Source: Macrostomum lignano (lineage: Eukaryota). Taken from it: a stretch of DNA of 64,000 nt. Positions 1 through 64,000 of the stretch are shown here, piece by piece. Each line of letters starts with the position of its first letter. Position 1 is the stretch's first letter. The notes beneath the pieces were generated by a model. The model worked only from the letters and a program-made list of their open reading frames with translations, did no database searches and was not told the DNA's origin. Location: NCBI GenBank assembly GCA_002269645.1, contig NIVC01000570.1, forward strand, positions 124,001 through 188,000, in the 5' to 3' direction. A program made the translations under genes and the position numbers.

Positions 1-137
1 AAAAGCTGTTTAAATACAGTTTTATCCGAAACATAGTAGGTACTCGCACTCGCAGGCCCCAGCAACCTAGGAGGACACAGGGTGCACAGCGACCCTGGCT
101 TTTTCATCGTTAGAGATGTACACAGCTGACTACTCAC

Positions 138-1418
138 TTCATCGTTATTTGATCGCGCACCGCAGCTGACCCAGTGCAGTCAAGCTCGGACATGTTTGCG
201 CTGGTGCTCCTAAATAATCCAGTCTGAGCGCTGTCCACTTTGAACACTTTAGTCGCAATGTCGGACATCTTTTTGACACCCGAATATTCTTCTTTGTTTC
301 CTTTGTCCACAAATGATTTGGCATCGCCAACTGAATTCGGAGAGCAGGATGCCTCGCTTGGCAACTGAGCTGTGCCTTCCGAGCTCACGGACGCCTTTGG
401 TGACGCTGGCGTATTCGAAGATTCACTGCGATATTGCCGTTGCTCATGCTGGTACTGATGCTGCTGATAGTCCTGACGATGCTGATATTGATACTCTTGT
501 TGGTGCTGCTGATGCTCCCGCTGGCTCCGATATTGAGCATGATACTGTTGCTGCAACGTGACAGACGGTTCAACTATTCGATGTCGCTCGGTCTTAGACA
601 AGATTTTCACACAGTTTTCTGTGCATCGAAGGCCTGATGGCTGGCACTGCGGCGGCTCTTGCAGCTTTTGATGTCGCTGCAAGAGCCGATGCAGTTCCGG
701 AGGCACAGAGTTCAGCGAACTGCTTCGCCTTGGTGGCACGGGACTCTTGAATTCTGATACAGCGGCAGGGGTCGTCTGCTTTGGCGAGCGATTTCTGGGG
801 CTCCTTTCCAGACTGAGCAGAGCGAATGACTTGCCCGTCATCGACGGCTGCTGAGCTGCAGGCTTGGCAGATTTACCAGTAGCGCCTGTTTCGCTTGAAG
901 CCGTCGTCGTTTGACGGCTGGACCGAGAGCTCGAGCGGCAGCGGATCGGGGCCATGGCCAGGTCCCGAACCCGGCTCAGGGCGCTGCTGCTGCGCCGCCG
1001 TTCGTCTGACCGTTGGATAGCTTTGAATGCCTTCACCAGCTCGCGGCTACCCTTGATGACGTCGTGCGACATGGCTTTGCTGCGCAGGCACAAGTCCTTC
1101 AGCAGCTTGGTTGTCTCGCGATATTTGACGCTGATTAAGTCCGGACTATTATCCACTTTGAAGCTCAGAGCCGAGCGCAGCTCCGACCTGAGCAGGTCAA
1201 ATAGCCGGCCGCTGTAGTTGCTGTGCAGCTGCAGAACGAGCAGGGCGGAGCTTAGCTTTCTCGATAGGGTGTCCCCAGTTGCTGCTGCTGAAGCGGCTTC
1301 AGACGGCTGTTGCAGTTGCTGCTGTTGCAGAATCTGCTGCAACTGTTGGCACTGACCAATTAGCAGAGCGCCGCACTTTTCCAATAAAGTCAATGTCTGC
1401 TGTTCCGATTGTTCGTCC
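138..1418 (-). CDS. Large coding exon of an uncharacterised Q/S-rich protein with a helical N-terminus; the gene probably continues off the left edge
   Basis: Open frame from ATG 1418 (MDEQSEQQ...) for about 427 codons with GC-rich coding-like composition. The apparent stop at 134-136 lies inside a consensus donor AA|GTGAGT (GT at 137-136), so this is probably an exon end. No family recognised. Confidence 0.6.
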
Positions 1419-2144
1419 ATGGATAAACAGAACAGGCCTGTAAAATTAATGCGCGGTCCGACGTTAATGTTTCTGTTTGGATGCCATACGCAGCCAGTTT
1501 TTACTTTTAGCCTGAGCGTCCTTAAATGCATTCCGCATAGGCTGTACGCCTCGTCTACCTCACTAGGCCTTTGCTGCCATAGAAATCAAAATAATCCATA
1601 TACTAAAAATGGTCTGTCGGTATGTGTGTGTGTGTATGTGTGTGTGTGTGATCGATTTTAGCAAAAATGGCTCAACCGATTTTGTTCAAACTTGCACCAT
1701 TCGATCAGAAATTTTTCCGTGACGGTACATGCATCGTGGCTAAGAAATTGCTCGATGCTAAAGGGATTAAATATTCGAAAAACATGCTTTTTTGCAAAGG
1801 TCAAGCAGCTATTTCGACTTGAAACGCACTGTAAAAATGCTAGAGAAAAAACTGACTGGTTGAATTCTGATTCTGAAATAGATTGCATCACAATACACTT
1901 TATTTATCGTCTGTGTACTGGCTGAATTTGACACTCAATTGAATTGCGTCACAGCTTTGAGTGTGAAAGTATAGTGCAGTACTGAATTTATATTACGTAA
2001 CCATATTGTTAGCTTTCATAGACACTGGTACTGACTTGCCTAAGAAATTGATTATGTCATAACTGCTTCGCGTGACTTTTTACTCTACCTGACTTGGTGT
2101 GAGTGTTGAATTATATAAGTGGTACAAATTCACTGATAACTTCG

Positions 2145-2255
2145 ATGAGAGCTAGCCTAGAGCTGAGCAGACCAGACTGCTAATGCAGCGACCTGGGTTC
2201 GAATCTAAGTAGTTTAAAAGTAGTAGTGTAAAATTTTTTATTAAAAGCTTTTATT
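2145..2255 (+). other. tRNA-derived (SINE-head-like) module, copy 1
   Basis: A-box-like TAGCCTAGAGCTG, anticodon-arm-like GACTGCTAAT (as in tRNA-Ser GCT) and B-box GGTTCGAATC, followed by a T-run. No acceptor-stem pairing, so not a functional tRNA. Confidence 0.5.
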
Positions 2256-2279
2256 AAAGGACTAAATAAAAACACTTAG

Positions 2280-3830
2280 ATTACTGCACTCGATAAGCTA
2301 AGGATTATTGCTCTTGGCAAACCAAGGAATACTGCACTCGATAAGCCAAGGATTATTGCTATTAATAAACCAAGGACTATTGCTATTAATAAACCAAGGA
2401 TTACTGCACTCAATAAACCAAGGACTATTGCTCTTGGCAAACCAAGGATTACTGCACTCGATAAGCCAAGGACTATTGCTCTTGGCAAACCAAGGATTAC
2501 TGCACTCGATAAGCCAAGGACTATTGCTCTTGGCAAACCAAGGATTACTGCACTCGATAAGCCATGGATTATTGCTATTAATAAACCAAGGATTACTGCA
2601 CTCGATAAGCCAAGGATTATTGCTATTAATAAACCAAGGATTACTGCACTCGATAAGCCAAGGATTATTGCTATTAATAAACCAAGGATTACTGCACTCA
2701 ATAAACCAAGGACTATTGCTCTTGGCAAACCAAGGATTACTGCACTTGATTAATCAAGGATTATTGCTATTAATAAACCAAGGATTACTGCACTCGATAA
2801 GCCAAGGATTATTGCTATTAATAAACCAAGGATTACTGCACTCGATAAGCCAAGGATTATTGCTATTAATAAACCAAGGATTACTGCACTCGATAAGCCA
2901 AGGATTATTGCTATTAATAAACCAAGGATTACTGCACTCGATAAACCAAGGATTATTGCTATTAATAAACCAAGGATTATGCACTTGGCAAACCAAGGAT
3001 TACTGCACTCGATAAGCCAAGGATTATTGCTATTAATAAACCAAAAATTACTGCACTCAATAAACCAAGGACTATTGCTATTAATAAACCAAGGATTACT
3101 GCACTCAATAAACCAAGGACTATTGCTCTTGGCAAACCAAGGATTACTGCACTCGATAAGCCAAGGACTATTGCTCTTGGCAAACCAAGGATTACTGCAC
3201 TCGATAAGCCAAGGATTATTGCTATTAATAAACCAAGGATTATTGCTATTAATAAACCAAGGATTACTGCACTCGATAAACCAAGGATTATTGCTATTAA
3301 TAAACCAAGGATTATGCACTTGGCAAACCAAGGATTACTGCACTCGATAAGCCAAGGATTATTGCTATTAATAAACCAAGGATTACTGCACTCAATAAAC
3401 CAAGGACTATTGCTCTTGGCAAACCAAGGATTACTGCACTTGATTAATCAAGGATTATTGCTATTAATAAACCAAGGATTACTGCACTCGATAAGCCAAG
3501 GATTATTGCTATTAATAAACCAAGGATTACTGCACTCGATAAGCCAAGGATTATTGCTATTAATAAACCAAGGATTACTGCACTCGATAAGCCAAGGATT
3601 ATTGCTATTAATAAACCATGAATTACTGCACTCGATAAGCCAAGGATTATTGCTATTAATAAACCAAGGATTACTGCACTCATAAGCCATGGATTATTGC
3701 TATTAATAAACCAAGGATTACTTACTGCACTTGGCAAACCAAGAATTACTGCACTCGATAAGCCATGGATTATTGCTATTAATAAACCAAGGATTACTGC
3801 ACTCGATAGCCAAGGATTACTGCGCTTGAT
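2280..3830. repeat. Minisatellite of 21-bp subunits forming a ~42-bp dimer (AAACCAAGGATTACTGCACTCGATAAGCCAAGGATTATTGCTATTAAT)
   Basis: Direct tandem repetition; the overlapping ORFs here are repeat translations. Confidence 0.97.
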
Positions 3831-3859
3831 AAGCTTGGCTACATGTATAGGATTATTTC

Positions 3860-4085
3860 TATCCAGGGATGCTTGCTATTTAGGGATTCTTGCTATGTGC
3901 AGGATGCTTGCTATCTGGAAGGATGCTTCTACATTATTTGGGGTATGCTTGCTATCTGCAAGATGCTTGCTATCTGCAAGATGCTTGCTATCTGCAGATG
4001 CTTGCTATCTGCAGATGCTTGCTATCTGGGTGGATGCTTGCTAGGAGTATAAGGGGATGCTTGCTACTGGGGGATGCTTGCTGTC
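3860..4085. repeat. 18-bp tandem repeat (GGATGCTTGCTATCTGCA), related to the preceding array unit
   Basis: Direct tandem repetition. Confidence 0.9.
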
Positions 4086-4124
4086 TTGGGAATATTTTCT
4101 ATTTAGGGGTAATGACTAAAATTC

Positions 4125-4226
4125 ATGAGAGCTAGCCTAGAGGTAAACAGACTAAACTGCTAAATGCAGGGACGATGGTTCGAATTTTTAGAGAGAAGAG
4201 TTTTTTTTAATTAAAGCTTTTTAACG
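4125..4226 (+). other. tRNA-derived module, copy 2
   Basis: ATGAGAGCTAGCCTAGAG...ACTGCTAAATGCAG...GGTTCGAAT plus T-run; clearly homologous to 2145-2255. Confidence 0.5.
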
Positions 4227-4244
4227 CCAAGACAAAAAAAATTA

Positions 4245-6060
4245 TGGAAGCGTCATGTAAACAATCATACAACCGTCATGTAAACAATCATAGAAGCGTC
4301 ATGTAAAAATCATAGAAGCGTCATGTAAAAATCATAGAAGCGTCATGTAAAAATCATAGAAGCGTCATGTAAACAATCATAGAAGCGTCATGTTAAAATC
4401 ATAAAAGCGTCATGTAAAATCATAAAAGCGTCATAAAAAATCATAGAAGCGTCATGCAAACAATCATAAAAGCGTCATGTTAAAATCACACAAGCGTCAT
4501 GTAAACAATCATACAAGCGTCATGTAAACAATCATAGAAGCGTCATGTAAAAAATCATAGAAGCGTCATGTTAAAATCATAAAAGCGTCATAAAAAATCA
4601 TAGAAGCGTCATGTAAACAATCATACAAGCGTCATGTAAACAATCATAGAAGCGTCATGTAAACATCATAGAAGCGTCATGTAAAAATCATAGAAGCGTC
4701 ATGTAAAAATCATAGAAGCGTCATGTAAACAATCATAAAAGCGTCATGTAAACAATCATAGAAGCGTCATGTAAACAAAAATAGAAGCGTCATGTAAACA
4801 ATCATAGAAGCGTCATGTAAAAAATCATAGAAGCGTCATGTAAACAATCATAGAAGCGTCATGTAAAAATCATAGAAGCGTCATGAAAAAATCATAGAAG
4901 CGTCATGTAAAAATCATAGAAGCGTCATGTAAAAATCATAGAAGCGTCATGTAAACAATCATAGAAGCGTCATGTTAAAATCAAAGAAGCGTCATGTAAA
5001 CAATCATACAAGCGTCATGTAAACAATCATAGAAGCGTCATGTAAAAAATCATAGAAGCGTCATGTTAAAATCATAAAAGCGTCATAAAAAATCATAGAA
5101 GCGTCATGTAAACAATCATACAAGCGTCATGTAAACAATCATAGAAGCGTCATGTAAACAATCATAGAAGCGTCATGTAAAAATCATAGAAGCGTCATGT
5201 AAAAATCATAGAAGCGTCATGTAAACAATCATAAAAGCGTCATGTAAACAATCATAGAAGCGTCATGTAAACAAAAATAGAAGCGTCATGTAAACAATCA
5301 TAGAAGCGTCATGTAAAAAATCATAGAAGCGTCATGTAAACAATCATAGAAGCGTCATGTAAAAATCATAGAAGCGTCATGAAAAAATCATAGAAGCGTC
5401 ATGTAAAAATCATAGAAGCGTCATGTAAAAATCATAGAAGCGTCATGTAAACAATCATAGAAGCGTCATGTTAAAATCAAAGAAGCGTCATGTAAACAAT
5501 CATACAAGCGTCATGTAAACAATCATAGAAGCGTCATGTAAAAAATCATAGAAGCGTCATGTTAAAATCATAAAAGCGTCATAAAAAATCATAGAAGCGT
5601 CATGTAAACAATCATGGAAGCGTCATGTAAACAATCATAGAAGCGTCATGTAAAAATCATAGAAGCGTCATGTAAAAATCATAGAAGCGTCATGTAAACA
5701 ATCATAGAAGCGTCATGTTAAAATCAAAGAAGCGTCATGTAAACAATCATACAAGCGTCATGTAAACAATCATAGAAGCGTCATGTAAAAAATCATAGAA
5801 GCGTCATGTAAACAATCATACAAGCGTCATGTAAACAATCATAAAAGCGTCATGTAAACAATCATAAAAGCGTCATGTAAACAATCATAAAAGCGTCATG
5901 TAAACAAGCATAGAAGCGTCATGTTAACATAGAAGCGTCATGAAAAAATCACAGAAGCCTCATATAAAAACTAATGAAAGTGTGTCATTTAAAAAATTAA
6001 GAAGCATCATGGAAGAATAAAAGAAGCGTAACGTAAAAATCAAAAGAAGCGTCATGTCAG
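4245..6060. repeat. 22/23-bp minisatellite (ATCATAGAAGCGTCATGTAAACA)
   Basis: Direct tandem repetition that degenerates after ~5950. Confidence 0.97.
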
Positions 6061-6139
6061 ACATGAAACAAGTGTCATAAAAATTAAATGAAGCTATAGT
6101 GCTGTGCTGGGGAGAATCACTGAGACGTCAAGGCTCACA

Positions 6140-7070
6140 GAGAATAACTGAGATTACAGGGGGGTTTCTGAGATGTTAAAGCAAAAGTCAGAAGCTACTT
6201 CAAAGTACATGTACTTTACTTAAGTTTTTTTATTGCATTCTTTGTTAGCTTGCCACGGTGGGGGGGGCGCTGATAGAAAAAGAGTCATGTAAAAATAAAA
6301 GGAGCACTATGTATACATAAAATAAAAGTCATGTCAAAGTTAAAAGATTCATTTGGGAATTGCTACGATGTCAAAGCTTGGAGGGAATCGTTATAGTGCT
6401 GTGATTCTTAAAGAAGGAATCATTTAAATGCCAAGGCTTAGGGAAGAAGAATTGCTGTGATTTCAAGGCTTTAGGTTGGGTGAAAGTTAGGTTTACGTCA
6501 GGTTTGGGTTGAGGGTTAGATTTTAGCGCGTTTCAAGGTTAACAGGGGATTTTTTAGATTTCAAGGTTTATGGGGGCATCGCTGACATGTCAAGGCTTAC
6601 GAGGGGAATCTATCTATCTATCTATCTATAGCTGAGATGTCAAGGCTCACGGGGGAATAAATGAGATGTCAAGGCTAATGTCAGAAGCTACATGTAGTTT
6701 ATTGGAAAAAAGTTATTACATTATTTGTTGGCTCCTCACGGGAGGGATCGCTGATAGAAAAAGCGTAATGTAAAAAAAAGAAGCTTCATGTCGAAGTTAA
6801 GAGATTCATTTAGGAATCCCTACGATGTCGAGGCTTGCAGGGAATCGCTATAATGCTGTAGTAGTGCTATAATGACTCTTAGAGAGAATTACTGAAATTT
6901 CAATGCTTTAGGGTTAGGGTTAGGGTTAGGGTTAGGGTTAGGGTTAGAAAGTAGACAGATTTTTTAAGATTTCAAGGCTTATGGGAGCATCGCTGAGATG
7001 TCAAGGGGGGAGTTGATATTTTAAGGCTTGTGGGGAGGGATTGCTGACATGTCAAGGCTTACAAGGGTAC
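6140..7070. repeat. Diverged ~500-bp tandem duplication with GAGATGTCAAGGCT sub-motifs
   Basis: 6165-6600 aligns by eye with 6660-7060 (GTCAGAAGCTAC...CGCTGATAGAAAA...AGATTCATTT.GGAAT..CTACGATGTC). Confidence 0.7.
6908..6947 (+). repeat. Interstitial telomeric repeat (TTAGGG)6
   Basis: Six perfect TTAGGG units plus TTAG. Confidence 0.9.
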
Positions 7071-7969
7071 TGGTAGCGTACTGAAGCATACTGGTAGAAG
7101 TAGCTCTGAAAGAAGGCAAGTATGGTTGAATTTCAATGTCTGTTATAAAATTCTGCACAAACATGTTTTATTGGTACATAAGCCTGGAATTAAAATGAGA
7201 ATTCGATTCCTAGCCCCCTCCCTAAGAATTTTTTTTCACTTTAAAGGATTCGTCCCTTGCTTATTGGCCACCCCGAAGGGGGGCGCTAGATTGCTAGTAT
7301 GTTTCTATTTTTAGTTTGAAAGTGCCCATAATAAAAAACGAATAAAAGAAAAGAATACATTAAAAACTAGCCGATCATAACCGCGGCAAATTAAAGGGAA
7401 CAAAGTCTCGCGAAGGTGAATTTTTGCGTTCTTGCCCCCTAAATTCATGGCGGACAAGCAATTCATGGTTGTATGCATAGGTTCTACATACATGTATGAT
7501 ACATGCAGACAACAATTTTTTGTATTTAGCACAATTTTTTCTCTAAGTCTAGGACACTCTTTTCTCTGTAAAATAACATGGGTGTCAAGTCGCTCCCAGT
7601 AAACGATGACAAGGCTGCCCGTGGGCTTGGTTGAGTCAAGTGCGAAGTTGTATATTTGAGACGAGAGAAATATCGCAAAGATAGTGAGATACGAGGTGGT
7701 AGGTGGCGAGACCAATATATAGGCTTAAAAGACAAACAAGTGAGTGGGCTTAAAACTTAGAATCGATCACTACTGAATATTATCATGTCAAGGGAGAGAG
7801 AGAGAAAGTACACAGAGCAGCGTACACCGGGGTAGGCCGGTTTGGCTAGTTAGGCTAGTTGGCTAGTTAGAGTTATTACTCATTATTGAACTCAGGTGAG
7901 TCAGGTGCAGTGCAGTACATTAAAACACGCCCGGCACCTCAGACCATAGACATTCTTTCTGCTCAAACC

Positions 7970-8370
7970 GGGTCCATGAGAATTGCCCGCCGAGATTTGC
8001 CCGCAGTGCATTTTGCCCGCGAGTGAATTGCCCGCCGAGTTTTTTCCCCGCCGAGGTTTGCCCGCAATGTTTTTTCCTGCAGCGCATTTGGCAGCTAGAT
8101 TCTGTCTGCAATGCCCCCCCCCCAAAAAAAATGCATTTGATATGCAATTACTATCAAAACGTTTGATCGGGTAAATCTCTTTATCAAGACTTACTAAGCA
8201 TTGGGGAGGCAATGCAGACAAGATCTGCCGCGTGGCCAAATGCGCTGTAGGAAAAAAGCACTGCGGGCAAACCTCGGCGGGAAAAGACTCGGCGGGCAAA
8301 TCCCGATGGGCAAATCTCCTGCGCGCAAATCTCGGCGGGAAATTCGTCTGCGGGCATTTCTCGTGCTCCC
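7970..8370. mobile_element. MULE/Mutator-type foldback MITE
   Basis: Perfect 9-bp TSD GCTCAAACC (7961-7969 and 8371-8379). Termini GGGTCCATGAGAATTGCCCGC and, in reverse complement, GGGAGCACGAGAAATGCCCGC. Long inverted arms built of TTTGCCCGCCGAG subrepeats. Confidence 0.85.
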
Positions 8371-9826
8371 GCTCAAACCAATGCCTAATCATAGAACTCC
8401 TTTCGCAAGCTATCATTTTTTCTTCATAATAGGTGGTTAGGCCATAGACATCACGATAATCTTGCATGTCTCTCAGTCGAGTCTCTCAGTCAGACATTGG
8501 CGTGTTGTCTATGGCCCAACCCCTAGCTTTGTTATATACGAGCTTTCAACTCTGGACGTCCGAATTTTTTAACTTAGCATACGATCTATACCGGAGAACA
8601 CCGAATTGGTTTAAAATCTTGAACGAGTCCTCTACCAGTTGGCTGAGCTACATAATGTAAACTGCCTTCTGTGGCGGATTTCGTCTGAGCGCTCTATAGA
8701 TACTGAAGCCAATATATTAAACAAGTTCCTTTGGGAAATTTCTGGTTGGCTATAGCTGCTCCCTTGTGGATACATACCCAACCACACACAATCGGAGTGT
8801 GTAACATTTCGGCCCAGACCAACTCGCTGTAAGGCATGCATATCTGTATACTGCGATAACTGCGCCTTAGGGATCGACCCTCGATGGGCGCTCTCGATCG
8901 GGCCAAGCAGCAATTTTAGCTGCAATGCTAATGAATCTTGCAATATCCAGAATTTCTATGGTTTGCGGATACTTTTGATCTGTCATGCTCAAATTGACAG
9001 CACTAAAACGTCTCTGCATAACAATATTCTTGCGTTGTGTTTTGGTAGTGTTTAATTCTGCTGCGTCTCTTAGAAATCGCTGTTGAGTATGTAGTGCATG
9101 CGTCCTTGTCTGTTTGCAGGTCGCGATGCACTTTGGGGCTGGCTGGGGGGGAGGGGTTGGCGGGCGTAGCGGGGTCTGGCTGGCGGCCGGGCTTTGTGCG
9201 TGCCCCTCCCCCGCCATGCGCCCTGCCCCGTGCTCAGGGCTGGTTGGCTGCGGCCGGGCCGGCTTTACGCCCCCCCCCTAGGCGGGGTTTTGATTGGCTG
9301 GCAAGTGCGTCCAGTCTATTTGTTTGTTGTTGGTGTGCTCTATTTTTGCGGGCTTAGCCGGTAGGGCCGTCTGCTCCGCCCCCACCCTCAGGCCTGTAGT
9401 GGTATTTACCCGTATTAATTTGCGCCCGGGTTTTTTGACTGCCCCTTTTCGCTCTGGGTTTTTCCCGCTCACTTCGTACTGCGACATTGAGAAAAAAATG
9501 TTTAGGTAATAATAAATTTAGTTCTAACCACAAATACTAGAATAACTACACTCAACAACATCGAAAAGTCGCCATCACAGAAAATTCCGTCTGTGGTCGC
9601 CACTTTTGAGAGTGCAGGTAAAGTCTCTCAACCTTTGAGAGTGATGCAACTCAGCTACGCAACTCAGGACGGATTAAGGCTACCCCTCAGTTTTTTTGTA
9701 CCAGTTTTATTTCAGAATAGCCCAAGAGAAATTGCTCACTGGCGCATTGAGTGGCGACTTTTCAATTTTGCTAAGTATAGATGGGCCACTCAGGCATATA
9801 TAGCTCGTACTTAGTAAATCAGATTT

Positions 9827-10166
9827 CTACTTTCAGTTCAGTAGCAAAGAAGAATACATAAGCCATTTTATAAACATAACCGCAGCTGAAATGAATTTGA
9901 TAAGTTTAGAAGCCCAAGCTTGCAGGCGTAAATAACTGGCTAATTGGTTCAGCAATAATGTACATTAGCCAGTCCACTGAAATGTACATGGCAGCTTTAG
10001 GCTGGAATTCTGAGAAAGGCAATAAAAATTGGAGCGGGGCGGAGGTAGTGTGGAAAGGCGCGGTTGGAGGGTTTAAGCTGCATCGGGGTAAGAGCCAATA
10101 AACGAGCCTTGGCTTTAAAAATACATTAAAATGTTTCAGTTTAACTTGCTACTGAACTGAAAGTAG
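9827..10166. mobile_element. MITE with 21-bp perfect inverted repeats; diverged relatives at ~47420-47670 and ~33690-33750
   Basis: CTACTTTCAGTTCAGTAGCAA at 9827-9847 with its reverse complement at 10146-10166. The internal AATGTACAT...CATGGCAGCTTTAGGCTGG...GGCAATAAAAAT...GAGCCAATAAACG is shared with 47420-47670. Confidence 0.7.
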
Positions 10167-11196
10167 CTTGCACGGAAACGTGCTGAGTGGTCCATAGTTA
10201 TTCTAGTATCTGTGGTTCTAACAAAGTTTCAAGTTGTACGACACCGCAAATGAATCGACAACGACCCAGAAGGGCAAGAGCAAGCCAGAAGCTAGCTTAA
10301 ACGCGCATCTGATAACCCGGCCACCGGTTCAGTCTTTTCTGGGAAGCTTGTTAGGCTGCAGGGAGTTCTCACCAGAGCGTCATAACGCCGGGAGAGCGGA
10401 CCCTATATATACCATACTTTACTTCTATTATACTGTACTAATGTACGCTCGTATAAGCACCAGAGAGTGTCACAACACCTCTGGGAGCAACGCTAGTTCT
10501 GTGCGTCATCACGCCAGAACGAGCAATTTCGTACTCAGAGCGTCATCACGCCTGTGAGTAGCAGTATCACATTGGCAGAGCGTCACAACGCCTGCAGGTA
10601 CAACCGTACTTGGGCTGGGCACCCGAATCGACCCCGATTGCTACAAATTCAACGTTCAACATTCTAGATCCCACTACAACTTTATTGGAACGAGCATGCA
10701 TAGATTTACTATCGCAGGGCCTGCATGCTTATTCACAGCTGTTTCCTATTCACTGCCCAGCCCCAACCGGTAGAAATTCTAAATTAAGAAGCCCAAATTC
10801 TGAGTAATTAACCAGTCCCCAAACGGTAGGCAGACGATGGAATACGTTGCCGAATTGGAATTGACATTTCGGTCGAAGTTCTTATATTCAAACAAGAATA
10901 AGGATGGCCTTTCGACGCCTTATTCGCTAATTGCATGCTGAAAAAGGCATAGCGCGAGCTAGGCTTAATGCCTAATACAAAGTGTTCCAGATCCAGCGCA
11001 GTGAAAGTTTCTCCGACAGCCAATGGAATCGGCTCTCCAAATTGTGTCAGAATTTTCATATCAAACGCGAAAACCAATCCCCGCCCGCTGAGTATTTCCT
11101 CGCTTTCCTTTCTCGATGCTTTCTCGATGCTTACATTCTCCGACCGGACACTCGGCGTAGCGTCAATCAATCAAGCTTTCGGCCACTGGTGGCGAT

Positions 11197-14100
11197 ATGG
11201 ACACAGATGCAGTGCCGAACTCCTCCAGTCAGCAGAGCCCGACTTTGCGGCGACGCATCGCACTTCGCTCTCAGCTGGTGGCTCTGCTGTCCCGCTCTAC
11301 AGTGCACGGCATATCGCATTCAGCCAGCTCGTCCAACCGCTACGAGCAGGTTTTCTGGCTGATCCTGGTAGTGCTCGGAGTCACTTCCTTTGTCGGCAAT
11401 CTGATCTCCGTTGTGCAGCGCTACAACCAGTTCCCTGTGCTCACGGCCTACTACTCAAATGAGGAAAACTTCACTTGGCCAGACATCACGTTCTGCGATA
11501 ACTCGCCAATCTCGCTAGATAATGATACCGCGTTTGAGCAGTTCCGCAACTTCACCAACTGGTTGAGCTCTGATACTCGAGTGCAAAATCTGAGCAGCCT
11601 GATGGACAAATTTCACAACAATTCGCTTTTAAATGAAGCCCTTAACGTCCTGGTGCGGTCCATCACCCTGTCTACCATCGACAGTCACGTTTTCCAGGCC
11701 GATGAGGTGCGGAGAGTGATCTCCAACTTGGCGTTCTGCCAACAGAAAGAATTGATTCAGACTGAGATAAACATGGACTCCATGTGCGAAATATTTGAGG
11801 ACTATGCTCCGTACTTTCACAGCAACAGCATCTCGCTGCGTTACCGTTGCGCCTGTTACACTCTCAAGCTGAACGACTTTATCTTCAAGAAGAATGTCAA
11901 CGCCATTGAGTCGCTTCAGTTCTTCCTCAGGGGCAACCATTTAACCTACGTGCGCTTTAACTCTTCCAATTATCAATTCGGCGGCCGGGTTTACATTCAC
12001 CTGCCAAATACTCTGCCAGAGGAAGGTGAAATGATTGAAACGCCGCCCGGAGTGACAACCACAATCCTGCTCGACCAGAAGAGACGCCGGCTCATACCGC
12101 AGAAGAGCGACTGCCGAGAGACAGAGAAAACGGCATATATATACGACTACGACTTGCGCCTCGCCAGGCCGTACAACCTCAGCTACTTTCACTGCCATCA
12201 GCTGCTGTCGCAGCGGTTATTCTACGAGAATTGCCGCTGCTTCAATCCGCACCTGATTGTGCCTAAGTTGGACGACAGGCCGCCTGTGCTCTGCTTCAAC
12301 CTGAGCGTCTACGGACTCGAGCAGTTGGCGGAAAACTTGGAATGCTTGGACAAGACTGCGGTGCGCTATAGAGACGAGTGAGCTCTGGTTTTTTGAGTTT
12401 TCAACAAGCGTAACAACTGAATGGTTTCTGAATTATAATAGTTTTTTTCATCGAGTAAGATTTTTTGGGTTGGTGAAAATTTGAGTTGGTAAAGTTTCGG
12501 GTTGGTGATATGAGTGAGGTGTGGTTTCGGGTTGGTAAAGTTTCGATTTGGTGAAGTTTTGAGTCGGCAAAAGTTTAGATTGATGAAGTTGAATGACAGG
12601 AAAATCCACTGCATCCAAAGCTACTTGCATAGAGAGTGCAGAGTGCAGAGGGAGCTTTGCTTATTGAGCAACGAACGACACATTCGTAGTAGACTTATGG
12701 TATACAATGCAATGACCAAGTTCTGAAGAGGTATCCGCCTTAATGAGTGTTGGACAAAATCTAGATTAGAATCGAAGCCCTAGTCAGCCCAGTAACCCCA
12801 CAGATTTTGGCGACACTAACAATAAAGAGAGGGAACAGAAAGTTCTGGAGGACGATAATCAGGACAAGGACTGGGGCCAGAGTCAACTCTGTCTGCTCCG
12901 AATGCCCCTCTCTAACGGCAGAGGAAGAATTATAATTATGCCAAACAGCAGTGAAACAAGCTGGAATGCGCCGCGGAATAGACAGGACTCGCTCAGAGGC
13001 GTGTTCTCAATACTCAACCACTGCACAGTCGACCTGGATTGACTATTCACTGCCGGAGTTGCAGACTGAATGTTTAATTGGGAGTTCTGCTTTTTTCTCT
13101 CTTTGAAAATAAAAGTTGAGCACGCAGGCCTCAAGGACCCCAACATTACGTTTTGCGCATGAGCAAACTGCGATTTTTAATCGAATATGGGCGGGCATTG
13201 CGTGAGCCGCTGCTCTGCTGAGAAAGAGAAGAGCACTCCTTCCGATCAAAATCCTAATCATGCAGAAATGGCACCGCACATCCGAGCAAACATTTCCCAC
13301 TCTCCCGTCCAGTTTGGCTTCCAAGGCAACTCGATATGCCCGAGCGCAATTATCTTTGACAGGACCCGGCCTCGGAAAGTATTCCGAGGATAATTTAGAA
13401 GGCTACTGGGACTGGAGGAAGAGAAGGAGAGAGCTGGGATCCTTAGCCCCTCACCCTCAGGCGAGTAGTAGTAGTAGTGCCCTCGCTGCGGGTTTTGAGT
13501 GACAGGCGGCTATGCTAGGACACGCCTCCGCTAGGACAGGGTGACACTTTGATATGCTGGGATCAGGGGCGAACAAGGCGAAGAGCAGAGTGGAAGAGCA
13601 TTAGCGGGGAGGAGCCGCCTGGATCAGAGAAAATGAACAGTTTTGAGCATCAGAGCTCAGATCTAACTCGGCCAATTCAATGTCCAATAATTCTAGTAGG
13701 CCTTCGGACTGCGTTGGATTGTCGCGATCGAATTAGTCGGATGAAATGACGGGATAATCTGTTGATGCAAATTTAGTGACATACGAGCGTGAAGCACTTG
13801 ATTTGGATATAATGAAATTGTGATGCGCTGGTTAAAGTAATACATGTGGTATTTTTTCATGTGGTCTGCCTTAGTATCTTAGTGTCTTAGTGTCCTAGTG
13901 TCCAGATGTCTTAGTGTCCTAGTGCCCTAGTGCCCTAGTGTCTTAGTGATAGGAAAGTGGCCCCCTCCACTAAGTTAAACATAGAAAAACACATTGCACT
14001 AATAACTGTCTTTTGTGAGGGCATTATATCCTTGCGTCGCTGCATACTTACCTATGCAAATAAAAGCACCATTTGCTTTTTGGTCGAGTGTATTATCAGC

Positions 14101-17100
14101 TTACTAGCAGGAAAAGTTTGCTGTGAAGATAGCTTGAAACGGAGACTCAGGCGATATCGAAATAATCTCCGGCTTGTTGCACAAAGCAAAAGTGTGAAAG
14201 AGGCTCGGCGCAATCTCTCACACCCGCATATCCTTCGTTGTCTTCCTCTGATTCTCACCTGTATAAAAAGACATGTACAAGGAAATGATGCTGGTGCCCC
14301 GGTTGCAGTATGAGGCACTTGTGAATCAGAGGGGCATGGAGACATGGAGTCTGTGAACCCGAGCTAGAGGCGGAAAACAGTTGCGCAGGATTAGGGACGA
14401 GCGTTGTGTGCAGCAGCTGCAAGCAAGTTCGACCCAAGAACAGTCTCCAGTAATTCACAAAGAACCGCAGTGGAAGGTGTTATATCTGACGGTGAATCAG
14501 AAATGGCATCATCGCCTGCAGGCATTGATTAGCTTCATAACCGTAAAGTGCAAGTCGATTAGCATAGATGATACATATGAAGTTTCTGTCAATGGTAAAC
14601 CGTTGTACAACTCAAAGATCGTGGACCTGCTGCATTTCATAGTTAAAGATACGTACTCTAAGTACCTTCAGCCACCGAATGGGATTAATGAGTTTGTTAC
14701 GTGTCTTCAAGAAAATCAGGTACCTCTGTCTGCTGCTGATTTGAATATGAAAAAATTGCTGGAAAAGCCTCGGGAAGAAAAGTATAGTCCTAAAAAACAT
14801 CGACTGCATATAATAAGATTCAGTCTCAGAAAGGATACGGCAAGTGGATCAAGTGGCCAAGATGATTGTCATTGATTTTGAAGGATTTCCGCACCTCTAC
14901 AAAACAGAGGACTTTTGTGATTAAGGAAATTGCGTGGGTTGAGTTTGCATGTGGTCAAACGACGGCTCATTACTATTGCTACCAGCCGCCGCACAGTTTT
15001 GAGCTCTTTGATCGAGGACAGCGACGAACCTGCTACTGGCTCACCAATAAGCGGCACGGTCTAGACTGGGACAGGAGTGGGTTCCGACCCTACTCTTGTC
15101 TCTTGAGCGATATCTCTCACTTGCAAGGCTCGATATTCAGCAAAGGGGATGTCAAGTGCCAGTTCCTGTCGCGTCTGCTGCTACAGCCTGTCTACGACCT
15201 AGCACACCTGGCCTTTCCGAGTGCCTCAAAGTACGTGCTACCCTGCGCCCTGGCCAAGGTGGCGCTGTACGCTGATTGGCTGCGGCCTCGCGGCTACGGG
15301 TCTATAAAAGTAGCGATCTGCAGCAGGCACTGGCGTTTCTCTCGATTGTCTAAAGATGGTCGCAACAATTCGCGTGACAAACATCGTGACAGGAGCCGAT
15401 CTGGCGACCTGGGTGGGTCTGCCACAACTAGCGAATTTCCTGACTCTTCATCTGCCTCAGTATCACACAATCCATCTCTGTTTCATCCTCGAACACTGGC
15501 AGTGGTGATGAAGAGCGGGCAGCATCGAGTAACCGCGCTGGTGTATCCGACCGGACAAGTGTCTGTCTGTGGAGCCAAAAGCATGGAGGAGGCTCTTGCA
15601 GAGACGGAGAAGATTGTGAAGCTGTGTGCGGACTTCTTGCGATTGACCAGTCTGCCCTAGATTCGCATCAAAACTATTACCTCTGTGACGGCCTTTCCCG
15701 CGGGTCGGCATCCACTCCGGTTGGGGGAAGTCAAGTCACTCACCCAGACACTCAGCTGCCCGATCCCTCATCTGGCCTGCTCGACCGGCCTGCCCGACCC
15801 CACCCTTGGCCTGCTCGACCCCTACCTCCGGCCTGCCCCGCCCCGCCTCCGGGACCTCCTCATCGCTGATTGACTCCCCCTCGCTGATTGACCAGCCATT
15901 AATTGGTATGGGATGCACGAGGTGCTGGACAGGAACGGGCCTTGGTATGGGATGGGGTGCAGGACAGGAGGGGGCCGGTTTGGGGTCGGGGTGGATGCGT
16001 GGCGGTTGTGGGTTTGGTGTCGGGGTGGGCGTCTTTGGGGGCCCGGTTTGGGGTCGGGGGTGGGTGCGTGGCGGTGGTGGGTTAGGGGTCGGGGTGGGCG
16101 TCTTTGGGGGCCCGGTTTGGGGTCGGGGGTGGGTGCGTGGCGGTGGTGGGTTAGGGGTCGGGGTGGGCGTCTTTGGGGGCCCGGTTTGGGGTCGGGGGTG
16201 GGTGCGTGGCGGTTGTGGGTTTGGTGTCGGGGTGGGCGTCTTTGGGGGCCCGGTTTGGGGTCGGGGTGGATGCGTGGCGGTTGTGGGTTTGGTGTCGGGG
16301 TGGGCGTCTTTGGGGGCCCGGTTTGGGGTCGGGGTGGGTGCGTGGCGGTGGTGGGTTAGGGGTCGGGGTGGGCGTCTTTGGGGGGGGGGCGTCTCCCCTC
16401 ATTGGCCAGGTGCCCCTGCCAATCCCGTGCGATGGCGGTGGAGGGGACCACTTTCCTACTACTTGTCTTAGTGTCCTAGTGCCCTAGTGCCCTAGTGTCT
16501 TAGTGTCTTAGTGTCCTAGTGTCCTAGTGCCCTTGTGCCCTAGTGCCCTTGTGCCCTAGTGCCTTAGCGCCTACCCAGCCACTCGAGATCATTGCCAGCT
16601 GCCCAAACAGCAATTCGCTGCCTTCTTTCAGGTCGCAGTTCCGCGGGCTGCTGCGCAAAGAGTGCGCCGATCTGCGCAGAAAGCGCTGCGACTCGCTGTC
16701 CTGGGAGCCGGAGAAGCAGCGCGAGCTCTACAGAGAGATGTGGGCGGAGACCGCCAACCCGGCCCGGCTGGCCTTCATCAGGGCCGCTCTGAGTGACATT
16801 GAGTAAGCTGGTTTCCACTGAACCTTGAGCTTTACGGTATTCTTTGTAATGTAGACAGGAAGTATCAAGTATTACGAGCGTACTCTACAGGGGTTACGGA
16901 GACGTTGAACCGGTTTATGAATGCTTTATAACAAGAACAGCAATACCACCACTAACAAAAATAACGACAGCAACAACACTAATAATAAAAATCGTAACAA
17001 CAACGGAAACAGCATTAACAGCAACAATAATAATAGTAATAATAGCCAAAAAAGCAGCAACGGCTACAAAAGCAACAACAAGAACAACCAAAACAACACC

Positions 17101-20100
17101 CCTGTGATTTTCTCCTAGCCTCTTGGGCAACCGGTAGGCCCAATCCTTTGTCTTTGTAGTGGGGGGGGGAGAGGCGACGTCTCTTTTGGGGCGGCGAAGA
17201 GCGCCGTGAATCGGACACCGTCCCTGATTCAGATGCGGTGTGTGGCTCAGTCTAGCCCTCGGTATTCGGCTCTCTCTGTTGATGACGGGGGATTGACGCT
17301 GGGTTCAGATAGTCTGAGCCAAAGCTGCAGTCAACAACAGCAACAACGACCACAACGCAAAAAAATAATAATGACACATACAACAACAACAACAACAACA
17401 GTTCACGCAGACCAGTGTGCTGCCGAAGCCCGTCCCAACGCGCGCACGACCACCAGTGGTCTTTATCTTCTATGTCACCGCAGTCCTCGCAAACGCCTTC
17501 TGCTTCCAGACCAATCTTCTGCCTCCAGTACTTAGTGAGTCTGCAGTGACCAGACCTGAGCTGGGCTAAGATGGAAGCAACTTTCCTGCCACATTCCGCG
17601 CGTTCAATCACACCACCGTACACCGAGCGCAGACGGGGGTCATTTATGCAGGGCCTCCACCGGTGCTTCAGGTGTCTGCGTAACGCCTCAAACTCAACGG
17701 CCGTCTGCCCTTGGGGCAAGAGCGCTGCCTGCTTTGCCGAGGATCTGCGCGAGGAGAACATGGTGATAAGGTTCTTGAGGGTGGCCCACCCGCAGTGGAT
17801 CACCTGAGAGCTCCGGTCCGAGGCACACACACACACAACAACAACAACAACAACAACCTTGCTGATAGGGCTCACGCAGCGCCAGCAGGGAAACTATTTA
17901 CTGCTTCAGTAAGCTTGATAGACGCGTTTTCCCAATGTTACTATGGCTTGAACAATAATGCGTTCTAGTTTCTCTTGGCAAAATTTTAGTATCCATACCA
18001 TATAATACTGTGAAGTATCGGCGGCCCCTCCAATGTAAAATAAAGCGGATGCAACAGGGGCGACCAGGAGAGACTGTGTCGGTGCCCCGACGGTGATGGA
18101 AGATCCTATAATTATGGCTAATGAAATTTCTTCTCCCGGGTTGTGCGGAATCCCAGCTCCAGGGGATTCATCCCGGATTCAATTATAGCCCCGACCCCTG
18201 CCAGCACTTTCTATTTGTGAAAGAAGAAAAATAGACGGTGCGTTAAAGCAGAGCGCAGATGGAGCGGAAGGAAGTGAAGGAGTGAAAAATGAGAGTGAAG
18301 CTCTTGGGGGAATCTTAGCGGGATATTTTGCTGCTTTCTGTCACTGGGTAGTGAGAAATCACACGTACTGCGGTCCGGGAGGGATTTTGTAGGGAGACAT
18401 GTTTTAATGTATGAGCTCTGATCGATGGCTACTCTGGTGAGTCAGTCAGGAGTTCATATATCTCTGCGCTGGGATGGGAATGAGAATGAGGATGAGGATG
18501 AGGGTGAGGATAAGGATAAGGATGGGGATGGGGATGAAGATGGGGATGAGAATCAGAATGAGAATCAGAATGAGAATAGGGACGAGGATGAGGCTGAGGA
18601 TGGGAAAGAGAGTGAGTATTACGTCGAGGATTAGGATAGGGATGCAATGAGACGGAGGTAATTGATTGGAGGGAGAATCAGCGCTTTAATAGTAACTAAT
18701 ATGGAATCCTAGTGGTTGCAGAAGCCCCAAGTTGACAGACGCGGACACTATATGGTATTCCCTGGCACTTCGAATTTATTAACTGCATTTCCTAGAAACG
18801 CCGGCCTCAGAGCCGAAGCCTCATAGAAATTTTCGCAACGTATCCCATTTCCAGGCATCCCTAGAGTGGGGATAATCCTCCCCTCACTCCCGATAGAGCG
18901 GGTGAGGGCGGGGGTTGAAGCAAAAATTCCTTATGCGAAGTAAGTGACGGGTGTTAAGGCCTTGTCAAAGCAAGCAGTTCGCCGAGGTGTCAGTCAAGCG
19001 GAAAAAACACAGAGAAAGAACTGAGTGTTAGCACAGAGAGCCCGGCATATACTTGAATTCTTCGCCGTATTTAGTCCCTTTCCCGGTTTTAGTCGGACTT
19101 GTTGTTATTCTGATTTGATTAAGCCCTCAATCAGGCAAATGGGCGAGTGTGGCATCTGCATCGGCAACTCTATACTTGCGATGTGGATTGAATGTGAACT
19201 GGACTGGATCAGCTGAACAAGCAGCCTGAGTGCATGCGAGTCCATAGACAAAATTTGGCATTAGCGCATTTGTCTGTAGACACTTGCATGTTTGTTGGAC
19301 AATGTACTCTTAATTATTTAACCCTGTAAGGTTATATCTTCATCTAATAAAACAAATACATGTAATTGAAGGGCAGACAGCCAGCACAGACAAACGAATA
19401 TAAAAAGCGCCATAGCTTAGCGTTGAAGTTCGAAAAAAGGTAACAACCCGAATTTATGCTTGCTACTTGTAGGCTACAAAAATATAAAAACTATCCCCAG
19501 TAACCTCTAGTTAAAAATTCCTTAACTGCTACACACATCGAGACTTTATTTGCAACCCTGAAGTTCAGAAGAAGAGACTAGAAATCTGAAATTTGCAGTG
19601 TTGGGCAAAGTTCCGGCGCTTCCGGCACATTTAGTACCGGAAGTTACTTTTGTTAAAGCGGCACGTTTTTCCGGTTCTTTTTTTAGAATGCCGGACTTGG
19701 GAAACGGAAGTTACTTTTTGATAAGTCCGGTTCTCCGGTACTTGAAAATGAAATTTTAGGTGCCAAACAGCCAATTTAGCACTAAATATTTCCCAAAAGC
19801 GCAAAAATTTCACCAAAATACTCAAAGTACAATTATAAAAAGGTAAAAAGAGGTGATCCTAGATAATATGGTTTTTACTTTTTAAGTTAAAGCACGTTTT
19901 AAGCATCATAGAATCATAGAATGAAGTAATTATTATGGGTAGGCTGCCTGGGTTGAAACGCGATTGAAACGCTCTACATTTGTCCGCCGTCACTGTCTAT
20001 GGTTGAAGCATATTTCAATTATATTCAATTCATCACTTATAGCCACTGTATATTTCACTGCCAACAAACACAAGACCAAACACAACAGGAATGAAACACG

Positions 20101-23082
20101 AAGTAAACGAAATAATTCAGTAAATAACGCTTGGAAGCTCAAAATGAAATGTGGCTGGAGAGTTCATCAATAGTTACCTCAATTCGCACGTTCCTTGTCT
20201 CCAGCACGTACCGATGAATAGACGCCCTGAAGCACACCAGACTTCGGACAGCGTATGGCTTGCCTTCCTGAGTCCTCAGTGACACAAACCACAGCCGCAT
20301 ATAGGCACAAAGATTGCGGATCGGCATTGTTTCGATGTTGTCCGGCAGTTTCTGGTCCACCAGATATTTTTTGAAGCGCTTCACATGGAGAGCGGTTTGA
20401 TCCGTGGTCGATTTGCGTTTGGCAGCCTCTTCGACGTCTTGCACAGCAGCTTCCTCTTGTTCCGTCAGTTCCCGCAGAAGCTCGGCATTATTCAGAATGC
20501 TTGGATTGGACAATTCTGCGTCAATCAACTCCTGCTGTCTTACGGTCACACCGGTCCACTGACTAACTTCTTCACCAGGATCACGATGTCCAAGTTGCTG
20601 CAGAAACTCAATCTCATTCATTTCTAAACCGCTAATATCTTCCTCTAGTATTGCTTTTGTCAGCCTAACTGAGAATAAAGCCACCCAAAATGAGAATCCT
20701 GCCTACGCTGACTGCGAAGGGCCTGGCTGCGTGCAGCCTTAGTCTATGGGCCATAGACAATAAAGGACAAGCAAAGTGATAAAAAGCCATCCAATGTGAG
20801 AATCGATTGGTCTATGCGTCGTATTCTTTTATTTTTATACCTTCTGAGCCATATGACTAGCCAATAGCTTGAACGGAATAACGGAAACAGGAACACACTG
20901 GATGATACAGTACAGTAAAGTAAAGAGTTAAAATAGCCGTCCCTCAATGCACTGCCCAAAGAGTCGTCTGCAATGCAGGTCCCACGTGGCAGCCTTCCCA
21001 GCAGTGACTGTGTCGCCAATCGCTTCGCGCGCCTCCCTCTCTAACAGCATGAATCGCCACTCCTCTTGGTCGATTCTCACATTGGATGGCTTTTTATCAC
21101 TTTGCTTATCCTTTATAGTCTATGGCCCATAGACTAAGGCTGCACGCAGCCAGGCCCTTCGCAGTCAGCGTAGGCAGGATTCTCACTTTGGATGGCTTTA
21201 TTCTCAGTTAGGCTGACAAAACCTATATTGATTCCCAGTGAAACATGGCTAATTCCGAACCTTGAGGCTGTTTAAATCATATTTTCTCTCCCACCCACGA
21301 AGAGAAGAATGCTTCAAACTCTATTTGGGTTTCAACCATAGACAGTCTCCGCGGACTGCGAAACCGCCACGAAGCATATAGCTAAAGCTTTTTCAACCAT
21401 AGACAGTTTCTGTGGACGTGAAACCGCGTTGTGCGTCCGCGCTTCAGCCTACCCATAACACTAATATGTACGCGCCTCGGCGTTTCAGTTCATTTCAGTC
21501 CTCAACAGCCAGTCTATTTAATATATTGGTAGGATCACTAGCAGTACATCAGGACGCTACATTCGTAATTCGTGAAAAAAAATTTTTGAAGGCCGATTTC
21601 TTCATATCGATGTTCGTGCAGGACGACACGAGTGATGCATTCTAAGAGTGTTTTGACCTTTAACTCTTTTGAGGCTAATTACAATTTTGCAATTGCAACG
21701 CAGAAGCACTAAACCAAGTTACTTTAAGTCTTGTGCATTGATCCGTCTATCAAATTCCACCTATCTATTTGTTGTCCTGGCATATTTTTTCTTAATTGTC
21801 AACTGGTATTTCCAAGGCTGCAAGAGGATTATCATTGATTCTAAATGAGTCAGCAGTGTGCAAAAGTATACTTAAACTACGCTACTGTAAAAGTATAGCT
21901 GCTGTACAACTACAGGAATTATTCGTAGTAGGGCGACGAGAATGACCCACACAAAATAAAAGTCTCCTGAAGTATTCTAATCATTGACACACCTATTGGA
22001 CAAAGATTATCTCTATACATACTTCTGAAGAGTCAGAACCAATATCTGAAAATCGGCCTTCAAATTTTTTCTGCGAATCGTGAGTGTAGCGATGTACTTA
22101 CTGCTAATCCTTGTTTTGTAAAAGGTGTTGCTTATTCACTTAAATTTTGGATGCGATAATAAAAAAAATACAATGTACCATCTTTATTTGAGAAATAAAA
22201 GCATGTTTAACTCCAGACCAACACATTTTTTTGCTTTTTTCACAGACATGATTAAGCACTTTTTAATTGGCGGTTCTTTAAAAGAGTTACTTAACCAGAA
22301 GACTGATTCCTCAACACTGGAAATTTTTCAGAAACTTTTCAGCGATTTTGTTTATTTTTGGGCAATAGGAATTTACATGCAGGCAGTCAAATCCTTAGAT
22401 TTTATTAGGGGCCGCTATTTCACCATTAAAAGGGTTCAGTCTGCGCCAATGTACAATTGCACCATCGCGTGTATTCACCCGCATACCCACTCTCTCATCG
22501 GACAGCCCGACCAAAAGCAGCGAGAACATGAGCATGGCCAGCGTGCTGCGCCAAGTCCGCCTAGAGATCAGTAACCTCATCCTGGTGGCCGCCAAGGACA
22601 AAGGCGACATGATTGTTGAGGAGCCCGAATTCCCAGCCTCCCAGCTGCTCTCCGACATCGGTGGCCTGATGGGACTGTACCTGGGAGTCTCCGTGATTGG
22701 ACTGTGCGAATTTCTAGCAGTTCTGGTCCTGCTAGGCAAGACTGCCACGGTGTCCTGCTGTCCGCCGCGCTGGTGGCAGCAGAACGAAGATTCGGCGACG
22801 GCGGCGCCGATGAAGGTGCATCAGAATGGACGAACGTCGCGCTGGAGACCCAGAAGCGCCGGCCAGCCGGATTTCTCCTACCGATGCCCGAGCCGTCGAC
22901 CTAAACGACAGCAGCCGCAGCCGCAGCAGCAGGTGGAGCTGAAACATCAGCGGCAGCAGCCGCAACAGCAGAGTCTGGAGCCTGGGCTGCTGTCGATCAC
23001 GCGATCAAAGACTCTCTACTCAAGTGACGATTTCTTCTACGACAGAGTCGCTACGGGAACGGATACTGGCGGAGCCAGCTGA
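11197..23082 (+). CDS. DEG/ENaC (amiloride-sensitive Na+ channel/ASIC superfamily) subunit, 3 exons, ~642 aa
   Basis: Exons 11197-12377, 16632-16802 and 22506-23082; all junctions GT-AG and phase 2 (GA|GTGAG, TTTCAG|G, GA|GTAAG, GACAG|C); total 1929 nt. Motifs: pre-TM1 STVHG, TM1 VFWLILVV...YNQFPV, WPDITFCDNSP, Cys-rich thumb CRCFNP, TM2 LLSDIGGLMGLYLGVSVIGLCEF with a G-x-S filter. Confidence 0.92.
13872..13944. repeat. 9-bp minisatellite (TAGTGYCYT), left half; continues at 16464-16565 after the inserted element
   Basis: Same unit in the same orientation on both sides of 13945-16463. Confidence 0.9.
13981..14313 (+). pseudogene. Polinton-type small basic ORF (start probably mutated ATG>ATA)
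   Basis: ILTYANKSTICFLVECIISLLAGKV...LKRRLRRYRNNLRLVAQSKSVKEARRNL matches my recollection of the small basic Polinton/adintovirus ORF pattern (A....I..lCEC..N.L.G.V...k.kL.kyk..LR.la). Confidence 0.6.
14273..14865 (+). pseudogene. Polinton-type conserved hypothetical ORF (one in-frame stop, one frameshift)
   Basis: MYKEMMLVPRLQYEAL (TGA at ~14354) ... EVSVNGKPLYNSKIVDLLHFIV...PPNGINEFVTCLQENQVP. A -1 shift at the A6 run 14792-14797 gives ...QSQKGYGKWIKWPR* with TGA at 14863-14865. TATAAAA at 14262-14268. Confidence 0.65.
14862..15310 (+). pseudogene. DEDD/DnaQ-like exonuclease-fold protein of the type common in Polinton/viral gene blocks
   Basis: ATG 14862 gives MIVIDFEGF; a +1 shift at TTT-CCG (14886-14891) continues RTSTKQRTFVIKEIAW...PP...WLTNKRHGLDW..G..Y...IFSKG..K..FL...VYDL...P...CALAKV..WL. 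The Exo I-like DxE motif is split from the body by the frameshift. Confidence 0.65.
15356..15745 (+). pseudogene. TATA-binding protein (TBP)-like gene, truncated in repeat 2
   Basis: ATG 15356 gives MVATIRVTNIVTGADLATWVGLPQLANFL (cf. TBP [20 protein letters not shown]). A -1 shift at ~15466-15469 gives NPSLF...AVVMKSGQHRVTALVYPTGQVSVCGAKSMEEALAETEKIV (cf. YNPKRFAAVIMR...[20 protein letters not shown]). After TAG 15658-15660 the same frame gives IRIKTITSVTAFPAGRHPLRL (cf. FKIQNMVGSCDVKFPIRL). TATAAAA at 15303-15309. Confidence 0.75.
15978..16392. repeat. ~69-bp G-rich subterminal tandem array inside the mini-Polinton
   Basis: About six copies of GGGGTGGGCGTCTTTGGGGGCCCGGTTTGGGGTCGGGGGTGGGTGCGTGGCGGTGGTGGGTTAGGGGTC. 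Confidence 0.9.
16925..17095. repeat. AAC/AAT low-complexity tract
   Basis: Degenerate trinucleotide repeats. Confidence 0.8.
17401..17823 (-). mobile_element. Truncated non-LTR retrotransposon (LINE) ORF2 C-terminal fragment
   Basis: ILAQLRSGHCRLTKYWRQKIGLEAEGVCEDCGDIEDKDHWWSC is a post-RT CCHC zinc knuckle. Both flanks carry CACA(CAA)n. Confidence 0.75.
18470..18640. repeat. Degenerate hexamer repeat (GAGGAT/GAGAAT/GGGGAT)
   Basis: Low-complexity tandem hexamers. Confidence 0.75.
20178..20621 (-). pseudogene. Crypton-like / DUF3504-family tyrosine-recombinase N-terminal (core-binding) fragment
   Basis: KRKSTTDQTALHVKRFKKYL...IETMPIRNLCAYMRLWFVSLRTQEGKPYAVRSLVCFRASIHRYV resembles the N-terminal helical domain of Crypton/KCTD1/QRICH1/ZMYM proteins. 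It ends at a donor GAG|GTAACT; no catalytic domain seen. Antisense within ENaC intron 2. Confidence 0.65.
20653..21225. mobile_element. Non-autonomous element with ~155-bp subterminal inverted repeats, copy 1
   Basis: TTTTGTCAGCCTAACTGAGAATAAAGCC... is inverted at 21065-21221. Asymmetric ends (GC left, CCTA right), flanked by TATT direct repeats (20649-20652 and 21226-21229). Confidence 0.8.
21540..22108. mobile_element. Old MITE with imperfect ~70-bp inverted ends
   Basis: TAGCAGTACATC...GCTACA...AAAAAATTTTTGAAGGCCGATTT against AAATCGGCCTTCAAATTTTTT...TGTAGCGATGTACTTACTGCTA. Confidence 0.55.
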
Positions 23083-26000
23083 GTTTATTGTCGCAGAGAT
23101 TGAATTCGCATGCCTATTTACCTGGTAGCAGTTTATATTCTAGTTTGCTTCATTGAAGTGGCCGCTGATTGCTCAGCGAGTCAATCGACTCAACGTCGAT
23201 AAATGCATGACTGACACCTGTATTGCCGGAACTATCATGATGCCATTTTAATATTGATCTTGAATTTAATTTTTCGTGTGCATGTGTGCGTACGAGTGTT
23301 CAAGCTCTCTCTGGTATGAGCAAACTCTGGTATGATGCCCCTTGTGCGAAAACCTTACGCTTACTTACGCTCGTATTATAAGAATAATAAGCAATACTTA
23401 ATTCATCCTCAAGATGATCCTGCAAGATCTTGCAAAAATTTTCCAAGATTCTTCCGAAATTTCCGTAATTATCCGAGTTACCGAGTACCATAGAATACTT
23501 ACTAGCAACTTTCGCGATGCTTTCTGTTTGCTGTCTCTGATACTTTATGATGCCATAACCACAGATCTTAGAAACCCTAGATATGTCAACTCAGGGTAAA
23601 AAGTGGTCACTTGCATTCAATGCATTGAATGCCGGTTTCGCCTCAAAACTATTCCGCTAGGTTGATAAAAGGGCAGCCGACTCGCCTTAAGCGATGCAGG
23701 CTGGAAACTTCTGGGGCAATTCTATTCTATTCTGCCCAATGAGACTCTGTAATGCGTTCGCTCAAGAAACCTACTAAAGGTGTGCTCCAGGTACTTCGAA
23801 GATGACCCAAATTCGTGGCCCGAGAATCTCTGCCAGCTCGTTCGCTACCTAATGGCTACCGGACGAGCGACCATCCACCTCCTGGATTCTTCGGAGGGGT
23901 ACTGCGATGCGGACACCGGCACCACCGGATCTCCCTGAGTGACACCGTGGTCGCCAGGGGTTAGCAAAATGGCCTGCAACGCCTCCTCGCTGCATCCGGA
24001 TGCACTTAGCCAAAGTAAAAGTAAGTCAGCTAAGTCAAAGTAAGTCAAGACCCAAATTCGAGGCCTCCGGGCCAAAGCTTCTGTGTTGGAACGCTCTACA
24101 ATCTCTACACATCGAGCCCAAACGTGTGACGGGGATCCAGTTCAATGCGCTGATGAGCTCGAGGATGAAGTTCGAACGTGCGTGCGAAAAAGGTCTGGAC
24201 TAGAAGCAACCAATTGCCCACTACCCTGTGAAGTTTTAGGATCATTTTAGGATTTCTGATCAAGCTTTGAACTTTGATAATCTTGAAAAATCGCTGAAAG
24301 ATCTTGCAGATTTCTTGAACGGTAGTCAAATATTTAACAATGTTAGAATAATTAACAAAGATCCTTCTGTAGGGTAGCAAACGCCAACATTCAGTGAACA
24401 AAAGAACAACACGCTCAACGTCTCGCATCTGTCAGGGTGACGCGAATCAATTCAGAAAATATTGGTTGCCGCACAGGCAGGCAGGGTGAGGAAGCCTCAG
24501 TGGAAAAACTAATTAACCTGGTTAACCACTATGGCTGAGTGCTGTTTGGACACCGTAAAAGGAGCAGTTCAAGGCGCGGTGGTCCACGGCGTGTTTCTGG
24601 CTGCTTCAGGTCCGATTAAGATTTGGGAATGGACACAAAGCAGGCAGGTTGGGGTGAATGAAGAAGCGCCGAAGACTTTATTATCAATAATCAATATTGA
24701 TGAAGTGACTGCTACTGCAATACAAACACTGGGGTCAATAAGGTCGGGGTGCATGCCTGGTAGCTGCCCGTGCCAGCGCTCTCGGCTCTTTACGAGTGTT
24801 CACATGTCAATACACAGCGCTGTATTAGTAATTCATCGTAATAACTTTTTTTCTGACCCGAATTTGCGAGAGCGCACCCAACTAGCGACGACTTGACCCT
24901 GACCATTAATTTACGGGGAGGTTGCCGCGCCGTCTGTAAAGAGTTTCTCGTGCAAATAAACTTCATTTAGCCCAGATTGGCACAAATACCTCGTGTTGGC
25001 TCTATATTAGCGATCTATAGCGAAATAGCGAGATAGAGAAAGACAGGGGCGGATTCAGAGAATTCCATGTCACCAAGCTCTGTTTCTGATCCGTACTGCA
25101 TTTTGTTGATCGTCCCCGTTCGTGTTTTGCAAAGTTACGATACAGAGGCCCAGGATCAAAGTGGCAGGATATGCAGTCTTTCCCTGGTGGCACCTTGCCT
25201 GCCTACCTGCCATCACCATTTCTGTGTCAGGTCATGCCAACAACCAAACCCTGATCTCTCTGTTAAACCACTGCTGATGCAAAGTATTTTTTGCGATTTT
25301 AGGCAGCAAAATGTGTGCAGGTCCGAATGCGACACAATACACAGTAAAATGTCTATCTATGTGTGTATATATAAAAACGAAAATTCCTTCACTCTAATAA
25401 AAGAAAACATTTCAGCTGACATTTTTGAAATGCACGCAAATGTCCGCTCGATGAAGGTCTGTCAGGGCTGCAGTCTGGCAGACTTGATGTCTGCAACAGC
25501 AGCCTTGGTTCGAAGCGTCCGTCGCAATTATTTGGTGAATAGTAAAACTTTTTTTGGCTTACACAATGATGTAAAGATAATGGCTTTTTAATGCACATTC
25601 TGTGGGGAGCTCTAACTTTCTGGCCTTAGACATAGCATTATAATGCTATTCTAAGGTAAACTCACTCACGCCAAACTGCATGGATTTCAAAGAGCAGGAC
25701 GATTAGCAAAATTTCAAATGCCATAGACAAATGTACAGTATTGGAAAATCATTTAAGACACACAAAAGCTAACTAGCTTGAGCAGGCTTTAACCACTTTT
25801 TAACTCATTCTATACGTCGATTTAGACGACATTGATTTGTCGTTCGACCAATTCTTAGTGGAAATGGAGTCAGGTCAAGATGCGACAAAAGCCAATAGCG
25901 ACGACCGTTTGGTAAGATGCGGACGGCTGAAGATCTACAACAGCATCTGGACGATGGACTCCCAAAATCGACAATAACGAGGTGAGATTGGGCGAGTAGT

Positions 26001-26887
26001 CAAGAGTCTGACAAGGACAACTTAAGTAGAAGGACGCAACACTCGAAATCTATGGTCTTATTAGAAAAAAAACATTTAAAATAATGACAAGACCAATTTA
26101 ACATGAAAAATCGATAAATGCGTCGTTAGAGCAGCATGTGAGGCACAGAATGTGATCAGGACTTTCTCTGACACTGTTAAGAGACCCAATCACTGTTTTA
26201 GTGTTGAAAATCGTGAAATTTCCTATCTCCGTAGTGTATTTTTTTCGATTAAACCTGCCTTTAAAACTATTTCTGAACGAAAAGCTTTATGAATATCGAT
26301 AGAGCAATAAGAAAGGCACAACATATCAAAAGATGAACACTGGATCTGCCTCCTATCAAAAGCAATAACAATTTTGTGCTGAAAAATTAAAACCTCCTAT
26401 CTCTGTAGTGTATTTTTCGGCGAAAAGTTGCCTTTAAAACATTTACCATAGATTTCGAGTGTAGCGTTCTATATATATGTTACTTGAGCAGTCCTTGGAG
26501 TCTGACTGCTGGACTGCCGACACCTGTTGGTTGACGCTACATTAACCAGACGCTAAAAAAACATGTGCAACAGCCTTGCGAGACTCTGGCCTTGAACGAG
26601 CTGAAATAGATAGAATAACTGGGGCCGATTTCATAAAAAAACTACAAGTGACAAGTGACAAGTCGACAAATGACAAGTGACAAGTGTCAAGCGTCAACTA
26701 TTTTGGTTTCATAAACATCACGCGTTACTAGTGTTAAAAATAATTCACTTGTGTGTCTATGGTTGAACCACCTTATAAAATCGATCGAGCCTTTTGACCA
26801 CAGACCAAAATCTTTGGAGTTATGTCTTGCTTGGCTTTGACGGATTTGCTTAAAAGACGGCCTCTGTGTTCTTCTCGGTCTGTAATA

Positions 26888-28427
26888 TAGGTTTTGTCAG
26901 CCTAACTGAGAATAAAGCCATCCAAAGTGAGAATCCTGCCTACGCTGACTGCGAAGGGCCTGGCTGCGTGCAGCCTTAGTCTATGGGCCATAGACTATAA
27001 AGGATAAGCAAAGTGATAAAAAGCCATCCAATGTGAGAATCCTGCCTACGCTGAATACGAAGGGCCTAGCTGCGTCCAGCCTAGTCTATGAGCCATAGAC
27101 TATAAAGGACAAGCAAGGTTTTAAAAAGACATCATCCAGTGTGTTCCTGTTTCCGTTATTCCGTTCAAGCTATTGGCTAGTCATATGGCTCAGAAGGTAT
27201 AAAAATAAAAGAATACGACGTATACGCGTCCTTCTCTGGGGCCTTTGAGTTGGTGTTCTCACTTTCTTACGATAGAGGTCTAGCGGTTTAAGGTTCTTAC
27301 AGCTCTTAGTCTCTCCTATCAGGCCGTCAGAGAAGACCGTATAAACTGACGGGATCTCCTAGTATCTAAGCTGAGTTGGATTCTCTCTAAGATTTGCTCT
27401 ATGTCACAGTTAAGGCAAATGATCGATTTGAGACTCGGGTTTCTGCCAACTGGATAATCCAGAAACTAATTCAAATGGAGCAATTCAAGATCGAAAACTG
27501 CGCAGGAAAAAAACGAGGCGCCGCTCCAGTTTGAGATGAGCGTCTATTTGTACCAATTAGCATGTTTGGCCTCCCCCGCCGCCGGTGGGGTGTCTTCGCG
27601 TTGTTAGCAACGGCGGGGGGTTTTGAGCAATAACAAACTGGGACTCAGTCCCCTAATTGTACATGAATTTAGTTAGTTCTAGTAGGTTGCTAGGTGTGAA
27701 GGTTAGAGATTATTCGGGCTTTCGCAAATCTATGTGTTGAGTTGGATAAAATTTGGGATAGAAAGATTATAGAAAAAGTGCTTAGTTTTCCGTCTCTACA
27801 CTCTGTCCATGAATGATTAAACAGTCCTCTGTTTCTCTCGGTTGTCAGGCAGCTTGGGGTTGAGCTCGCCTTCTTGGGCAGCTTCGGGTTGGGTAGGAGT
27901 CTTTAGGTGGGCCTCACGTTTTCTCCCTCAGGGTGCGCCAGAAGATGCCGCGTGCCGCGTTGTTCTTCTAAGTCAGGCCGCTGCTCAGTTTGCTTTTCCC
28001 GGCCGGTTTAGTCGCCATTGTGCCTGCGGCGGGGTGACGCTACTAACTGGAATGGAAAGAGGCTTTGTTAAATTCGGCTATTCAAATTGACTTGACAGTT
28101 GATTAATTATCTTAAAGCTGCTTCTGTTTGCTCTTCTAATAGCTATCTAGGGGTTCCATTGTACTCTTCTGCCTCGCCCTTCACTGTGCCTGGGCTTTTC
28201 ATAAATTTCTACCTATCTTCTAACTTAGGGTCAAAACTTCAGATTTCTAACTCTTATACGACGCATAGACCAATCGATTCTCACATTGGATGGCTTTTTA
28301 TCACTTTGCTTGTCCTTTATTGTCTATGGCCCATAGACTAAGGCTGCAAGCAGCCAGGCCCTTCGCAGTCAGCGTAGGCAGGATTCTCATTTTGGGTGGC
28401 TTTATTCTCAGTTAGGCTGACAAAAGC
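26888..28427. mobile_element. Copy 2 of the STIR element (reverse orientation), interrupted by a 1035-bp insertion
   Basis: Near-identical to 20653-21225, flanked by AATA (26884-26887 and 28428-28431). One arm unit is tandemly duplicated (~27030-27115). Confidence 0.8.
27221..28255. mobile_element. Unclassified 1035-bp insertion
   Basis: Flanked by an 8-bp direct repeat ATACGACG (27213-27220 and 28256-28263) that is single in copy 1. No TIR or LTR ends seen. Confidence 0.65.
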
Positions 28428-30079
28428 AATACTTTATTTACTGCAATGAAAGACAAAGAGGAAGCGAAGCTGAGCAAGTAAAGGTGTCTTCTTAAGTTAA
28501 AACTCTTTGCGCAGGTCCTAGAGCCACTAGGAGCTCTAATTCTTCGTCTTCGCTATCGGACATGAAAAGATAAAACATAAGAAAACGATTTGATAAAAGC
28601 TACAAGTGTCACAGCGACTTGTCAAAAACACATGACAAGAGGAAGTATTTTTACACAGAAGCATCCAGCTTAGTGCATGTCTATGGACGAAAATCCCGAA
28701 GAAACGCTTGTAATTTGTCAAATTTCGCTTGTCACTTGTCACTTGTAACTTGTCGATTTGTCGATTTGTAGTTGTTTTTTTATGAAACGCATTATGTTTT
28801 GGAATTGTCACTTGTCACTTGTAATTTGTCCGACAAGTGCTTTATGAAATAGGCCCCTGGCATCCAATGCTTCGCAAGGCAAAGTTGTCTCCCGCTTTCA
28901 AAAGATTGACGTTCGTGGTGAACTTCTTGAATCAACAGGTCAGGATACTGTACCAACTGCTGAGAAAAAAGCAAACGCTCCGTTGACAAGGTGGAGATTG
29001 ACTGTCGGTGAGATGTTCACCTTCGTGAAGAAACTGTTGTTTTACGTTTCTTACGGTCAGTGCATGTCAACGAGCCCATTATCTATATAATGGAAGATTA
29101 TGGCAAACTCATTTTCTAGATAATGGTCCAGTGATACTTAATTGTGGCCATCATAGACAAGCCCATTCTCGAAAAATGAAAGGACCATTATACAAGCTTT
29201 TTTGGTGTAAGGGTAGTTTACTTTCACCAGAATTAGTGCGGGAATAGAAGGAACGAGAAACTTAGCTTAAGTGATTCGGTTATCCATCTAAGAAGTACCT
29301 ATGGTACGAGCGTGATGTATCGCAGAGGTCCCTGGTGCTACTAAAAAATTACATGCATGTTATTCTCAGTAGTACGGGCATTACAGAAAAGCTTTGCTGA
29401 CGCTGACAACCAAGATGCAAAAGCAGTATGGAAAAACACGCAGGATCACCATTACCCCTTGCTACTCCCAGGAGAGAAAGTATAGCTAACTGTGCTTCGC
29501 CCATGCCTACTTTAATTACCTTCGCGAGGCACCAGGAAGTTGGGAGGGAGCTTATGAGGGTAAAGTACCCTGCGGCACAAAGCTTGGCTTTACTTTTCCA
29601 CAAGATTGGGATGCCATCGCTGCTTCATCTCCACCTATCCCGGACTCCTTCGAAGTGGCGTCTCAATCAAACGGGTAATTGGGCGGCTGCCCTGTTTGAA
29701 ATGCGTGCACAGAAACTAATAGCAGTTGACACTGTCTTTTGTGCCGCATCGTTCGCGGCAAAAAATTGCTACTGATGACGACATAAAAATGCTTAGACAG
29801 GTGTCTAAGAGAGAGAGGGAGAGGCAGAGGCAGAGGGTGCGAAGCGCAGACTGCAGTAATTAACGACCCGTTTATAGCGGAGCGCTTGCGCACAGAAGCT
29901 GTCCTTGATTGGCTCTTGTCCTGCATGAGTCTCTCTCGCATTTTGCCGGCTCCAAATGGAAGAGGACTTGAGGCCAGTTCAGCAGGTCTAGGAGCAGTTT
30001 TGCCGGGGACTGCATTCGCAGCCGAGTGTGGGGTTCTAACCCTGTTTGGCGGTTCTACTTAGCTGACCGGTGTGTCTCC

Positions 30080-31589
30080 ATGGCAACCTCGTCAACTGGC
30101 GATTCCGACGCGGAAGTCGGCGATGACAACACCCTGGTGTCCGCGTCCGAACTGCAGATGCTGCACGAGACGTTCCAACTGTTTGATAAGGACGGTGAGT
30201 ACACATACGAGCCATAGTAGGTTTGGTTGACTTGAGAATGGAACTGCACTAGCGAGCCCCAACCTCGAACAGAACGCATACTTGCTTCATTAGCAATGCA
30301 AAGTTCAGAAGTTGAGACGTTGCCATTTTAGTGCTACAAAACTGGAAACTTCCTGCTAATGCATTTTGCATATTCTAATTTATTTATCCATGATGGAGTA
30401 CCAATCTAAACTTTGTGATCTTCTCACTGATCTTAGGCGATGGCTGCATCACAACAGAGGAGCTGGGCATCGTGCTGCGTTGCATCGGACAATCGCCTAG
30501 TGCAGGCCAGTTGAAGGTGAGAGCATCCGCCACTTCGATACGATCGTACATCATTAAAAATCCAATCAGGGAACTATGGCTTTCTCGGTTCATCCTTGCC
30601 ACCCCATCACTCCATAGCGGATTATTGATCACACCCCCTCACTCCCAGTGTCAGTCGCTGATTGGCTGCTATATCTATCTCACCGTGCCCCACCTCACAC
30701 CAACACCAGCTAGTCCCTGATTGGCTGAAACTTCCAAATCAGCAGATTCTTTATTCTCTAGATGAGCGACCATGCATGTAGAATCAGTGCGTAAAGTTGC
30801 AGTTGCTCTAAAATTCAACGTTTAAATTCAGCCGATTGCTGTAACAGTGGCTTATCTGTCTCGTAGAGTATAGCTGCTAAGATCTACGTTCCAATCAAGG
30901 ACGACTTAAGACAACTGTAGAACAAATGCAGAATAGCATCAGATGCAATGATAATGATCATATTCGCATGAGAGGGCTTTGGGCATCCTAGAGCAACGCC
31001 TTCAACGAGCGACATCGTCCCACAGCCAGCACTGAGGCAATTCTGCCCATTCGGCTGACTCCTGAGCACATTCAAGTCTGTCTAATCGTAAGGCATGTAC
31101 ACCCTCTGTGCCTTGTGGGTTGGCCCTCATGAAAGTGGCGCGACAACAGGAATTTGAGCATTGAAAAAAAATTTCGTCAATTAATCCTGAACCCCCAACA
31201 AAAAGGAGATGCTGCACCGCATCGACAAAGACGGCAACGGCACCATCGAGCTGGAGGAGTTCATCGAGCTGATGAAGTCCGAGAAGCGGCTGGCCGCCGA
31301 CTCGCCAACCGACGAGTCCGACAACGTCGGCGAGGAGGACGAACTGATGGCCACGTTTCGGGTATTCGACAAGGACAAGAACGGTTTCATATCGGCTTCC
31401 GAGCTCAAGCACGTGCTCATGGGACTCGGGCACGAGTGCGACGACAACGACGTTGAAGAGATGCTCAAGGAGGTCGACGTCAACGGGGACGGCCAGGTTG
31501 ACTACGCCGAGTTCACCGCCATGCTCAACAATCCAGTGCCGTCGCCGACGCATTCGCAGTTCAGCAGCATCGCCGACGATCCATCCTGA
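30080..31589 (+). CDS. Calmodulin-like protein with four EF-hands, 3 exons, ~192 aa
   Basis: Exons 30080-30194, 30437-30516 and 31206-31589 (GT-AG, frame consistent). Loops DKDGDGCITTEE, DKDGNGTIELEE, DKDKNGFISASE and DVNGDGQVDYAE. Confidence 0.92.
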
Positions 31590-32031
31590 CTGGCTGACTG
31601 ATGACTGAGCTCAGCCGGTGACCGCAGCTTGTCTATTGAGATCGAATGCGCTTTGGCAAAATCTATATATCTAAATCTGAGCTGTCTCTGTCTGTCTGTC
31701 TATAAACTGTTTATAAACATTCCAATACGCAATTACTCAGAGTAAGTGAGCACTTTTTAGATTCAATATACACTCAGCAACATGTTAAAGTTTCCACGCC
31801 GAAGCCAGTGGTCAACTGATGAATTATTGATTGACATTGACATATTATCATTGACAATACACTGATATCAGTTTATTTTTCTTCCTATCGGCTTGATTGA
31901 GAAATCAGCCCAAACGAGCCCGCGGACGTGGTGTGAATTGCGTCACTTGGGGCTGAGATCTGAGGAAAGGTGACCACTGGTTTTGGGGTGGAAACTTTAG
32001 CATGTTGCTGAGTGTATCATCTTGCAATGTT

Positions 32032-32468
32032 TAAAGGTAAAGGTTGAGCACCAGAAACACAAGGATGAGACAGCAACACCCCCCGACTTGATACTCCGGA
32101 GAGTGACACCGATTTACACCATAGCCATTGACACTTGGGCTGGTGTTTTTTCACTACAAATCACCAACCAACCAAAACTGTCCGGGATTAGGAGGAGTGT
32201 ACGACAGGCGTACATATACACAACCGTCGAGAGGCATTACTGCCCATTCCGAAGACTCCCCTGAGCAGGCACACAAGCGCGTGGATACGCACGCAGTCAT
32301 ACGCACAGACACACACTTTGGGAATTGGTCCTCAAGGGCATTAATTGCACCAGCAGACCCAAGCTGAGATTTCAATCTAGCTCAAAATTAATGTGACTGC
32401 ATTTGGAATCGAGCCTGGGCCGCTGGCACATGAGAGCGCCGCGCTAGACCACCTGGCTATGGCCACCG
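32032..32468 (-). mobile_element. tRNA-derived SINE with an RTE-like (ACCTTT)n tail
   Basis: Minus strand: A-box TAGCCAGGTGG, B-box-like GGCTCGATTCC, 3' end ACCTTTACCTTTA. The internal core (plus strand GAGGCAWTWCTGCCCRTTCSG...CCTGAG) recurs at ~31035 and ~32565. Confidence 0.6.
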
Positions 32469-32479
32469 GGATTGGGTTG

Positions 32480-32745
32480 TGTAAACTTTATAAACCATTC
32501 GCAGGAGAGTTGCGGGCACTCTGGCGCAATGACTTCGGTGAAATCGTCCCACAACCAGCTCTGAGGCAATTCTGCCCGTTCCGCTGACCCCTGAGAACAT
32601 ACAAGCGCGCCAATACTGTACGCAGGCACACGCTCATACAGGGTGTACAGCGGCCCTGGCTTTCCAATCGTCAGGCATGTACACTCTCTAAGCTGACCCT
32701 CATGGGTGTGAATCGCACGACAACTTCCCCGGTTCATTTTTTAAA
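32480..32745. repeat. Dispersed repeat sharing the SINE core; partial copies at ~31010-31145 and ~50-130
   Basis: ACAGGGTG.ACAGCG.CCCTGGCTTT...ATCGT.AG..ATGTACAC is shared with 75-125; CTGAGGCAATTCTGCCC is shared with 31033-31049. Confidence 0.65.
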
Positions 32746-34119
32746 AATTAATTAATATGACCTTGCCACGGAATCGAACGAGGGTTCATTGGGCCAGAGT
32801 TGGAGTGTAGATGAGAAACTGCTGTGAATCTACTCTATCTACGCTCGTAGGTGGATTTTTAAAGACGGAAAATGAGCACGCCTTACGTACAATGAACTGA
32901 GTCGGCATGTAACTTTTCGGCATGAATCGCAAGATTCCCGTCCCTTGTATTCACACCTGTCCTTGGCTGATTTCGGATCTAGCTAAACAGGTAGTGGCGA
33001 TGGGATTTACTTTGGTGCTTAGAGGTAGATGCAAAGGGATTTAGAGGAGTTAGGGGTGTGCTCAACAATGAAATATGAATTTGATCTATTTGTTGCCAGA
33101 TGATTCCTAAAGGCATTTTGCAAGATAATTGAAACTTGATTGTAATTGTAATGCACTAATTTTACACTTTAAAAGTGTTGATAAAATTGTGAATGTAATA
33201 TTCGTGTAATAATATTTTAAGGTAATTTTACACGCACGTGAAATTTGTATAACATTATAATAAAAAGCCCAAACGATTTTAATCTATCTATCGCCCTGGA
33301 AAAAGATTCTGTAAAATTACTATTTTAATCATATTTTAAAGCACAGGTTGTTAAACAATGTTCCTATCTGCACTGTTGACAATATGCACTGTAACAAAGA
33401 CTGTTAACACGAGCAATTAGTTATGAGCGTAGTAATTTAGTGTATTTTTTATCCAAGCCACGTTTACTAACAGTAGTACCATGATACATTTACCTTAAAA
33501 TCGAAATAAATACCAAGATGGGTAAGATCATGCGCGATTTAAGCGGCTTTTATTTCGGTAGTGATATTCTCTCCTTTCTCCCAAACTAGTATGTTGGCTC
33601 ACTTATCTGTTTTTCATCGATTTGGGCTATTCCCTGCTAACTGTGCGCCTGTGTCTGCTTTCTCTGCCCCACCCCCATCGCTCGCGTCCTGGAGGGAGGG
33701 GTTTAAGCTGCCATGTACATTATCAGCTGCGCTGACCAATGTACATTGTTCCTGCACCGATATCAAACGTGTCACGTGATTCTACCACTTGATACCACTG
33801 AACTGGATGTACTGAATTAATTGAATGCAGGAACAATCAGTACACTCAAACCGATTGAATCTGTGATGCGACCACGCACTCTCACGCTGTTTCTAATATT
33901 TTAATTTCTGAGAGTCTATAGATCCAAAAATGATACTTTTTTGCGCACCACCTAGTGAACTCCTTCTGTAGTAAGTAGTGTGGCACAAAATAAAATTTTG
34001 CAGAAATTAACATCCAATAAAACTTCGCGTTGTCTATGCATGGATAGCATCTGACTGATTTAGTGTAAATGTGCTTCAACTAAAAGCACTACTGTCAGTG
34101 CTAGTCAATGTACCTTTGG

Positions 34120-35940
34120 TTACAGTGGATCGCCAGCTCTGTAGGGCACATCCTTGGGAGTATAGGGTATAACAGCCGGCTTCTGCAAGCCAATAAAGTC
34201 AAAGTAGTTGCCAAAATGCGGATTAGTAAACGTCTCGTGTCGTCTCAACTCGACGGGGAAGTACCTGTGCAGCTGTTTGACGCCCATCATCACTCCCAGC
34301 ACCAGAGCGTGCATGCCTACCATGTTCGGACTGCAGCAGCGCATCTCGCCGAACAGCAGGCAGTCGGCAGCCCACATGCCGTGCAGCGACTCCGGCCAGC
34401 GGCTGATGCACACCTCGTGAATGTACCAGTAGACTGCGCGCAGCCCCCTGTGCCGCGGGTTGTGCGTGTCTAGGACGTACTTGCGAATCCTGGTATGGAG
34501 TACGTTGCGGTGCAGGTTTCAGGTTGGTTAATTATTTCACAGTGGGCTTGGGCACAGCCCGAGCTTGTAAGCAGATGGAGTGCTGTAAGCTACCTGTAAG
34601 CAGATGGAGTGCTGTAAGCTACCTGTAAGCAGATGGAGTGCTGTGAGCTACCTGTAAGCAGATGGAGTGCTGTGAGCTACCTGTAAGCAGATGGAGTGCT
34701 GTGAGCTACCTGTAAGCAGATGGAGTGCTGTAAGCTACCTGTAAGCAGATGGAGTGCTGTGAGCTACCTGTAAGCAGATGGAGTGCTGTGAGCTACCTGT
34801 AAGCAGATGGAGTGCTGTAAGCTACCTGTAAGCAGATGGAGTGCTGTCAGCTACCTGTAAGCAGATGGAGTGCTGTAAGCTACCTGTAAGCAGATGGAGT
34901 GCTGTAAGCTACCTGTAAGCAGATGGAGTGCTGTCAGCTACCTGTAAGCAGATGGAGTGCTGTAAGCTACCTGTAAGCAGATGGAGTGCTGTCAGCTACC
35001 TGTAAGCAGATGGAGTGCTGTCAGCTACCTGTAAGCAGATGGAGTGCTGTAAGCTACCTGTAAGCAGATGGAGTGCTGTCAGCTACCTGTAAGCAGATGG
35101 AGTGCTGTAAGCTACCTGTAAGCAGATGGAGTGCTGTAAGCTACCTGTAAGCAGATGGAGTGCTGTAAGCTACCTGTAAGCAGATGGAGTGCTGTGAGCC
35201 ATCTGTAAGCAGATAGAGTGCTGTGAGCCATCTGTAAGCAGATGGAGTGCTGTAAGCTACCTGTAAGCAGATGGAGTGCTGTGAGCTACCTGTAAGCAGA
35301 TGGAGTGCTGTGAGCCACCTGTAAGCAGATGGAGTGCTGTAAGCTACCTGTAAGCAGATGGAGTGCTGTGAGCTACCTGTAAGCAGATGGAGTGCTGTGA
35401 GCTACCTGTAAGCAGATGGAGTGCTGTAAGCTACCTGTAAGCAGATGGAGTGCTGTGAGCTACCTGTAAGCAGATGGAGTGCTGTAAGCTACCTGTAAGC
35501 AGATGGAGTGCTGTGAGCTACCTGTAAGCAGATGGAGTGCTGTAAGCTACCTGTAAGCAGATGGAGTGCTGTGAACTACCTGTAAGCAGATTGCAGACTA
35601 GTTAAAACAACTCAGAATTGGCTCTCATCAATTCCAATTCACCCACTTAGCCTCAATCAGCTTCCTCGGCAGTCCATTTGACTCCAGCAACTCCAGCATC
35701 ATCAATCTGAGCATGATGCCATCCTCGAGCGTCTTAATGAAGACACCTTTGAACAGGTTGATGTCTTCGCTGCCCTGCCCGGTGCTGAGGTACAGCCGCC
35801 GGTGCGTGTTCATGTACTTGCGGCGCAGCATGCAGTAGTGCCCGTCAATTGACAAGTCCACATTTTCGTAGTACTCTCTGTTGAGGAAGATGTTGTCGAA
35901 TAGCTGGCAAAGCTCCGGCTCGATGGTGTCCATGTGCTCT
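34120..35940 (-). CDS. Uncharacterised two-exon protein (~218 aa from the ATG at 35933, or the 3' part of a longer gene)
   Basis: Exon 35940-35647 follows a strong acceptor (TTTTTTCTTCGCCTTCAG|) and ends AA|GTGGGT. Exon 34489-34120 follows ATACCAG|G. Phases match, giving ...LIEAKIRKYVLDTHNPRHRGLRAVYWYIHEV...; no family recognised. Confidence 0.7.
34565..35590. repeat. 29-bp minisatellite (AGCTACCTGTAAGCAGATGGAGTGCTGTR), ~35 copies, filling the intron
   Basis: Direct tandem repetition. Confidence 0.97.
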
Positions 35941-36149
35941 CTGAAGGCGAAGAAAAAACCAGGAAAACCCTCCCCCTTGGGTGGAGGCAGCTGCTGCATC
36001 TTGCTGGCTGGTTCAAATCCTTCCAATCGAATTGAGTGGCTGCTTACTGGCGTGGTGCTGCTGGGATCTCACGGACTTGGGTTGCGTGAAAGATGCGCGT
36101 CTGCTAAAAATAAAAAAGTTCTACCATAGACAGCTGATTTTGAATCAAC

Positions 36150-38158
<2,009 letters not shown>

Positions 38159-38470
38159 GAAGGCAGTTGCCGATCGGCAGCCTCATCATTGGCTGGTTGA
38201 GTTCGGCAGCAATCGCCATTGGTTCCAGGCTCCCGCCCGCAGTTACCAAGGCAACAAACTTCTCTCGCCCAATGATGCACCGCTCTGTTGCCACCCACCT
38301 GCACTAAAGCAATGAATTCAGAAATAATTATTTTTTCTACGATCAAAATTCAGTGTTATTTGTCTGGTGTTGCATCGCAGCAACAAATCGTAGCGACTCT
38401 GTGAAATTCTCTGTGATTCACGATGTACTTTCAATCGTCTGTGTTGCCGTATTTTGCCGACTGTTCCGAG

Positions 38471-38659
38471 ATGCCTCCTCCTCCGCCGCCGCCTCCGCTG
38501 CCACCGCTACGACTGCCGAATCGTCTCGCTAGAATGCGACAGCGCTGCAGGCGCTCCGCGGCTTCGACCTCGACCTCGACTTTCGGATTTTCGTTCGGAC
38601 AGTTTCCGGTTCCACCGGCAGAATTTTTTATGCAGCCTCCGGTCTGCTGCCGATTCAGT
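38471..38659 (+). CDS. Possible upstream exon of the NFI-like gene
   Basis: [19 protein letters not shown]... ends at a phase-0 donor AGT|GTGAGT, compatible with a phase-0 acceptor CCCCAG| at 40221/40222 in the NFI frame. Unverified. Confidence 0.3.
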
Positions 38660-38897
38660 GTGAGTTGGGTGAAAAGGCACTGCAGTTGGGTGAGAGGGCA
38701 CTGCAGTTGGGTGAGAGGGCACTGCAGTTGGGTGAGAGGGCACTGCAGTTGGGTGAGAGGGCACTGCAGTTGGGTGAGAGGGCACTGCAGTTGGGTGAGA
38801 GGGCACTGCAGTTGGGTGAGAGGGCACTGCAGTTGGGTGAGAGGGCACTGGAGTTGGGTGAGAGGGCACTGGAGTTGGGTGAGAGGGCACTGAAATT
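38660..38897. repeat. 21-bp minisatellite (CAGTTGGGTGAGAGGGCACTG), ~11 copies
   Basis: Direct tandem repetition starting at a donor-like site. Confidence 0.95.
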
Positions 38898-40311
38898 GGT
38901 GTGAATGTCACCGTTATTACAATATTCTCTGACCTGTAAAAAGTGGATTCTCGAAGTGGCCGGGTGCTTCCCCTGTCAGTTACCTCGGCTCAGTGTTCAA
39001 GTGGCTGGATGGATGTGATATTTCTCAAAAGAAACACTCAAGGTAGGCCTTGCAGAGCCACTTGAACAGTTGCTCCATGCCATGTGTGTGATCTGCACCG
39101 GTAATTACTCAATGGGGTCAGATGATGGGGCGCAGAATTGTATATCTGAACCAGAAGCAGGTTGCACTTGACACACTTTCTAGGTTAGCGGTTTTCTTAA
39201 AACAGCAGCTACAGATGGGCTGGTGGTCTTTGTCCGCCGACTTTGACTCACCAACAATCCCCCCCCCTAACCAACAGCCTCAAACCAGTCTCAAATCCCC
39301 CAGCCGTCATCTGCAGAATCGCGGCAGTGTTTTTACTGCGTAGGGAAAAGGATGGATGGGGGATAACTCTAGGTGAGTCGGTGCGACTGTTGAAGTGAGT
39401 CAGTTCCCCCAGAAACCGGAGAGAAAGCATCGATGGGGATGGCTGCAGTTGAAAGAGAAGTGTAAGTGAATATGAGGGCAGCAGATGCGGGATGCAGACA
39501 CATGGGGAGAGAGGCGCATATTTTGAACGGCCTCTCAAAAAATACAGGAATAAAGACCCCTGCCGTCATGCGGGACAGGGTTCAGGAAGCGACGCGATTC
39601 GCTGGCGACGCTGGGTGCGTCATACCAGCGTGGCAGCGCAGCGCACACTCATAGAGCTGCAATCTGGATTTGGATTTCTATCCAAACAGACCAAGCAGCT
39701 CAGCGGCCGGGCGTCTGACTCTGTCTTGCGCCACGACCCTCTCTGGTTTGATTACAGTCAGGACCGCTGTACACCCTGTGGTCACGATGACGCCTCAGAT
39801 CTCTCGCAAGCATTTATTTTCATTTCATCATTAAACTACGTATCAAAATCACTGTTTGATTGATGCCATTTTAAAGCTGGTCTGTTGAGTGAGTGTGACA
39901 CCGGAGAAAAAAATTAAAATCTTTCAAAGTTAGGAATGAAAACACACATCTGTATCACTAATATTCAATGTATGTAGTTAGAAAATACTAACTGCACTCC
40001 AAATTCTAGCCCTAACGATCCTTGGCGCAGCAAAAGCTACAAGGCATGACTGTGCTTACTGTGCTGAGTGGAGTTCCCCCCTTGATACTGACAAACTGGC
40101 AGCGCTGAACCGCACCCCACCTTCCCCATTTGCCCGCCAATTTCCCCCAACCCCCTCCACCGGAGTCCATAAATAGATTTGGATATAATTTATTTTGTCA
40201 GAGATAGGCTCTGCTCCCCAGTCCTCCCTAGTGAAGAAAGTAAAGCCAGATCAAGACATCGCGAATTATTCCCAAGAAACTTTCATTCCCAATACGAGCA
40301 ACACTTGCCGA

Positions 40312-43300
40312 ATGGAGAGGGAAATTCCGCCGACTTTGTTTAAACAGGAAGAGCCCGTCGGAGCTGCAAGGACCGTCTCGGAGTCCGACTTCTGCCGGCA
40401 GTATCTGCAGCAGCAGCAGCGGCAGCAGCAACAGCAGCAGCACAGCCGACTCAGTGAGAGCGCGGCCATCGTGCTGTGCATGAGCCGGGCCAGGCGACTG
40501 TCCGGCCTGTGGTACAAGGCTGTGTCACACCTGCGCACAGGCAAGCGGAACAAGAAGGAGAAGAAGCGAACTCTTCTACCCGCTGACTATGCCAGACTGA
40601 GGGAGGCCAGGAGCACCGCCCTGGTGAGCTTTGGGTTGGCGATGATCTGATCAAGGCTGTGATCTGATCGGGTGGGGTCTAAGGAGCGGAGGAGGGGCTT
40701 CAAAGGTAGCGGGAGACTGGGCGGGTGCATCAGGGACACTGAGGGGAGGGAGCGGGAGACTGGGCGGATGCATCAGGGACACTGAGGGGAGGTAGCGGGA
40801 GACTGGGCGGGTGCATCAGGGACGCTGAGGGGAGGTAGCGGGAGACTGGGAGGGTGCATCAGGGACGCTGAGGGGAGGTAGCGGGAGACTGGGAGGGTGC
40901 ATCAGGGACGCTGAGCTAGCGGTGGTCTCTATACTGCCGCTCAGGATATGTCGGAGGCTGAGCTGGCGGACGTGATCGCTAACCTGCTGAAGAAGATCCT
41001 GAAGGAGGTCGCCGATCCAGCGGAAGGTCGCGAGGCCTTCACGAGAGCCTGGCTGGGAGCGGACGGAGGCGACTCCTGCGTGCTGACTGTGCCGGACGCC
41101 AAGGGCAAGATGAAGCGAATCGACGGACTGCGCGGATCCGACAAAGTGTGGCGGCTGGACACCCTGGTCGCCATGCTGTACCACGGCGTGCCCATGGACA
41201 GCACCGACACCGGTTTGTTGGTGCACCGGTGCGAACAGGACCTGTGCGTGAATCCCGGTCACCTGTGCTTCCAGTGCAGCCCGGCAACTATGGCTGTTGC
41301 CATGGAGATGCTGCGACTCAACGACTGCTCGGAGTCTTCGGCGGAGATGCGGCACTATCAGCTGGCCTCGCCGTTTCCCATCGACGTCATTCGCAAGGAG
41401 ATGAGCGGTGAGTTCATTCATGCAGCAGCTTACCCTACCGCCGAGTGTCAGGTATCCCGCAGCTCAGTGTTTTGGTCAATGCCTGATGCTCGCAGGTAGT
41501 TGACGAAGGCCATCTGTAGCGCAGACCATAGTTGTAAGCCGTGACTGATTCACCCGCCAATCAGGTGTTGTGTGCCGCTGCCGGGCAGGAACCCGACACC
41601 CTCTGTCTGTGTGTCCAGCTACGCTTGTTCAACCATCGTTGGAAAAATAATTGCGTTTTTTCAGAGCGCCGTCTGTAACGTTGCAGCCTGATTCGGGAGG
41701 GATTTCAGTTTTATGAAGGATAATTATGAGCAAATATAAACATTGGCCCCAGCAGGCTGTTAACTGCATGCTGGCTACTTCCACCCATCTTGCGGTTGAT
41801 GGCGAAGGGAGCATGACGTAAGATGATGAAAGGGAAATAGTAATACAGTGAAGAGGACAGTAGAGAGGGTAGTAGAGAGGGCAGTAGAGTAGAGAGGAGA
41901 GTAGAGTAGAGAGAGCAGTAGAGTAGAGGGTAGTAGAGTAGAGAGGGTAGTAGAGTAGAGAGGGTAGTAGAGTAGAGAGGGTAGTAAAGTAGAGTGGACA
42001 GTAGAGTAGAGAGGGCAGTAGAGTAGAGAGGGCAGTAGAGTAGAGTGGACAGTAGAGAAGATAATATCTGATAGATATGAGAGGCCAGCGGCTCTGCGGT
42101 CAGGCATAATTTTCCCCATTCCCCCTGCACTTCTGAAACCGCAGCAAGCAGAGCTGATCAGTGAAATTCCAAAGCGAAGCAGCCTGCGAGTGCGGCATGA
42201 AACTTGACAGACAGCCAAGCAGCAGCTGTTGAACATGTCCGCCCTCCCGTCTTTGTTGTCACTAAATTTATCAAACCTTTTTTAAGTTCGGCTGCCCCAC
42301 AAATCTCAAGGCAGGGATGCTGACTACTGATGAAGTTTAGGGGGCCAGTGAGTCACTTACTTGTTGTAAGGGATATTGTCAGTCATATCTCAGCCCCGAC
42401 TATAGCTAAAAATAGCTCTCAGCATTGCGCTTATTTATGGCTGTTTTTTATTTTTCCCATCCACGCTCGAGTCGGACTGAGGTCACGTGACTGCTCTGCT
42501 TCCACCAGCGGGGAAGATGCAGCTTCATAAACGCCCAGTTGACCCTTAGCACTGATATGGATTAGCTGGGAAATTCGGGGCTAAAGGGAATTGGGAGAGT
42601 CGGAAAATAAGCCGGACCCATGTTTAGGGAATGTCTTCTCTCTCTCTCTCTCTCTAAATCATAAATGTGTCACTGGCCCACCCCCCACTACCCCTGCCAA
42701 GGCTAGAGGGCTGCAGAAACGGAGCCAGGTGTATTTGGCCAGTGCAATACAGGCGTGGACTTAATGGCTTAGGATAGGGGGGGAGAGAGGGGGGAGAAGA
42801 AATCGGGACTATAAAAAGGTGACTGAGAAATGACGTCAGGCAGGGGTTGGAGGCGGACGGCTGCCCGCCCTCCTCTTCTCCCCCCAGCGGGAAGGGGGGA
42901 GGGAGTCTTTGTTTGGGAAGCGACTGATGGCCTGCCTGGTTCAGAGCGCCTCCTGATAACGGGCAGGGCGCAAACTGTCGGGCTGAAACGCGGCCCAGGG
43001 GTCTCAGGCACGCGGAGGCCGCCCGTGAGTCATGGCTGACACGCACGGGCAGGCAGCGGCTCACCATGGATGGAACAGGGAAAGCGGTCCCAGTGAACTC
43101 TGCGGCCCGTCTGACTGACTGACTGACTGACTGACTGACTGACTGACTGACTGACTGACTGACCTGACTGACTGACTGACTGACTGACTGACTGACTGAC
43201 TGACTGACTGACTGACTGACTGACTGACTGACTGACTGACTGACTGACTGACTGACTGACTGACTGACTGACTGACTGACTGACTGACTGACTGACTTGA

Positions 43301-46300
43301 GTGAGTGGGTGACTGACTGACTGACTGACTGACTGACTGACTGACTGACTGACTGACTGACTGACTGACTGACTGACTGACTGACTGACTGACTGACTGA
43401 CTGACTGACTGACTGACTGACTGACTGACTGACTGACTGACTGACTGACTGACTGACTGACTGACTGACTGACTGACTGACTGACTGACTGACTGACTGA
43501 CTGACTGACTGACTGACTGACTGAATGACTGACTGACTGGCTGACTGACTGACTGACTGACTGACTGACTGACTGACTGACTGACTGACTGACTGACTGA
43601 CTGAATGACTGACTGACTGACTGACTGACTGACTGACTGACTGACTGACTGACTGACTGACTGACTGACTGACTGACTGACGAGAGGCCTCAGGTTGATG
43701 CTGTCCCAGCTGTACTAATCGTGTTTAGGTTCAGTTGAGTAATGCAGAACCCGTGCTATATTTAAATTACTCGTAAATATGGTTAAAGTCTTGAGAAAAG
43801 ACAAAGAGGACTGGGGGCTGATTGCTAATCCTCTTAGGATTAAAAAACCGGACTCCTTCTCAAGGTTCAGCATTAGCAGCTACTTGCGAGAAAGACAAAC
43901 ACTTGAAATAGAAAGTCCAAAGACACCAGATGCTCGTAAAGGCTTCAAAACACCAAACGGAGTTCCGAAGTACCAAACAGAGTCCGAAAACACCGAATAG
44001 TCATTAAACACCGAATAGTGTCCCTAAACACCGAATAGAGTCTCAAAACACCGAATAGAGTCCCAAAACACCAAACAGAGCCCCAAAACACCGAATAGCG
44101 TCCCAAAACACCGAATAGCGTCCCAAAACACCAAACAGAGTCCTAAAACACCGAATAGCGTCCCAAAACACCGAATAGCGTCCCAAAACACCAAACAGAG
44201 TCCCAAAACACCAAACAGAGTCCCGAAACACCAAACAGAGTCCCGAAACATCAAACAGAGACCCAAAACACCAAACAGAGTCCCAAAGCACCGAATAGAG
44301 TCCCAAAACACCGAATAGAGTCCCAAAACACCGAATAGTGTCCCTAAACACCTAATAGAGTCCCAAAACACCAAACAGAGTCCCAAAACACCAAACAGAG
44401 TCCCAAAACACCAAACAGAGTCCCGAAACACCGAATAGAGTCCCAAAACACCAAACAGAGTCCCAAAACACCAAACAGAGTCCCGAAACACCGAATAGAG
44501 TCCCAAAACACCAAACAGAGTCCCAAAACACCAAACAGAGTCCCGAAACACCAATCAGAGTCCCGAAACACCAATCAGAGTCCCGAAACACCAAATAGAG
44601 CCATTCCGAACTCCACCATTCCTTCTGCCTTCTCAATCACTTAATCCGCCATCAAGGCAGGCTGGATGTCTGTCACCAAAGAGCCGCGCAGACAGCGACA
44701 GCGGCCGCAGACCGGCAGGCCACTGATAGACAATTCATGAGAAGCTCTACCCGGATCCGCCTGGCGCCCCAACGGTTTCTGGGCAGGAAAAACTCACAGA
44801 ATGAAGAAACTCCAAACCGCATTGGCACGCTAAATGGAGCCAAATAATTCTTCCTTCACTTTCTTTCCCTCTGATCCGGCTGGGTCGCGACGCCAGACCG
44901 TCTGACCCGAGGAAATTTCCGCTTCTAGCAGGGGAAACAGGCTTTGTTCCCAGCGCCACCCCGCCAGCACAATCTGATCTGCTGCTAATTGTGGAGTTCA
45001 GGTGCTTTGTTGCCACGCTAGATTTGCCGAATAGAAAAACAAAGAGCCATTAAGATGGCCTAGCGAGGCATTGTGGCCTGTTGAATCACTTCGCGACCAA
45101 TTCGGAAATGCTGGATTACCCAGGCCAATTCCCCGACATCCGGAGCTCCAAATCTTTTATTGCGTTTTTCTGAAGCATACTACTCATAGCAGCAAGCTTA
45201 AAAAAGTAAAAATATCACTCACTCCAATCTCACCCAGTCCAATCTCACCCAATCCAATCTCACCCACTCCAATCTCACCCAGTCCAATCTCACCCAGTCC
45301 AATCTCACCCAGTCCAATCTCACCCAGTCCAATCTCACCCAGTCCAATCTCACCCAGTCCAATCTCACCCAGTCCAATCTCACCCAGTCCAATCTCACCC
45401 AGTCCAATCTCACCCAGTCCAATCTCACCCAGTCCAATCTCACCCAGTCCAATCTCACTCACTCCAATCTCCCGCCAGCCACCATGCCGATCGCGGGCCG
45501 AGTGCTGGACCGCTACCCCGTCTCCGGAGAGGACGCGGCGCTGCTTCGGTCGCGACACCCGCAGCTGTGGTCGGCTTACCGGGACCTGCTGAGCCGGCCG
45601 GCCCCCCTGGCCGCCTGCCCGTCCCGGCCGCAGAGCCACACCGGCTTCGCTCCGATCGGCGAGGCGCCGTTGAGCTCCGCCGTTTTGTCGGCAGCCGCCG
45701 CGTCCAGGCGTCGGCCTGCGCCGCCCGCATCGACTTCGTCTGCGGCGACTGTCGCGGCGCCGCCGATTCCGGCCGCTGTCGCCGCCGATCTGCGAGTGCC
45801 GCCCAAGAAGCGCCGGCCGGTCAGCAGCATCGACTTCGCGGCGCCGCCGTCCCGGCTGACAGCTTTTCGTGAGTTTTTATTATATTCTTCTAAATATTTG
45901 ACAATCGCACTACTCTACTGAGTTGAGTAGCAACTAAGAAAATAAAAGCTGTCCGGCCTCAACTGCCCCCACTGACATTTGAGATTACTGTTTAACTGCT
46001 AAAGGGAAGCCATCCAGGGGGAGGTCAAGGAGGTCAGCTGCCCCCCTCCTGGCAGAAAATTTTCGAGAATTTTGTACACGCAGTTCTGCTTCCTCTCCTC
46101 AGAGCCCATCAGCCGTCCGATCAGTAACTGGCTGACGGTCCAGCAGCCGCCGCCGCCGCCGCTGCCGCCGCCTCCGCCGCCGCAGCAGCCGGACAGCGAC
46201 AGTTTAAGCATGGCCGAAGAGGAGGAAGTGGCCGCCATCACCCAGCCGTCCAGCTTCTATCACTCGCCGTTGTCGCAGCCGTCGTCAGGCGAAGACTCGG

Positions 46301-47143
46301 CTTCAACATCTGCCGCAGCCGTAGCCGCCGCCGCCGCGGCCGCAGCCGCCGCAGGTGCTGCCGGCTCCTCTGGCGGCGGCTTTGGCGGTCCGCTGCAGCA
46401 GCTGGCGATGGCGGCTCTGCACTCGCTGAGAAGCTCGCCCTACTGCCACAGTGTGAGTTGCTATGAGTTGCGTACCAGAATGACGGATGGAACCGTGCCA
46501 ATCTTTTGCATGCAACACAGGAAGTGCATAGGACACAGTGTAAACTGTACATAGGACACAGTATAAAGTGTACATAGGACACAGTATAAACTGTACATAG
46601 GACACAGTGTAAACTGTACATAGGACACAGTATAATCTGTGCATAGGACACAGGGTAAACTGTACATAGGACACAGGGTAAACTGTACACAAAGCACACA
46701 ACCAACTCGAACCACCCACAACCGGACAGCCAATCGCTCCCGAGCTCTTTGCTCCGATTCCGTTCTGCTCGGCCGCCAGCTCAGCCGCCAGCGCCGCCTC
46801 AGGCGGAGCCAACTCCGTCGCTCCGCTGGCCCGTCCGCGGCCCCTGGCGCCGTCCAGCCTGAGCAGCAGTCCGCTGCCCGGATTCACTGCCGACCATTCA
46901 GTGCAGCAGCCTGGAGGCGGCATCAACGACGGCCTGTTCCGACCCATCCTGCCTGCCTCGGCCACCGACGCGCCGCCGAGCGCGCTGCGCATGATTCTGG
47001 AGATGCAGCAGCAGCAGCAGCAGCAGCAGCTGACCACCGCCGCCGACCCCGCCGCGGTCAAGGATCAGCTGGAACGCTTTCAACGGCTTCTGCAAGTCGC
47101 CACCGGCGGTCCCATGGCCTCGTCGGCTTCGGCTCTGCTTTGA
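40312..47143 (+). CDS. NFI-like: Divergent Nuclear Factor I (CTF/NFI)-like transcription factor, 5 exons, ~642 aa
   Basis: Exons 40312-40623, 40945-41407, 45479-45868, 46103-46452 and 46730-47143 (GT-AG, phases 0/1/1/0, 1929 nt). DNA-binding domain [44 protein letters not shown]...[12 protein letters not shown] matches NFI [28 protein letters not shown]...GIPLESTD...QC...LCVQPHH. Pro/Ala/Gln-rich C-terminus. Confidence 0.88.
40705..40912. repeat. 43-bp tandem repeat, ~5 copies, in NFI intron 1
   Basis: GCGGGAGACTGGGCGGGTGCATCAGGGACACTGAGGGGAGGTA repeated. Confidence 0.9.
41860..42058. repeat. GTAGA/GAGAG purine-rich repeat
   Basis: Degenerate AGTAGAGTAGAGAGGG units. Confidence 0.85.
43110..43680. 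repeat. (GACT)n microsatellite, ~570 bp
   Basis: Direct repetition. Confidence 0.98.
43950..44600. repeat. 20-bp minisatellite (CCCAAAACACCAAACAGAGT)
   Basis: Direct repetition. Confidence 0.95.
45220..45470. repeat. 15-bp minisatellite (TCCAATCTCACCCAG) abutting the NFI exon 3 acceptor
   Basis: Direct repetition. Confidence 0.95.
46520..46690. repeat. 23-bp tandem repeat (AAACTGTACATAGGACACAGTGT) in NFI intron 4
   Basis: Direct repetition. Confidence 0.92.
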
Positions 47144-49039
47144 TTGCGTTGTTGCTTCTTTTTTGAGGATTTTTCTAGTCAATATTCGCGTCGCCTATTG
47201 ACAGTAGCGATATAGACTTTTTTGCAAAACCATTAATAATATTTTTGAGTCCGGCATAGTTTTCTTTTGATGAAGTACACTTTCCCTCTTTCCCGAGCAG
47301 CGCCCAAGATCACAGATGCTACAATAACTTTGATGGGACACGTGGTAAAGCGGTTGCTCTACTTGCAGTTTTGTAGAAAGGAAGAATGTGTAAGCTATTT
47401 TATGCAAAGAAAGCTAGTTGGAGCGACTTGCAAGCGTAAACAACTTGCTATTGGTGCAGCCGTTAATGTACATTGGCCCCAGCGCCAGCGTACATCATGG
47501 CAGCTTTAGGCTGGAGCAACTCCGACCAAGGCAATAAAAATGGGCGGCCTCCGGGGGGTAGTGAAAGTTAAGTGGGTAATTAGAGAGCCAATAAACGATT
47601 CTTGTCATAAAAGATAAAAATGTTTCTTAATTCAACTGCCTACTGAAACTGCCTACTGAATTGTAAGTAGCTTACACGCAAATGTGCAAAATGGGCCCAT
47701 CTATAGTTATTACAAGTATCTGTGCCGAAGACTGTACAAAACTGATCTGTATGTCTCTGGGCCAGTCCCATTTTTATCTATTTTCTATTTATTCAAGAAG
47801 CTTCAGCCATACTCACTCTTTCATGACGCCTCCTGTTTGTGGCTTTGTTTCTTTATAGTCCAGCGCTGTCTTCTCAGGTGCTTAATTGTGAAAAAATTGT
47901 GGTCTCCGTGTAAATTGCGACTCGGCTCATGCAAGCCAGTTTTCCTAGCCTATATATTTTTTTAGCCCTTAAAAGTGTTTTTTCTATACATATCGGTGGC
48001 CGCATGTTTCTATAACTATCATTGTTCATAATCGCCAATAAGTCTTAATTTCTCATAAGCAACGATCTAGGCAAAAATGTTTATATTTGTTGTCGTTTGT
48101 GTGACATATTGAGACATTTGCCTGCCTCGCATGTAAGCGATATTGTACGCAGCTTTTTTAAACGCTTTTCGATATAATGGACCTGACCTGAGATTTTTTT
48201 GTAGCCACAGGCTTTGATGTTTGCCTGTTTTTGTTTGCATGCTTTTTTGCTCTATTAGTCTCTGCTTTTTGTACCCAAGCTTTTAATCCGCTTTTTTGCA
48301 TCCAGTCCATCCCTCATTGATGTAGAGGCCAGATTAGCAATCCATTCTACTCCATCATTGATGTAGAGGCAAGATTAGCAGTCCATTCTACTCCATCCTT
48401 GATGTAGACTAGCAATCCTACTTTTGCACCAACACTTTGCACAGCACTTTTCATCTTTAATACTCACTTGTTAATTTATCTGCTGTTAAAATGCTTAATT
48501 CTACTTGCCATCTGCATATAAAAGTACACAATGTCCTACTATACGCCAGTCCATCAGGAGCCATCACTCTACTTTATAGCTCGCCATTAAGAAAAAAGCA
48601 GCAGTTATGAAGCAGCTGCCAGCGCACATTACTCAACCGTCTCCTTTCTTAACCGGGTTTCCATTTCGCGTGGCATGTTTTATGGTCGGCTGTCTAATTT
48701 AAACAAAAACTTTTTGGAGGCTTTTTTGGTGTCTTATTTCGCTCAAAGCAATCAATCATTTTTCATGCCATACGAGATGTACTCGCGAAATAATTCAAGA
48801 TGCATCAAATATCCCTTGAGCTCTGCTTGCTGGGGATTCCGCTGAACTGACTGAGCTGAGGCGAGGGAGTTATGGACCGGTGAGCAGTGCCAAGGACGCC
48901 TACAAGCACAACATGGGTTGGGAACCCTTGCTCAAGCCAACCCAAATGCAGAAGACAACTCAAGAAAGGCCGACTGAATTATTTGAGTACTGAAGTTTCG
49001 AATCTTCATTTGCTAAAACTTGCAAAAAAATTTGTCTAG

Positions 49040-49270
49040 TCTTCGGCGCTTAATTGGCGCTAAATCTTATTCGGCGCTAAAATCTCTCATTCGGCGCTAA
49101 AATCTCTACTTCGGCGCTTCATTGGCGCTAAAGCCTAGCCCCCGGCGCTAAATTGGCGCTAAAATCTAGCTTTCGGCGCTAAATCGGCGCAAAAATCCCA
49201 TTCGGCGCTTAAATCTCTACTTCGGCGCTAAATTAGCGCTAAATCTTGCCTTGGCCGCTAAATTGACGCC
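49040..49270. repeat. Degenerate array of GGCGCTAAA motifs
   Basis: Many copies of (TTC/TT)GGCGCTAAA with short variable linkers. Confidence 0.8.
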
Positions 49271-49749
49271 AACAACTCTGGAAATGGTGAGTCTAAGGAA
49301 AAGTTTTTACTCCATATTCGGCTTCGTGGTCTCCTTGGTAGTGGAAGGCAGTTCAGCTCAATATTTGCCAAGCAGTTTTCAAGCCCCGCCTCACTGACTC
49401 CAAACGGCGTTGCGGGTGCTCAACGGACCGGCTCTGACCCGCTGTTCTCTGCTCCCCCTCCCTCCGCTATAAACTGCCGCCTACTCTTATCAAATACTGA
49501 ATTCAGTCAGTCAGGTGTGAGCGCCACACCTCCCTATAAAGCATTTCTATTCAGTAGTTTTTACAATCGGCATTTGTATTTGCTTAGCCAATTCTCATGC
49601 TCACAGGGCCTCCCCTACGCGTTAGAGAGGCCACTCATAGGGGAGCTTGGCGAATGCGTTTGGGAAAACAATGTTTTTATTGCGTTACGTAATCGGGGGG
49701 CAAAATATTTATTTGAGTTAGTATCGATCTGGGGAGCGACTGCCTGAGA

Positions 49750-49950
49750 GGGAGACAGAAGAGAGGGAGACAGAGGAGGGGGAGACAGAGGAGAGGGAGA
49801 CAGAGGAGGAGGAGAAGGAGGAGTGGGAGACAGAAGAGAGGGAGACAGAGGAGGGGGAGACAGAGGAGAGGGAGACAGAGGAGGGGGGAGACAGAGGAGA
49901 GGAGACACAGAGGAGGGGGAGACAGAGGAGGGAGAGAAGCAGAGGGGCAG
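49750..49950. repeat. GA-rich repeat (GGAGACAGAGGAG)
   Basis: Degenerate tandem purine-rich units. Confidence 0.85.
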
Positions 49951-50356
49951 ACAGGGGGAGACAAAGAACGAGCTTGAAGGAGATGACGAGAAAAGGCAGG
50001 GGTCAGGCAAGGATAAGATGGGGATTGAGAGATTGAGAGAAAACTGGAAAGCAAACCCAGCCAAAGAAATCGCAATAGAAAAATCATCGCAAAGGCAAGA
50101 CTAGAGTGTCTCGGTAATCCATTGCTTCGCAGCAAGCAAACAATTGCCGTGTTAAGTCCTTCCATTTCTAAATCTCATTGGTTGGAATTTTTCCTGGCAA
50201 GGCCTCCAATAGCCAACGAACACTGCCTTTCCTCGTCTTCCCCAATCGCTTTTAACGTGTGTGAGTCAGAACTCAGCTAGAACCGGTCTGGACATTGTTA
50301 GGAACCAAACTGTTAAAAAATTAAGAATTGAAAAGCCGTCATCGCTATGTCCGGCC

Positions 50357-53300
50357 ATGGCTCGCTTATCGTCCGATTCTAACTGCAGCTTCGGCAGCGG
50401 GGGCGGTGGCATCTTCAAAGAGCTGTCAGCGACCTGCTTGATAGCGGCTGTAGCGTTGCTGCTGGGCGCCTGGCGCTGCCTCGCCGCGCCTCGGCAATTG
50501 CCGTTGAATTATCAGCGCAATGTGGAGATTGTGATCGACGCCGAGAGTTGGCGGTTTTATCAGGGTGAGCGGTGCGGTTCAATGGCTGATTGTGTACTGT
50601 AGTTTTGGGGCGCGAAAGAGTGAACGGGTGAGCGTGAACAGAGTAAACAGGTGAGCGTGAACAGAGTGAACAGGTGAGCGTGAACAGAGTGAACAGGTGA
50701 GGGTGAACAGAGTGAACAGGTGAGCGTAAACAGAGTGAACAGGTGAGGGTGAACAGAGTGAACAGGTGGACGTGAACAGAGTAAACAGGTGAGGGTGAAC
50801 AGAGGGAACAGGTGAGCGTGAACAGGTGAGAGTGAACAGAATGAACAGGTGAGCGTAAACAGAACGAGCAGGTGAGCGGTGAACAGAGTGAACAGGTGAG
50901 GGTGATCTCATGACATCCCCAAGCATCTCATGGCATTCCCACGCATCTCATGACATCCCCAAGCATCTCACAGCACCCTCATACCGAGCCAGGTTCTGAG
51001 AAGCCTCTTATTTATTAATCATCAATGCCGCCAGAAGAAAAAAGGGAGGTGGTTCCATCGGCATTTGGCGACTTTTTTGTCCCCATTTCCTATTTTCCCA
51101 AGTCTCCCTGAGTCCGATAGAACGCACGCAAACTTCTCTCTGCTGGATAAATTGAACTCCAGTTATCAAGTGGCCTCAGGCCCGCCTGAGGGTTGGGAAA
51201 ATATTCTGGGAGGGTAGGGGCTGCAAGTTTGTTTAATCCGCAGCCAGGTTTCACGGTGTTTAACAGCTGCCGATTGGTTTGCAGGTTAACTTGGAGTTGA
51301 TTGGAATGGAAGGGAATCAAGCAGGTGTTTTGGGAGTGAAAAAAGAAAAGGGGGAGTGATCGCGTGGGAGTGTTAGGGATTGGCGTGGGTGTTAGGGATT
51401 GGCGTGGGTGTTAGGGATTAGCGTGGGAGTATTAGGGATTAGCGTGAGAGTGTTAGGGATTGGCGTGGGAGTGTTAGGGATTAGCGTGAGTGTTAGGGAT
51501 TAGCGTGAGTGTTAGGGATTAGCGTGGGAGTGTTAGGGATTAGCGTGGGAGTGTTAGGGATTAGCGTGGGAGTATTAGTGATTAGCGTGAGAGTGTTAGG
51601 GATTAGCGTGAGAGTGTTAGGGATTAGCGTGAGAGTGTTAGGGATTAGCGTGAGAGTGTTAGGGATTAGCGTGAGAGTGTTAGGGATTAGCGTGAGAGTG
51701 TTAGGGATTAGCGTGGGAGTGTTAGATATTTGCGTGGGAGTGTTAGAGATTAGCATGGGAGTGTTAGGGATTAGCGTGGGAGTGTTAGGGATTAGCGAGT
51801 GAGAGGTAGGGATTAGCAAGTGAGAGGTAGGGATTAGCGAGTGAGAGGTAGGGATTAGCAAGTGAGAGGCAGGGATTAGCGAGTGAGAAGGAGAGATTAG
51901 CGAGGGAGAGGTAGGGATTAGCGAGTGAGAAGGAGAGATTAGCGAGGGAGAGGTAGGGATTAGCGAGTGAGAAGGAGAGATTAGCGAGGGAGAGGTAGGG
52001 ATTAGCGAGTGAGAAGGAGAGATTAGCGAGGGAGAGGTAGGGATTAGCGAGTGAGAAGGAGAGATTAGCGAGGGAGAGGTAGGTATTAGGAGGAAGTCCT
52101 GCAGAGGGTCAGGCAGACGGAGACAGGCAGACAGCTCAGACTGATTATCCAGATTGCGCAGGGAGCGGAATGACGCAGGCTGACAGACAGCTCAGTATAG
52201 AAGATAAGCCTGAGCAGCGCGACCTGCCCCAGACACTTCTACAAACCGCCGCTACTCAAGTGTGCGTGAAGACCCAGCCAACCGAACTTAATAAAATTAG
52301 AGAGCAGTTAAAAAATAAGCACTTCTGCTGGCCGCAGTTGGCATTGGAGATTCTTCCGCGGGGCCGGAGGCTGCTGGGAGAAAAGCGAAAAGTGCAACAT
52401 GGGAAAATGGAAAAGAAAAAAATATAAGAATGAAGGAATATGATTTCCTTCTACCGAGGGTGCCAGAAAAGTCTGGTTGGCTTCCCATGACCCGCTGGGT
52501 TTTCGGGGAGTTGGTGGCGTTCGATTTTCGAGTCCGATTACGAGCTGAAGGAGGCTGGAAGCCGAGCCGAGCTGCTGCTTCATCCCGCCGAATGAGAAGA
52601 GAATGGGAGAGCGGAAATCGTGACCGGTCATTGAGTTTTGGAGGCCGCCGTCGAACCCCGGCCATCTGGAGAGGCGGGCACCACCGCGCCAGTGTTATTT
52701 CTGCATCAAAGCTATGGGATAAAGGATTTATAAGTCTTTGGACGTTGTTAAAATAGAAGTGGGAAATGATGGGGCTACGGTGTCCTCGTTGCACTCTAAG
52801 GAGTGCGATTCTGCTCGTAGGTTGGAGAGGTAAAGAAGTAGAGGGAGAGGGAGAAGGAGAGGGAGAAGAGGGAGAGGGAGAGAGGGAGAGGGAGAAGGAA
52901 AGGGAGAAGGAGAGGGAGAGGAAGAAAAAAATAGGAAGACGGAGAAGAGGGAAGGGAGAGAAAAAAGAGGGAGAGGGAGAGAGGGAGAGGGAGAAGAGGG
53001 AGAGGGAGAGAGGGAGAGGGAGAGAGGGAGACAGAGAGAAAGAGGGAGAGGGAGAGAGGGAGAGGGAGAAAAGGGAGAGGGAGAAAAGGGAGAGGGAGAA
53101 AAGGGAGAGGGAGAAGAGAGAGAGGGAGAAGAGGGAGAGAGGGAGAGGGAGAGAGGGAAAGGAAGAGAGGGAGAGGTAAAAAAGGGAGACGGAGAAGAGG
53201 GAGAGGGAGGAGAGGGAGAGGGAGAAGAGGGAGAGGGAGAAGAGGGAGAGGGAGAGAGGGAGAGGGAGAAGGAAAGGGAGTGTAAGAGGGAAAGGGAGAG

Positions 53301-56300
53301 AGAGAGGGGGAGAAACGGAAGAGGGGCAGAGGAGATCAACTGAGAGCCTGCAAAGCCAGCTGCCAATGCTCTTTTTAGAAGCATTAAACTGGGCATAAAG
53401 TAAAGCGCCACTTTGATAGCTATATGGATAGCGGATGAGCGGTGAGGGACAGAGGACAATGAAGTTATGTTGCACAAACACGAGCGTACAGGCTGTCCGT
53501 GACCTTAAATGACCTTTGCAGATCTAATCAGCAGCCGACAGGGCAGCCGGACAGCCCTGGCCTGCTCGGACGACCCGGCCACCCTGAGCTGCCCGCCGGG
53601 CGCCCTGTTGAAGATTCTCGGCGCCGAGTTCGGGCAGTCTGGCGATCCCAGCAGCCTCTGCAACCGGTTTGGCGGCGGCGGGCGCCGCGGCGCCACCTGC
53701 GACTTGCCGGACGCTGCGCAGGTGTGAAATTCGATTTCCGACAGCTGGCTTGTCACTCGAACGATTCTGAGCAGTGCTTCACGCTCACCTGATTACTTTG
53801 TTCACGCTCACCTGTTCACTCTGTTCACGCTCACCTGTTCACTCTGTTCACGCTCACCTGTTCACTCTGTTCACGCTCACCTGTTCACTCTGTTCACGCT
53901 CACCTGTTCACTCTGTTCACGCTCACCTGTTCACTCTGTTCACGTCCACCTGTTCACTCTGTTCACGCTCACCTGTTCACTCTGTTCACGCTCACCTGTT
54001 CACTCTGTTCACGCTCACCTGTTCACTCTGTTCACGCTCACCTGCTCACTCTGTTCACACTCACCTGCTGACTCTGCTCACGCTCACCTGTTCACTCTGT
54101 TCACACTCATCTGTTCACTCTGTTCACACTCACCTGCTCACTCTGTTCACACTCACCTGCTCACTCTGTTCACGCTCACCTGTTCACGCTCACCTGTTCA
54201 CTCTGTTCACGCTCACCTGTTCACTCCGTTCACGCTCACCTGTTCACTCTGTTCACGCTCACCTGTTTACTCTGTTCACGCTCACCTGTTCACTATGTTC
54301 ACACTCACCTGTTCACTCTGTTCACACTCACACCTGTTCACTCTGTTCACACTCACACCTGTTCAATCTGTTAACCCTCACCAGTTCACTCTGCTGCTCC
54401 AGGCCAGCGCAAGTGGCACCCAGCCCAAAGCCCCCATTAGGCAGGGCACTCGACAAAATTCGATTAAGCCAAGAGACCAGCCCGGTCGCAAGGCACAGCA
54501 AAATTGCTTTGTAGAAACCACGTGTGAAGCCGTGGAGCTGAGTGGGGGTGGTGGGTCAGACTGCATCGATTTTCTCTCTGTTGTTTGAAAAAAAGAGCGA
54601 ATATTGAGCAAAAAAATTCCACTTCACGTGAGCTACCATCTGTTAGTGCAGATGGAGAGCTAAAAGAGTCAGTAGGTAATGGTTGCCGAGGAGATAAGAT
54701 CGAAGATGAACGGCTGTGCTAGAGATGGATAGTCCTGGCATTAGCACTAATTATCCCCACCAAGATTATCCCAAGGTGAGCCGGACATTGCAACTCACCT
54801 ACATGAATAATCCCCTACATGAATAATTCCCTACATGAATAATTCCCTACATGAATAATTCCCTACATGAATAATTCCCTACATGAATAATCCCCTACAG
54901 GAATAATCCCCTACAGGAATAATCCCCTACATGAATGATTCCCTACATGAATAACTCCCTACATGAATAATCCCCTACAGGAATAATCCCCTACATGAAT
55001 AATTCCCAATATGAAAAATCCTATACAGGAAAAAACCCCTACAGGAATAATCCCCTACAGGAATAATCCCCTACAGGAATAATCCCCTACAGGAATAATC
55101 CCCTACAGGAATAATCCCCTACAGGAATAATCCCTTACAGGAATAATCCCTTACAGGAATAATCCCTTACAGGAATAATCCCTTACAGGAATAATCCCCT
55201 ACAGGAATAATCCCCTACATGAAAAATCTCCTACATGAATAATCCCCTACAGGAATAATCCCCTACAGGAATAATCCCCTACAGGAATAATCCCCTACAG
55301 GAATAATCCCCTCCAGGAATAATCCCCTACAGGAATAATCCCCTACAGGAATAATCCCCTACAGGAATAATCCCCTACAGGAATAATCCTCTGCAGGAAT
55401 AATCCCCTACAGGAATAATCCTCTGCAGGAATAATCCCCTACAGGAATAATCCCCTACAGGAATAATCCCCTACAGGAATAATCTCTTACAGGAATAATC
55501 CCCTACAGGAATAATCCTCTGCAGGAATAATCCCTTACAGGAATAATCCCCTACAGGATTAATCCTCTGCAGGAATAATCCCCTATAAATGCCTTATCCT
55601 AATAACACCCGTAAATTCAGGCAATAACAGTACAGCATATATACGCATTTATCAACATTGCTGAATGTTTATGAGTGCAGATTGCAGCGCTGGCTCATAC
55701 ATGTACACTAAACTGTGTACATGCCGTACACGCACTGAGAGATCGAAGCAGTTTACAACTATTCAGCAGCTAAAGCATATATTATATGCACTGCACAGTA
55801 CTTACTTGACTCACTGCACAGTAAGAAAGCATAGCATAGGTAAGACCGAGGAGCTGAGTTGGTTAAGTGTCTCAGCAGCTGCTGCATTCCAGTCTGCTCG
55901 GTCACTCCTGAATTGCTGAACACGGAGTAACAACGCCTTAAAAAGTGTCTCAATGCATTTACAGCATTTTAGTACAGCCTGTAGTCTACTCTAACAGTCT
56001 AATCATTATTTTTAGCTGAATTTCACTAGCGCTACCCTGCACTGCTCTGCACTGCATTCGAGTGAAGGCCTTTTAGAAAAGTGAAGATACGGGGAGGGGA
56101 ATTAGTGAGCGGCTTTGGGGCAGGACCGGGGCATGTGTAGGTATGGCATGAATTGAGTCCCACTTATCTGGGGAATTGCTTGAGAACGAGAGAGCTAATG
56201 CTCATTTGGGGATCTAAGATTAGTTTGAGAGAGTCAGCAGGGGAGAGAGTCAGCAGGGGAGAGAGTCAGCAGGGGAGAGAGTCAGCAGGGGAGAGAGTCA

Positions 56301-59300
56301 GCAGGGGAGAGAGTCAGCAGGGGAGAGAGTCAGCAGGGGAGAGAGTCAGCAGGGGAGAGAGTCAGCAGGGGAGAGAGTCAGCAGGGGAGAGAGTCAGCAG
56401 GGGAGAGAGTCAGCAGGGGAGAGAGTCAGCAGGGGAGAGAGTCAGCAGGGGAGAGAGTCAGCAGGGGAGAGAGTCAGCAGGGGAGAGAGTCAGCACGGAA
56501 GAGAGTCAGCAGGGGAGAGAGTCAGTAGGGGAGAGAGTCAGCAGGGGAGAGAGTCAGCATAGTCAGGGAGTCAGGAGGAAAAGCCACCAGCGGCAAAGCA
56601 GTTCATGCGGGCCCCTGCGGTCACTGCCAGCACAGTTCCTGCGCCCTAGTAAATAACAGACAAGATGTGTCACCCGCACAGACCAACGGGTCAGAAACCC
56701 GTCCCGCTTCAAACGGGATTATATCCTGTCCAGCCGCCACCGTCACACCCTAAAAAGATTTCTGCCCGTCTTCCCCCGCGCTGCAATCCTGGCAGGAAAT
56801 AAAGTTAAAACAGCTGAAAACCTTGCCGTGTTGCCGCCCCTCCCAGCTCCGGTGGTAAACAAGTGACAGAAAGCAAATTGACGATTGCTGCTTCTGCCGC
56901 AGTAGAGCCACCGCCACCCCCCTCAAGAAGCTGCGGCAACATTTCTGCGTGATGAAGCCCGGGTGAAGGAATCAGTTAAACAAACACTGGGAGGCGGGGC
57001 AGGAACTCTTCTAGAAGAAAGCCGCCACAGAAGTAGAAGAAGGTCAACAGAGCCGCTTCTATCGCCTCTGGCGGCTCCATTCTTGGATTGAATTGAACTG
57101 AATTGAACGCGAATTTTGCGCCGTGCAGAGCTCCTGCGAGCTGCCTGCACAAGTTCTTCAGATTGCAGCGGCGGCGCTCTGAATAAACAGAGCCGGCTTG
57201 TTAGCAGCGCTTCCACTGTTTTGGTGCATTGATAATAATAATACTGCACCCGTGCGGCATGGGGACTGGCGGCTCATTGCTCCAGTCAAATAGAAACCAG
57301 CCAGCCAACTCCAGCCAACTCCAGCCAACTCCAGCCAACTCCAACCCACTCCAACCCACTCCAATCCACTCCAAACAACTCCAACCAACTCCAGCCAACT
57401 CCAACCCTCTCCAACACACTCCAATCAACTCCAGCCGACTCCAAACAACTCCAGCCAACTCCAACTCCAACCAACTCCAGCCAACTCCAACCCTCTCCAA
57501 CACACTCCAATCAACTCCAGCCGACTCCAAACAACTCCAGCCAACTCCAACTCCAACCCACTCCAACCAACTCCAGCCGACTCCAACTCTCAACAACCAA
57601 CTCCAGCCAACTCCAGCCAACTCCAACCAACTTCAACTCACTCCAACCCTCACCAAACAACCCGCAGCTGATCGCCACTCGATGCGGCGGTCGTCGCAGC
57701 TGCCGCATCGTGGGCCCCGAGCTGCCGGGCGCTCGAGCCGCCTGCCCGGGCCAGCTGACGCAGCTGACTGTGCGGTTCACCTGCCTGCCAGGTGAGTGCT
57801 GGGCGAGCATAAATAAAGATGAATATTGCAATCCATTTTAAACATGTTTGCGAGCTTTACCGTGAAGACCACTGTAGCTCACAAATCATCTGAAATTCAA
57901 CAAATTTTCTGCCACTGGTGCACTGCAGCGGTGCACACGGTGCTCCTGTGCTCGGGCAGCTACCGACACTTGTCCTGCGAAGAGACCCAGTCGCTGACCA
58001 TCCTTCACGCTCGACTGACCAACAAGTACATCCTGGGCAACTTGAGCTGCCCGGACACGGTCAAAGTTGACTCAGGGTACGCCGTCTGTCCCGACCGAGA
58101 CATGACCAACCCGTTTAACAGTCTGTGCCGCCGCAACCACCACAGCTGCTCTGTGAAGGCCACGTTTCCTCCTGACAGGGGCTGCGCGCACGCTAACCTA
58201 CTGCTGGTGTACTCTTGTGGTGAGTTATCAGCCAATCAGAGATTAGCTGCAGCAGGAGGGGCAGGGTGGCTGTAAAATGAGACACGGAGCCAGCCAATCA
58301 GGGATTAGCTGCAGTAGGAGGGGGCAGGGTGGCTGTAAAATGAGACACGGAGCCAGCCAATCAGGGATTAGCTGCAGTAGGAGGGGGCAGGGTGGCTGTA
58401 CAATGAGACACTGACTGAGCCAGCCAATCAGAGATTAGCTAAAGTAGGAGGGGGCAGGTGGCTGTACAATGAGACACTGAGCCAGCCTATCAGAGATTAG
58501 CTATAGTAGGAGGGGCAGGTGGCTTTACAATGAGAAACTGAGCTAGCCAATCAGAGATTAGCTACAGTAGGAGGGGCAGGTGGCTGTACAATGAGAAACT
58601 GAGCCAGCCAATCAGAGACTAGCAACATGAACAAGTTTGACAGCCAATCAGAGAGTCGTTTCTAAGTATTTGGCAATATCCAAAATCAGAATGGCCTTTA
58701 TAAGCAGCAATGCATTACCCATCCCAGTGCCCAGCAGTCAGCAGCATGATGGGGCTCTGCCAGACATTGAGGGCACGGAGGCCGATGCCAATCTCAGAGC
58801 CCAGCGGCAACAGCAGCAAAAGCAGAAATTGCAGCAAAATCGCAATAAGAATCGCGTTGTGAACGATCAGGACAGACCTGCCGCAGGTGAGAATCGTTGA
58901 TGCAAATTGAGGCGCTTGGAAATGTAAAAAAACAAACAGACGAAAAAGACGAAGACGAATTATCGACTCCTTACAGCCTGGGTTATCATCTTATTACAGC
59001 CTGGATTATCATCTTATTACAGCCTGGATTATCATCTTATTACAGCCTGGATTATCATCTTATTACAGCCTGGATTATCATCTTATTACAGCCTGGATTA
59101 TCATCTTATTACAGCCTGGATTATCATCTTATTACAGCCTGGATTATCATCTTATTACAGCCTGGATTATCATCTTATTACAGCCTGGATTATCATCTTA
59201 TTACAGCCTGGATTATCATCTTATTACAGCCTGGATCATCATCTTATTACAACCTGGATCATCATCTTATTACAGCCTGGATCATCATCTTAATACAGCC

Positions 59301-61232
59301 TGGATTATCATCTTATTACAGCCTGGATCATCATCTTATTACAGCCTGGATCATCATCTTAATACAGCCTGGATCATCATCTTAATACAGCCTGGATCAT
59401 CATCTTATTACAGCCTGCATTATCATCTTATTACAGCCTGGATTATTATCTTAATACAGCCTGGATTATCATATTATTACAGCCTGGATTATCATCTTAT
59501 TACAGCCTGGATTATCATCTTATTACAGCCTGGATTATCATCTTATTACAGCCTGGATCATCATCTTATTACAGCCTGGATTATCATCTTAATACAGCCT
59601 GGATTATCATCTTTTTACAGCCTGGATTATCGCCCTCTTACAGCCTGGATTATCGCTAACTGCAGTGCAGAACCAAAGCCAAAGTGAACAGAAAAACGAT
59701 TCCTTCTTTTAACAGCGGCCATTAAATAACATCAAAAACTGTTTTTAGCGGCAAAAGTGTCAAAGAAGGCAGGCAACACCTGACGCTGTGCCGAAGGGTC
59801 AGAGAGAGAGGTAGAGAGGGGGGTTTAAATAATGCGCGAGGCTGGTGCCCTTTCAAGCCCGGGGCCAAAGCAAATTGAGGGACCATAAAACAGAAATTCC
59901 GGTTCACTTTGAAAGAATCTGAAATCCCAACTCCAACCACAGATGGCGATATGGCGATGAAGCACGAGGATGGGACAGTTGCCAAGCCGAAGCTGACGCC
60001 CGGGGTGACTGACAACGGTCAAGATGGTGAGCCACTGTGTCTGTATCTATATCTATATCTATATCCATATCCATATGATCCATATCCATATCCATATCTA
60101 CATCCATATCCATATCCATATCCATATCCATATCCATACCCATATCCATATCCATATCCATATCCATACCCATATCCATATCCATATCCATATCCATATC
60201 CATATCCATATCCATATCCATATCCATATCCATATCCATATCCATATCCATATCCATATCCATATCCATATCCATATCCATATCCATATCCATATCCATA
60301 TCCATATCCATATCCATATCTGTATCCATATCCATATCTATATCTATATCCATATCCATATCCATATCCATATCCATATCCATATCCATATCCATATCCA
60401 TACCCATATCCATACCCATATCTGTATCCATATCCATATCCATATCTGTATCCATATCCATATCCATATCTACATCCATATCTATATCTATATCTATATC
60501 CATATTCATAAGAATTGGATAAATGGATCATATGGACAAGGATTATATTCAGACAGATTCTCTTCCTTAATCAGATCCCTATTGATAATCTATCACCGTC
60601 CAGGTCAAGTGGATTTGCTGTTGGTGTCCGCCTGTGGTTGCCTAGCAACCATTCTGCTCATCGGCCTGGTCGCGGTGCTCGCCCTGTCTCGCAGGCGGCA
60701 CATCTTGCAGAGACAGCGGCCGCCTGCGGCAGGAGTTACGGTTGCCAATGGCGACCCGGCTAGACGGAGCCAATTAACGCCCCCAACAGACGCAGGCGCG
60801 AATGCCTACCTGCTGCCGAGGCGTCTGCAGCAGCAGCAGTGCCAGACTCCGATGCAGACAGCCATCAATCGACGGCATCTTCAGCACCGACAGCCCGGCG
60901 GCGGCAGGCGCAGGCGCGACGTCCGCGCCTCTTCGACTCAGTCGCTGGTGCTTGAGCGATGCGCCAGCAGCGGCGGGTGCCCCTCCGAGTCGTCGTTGAG
61001 GTCGGAGCCGCCGCTGCCACCGATGGTGCCGCTGCCGCCGCTGCCGCTGCCGACGCCGCCTCCGCCGCCGACGGTGAGGTTCAGCCAGTACAGCAACCTG
61101 TACGTCTACCAGCCCGTGTCCGGGACTCAGCCGGCCACTGTGCTGTATAATGTGTGGGAGGAGCACCCGACACCACATCCACTGCCACCTCTTCAATCAA
61201 CAGGATCGCCAGGAGCACCCAGTCACGTTTAA
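50357..61232 (+). CDS. Type I membrane protein with two SUEL/galactose-rhamnose-binding lectin domains (EVA-1/EVA1C-like architecture), 7 exons, ~573 aa
   Basis: Exons 50357-50564, 53522-53721, 57668-57791, 57929-58219, 58728-58886, 59916-60026 and 60604-61232 (all GT-AG, 1722 nt in frame). Hydrophobic signal segment; ACSDDPATLSCPPGALLKILGAEFG...C...LIATRCGGRRSC...C...LTVRFTC; a second Cys-patterned domain; TM segment LLLVSACGCLATILLIGLVAVLAL-SRRR; Pro-rich tail. Confidence 0.85.
50618..50900 (+). repeat. 23-bp minisatellite (CGTGAACAGAGTGAACAGGTGAG)
   Basis: Direct repetition; reverse complement of the 53775-54385 unit. Confidence 0.93.
51370..52085. repeat. 21-bp TTAGGG-containing minisatellite (GTGTTAGGGATTAGCGTGAGA) grading into a 42-bp dimer
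   Basis: Direct repetition with progressive change of the unit. Confidence 0.93.
52830..53330. repeat. Polypurine (GA/GGA) tract
   Basis: About 500 bp almost free of pyrimidines. Confidence 0.93.
53775..54385 (-). repeat. 23-bp minisatellite (CTCACCTGTTCACTCTGTTCACG), ~26 copies; inverted relative of 50618-50900
   Basis: Direct repetition. Confidence 0.95.
54800..55585. repeat. 17-bp minisatellite (CTACAGGAATAATCCCC)
   Basis: Direct repetition. Confidence 0.96.
56226..56555. repeat. 17-bp minisatellite (GAGAGAGTCAGCAGGGG)
   Basis: Direct repetition. Confidence 0.96.
57296..57650. repeat. CCAACTCCAG/CCAACT array abutting the lectin exon 3 acceptor
   Basis: Degenerate direct repetition. 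Confidence 0.9.
58229..58650. repeat. ~62-bp tandem repeat carrying AGCCAATCAG
   Basis: Seven perfect AGCCAATCAG motifs plus one variant. Confidence 0.9.
58970..59655. repeat. 23-bp minisatellite (TTACAGCCTGGATTATCATCTTA)
   Basis: Direct repetition. Confidence 0.96.
60040..60505. repeat. (CCATAT)n hexamer microsatellite in lectin intron 6
   Basis: Direct repetition between donor 60027 and acceptor 60603. Confidence 0.97.
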
Positions 61233-61609
61233 TCATATCACATCGTCACAAATGCAATTGTAGAGATCCTCAGCTCTGCCTGAAAAAGGCAGCATTTTTA
61301 ACTAGAAGCTTCTCTGTTTTTCTCAATTTTCTTGAGCACACTGTCATTTGTACACTTGGCCACATTCTTTTATGCGAGAAGCCAAGCAATTTTCATATCT
61401 GCTTGTTTTGGCAATGTGGATGCTTAACTAGGATTACCTTTGTCTATGTCGTTTACTTTTTTGTCTTTAATGAATATCTTTTCTGACCTGTCAATAATAG
61501 AATACATCGATCAAATAAACAAAATAAGGATGCAATTCAGTCGTTTATTAACTAAAAATATGATAGAAATATAAGACGTTGAAAATATATACACGTTGAA
61601 GTACGTGTA

Positions 61610-61965
61610 GGTGGCGGACGGAGAGGGGTTGGGGTGGTGTGTGAGATGTTGGCCCTAGAGAAGGAGTGAGATGGCGGGCGGAGAGGGGGTTTGGGTGGTG
61701 GGGCAGTGTGGTGTTAGCCATAAACAGGGGGAGTGTGTTGGAGGGTGGAGAGGGTGTTGGGGTCGTTGGTGCAGTGGGGCGTTGGCCCTAGACAGGGAGT
61801 GAGGTGGCGGGCGGAGAGGGGTTGGGGTGGTGTGGCAGTGACATGTTGGCCCTAGACAGGGAGTGAGGTGGCGGGCGGAGAGGGGTTGGGGTGGTGTGGC
61901 AGTGATATGTTGGCCCTAGACAGGGAGTGAGGTGGCGGGCGGAGAGGGGCTGGAGCGATGGGTGC
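61610..61965. repeat. ~64-bp G-rich tandem repeat
   Basis: GAGTGAGGTGGCGGGCGGAGAGGGGTTGGGGTGGTGTGGCAGTGACATGTTGGCCCTAGACAGG repeated with divergence. Confidence 0.85.
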
Positions 61966-62629
61966 AGTGAGGTGCGAGTTGCTTGTCCAGAATAAACGCC
62001 ACAAGTGCTAACAAAGTCTATAAACAAAGTCTGTATAATGCAGCAAATTCCAGCTCTATTTCGATGCTCGTTGGCCCAGAAAAAGTTCTCAGACTATTCA
62101 TTCTGGGCAGACGAGCAGACTGCTAGTGGACAGCACAAGCGGAGATTGAGTCGCGCGCGTCTACCAATTCTCTCCTAGCATTGGCCTTCACCACTTGATT
62201 CAGCTTCTGCTCATCTCCCAGTTGCTTATCGAAGGATGTGGAGGATTTTCCCTCTCTTGCCTCATTCAGGGGCTTTGGCTCCATCGCCCCAGCTTTGCGC
62301 TCTGATTAGCTTGTAGTCCCCCCCCCCCGATCTCTCCCGTCTGCACTGCTCCCAAGTGGGCCATTTGCTCCAACGGGGCTGCTGTCTAAATCCCGGCCTT
62401 CTTTAGCATTGTTGCAAGAACTGGAAGAATATCTTGCCGGAAGTTCTCAAGTCTGCGAAACAAGCGGGCCCTCCATCCTACTGATGGAGAGTGAAGCTGA
62501 GAGGATGGGGCTGGGGTGCTTGTGCAGTAAGAATGCAGGCCACTTGAGCTGGGGGCTGTACTGAACTCCACCGATATGTTCCATCCGATTGTCCTTGTCT
62601 CCTCTCCCAGACCTCTCTTTGTCTACTCC

Positions 62630-63350
62630 CCTATATTCTTCACTCTTCCCCACTCTACTCCCCTGTCCCCCACTCTACTCCCGTCTGTCCCCCACTCTAC
62701 TCCCGTCTGTCCCCCACTCTACTCCCCTCTCACCCCACTCTACTCCCCTGTCCCCCACTCTACTCCCCTCTCCCCCCACTCTACTCCCGTGTCCCTCCTC
62801 TCTACTCCCGTGTCCCTCCACTCTACTCCCGTGTCCCTCCACTCTACTCCCCTCTCCCCCCAACCTACTCCCCTCTCCCCCCACTCTACTCCCGTGTCCC
62901 TCCTCTCTACTCCCCTCTCACCCCACTCTACTCCCCTGTCCCCCACTCTACTCCCCTCTCCCCCCACTCTACTCCCGTGTCCCTCCTCTCTACTCCCGTG
63001 TCCCTCCACTCTACTCCCGTGTCCCTCCACTCTACTCCCCTCTCCCCCCAATCTACTCCCCTCTCCCCCCACTCTACTCCCGTGTCCCTCCTCTCTACTC
63101 TCCTGTTCCCCACTCTACTCCCCTGTTTGCCCCCCCTCTACTCCCATGTCCTCCCACTCTACTCCTTCCCCTGTCCTCCCACTCTACTCCTTCCCCTGTC
63201 CTCCCACTCTACTCCTTCCCCTGTCCTCCCACTCTACTCCTTCCCCTGTCCTCCCACTCTACTCCTTCCCCTGTCCTCCCACTCTACTCCTTCCCCTGTC
63301 CTCCCACTCTACTCCTTCCCATGTCCCCCACTTCTCCCACTCTACTGTAC
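62630..63350. repeat. C-rich CACTCTACTCCC minisatellite
   Basis: Degenerate direct repetition. Confidence 0.93.
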
Positions 63351-64000
63351 CCGCCCTTCTCTTTTGTCCTCCACACAATCCCACTCCACACACCATATTT
63401 TATGTTCTAAAAATCTCTTATAACATTTTACAAGCTTATCATACTACTATTGTTTCTGTGTCAGGAGAGTACAACGCATATTTTACTTTTTAAAAATCGA
63501 AACTCTATTTCCATTGAAATTCAACGACGCAATAAAGCTTTCAGCCAGAATCAATTAGCAGAATTGTGAAAGTTTTATTACAGACCCAGGGAATGCATTA
63601 GCGATTTCGGAGTTCAGGTGACCATAAATCATAATTATGATCTGCACTGGTTGAATTTCCGAGTCCATTGAGGCCAGTGCTAATTGATTTCATTATCTAA
63701 TAGCACCTTAATGCGCTCTGAGCACAGAAGGCAATTAAAACTCTCGCTTTTATCTTCTCATCGTACTTTTGATAGAAACTGATAAAAATTTCTTACAGAT
63801 TGGCGCAGAAGTTCAGGCCAATAATTAACTATTTAATTAGTGCACACATTAGGCTGACAAATATCTAACATTGAACACAAAAGATACAGAATTGAAAAAA
63901 ATGCGACTTAAGACTTAAAAGTCTTTTTCCTATAGGGTTGATTTCGAGCCAGAGGATATACAAGTTTTGGGTACAGAAGAGTCAGACACTGATCCCTTTA

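Follow-up and report, generated by a model that had tools for sequence, protein, structure and literature searches.

A 2.5-kb element of Macrostomum lignano as the probable single-site remnant of a TBP-bearing Polinton family

The 2.5-kb element at 13945-16463 of the 64,000-nucleotide stretch of Macrostomum lignano DNA analyzed here (the window) is very probably a broken remnant, restricted to one site, of a ~14-kb Polinton family; this high confidence refers to the dead-remnant reading, and a much more tentative one is attached below to the mechanism proposed for the parent TBP. The element was found to consist of 1.77 kb of parent interior, a right arm of ~730 bp and 26 bp of left arm, and to be devoid of any Polinton core gene, with polymerase and integrase both absent. 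Around it lies a host DEG/ENaC (amiloride-sensitive channel) gene (11161-23082, + strand), which was recognized by Pfam ASC matches at 11161-12378 and 22399-23079 and includes a probable exon at 16632-16802, identified by eye from its AG/GT borders; the element likely sits in an intron of this gene.

The ends of the element were examined for the features described in the earlier note. The left end is a 26-bp TIR stump (13945-13970, +) with 3 differences from the right end, preceded by TGTCTT (13939-13944, +) inside an 8-bp minisatellite. The stump joins the internal block (13965-15737, +) at a 3-nt microhomology (5/6); by sequence matches, this block extends from the end of the parent ATPase region to mid-TBP. 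It is followed by a right arm of 727 bp (15737-16463, - strand), a 'B-type' terminal repeat that represents a whole terminal arm cut only at its inner side, contains a 69-bp GC-rich tandem array at 15970-16384, terminates in ACTACT, and is bordered by the second TGTCTT (16464-16469, +). The 26-bp TIRs (23/26) that had been noted were confirmed: the inverted arms at 13945-13970 and 16438-16463 are 88% complementary over 26 nt, with 2 matches within the window compared with 0 in 100 shuffles. The 6-bp TSD was likewise present on both sides, and it is considered real rather than mere minisatellite phase because (i) the 8-bp phase is recovered once the element and one TGTCTT are taken out; and (ii) a perfect 6-bp duplication was seen for 23 of the 27 family end-pairs. 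The ends are not intact as had been claimed, since the true terminal repeats of the parent measure 0.4 to 1.1 kb, while the left one is cut here to 26 bp and the right one is cut inside. Similarly, the AGTAGT...ACTACT terminus was only half borne out, with ACTACT found on the right and an altered AGTGAT on the left. The AGTGATAGG end was confined to the window copy (C570) and a copy on a second contig (C753); the first bases were mutated at three other family ends.

A genome search with the TIR and interior for sister copies recovered 64 exact termini and long copies of ~14.3 kb, and the Polinton origin of the element is thus upheld by its membership in a family with long copies and shared termini, present at about 30 places in the genome. 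The internal block was found to match 24-25 loci over near-full length at 94-96% identity, and to correspond to one contiguous stretch (10163-11941 of 14316) of the parent copy C114; in the parents it runs on into the ATPase upstream and TBP/PC4 downstream. The suggestion of a deletion derivative is upheld; the block is plain parent interior cut through the TBP gene and not a selected accessory module. Rearranged copies were also detected elsewhere, including deleted copies and terminal stumps of 54-69 bp at other loci, and inverted duplications in C1016 and C592. In C13, an older copy, a related block is flanked on either side by B-type arms, and a copy-back event is therefore unnecessary to account for the B-type right arm of the window.

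The parent family displays core genes of a Polinton. Identified were a polymerase (1236-aa ORF on C254; DNA_pol_B_2, E 5.6e-12), an integrase (rve, E 1.7e-13, with a weak Chromo match, E 0.024), an ATPase (AAA_22, E 8e-5) and a protease (Peptidase_C48, E 0.015), the latter two under the Pfam cut-off and in the expected order, as well as two ORFs in capsid position (260 and ~420 aa) that are without Pfam match and are conserved in a second, distant Polinton family of this genome. The parent termini, with TIRs of ~1 kb, lie within the Polinton range (TIRs of 100-1500 bp, AGTAGT ends and a 5-8 bp TSD). In the accessible parts of PMC8097293, PMC10748475 and PMC8502044, Polintons/Mavericks (adintoviruses) likewise have (AGT)2//(ACT)2 ends with a 6-bp TSD, pPolB, an integrase-chromodomain, ATPase, protease and two capsid-position ORFs; the parent also shares the two post-ATPase ORFs in the pm/pz positions and the degraded state of most copies. 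The TBP and PC4-like genes of the parent are absent from the conserved-gene lists in those parts.

The history of the 2.5-kb form was assessed from its junctions. Among the 165 loci compared, the two junctions were confined to C570 and C753, a count that is a lower bound as the search scores the best candidates only and mini copies may be missed. The C753 flanks were colinear with those of C570 over ~10 kb, with the element 96.7-98.2% and the flanks 96.9-99.1% identical. Because both junctions are restricted to these two copies and share the ~10-kb flank, a single insertion event is indicated; its age is set before the C570/C753 split by the colinear flanks and the similar identity of element and flank. 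The pair is 3.4-4.6% distant from the other 24 copies and forms the deepest branch under midpoint rooting. No second, independent target site of the deleted form was detected beyond C570 and its homolog C753, and no empty site was present in the assembly, where 2 of 2 flank matches were filled. The proposal of a compact satellite integrated in trans was not supported. Nothing indicates that the 2.5-kb form ever moved, and it is simpler to suppose that the deletions followed insertion. By this likely route, a longer copy bearing B-type arms would have been integrated by the element integrase, with formation of the 6-bp duplication; microhomology end-joining would have deleted the left ~10 kb (polymerase, integrase, capsids, protease, ATPase and nearly the whole left arm); a second end-joining deletion would have taken mid-TBP to the right arm; and the remnant would thereafter have decayed neutrally. 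As to this order, the same picture would result if a copy that already carried the deletions had inserted once. Degradation is common in such elements, with 96% of vertebrate Mavericks reported as degraded in the part of PMC8097293 available.

An extrachromosomal origin of the form during replication, followed by one insertion through the integrase of a helper copy, appears quite improbable. Consistent with it are the outer ends, still AG...CT with a clean TSD; a deletion common to C460 and C1131 despite their different flanks; and the mobility of polymerase-less forms of the family, for which an ~11-kb chimera with one junction at 15 different target sites provides good evidence, on sequence grounds, of spread in trans. 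Counter to it, just one insertion was found, and the 26-bp left end is without the AGTAGT repeat present at 64 termini, a repeat whose expected function is jumping-back during protein-primed replication (PMC8097293, in the part available). In addition, no whole module was kept, because the break runs through TBP. The inverted copy C1277 has a break ~20 bp away from the position of the left junction and was considered as an ancestor of the window copy; this was rejected, as C1277 differs by 0.3-0.4% from young copies and by 3.85% from the window copy. An RNA check was included: in contigs of four runs placed on the window, family-type sequence departs at 13968 and 15737, and none among the pieces listed spans either junction, which bears on neither expression nor its absence. 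No carrier of the sequence is on record as RNA.

All four co-oriented genes reported for the element were located, each as a broken remnant: (i) ORF1 (13981-14313, +), a basic protein of 110 aa in the parent that has lost its start codon and upstream motif in the window copy; (ii) ORF2 (14273-14865, +), of 198 aa in the parent, with frameshifts near 14343, 14373 and 14808; (iii) ORF3 (14862-15660, +), a DEDDh-fold nuclease-like gene with a frameshift near 14912, whose frame in the parent extends through the first half of TBP; and (iv) the Pfam-confirmed TBP-like gene (15356-15737, +), with a frameshift near 15476 and truncated near codon 128 of 199, so that the second repeat is mostly gone. 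The TATAAAA at 15303-15309 (+) lies 53 nt upstream of the TBP start and is retained in parent copies. The one at 14262 stands just 11 nt ahead of the ORF2 start, too near for a -30 TATA box. Decay appears real, as had been suggested, with 4 of the 7 indels relative to a parent copy also found in C753. The other 3 are private to the window contig and, together with the repeat-rich window, could point to an assembly artefact stitching repeat pieces; this is hardly credible given that both junctions, with the same TSD, recur on a second contig (C753) at 2.6% divergence. Retention of the block by the host, as a useful gene or regulatory element in the channel-gene intron, would fit its presence in two homologous copies of the locus. 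Such a role is most improbable, as the four genes are broken, C570 and C753 differ in extra deletions and frameshifts, and the element diverges as fast as the left flank.

The gene identities were examined in the parent. ORF1 and ORF2 are inferred to be the pm and pz genes of Mavericks, labels for which gene order is the sole basis; neither matched a Pfam family, and ORF2 had no PDB match, no usable Atlas match and 7 relatives, all unnamed. ORF3 was without match in Pfam and PDB sequence searches. Its model (pLDDT 71.6) has a DEDDh/RNase H-like fold, with VIA Z-scores of 11.0 to the DinG exonuclease domain (rmsd 3.3, 133 aligned), 10.7 to Pol III epsilon and 10.1 to Maelstrom, and the predicted fold resembles an unnamed protein of Drosophila-associated adintovirus 2. 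An Atlas match of ORF3 to Maelstrom (0.88) is recorded as a lead only. Regarding the catalytic acids, the first Asp was invariant, the second position was Glu or Gln, the later ones were not evident, and a His/Cys was conserved. The DEDD-like assignment of the earlier note is supported by the parent fold, and the TBP-like one by Pfam.

The parent TBP matched Pfam at 5.7e-18 with two repeats, and its model (pLDDT 88.4; Foldseek E 1e-13 to TBP; TM ~0.7 to yeast, human and archaeal TBP) conforms to the two-repeat saddle fold. Whole-gene dN/dS values of 0.19-0.37 in 6 of 7 pairs, with 0.63 in the remaining pair (C114 versus C13), show purifying selection on the coding sequence. A complete TBP-fold gene is present in both this family and the second one, as is a PC4-like gene, and the Polinton TBPs formed their own clade in a quick tree. 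In TBP, four wedge phenylalanines and two asparagines face the DNA, and a stirrup contacts TFIIB. Compared with host TBP, two Phe, one Asn and the E-P-E are kept, while the first Phe is changed to Leu/Trp, the second to Tyr and the second Asn to Thr; aromatic residues remain at 3 of the 4 wedge positions, and the C-terminal E-P-E-x-F stirrup shows little or no variation. Intronless TBP-like matches in the genome number well above one hundred (best 150 of 330 candidates scored; two matches per gene), and all ten loci that were examined apart from the two host genes carried Polinton-type TBPs. A metagenome scan with the TBP alignment gave 291 pattern matches, none confirmed, and 0 of 13 viral contigs with distant TBP matches carried other Polinton genes.

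A non-canonical [AT]TAAGAA motif common to both Polinton families was identified upstream of the putative capsid, ATPase and integrase genes. Matches lie at most 120 nt upstream of the gene start in 17 of 26 cases, a hand count over three elements (two from one family) with a motif chosen after looking at the upstream regions; several fall within upstream coding sequence, and protease and ORF2 starts are mostly without it. We tentatively propose that the parent TBP may read this family-wide motif and switch on the putative capsid and packaging genes. More broadly, these elements could represent an animal Polinton lineage with its own promoter kit, a possibility to which we give somewhat less than even weight, in which host TBP would drive an early step, and the element TBP, helped by the element PC4, would then switch on the late genes through [AT]TAAGAA. 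Host TBP may itself read TATAAGAA; the candidate sequences for comparing element and host TBP are TATAAAA, TATAAGAA and CTTAAGAA. Less likely, the parent TBP acts as a decoy: it would tie up initiation factors such as host TFIIB, lowering host or antiviral transcription, and the element promoters would be read by host TBP. The nearly invariant stirrup beside altered DNA-facing positions would suit such a decoy; however, in both families a non-canonical motif accompanies the altered DNA face, and most of the wedge is still aromatic.

Related systems place this proposal in context. Giant DNA viruses with TBP-like proteins bring their own RNA polymerase; a divergent two-repeat TBP fold is likewise seen in their BFVD matches, whereas the Polinton, without RNA polymerase, would rely on host Pol II. 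A polinton-related element with a TBP-like gene has been recorded before, as MELD viruses bear a TBP label (Starrett et al. 2021, Fig. 5 legend); in the part of that paper available it stands in the non-animal dataset section without fold, selection or promoter analysis, whereas in M. lignano TBP belongs to the stable gene set of two distant integrated families. In beta/gamma-herpesviruses, ORF24/BcRF1/UL87 is likewise a viral protein resembling TBP that is coupled to a modified TATA box (TATT late promoters) before structural genes, and this mimic is part of a six-subunit complex that contacts Pol II directly (PMC6541308, in the part available). The Polinton protein, in contrast, is a bare TBP core of 190-200 aa, and the proposed likeness of its motif system to the viral-TBP/TATT system would be functional, by analogy. 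In the literature listings and passages covered, no study of a Polinton TBP or the [AT]TAAGAA motif was found.

Overall, the 2.5-kb copy is itself ordinary, a fossil, and the interest lies in its parent. The many Polinton TBPs in the genome are a trap for the annotation of TBP paralogues, and the chimera at 15 sites is genomic evidence for in-trans complementation between Polintons. If the proposal is true, the herpesvirus viral-TBP strategy would operate within an integrating element of 14-17 kb, and polymerase-less chimeras and helpers could trade functions in trans. The small TBP and short candidate motif may thus offer a testable handle on virion-gene switching in integrated animal Polintons.

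The 26-nt arms of the window copy (13945-13970 and 16438-16463) were found to be the top inverted pair within 12500-18000 (88% identity), with no match like them in shuffles of the window. TGTCTT flanks the element on each side, and the phase of the 8-bp minisatellite that serves as its insertion site is restored once the element and one TGTCTT are taken out, in support of the target site duplication (TSD) claimed in the earlier note. The ends, there called intact, are inverted as described but not intact, as the left arm retains only 26 bp and its end is changed. The remainder consists of (i) an interior corresponding to parent positions 10163-11941 of 14316; and (ii) a 727-bp terminal right arm of type B, with 3-nt microhomology (5/6) at the left junction and 1 nt at the right. 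The start codon of ORF1 is missing along with its upstream motif, frameshifts interrupt ORF2 and ORF3, and the TBP gene, confirmed by a Pfam match at 14866-15657 (E 5.6e-7), has a frameshift plus a truncation near codon 128 of 199. Of seven indels relative to the family copy C254, previously all read as real decay, four are so because they are common to the homologous copy on C753, while the three private ones could be assembly errors. The element likely sits within an intron of a DEG/ENaC gene. Introns of this gene also hold two ORF fragments (17252-17893 and 20139-20702, both on the minus strand) that by eye resemble retroelement and Crypton-like transposon remnants, with no telling Pfam match; a calmodulin-like EF-hand ORF lies at 31191-31589 on the plus strand (EF-hand_1, E 9e-26).

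The predicted Polinton derivation, sister copies and parent were all found in the genome. The 1.8-kb interior has 49 genomic matches, 25 of which cover nearly the whole query at 94-100% identity; except for the window and C753, they begin at query base 21, and the DNA beyond them continues upstream as an ATPase gene and downstream as the remainder of the TBP gene. A search for the 16-mer terminus gave 64 occurrences (control, 0), and among 27 end-pairs, which include a few with common flanks that are copies of one site, the 6-bp duplication was perfect in 23, had one mismatch in one and was absent from three. The longest insert-free copies are 14.3 kb with terminal repeats of about 1 kb, and their natural ORFs match DNA_pol_B_2 (1236 aa), rve (with a weak chromodomain), TBP (E 5.7e-18), PC4 (E 5.6e-5, just below the cut-off), and Peptidase_C48 and AAA (both below the Pfam cut-off). 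The parent fits the definition of a Polinton given in PMC10748475 and PMC8097293. Two arm types were distinguished, with B the left arm in most copies and both arms in the older, decayed copy C13:144987-154815, which has the sister (B) polymerase and a perfect TSD and lacks the capsid module. The C254 element carries at about 5780-10800 a 5-kb insert with ORFs of 549 and 187 aa, probably another transposon inside the Polinton. Long inverted duplications or inversions at C592:149057-159651, C1016:331990-336311, C862:327172-340125 and C1277:51537-63464 resemble the defective genomes of snap-back or copy-back type known from protein-primed viruses. Several copies (C291, C254, C1277, C592 and the window copy) are inserted in micro- or minisatellites.

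The earlier note's mobile mini-Polinton proved to be an overstatement. Both junctions of the window copy were detected only at C570 (the window's contig) and C753 among 165 loci compared, and the changed left end occurs in the genome only at these two. The flanks are colinear across the 10 kb compared, with the element (96.7-98.2%) and flanks (96.9-99.1%) alike in identity; no empty site was present in the assembly. The pair is 2.6% apart and 3.4-4.6% from the remaining 24 copies, which differ from one another by as little as 0.3%. On the basis of these junctions, flanks and divergences, the window copy is a single old insertion. Deletion in place is its simplest history, since elsewhere in the family copies have lost interior segments, carry inversions or survive as terminal stumps of 54-69 bp; insertion, once, of an already deleted copy is possible. 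The lone stumps lie at C3:403014, C236:500656, C2213:40156 and C84:306379, three of them with a common flank and continuing into a short tandem repeat.

In-trans spread is real in this family for a chimeric form other than the window copy. In 17 of 28 rows, and in three further loci, one common junction fuses the parent body, at about 5140, with a B-type arm and a truncated polymerase gene of the sister type, and the polymerase is thereby lost. Since the TSDs are independent (15 different left-flank hexamers among the 17), we infer that this form dispersed while lacking a polymerase of its own, its left and right arms being mostly unlike. The commonest form is this chimera of approximately 11 kb, in which the body and the right arm are A-type (15 target sites; C738, C176, C255, C494, C1184, C2485, C4138, C5126 and others, L047-L085), and its arms are alike only over the outer 370 bp or so.

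ORF3 bears out the DEDD-like assignment, as it matched the DEDDh fold (Z 11.0 to 9.1 against DinG, Pol III epsilon and Maelstrom), with an apparently incomplete catalytic residue set. Among viral models its nearest neighbours are ORFs of ichnoviruses and a protein of an adintovirus, so ORF3 is a gene already known in this group, though without a name. ORF1 and ORF2 of the parent follow the ATPase gene, a likeness in gene order to pm and pz of vertebrate Mavericks as described in PMC8097293.

TBP is present as a 198-201-aa ORF in 15 of 28 elements of this family (family 1), and its model (pLDDT 88.4) matches TBP structures (E about 1e-13, TM about 0.7). A genome-wide Pfam search gave 330 TBP candidates, of which the best 150 were scored, and inspected loci revealed family 2, a 16-17-kb Polinton with AGTAGTA ends and the polymerase on the opposite strand. 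Its proteins are 25-60% identical to those of family 1, and it keeps the order ATPase, ORF1, ORF2, DEDD, TBP, with PC4 also present. Between non-independent pairs, dN/dS was 0.19-0.37 for whole TBP in six of seven (0.63 in the pair with decayed C13) and 0.04-0.31 for integrase. A quick tree was built from 39 rows, 31 of them database matches hand-chosen from 152; in it the TBPs of both families grouped with six database proteins (SH-aLRT 98), apart from host TBP, a grouping weakened by long branches. They are 25-29% identical to host TBP. Both C-terminal Phe are conserved, as are the first Asn and the E-P-E stirrup, with the first Phe changed to Leu/Trp, the second Phe to Tyr and the second Asn to Thr. 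In both families (L037:219-1100 and L121:957-2067), TBP is overlapped for 330-390 nt by the open DEDD frame, at the same +1 offset, with TBP dS of 0.33-0.51 in the overlap versus 1.5-2.4 outside; a dual-coding stretch or recombination is possible. Host TBP and a TRF2-like gene, intronless across the core, are each represented by three equally scoring copies on different contigs (C70/C713/C1301 and C350/C3090/C3513; L093-L104), and the assembly contains multiple homologous copies of many loci. The presence of TBP plus a TRF2-like gene, and of a DEG/ENaC gene, all animal traits, makes an animal host likely.

In both families, [AT]TAAGAA was found 35-118 nt upstream of integrase, minor or major capsid, ATPase, ORF1, DEDD or TBP starts. 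By hand count of this post hoc candidate motif, 17 of 26 matches (C114, 5/7; C114b, 6/8; C130, 6/11) lie no more than 120 nt ahead of a gene start, in windows occupying about 4% of the two strands. Of the 26, 25 share the strand of those genes, and matches often fall within the coding sequence of the upstream gene. TATA boxes are more canonical at PC4 (both families) and TBP (family 1), a pattern that would be compatible with host TBP driving an early step. Tentatively, and with somewhat less than even confidence, the parent TBP, helped by PC4, might read [AT]TAAGAA before the integrase, capsid and packaging genes as a late switch. Such an arrangement would work like, without being a member of, the herpesvirus TBP mimic system, in which a TATT box lies about 30 bp upstream of the start (PMC6541308); MELD viruses also bear a TBP label in PMC8502044 and its preprint. 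The window copy is itself a fossil of an already known kind, with 96% of vertebrate Maverick loci given as degraded in PMC8097293, and its main interest lies in the TBP, PC4 and motif of its parent rather than in the remnant.

Follow-up and report, generated by a model that had tools for sequence, protein, structure and literature searches.

The window analysed here, a stretch of 64,000 nucleotides of Macrostomum lignano DNA, contains at 13945-16463 a 2.5-kb, internally deleted Polinton of a family that we call A, which has both termini but has retained only 1.77 kb of its interior. All of its features are read on the forward strand. The copy is flanked by the 6-bp sequence TGTCTT on the left (13939-13944) and on the right (16464-16469), a likely target-site duplication that is weak on its own because it sits within a CTAGTGTC-type tandem repeat. 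A short remnant of the left terminal inverted repeat (13945-13970) matches the AGTAGTAGGAAAGTGG terminus of five family-A copies, and the internal segment (13965-15737) is 95-96% identical to five longer copies. This segment holds the remnant of a conserved ORF of about 110 aa (13981-14313), which follows the packaging ATPase in position, lacks Pfam support and is presumably gasdermin-X/pX-like; a broken copy of a conserved Polinton ORF of about 200-240 aa (14273-14875) that belongs to no known family; and a broken nuclease gene (14862-15657) without a Pfam match, which we take to be DEDD-like from its DxEGF motif. A TATAAAAG box (15303-15310) stands 53 nt before the ATG (15356) of a TBP-like pseudogene (15356-15737) that comprises lobe 1 and the beginning of lobe 2. 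The right terminal region (15737-16463) consists of GC-rich tandem repeats and ends in a CTACTACT Polinton terminus, and PolB is missing from this copy.

The initial annotation of this DNA had recognised a TBP homologue here, and the homology is confirmed: 15469-15657 matches the Pfam TBP profile with 31.3 bits (E=1.8e-7; cut-off 22.9), and when the breaks are bridged by X the read-through reaches 34.4 bits with a profile of cellular TBPs only, where the best of 1000 shuffles reached 6.7, so that the likeness is not due to chance. The described layout of a box followed by an ATG is present, as is the in-frame TAG (15658-15660); a frame change also exists, but comparison with an unbroken sister copy puts it at about 15472-15480 and not at about 15467. 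Other details have to be revised. The reported 'NPSLF' motif is an off-frame artefact, as unbroken copies read YHTIRHRLVHPRTL at that place, and the early end of repeat 2, behind its first helix, does not reflect the design of the gene, since family similarity breaks off at 15737, the point at which an internal deletion has brought the TBP gene up against a terminal region. The supposed fusion to the nuclease is only apparent and results from a natural overlap of the nuclease frame, which continues over TBP lobe 1, with the TBP gene. With its frame break, its stop codon and its cut-off at 15737, the TBP-like gene in the window is a dead remnant, broken and shortened.

Intact copies exist elsewhere in the genome. 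Of 167 candidates from a search of the M. lignano genome, 150 were scored and all of these were matches, at least 36 of them belonging to family A (68-100% identity) and the remaining ones among these 150 to a second family, B (41-56% identity). These counts are lower bounds, yet they may be inflated by duplicated haplotypes, since host TBP and a TRF2-like gene are each found at three near-identical loci (L059-L070). An unbroken TBP frame of about 199 aa is present at 13 of 19 family-A sister loci and is broken at the other six. The unbroken protein contains two Pfam TBP stretches (PF00352; 68-71 bits, E 6e-19), matches only TBPs among 35 PDB sequences and is predicted to adopt a two-lobe saddle fold (AF2 model, pLDDT 84, from a 7-row alignment that included host TBP and TRF2). 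In Foldseek searches with this model the top PDB matches were all TBPs (TM 0.60-0.72, E 1e-13), and giant-virus TBP-like models in BFVD matched with E 3e-12 to 1e-8. The parent element is a Polinton that encodes its own TBP-like factor in many copies, as had been proposed, whereas the accompanying idea of a one-repeat decoy is refuted because the unbroken genes are two-lobed. ORFs of 354-379 aa that resemble a DEDD-TBP 'fusion' were considered as a fused gene and rejected; they are joined at differing points among copies and are thus frameshift products. Database proteins resembling family B carry the source label Macrostomum lignano.

The comparison of elements drew on ten neighbourhoods, each at most 40 kb long, and on 28 additional stretches. 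Gene order is the same in A and B, and in both families a single direction is shared by the genes for the integrase, a minor-capsid-like ORF, a small basic ORF, the major capsid, the protease, the ATPase, the 110-aa ORF, an ORF of about 200-240 aa, the DEDD-like nuclease and TBP, and both additionally carry pPolB and a PC4-domain gene. The TBP gene occupies one fixed place, with the nuclease gene on one side and the end of the polymerase gene on the other, and the TBPs of A and B are 32-39% identical to each other. Pfam supports pPolB, rve, chromo, adenain and PC4 domains: protein-primed PolB (PF03175, E 4e-18 to 5e-11) and the rve integrase (PF00665, E 3e-16 to 8e-13) were each recognised in 3/3 ORFs scanned, and the adenain protease (PF00770, E 1.6e-4) lies barely above the cut-off. 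The packaging ATPase gives weak P-loop matches and has a Walker A motif. Sequence searches with the major capsid ORF returned no match; its predicted model is poor (pLDDT only 43), and the PDB matches listed for it are all double-jelly-roll capsids (best E 1e-5). AGTAGT termini with 6-bp target duplications were found in 5/5 family-A copies, and the window copy likewise has inverted-repeat termini and a likely duplication.

Several further observations concern the make-up of the two families. Family-A copies (L021-L040) have two different polymerase 5' ends. Several copies of 10.6-11.2 kb lack most of pPolB and have intact termini and target duplications, from which it follows that non-autonomous copies of this family have been mobile. 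The PC4-domain gene lies at opposite ends and in opposite orientations in A and B (L035:932-1624, L045:1240-1980). A terminal ORF of family B (L046:5894-7318, L049:6909-7817) has paired CxxC motifs and a canonical TATA box; it gave no Pfam or Atlas match and is possibly an early gene of the 'Oncoid' type, a label used in PMC8502044. An Atlas search with the zinc-finger ORF as a possible TFIIB gave no usable match. Where it runs over TBP lobe 1, the nuclease frame has no stop for 107-111 codons in 26 of the 27 family-B copies listed and for 109-129 codons in 18 of the 19 family-A copies listed. After synonymous reshuffling the share of trials in which it stays open is 0.1-0.9% for B and 9.6% for A, and further downstream the same frame contains 4-8 stops. 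The nuclease tail over TBP lobe 1 looks like a maintained overprint, the tail sequence itself being loosely constrained.

The element TBP gene is under purifying selection. The 17 distinct unbroken genes of family B form 136 pairs, which are not independent of each other; the 120 pairs with dS>0.15 have a median dN/dS of 0.25 (0.14-0.60) and lobe medians of 0.16 (lobe 1) and 0.20 (lobe 2). That the gene is a captured retrocopy of host TBP, carried as neutral cargo, could be argued from the broken state of the window copy and from the pooled pN/pS of only 0.49 (12 genes) in the young family A. However, the element TBPs of A and B are just 25-29% identical to host TBP, a clade of element-type proteins with host TBP is rejected (AU p=0.0004), and ENA and Logan data contain relatives from outside this genome with 34-62% identity. 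JGI data contribute a further match level of 28%. We regard a host retrocopy as very improbable, and it is largely refuted by the AU test and the signature of selection. The initial annotation had reached the same view, partly from the intronless state of the gene, which is uninformative because the host TBP core likewise lies in a single open frame. In a tree of 34 rows, selected out of 156 after trimming, the nine element-type proteins are found together on one side (support 93/78, not starred), their neighbours being short TBPs on long branches; owing to these long branches the deeper placement is unsure. The outside relatives include P0001, P0002, P0004-6, P0008 and P0014, and short TBPs branch beside them. 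Thirteen pattern matches in viral contigs included 0 relatives, and a metagenome scan with P0008 returned a single match, short and spurious.

The element TBP combines conserved TFIIB-binding glutamates and lobe-2 phenylalanines with a changed central DNA face. In an alignment of 10 element-type rows (yeast numbering), N69, T112, L114, G119, E186-P187-E188, F190 and F207 are kept in 10/10. These residues, L114 apart, are among the likenesses to cellular TBP/TRF2 and archaeal TBP (PF00352), together with the two-lobe saddle and the core length; unlike cellular TBP, the element protein lacks an N-terminal extension and is encoded by a mobile element. By comparison with cellular TBP, F116 is replaced by Y, Q158/N159 by K/T, V203 by K and T124 by C in all 10 rows, T215 has become A, S or C, V122 is changed too, and at F99 family B has W, the residue of family A being ambiguous. 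Among the DNA-contacting Phe and Asn positions to which attention had been drawn at the outset, F190, F207 and N69 are thus kept, while F116, N159 and F99 are altered or, for F99 in family A, uncertain. We take N69/N159, T124/T215 and the four Phe to have TATA-contact or intercalating roles, and this full canonical set is absent from the element TBP. The changes at N159 and T124 could represent loss rather than altered specificity. The basic patch on helix 2 of the N-lobe, presumably a contact for TFIIA, Mot1, TAF1 and Brf1, is mostly kept in B and partly acidic in A, where 3/5 basic positions are lost. The EPE stirrup is present in 10/10 rows, and its Glu pair, E186 and E188, is assigned to TFIIB binding in PMC7221094. 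A Pfam scan of 23 element ORFs found no TFIIB, and of the seven contigs that carry the genome's 15 Pfam TFIIB matches, none figures among the contigs listed for the TBP elements.

A hexamer, TAAGAA, recurs at fixed distances before the same gene set in families A and B. It was first spotted by eye. When every hexamer within 160 nt upstream of a gene start was then ranked, it came first in family B (8/10 genes, random-window p 5e-5), and in family A it shared the first rank with ATAAGA, which overlaps it (5/9 genes, p 0.006, integrase start excluded). In the elements the box takes the form TTAAGAA or TATAAGAA, the latter of which may be readable by host TBP. In family B, counted in up to 12 copies, it precedes the integrase (4/5), minor capsid (7/7), basic ORF (11/11), capsid (11/11), ATPase (10/10), 110-aa ORF (6/6), nuclease (12/12) and TBP (12/12) genes, and is absent from the protease (0/11) and the ORF of about 230 aa (0/12). 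Family A has TAAGAA at six genes, TAAGAG at the ATPase, TATAAAAG at TBP and none at the protease; the protease and the ORF of about 200 aa are the same two genes without the box in both families. The TBP gene's own box is the canonical TATAAAAG in 8/8 family-A copies tabulated and TTAAGAAG at the homologous place in 12/12 family-B copies. The promoter box that the elements share is TAAGAA rather than the plain TATA of the initial annotation. At the PC4 gene, at the zinc-finger ORF and at pPolB of family A, TAAGAA is mostly replaced by TATATAA or TATAA; canonical TATATAA was found at the PC4 gene in most copies checked of both families, and family-B pPolB has neither a TAAGAA nor a TATA box within 160 nt (3/3).

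The TAAGAA signal resides in position and strand. Whole-element counts are only about twice the shuffled expectation; in family A the hexamer occurs 8 times on the gene strand and 0 times on the other. Host flanks contain 0.25 per kb per strand. Box and ATG are 10 to 147 nt apart, and several of the boxes fall within upstream coding sequence, where they form Leu-Arg codons and where shared descent could account for the retention of some of them. A search with the ATPase for TBP-less Polintons as a control yielded none among the 150 of 389 candidates scored, all of which belong to family A or B. Contigs from four runs that are presumably RNA show fairly even coverage of the element, in its genes as well as between them, and are neutral on expression.

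We think it probable that the element TBP binds this box, makes use of host TFIIB and Pol II and thereby defines a putative class of late genes, a reading that draws on analogy with the TATT-binding proteins of herpesviruses. In such a scheme the PC4 and zinc-finger genes and the polymerase gene of family A would come first, their canonical TATATAA boxes being read by host TBP. The element TBP, with its altered saddle, would then bind the TTAAGAA/TATAAGAA box, its retained EPE stirrup would recruit host TFIIB and Pol II, perhaps assisted by the element's PC4-domain protein, and the integrase, capsid and packaging genes needed for virion formation and integration would come under its control. 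We infer that Pol II may be redirected in this manner. A simple early-to-late order fits family B poorly, because there the TBP gene itself carries the putative late box, and leaky or positive-feedback expression would be needed. The wider proposition, that animal Polintons have an early-to-late switch of their own, built on a one-protein pre-initiation factor with a re-specified saddle, a private TAAGAA box, borrowed host TFIIB and Pol II and a TBP gene overprinted on the nuclease tail, is more tentative, and we hold it to be somewhat less probable than its contrary. To our knowledge the timing of capsid and integration gene expression in Polintons has not been described, and virions are, for animal Polintons, mostly an assumption drawn from sequence. 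With a TBP of their own and a box to match, these elements would offer a concrete, testable switch and, if true, direct evidence of a regulated virion-making phase in such 'transposons'.

Two other readings bear on the same observations. The element TBP might have kept its TFIIB stirrup and lost useful DNA binding, acting as a decoy that soaks up TFIIB or TBP partners and shuts off the host, with host TBP reading TAAGAA. The invariance of E186/E188 alongside changes at Q158, N159, V122, T124 and T215 would suit such a protein, as would the apparent loss of three of five basic helix-2 positions in the family-A alignment, and TATAAGAA is a single change away from canonical TATA. Yet N69, T112 and the aromatics at 116, 190 and 207 are retained, as is an aromatic W at 99 in B, the DNA-face substitutions are invariant across A and B, a pattern suited to a site that has changed and not been lost, and selection acts on both lobes; we consider a decoy unlikely. 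Slightly less likely still, TAAGAA could be a start-site, trans-splicing or other RNA-processing signal, with TBP acting elsewhere, for instance at canonical TATA boxes or the terminal repeats. The variable distance to the ATG, in one case 10 nt, and the AG within the core speak for a signal of this kind, and the core resembles TAAG, the late start motif of baculoviruses. On the other hand, the boxes are not preceded by a pyrimidine tract, and at homologous places the box alternates with TATAAAAG or TATATAAGAA, as expected of a TATA-type element.

If the element TBP does act as a late factor, it would be a minimal counterpart of the herpesvirus late complex. The TBPs of beta- and gamma-herpesviruses (EBV BcRF1, KSHV ORF24, CMV UL87) recognise a late TATT box, a TATA variant, at structural genes, as set out in PMC4893493, and they share with the Polinton case a TBP-like protein in a virus that lacks an RNA polymerase of its own and a TATA-variant box before structural genes. 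They are large proteins of about 10% identity to TBP that work in a six-protein complex of demonstrated function, whereas the element TBP is a bare core of 187-199 aa that keeps the TFIIB stirrup, is paired with TAAGAA and has a function that we infer. The NCLDV TBP-like proteins are likewise viral two-lobe TBPs and include the structural matches in BFVD; however, according to PMC7221094, almost all viruses with an NCLDV-type TBP also encode TFIIB and the Glu pair is poorly kept (about 40%), in contrast to the invariant pair and the lack of detectable TFIIB in these elements. A natural TBP with a changed DNA face and an intact TFIIB stirrup would also be a useful case for studying how TBP specificity is rewired.

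In their pPolB, chromodomain-bearing rve integrase, adenain-type protease, P-loop ATPase, terminal inverted repeats and 6-bp duplications, and in a capsid that may be of the double-jelly-roll kind, the elements resemble Polintons/Mavericks and adintoviruses. The initial annotation knew of no TBP as Polinton cargo, a statement that needs qualifying. The accessory-gene text on animal adintoviruses in Starrett et al. (2021; PMC8502044) names neither TBP nor PC4, and 'TBP' is listed in that article's Fig. 5 legend, which deals with MELD viruses and related elements, for the most part out of non-animal data sets; a text search of one supplement of that study gave no match. TBP genes are mentioned for algal mirusvirus-like elements in PMC10675990 and go unmentioned in the available text of PMC11131425 and PMC12220804. 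In our literature search no paper described a TBP of animal Polintons or a late promoter box in them, with subscription journals, Repbase reports and figures being mostly unsearchable.

Beyond the element copy itself, one locus (L118, G000:C753) has both deletion junctions and the flanking repeat in common with the window copy, together with further deletions, and because of these shared features it is likely a duplicate of the window insertion. Outside the element, the window contains at 11161-12381 on the forward strand a single open frame of 406 aa that matches the amiloride-sensitive sodium channel family (Pfam ASC, E 1e-27).
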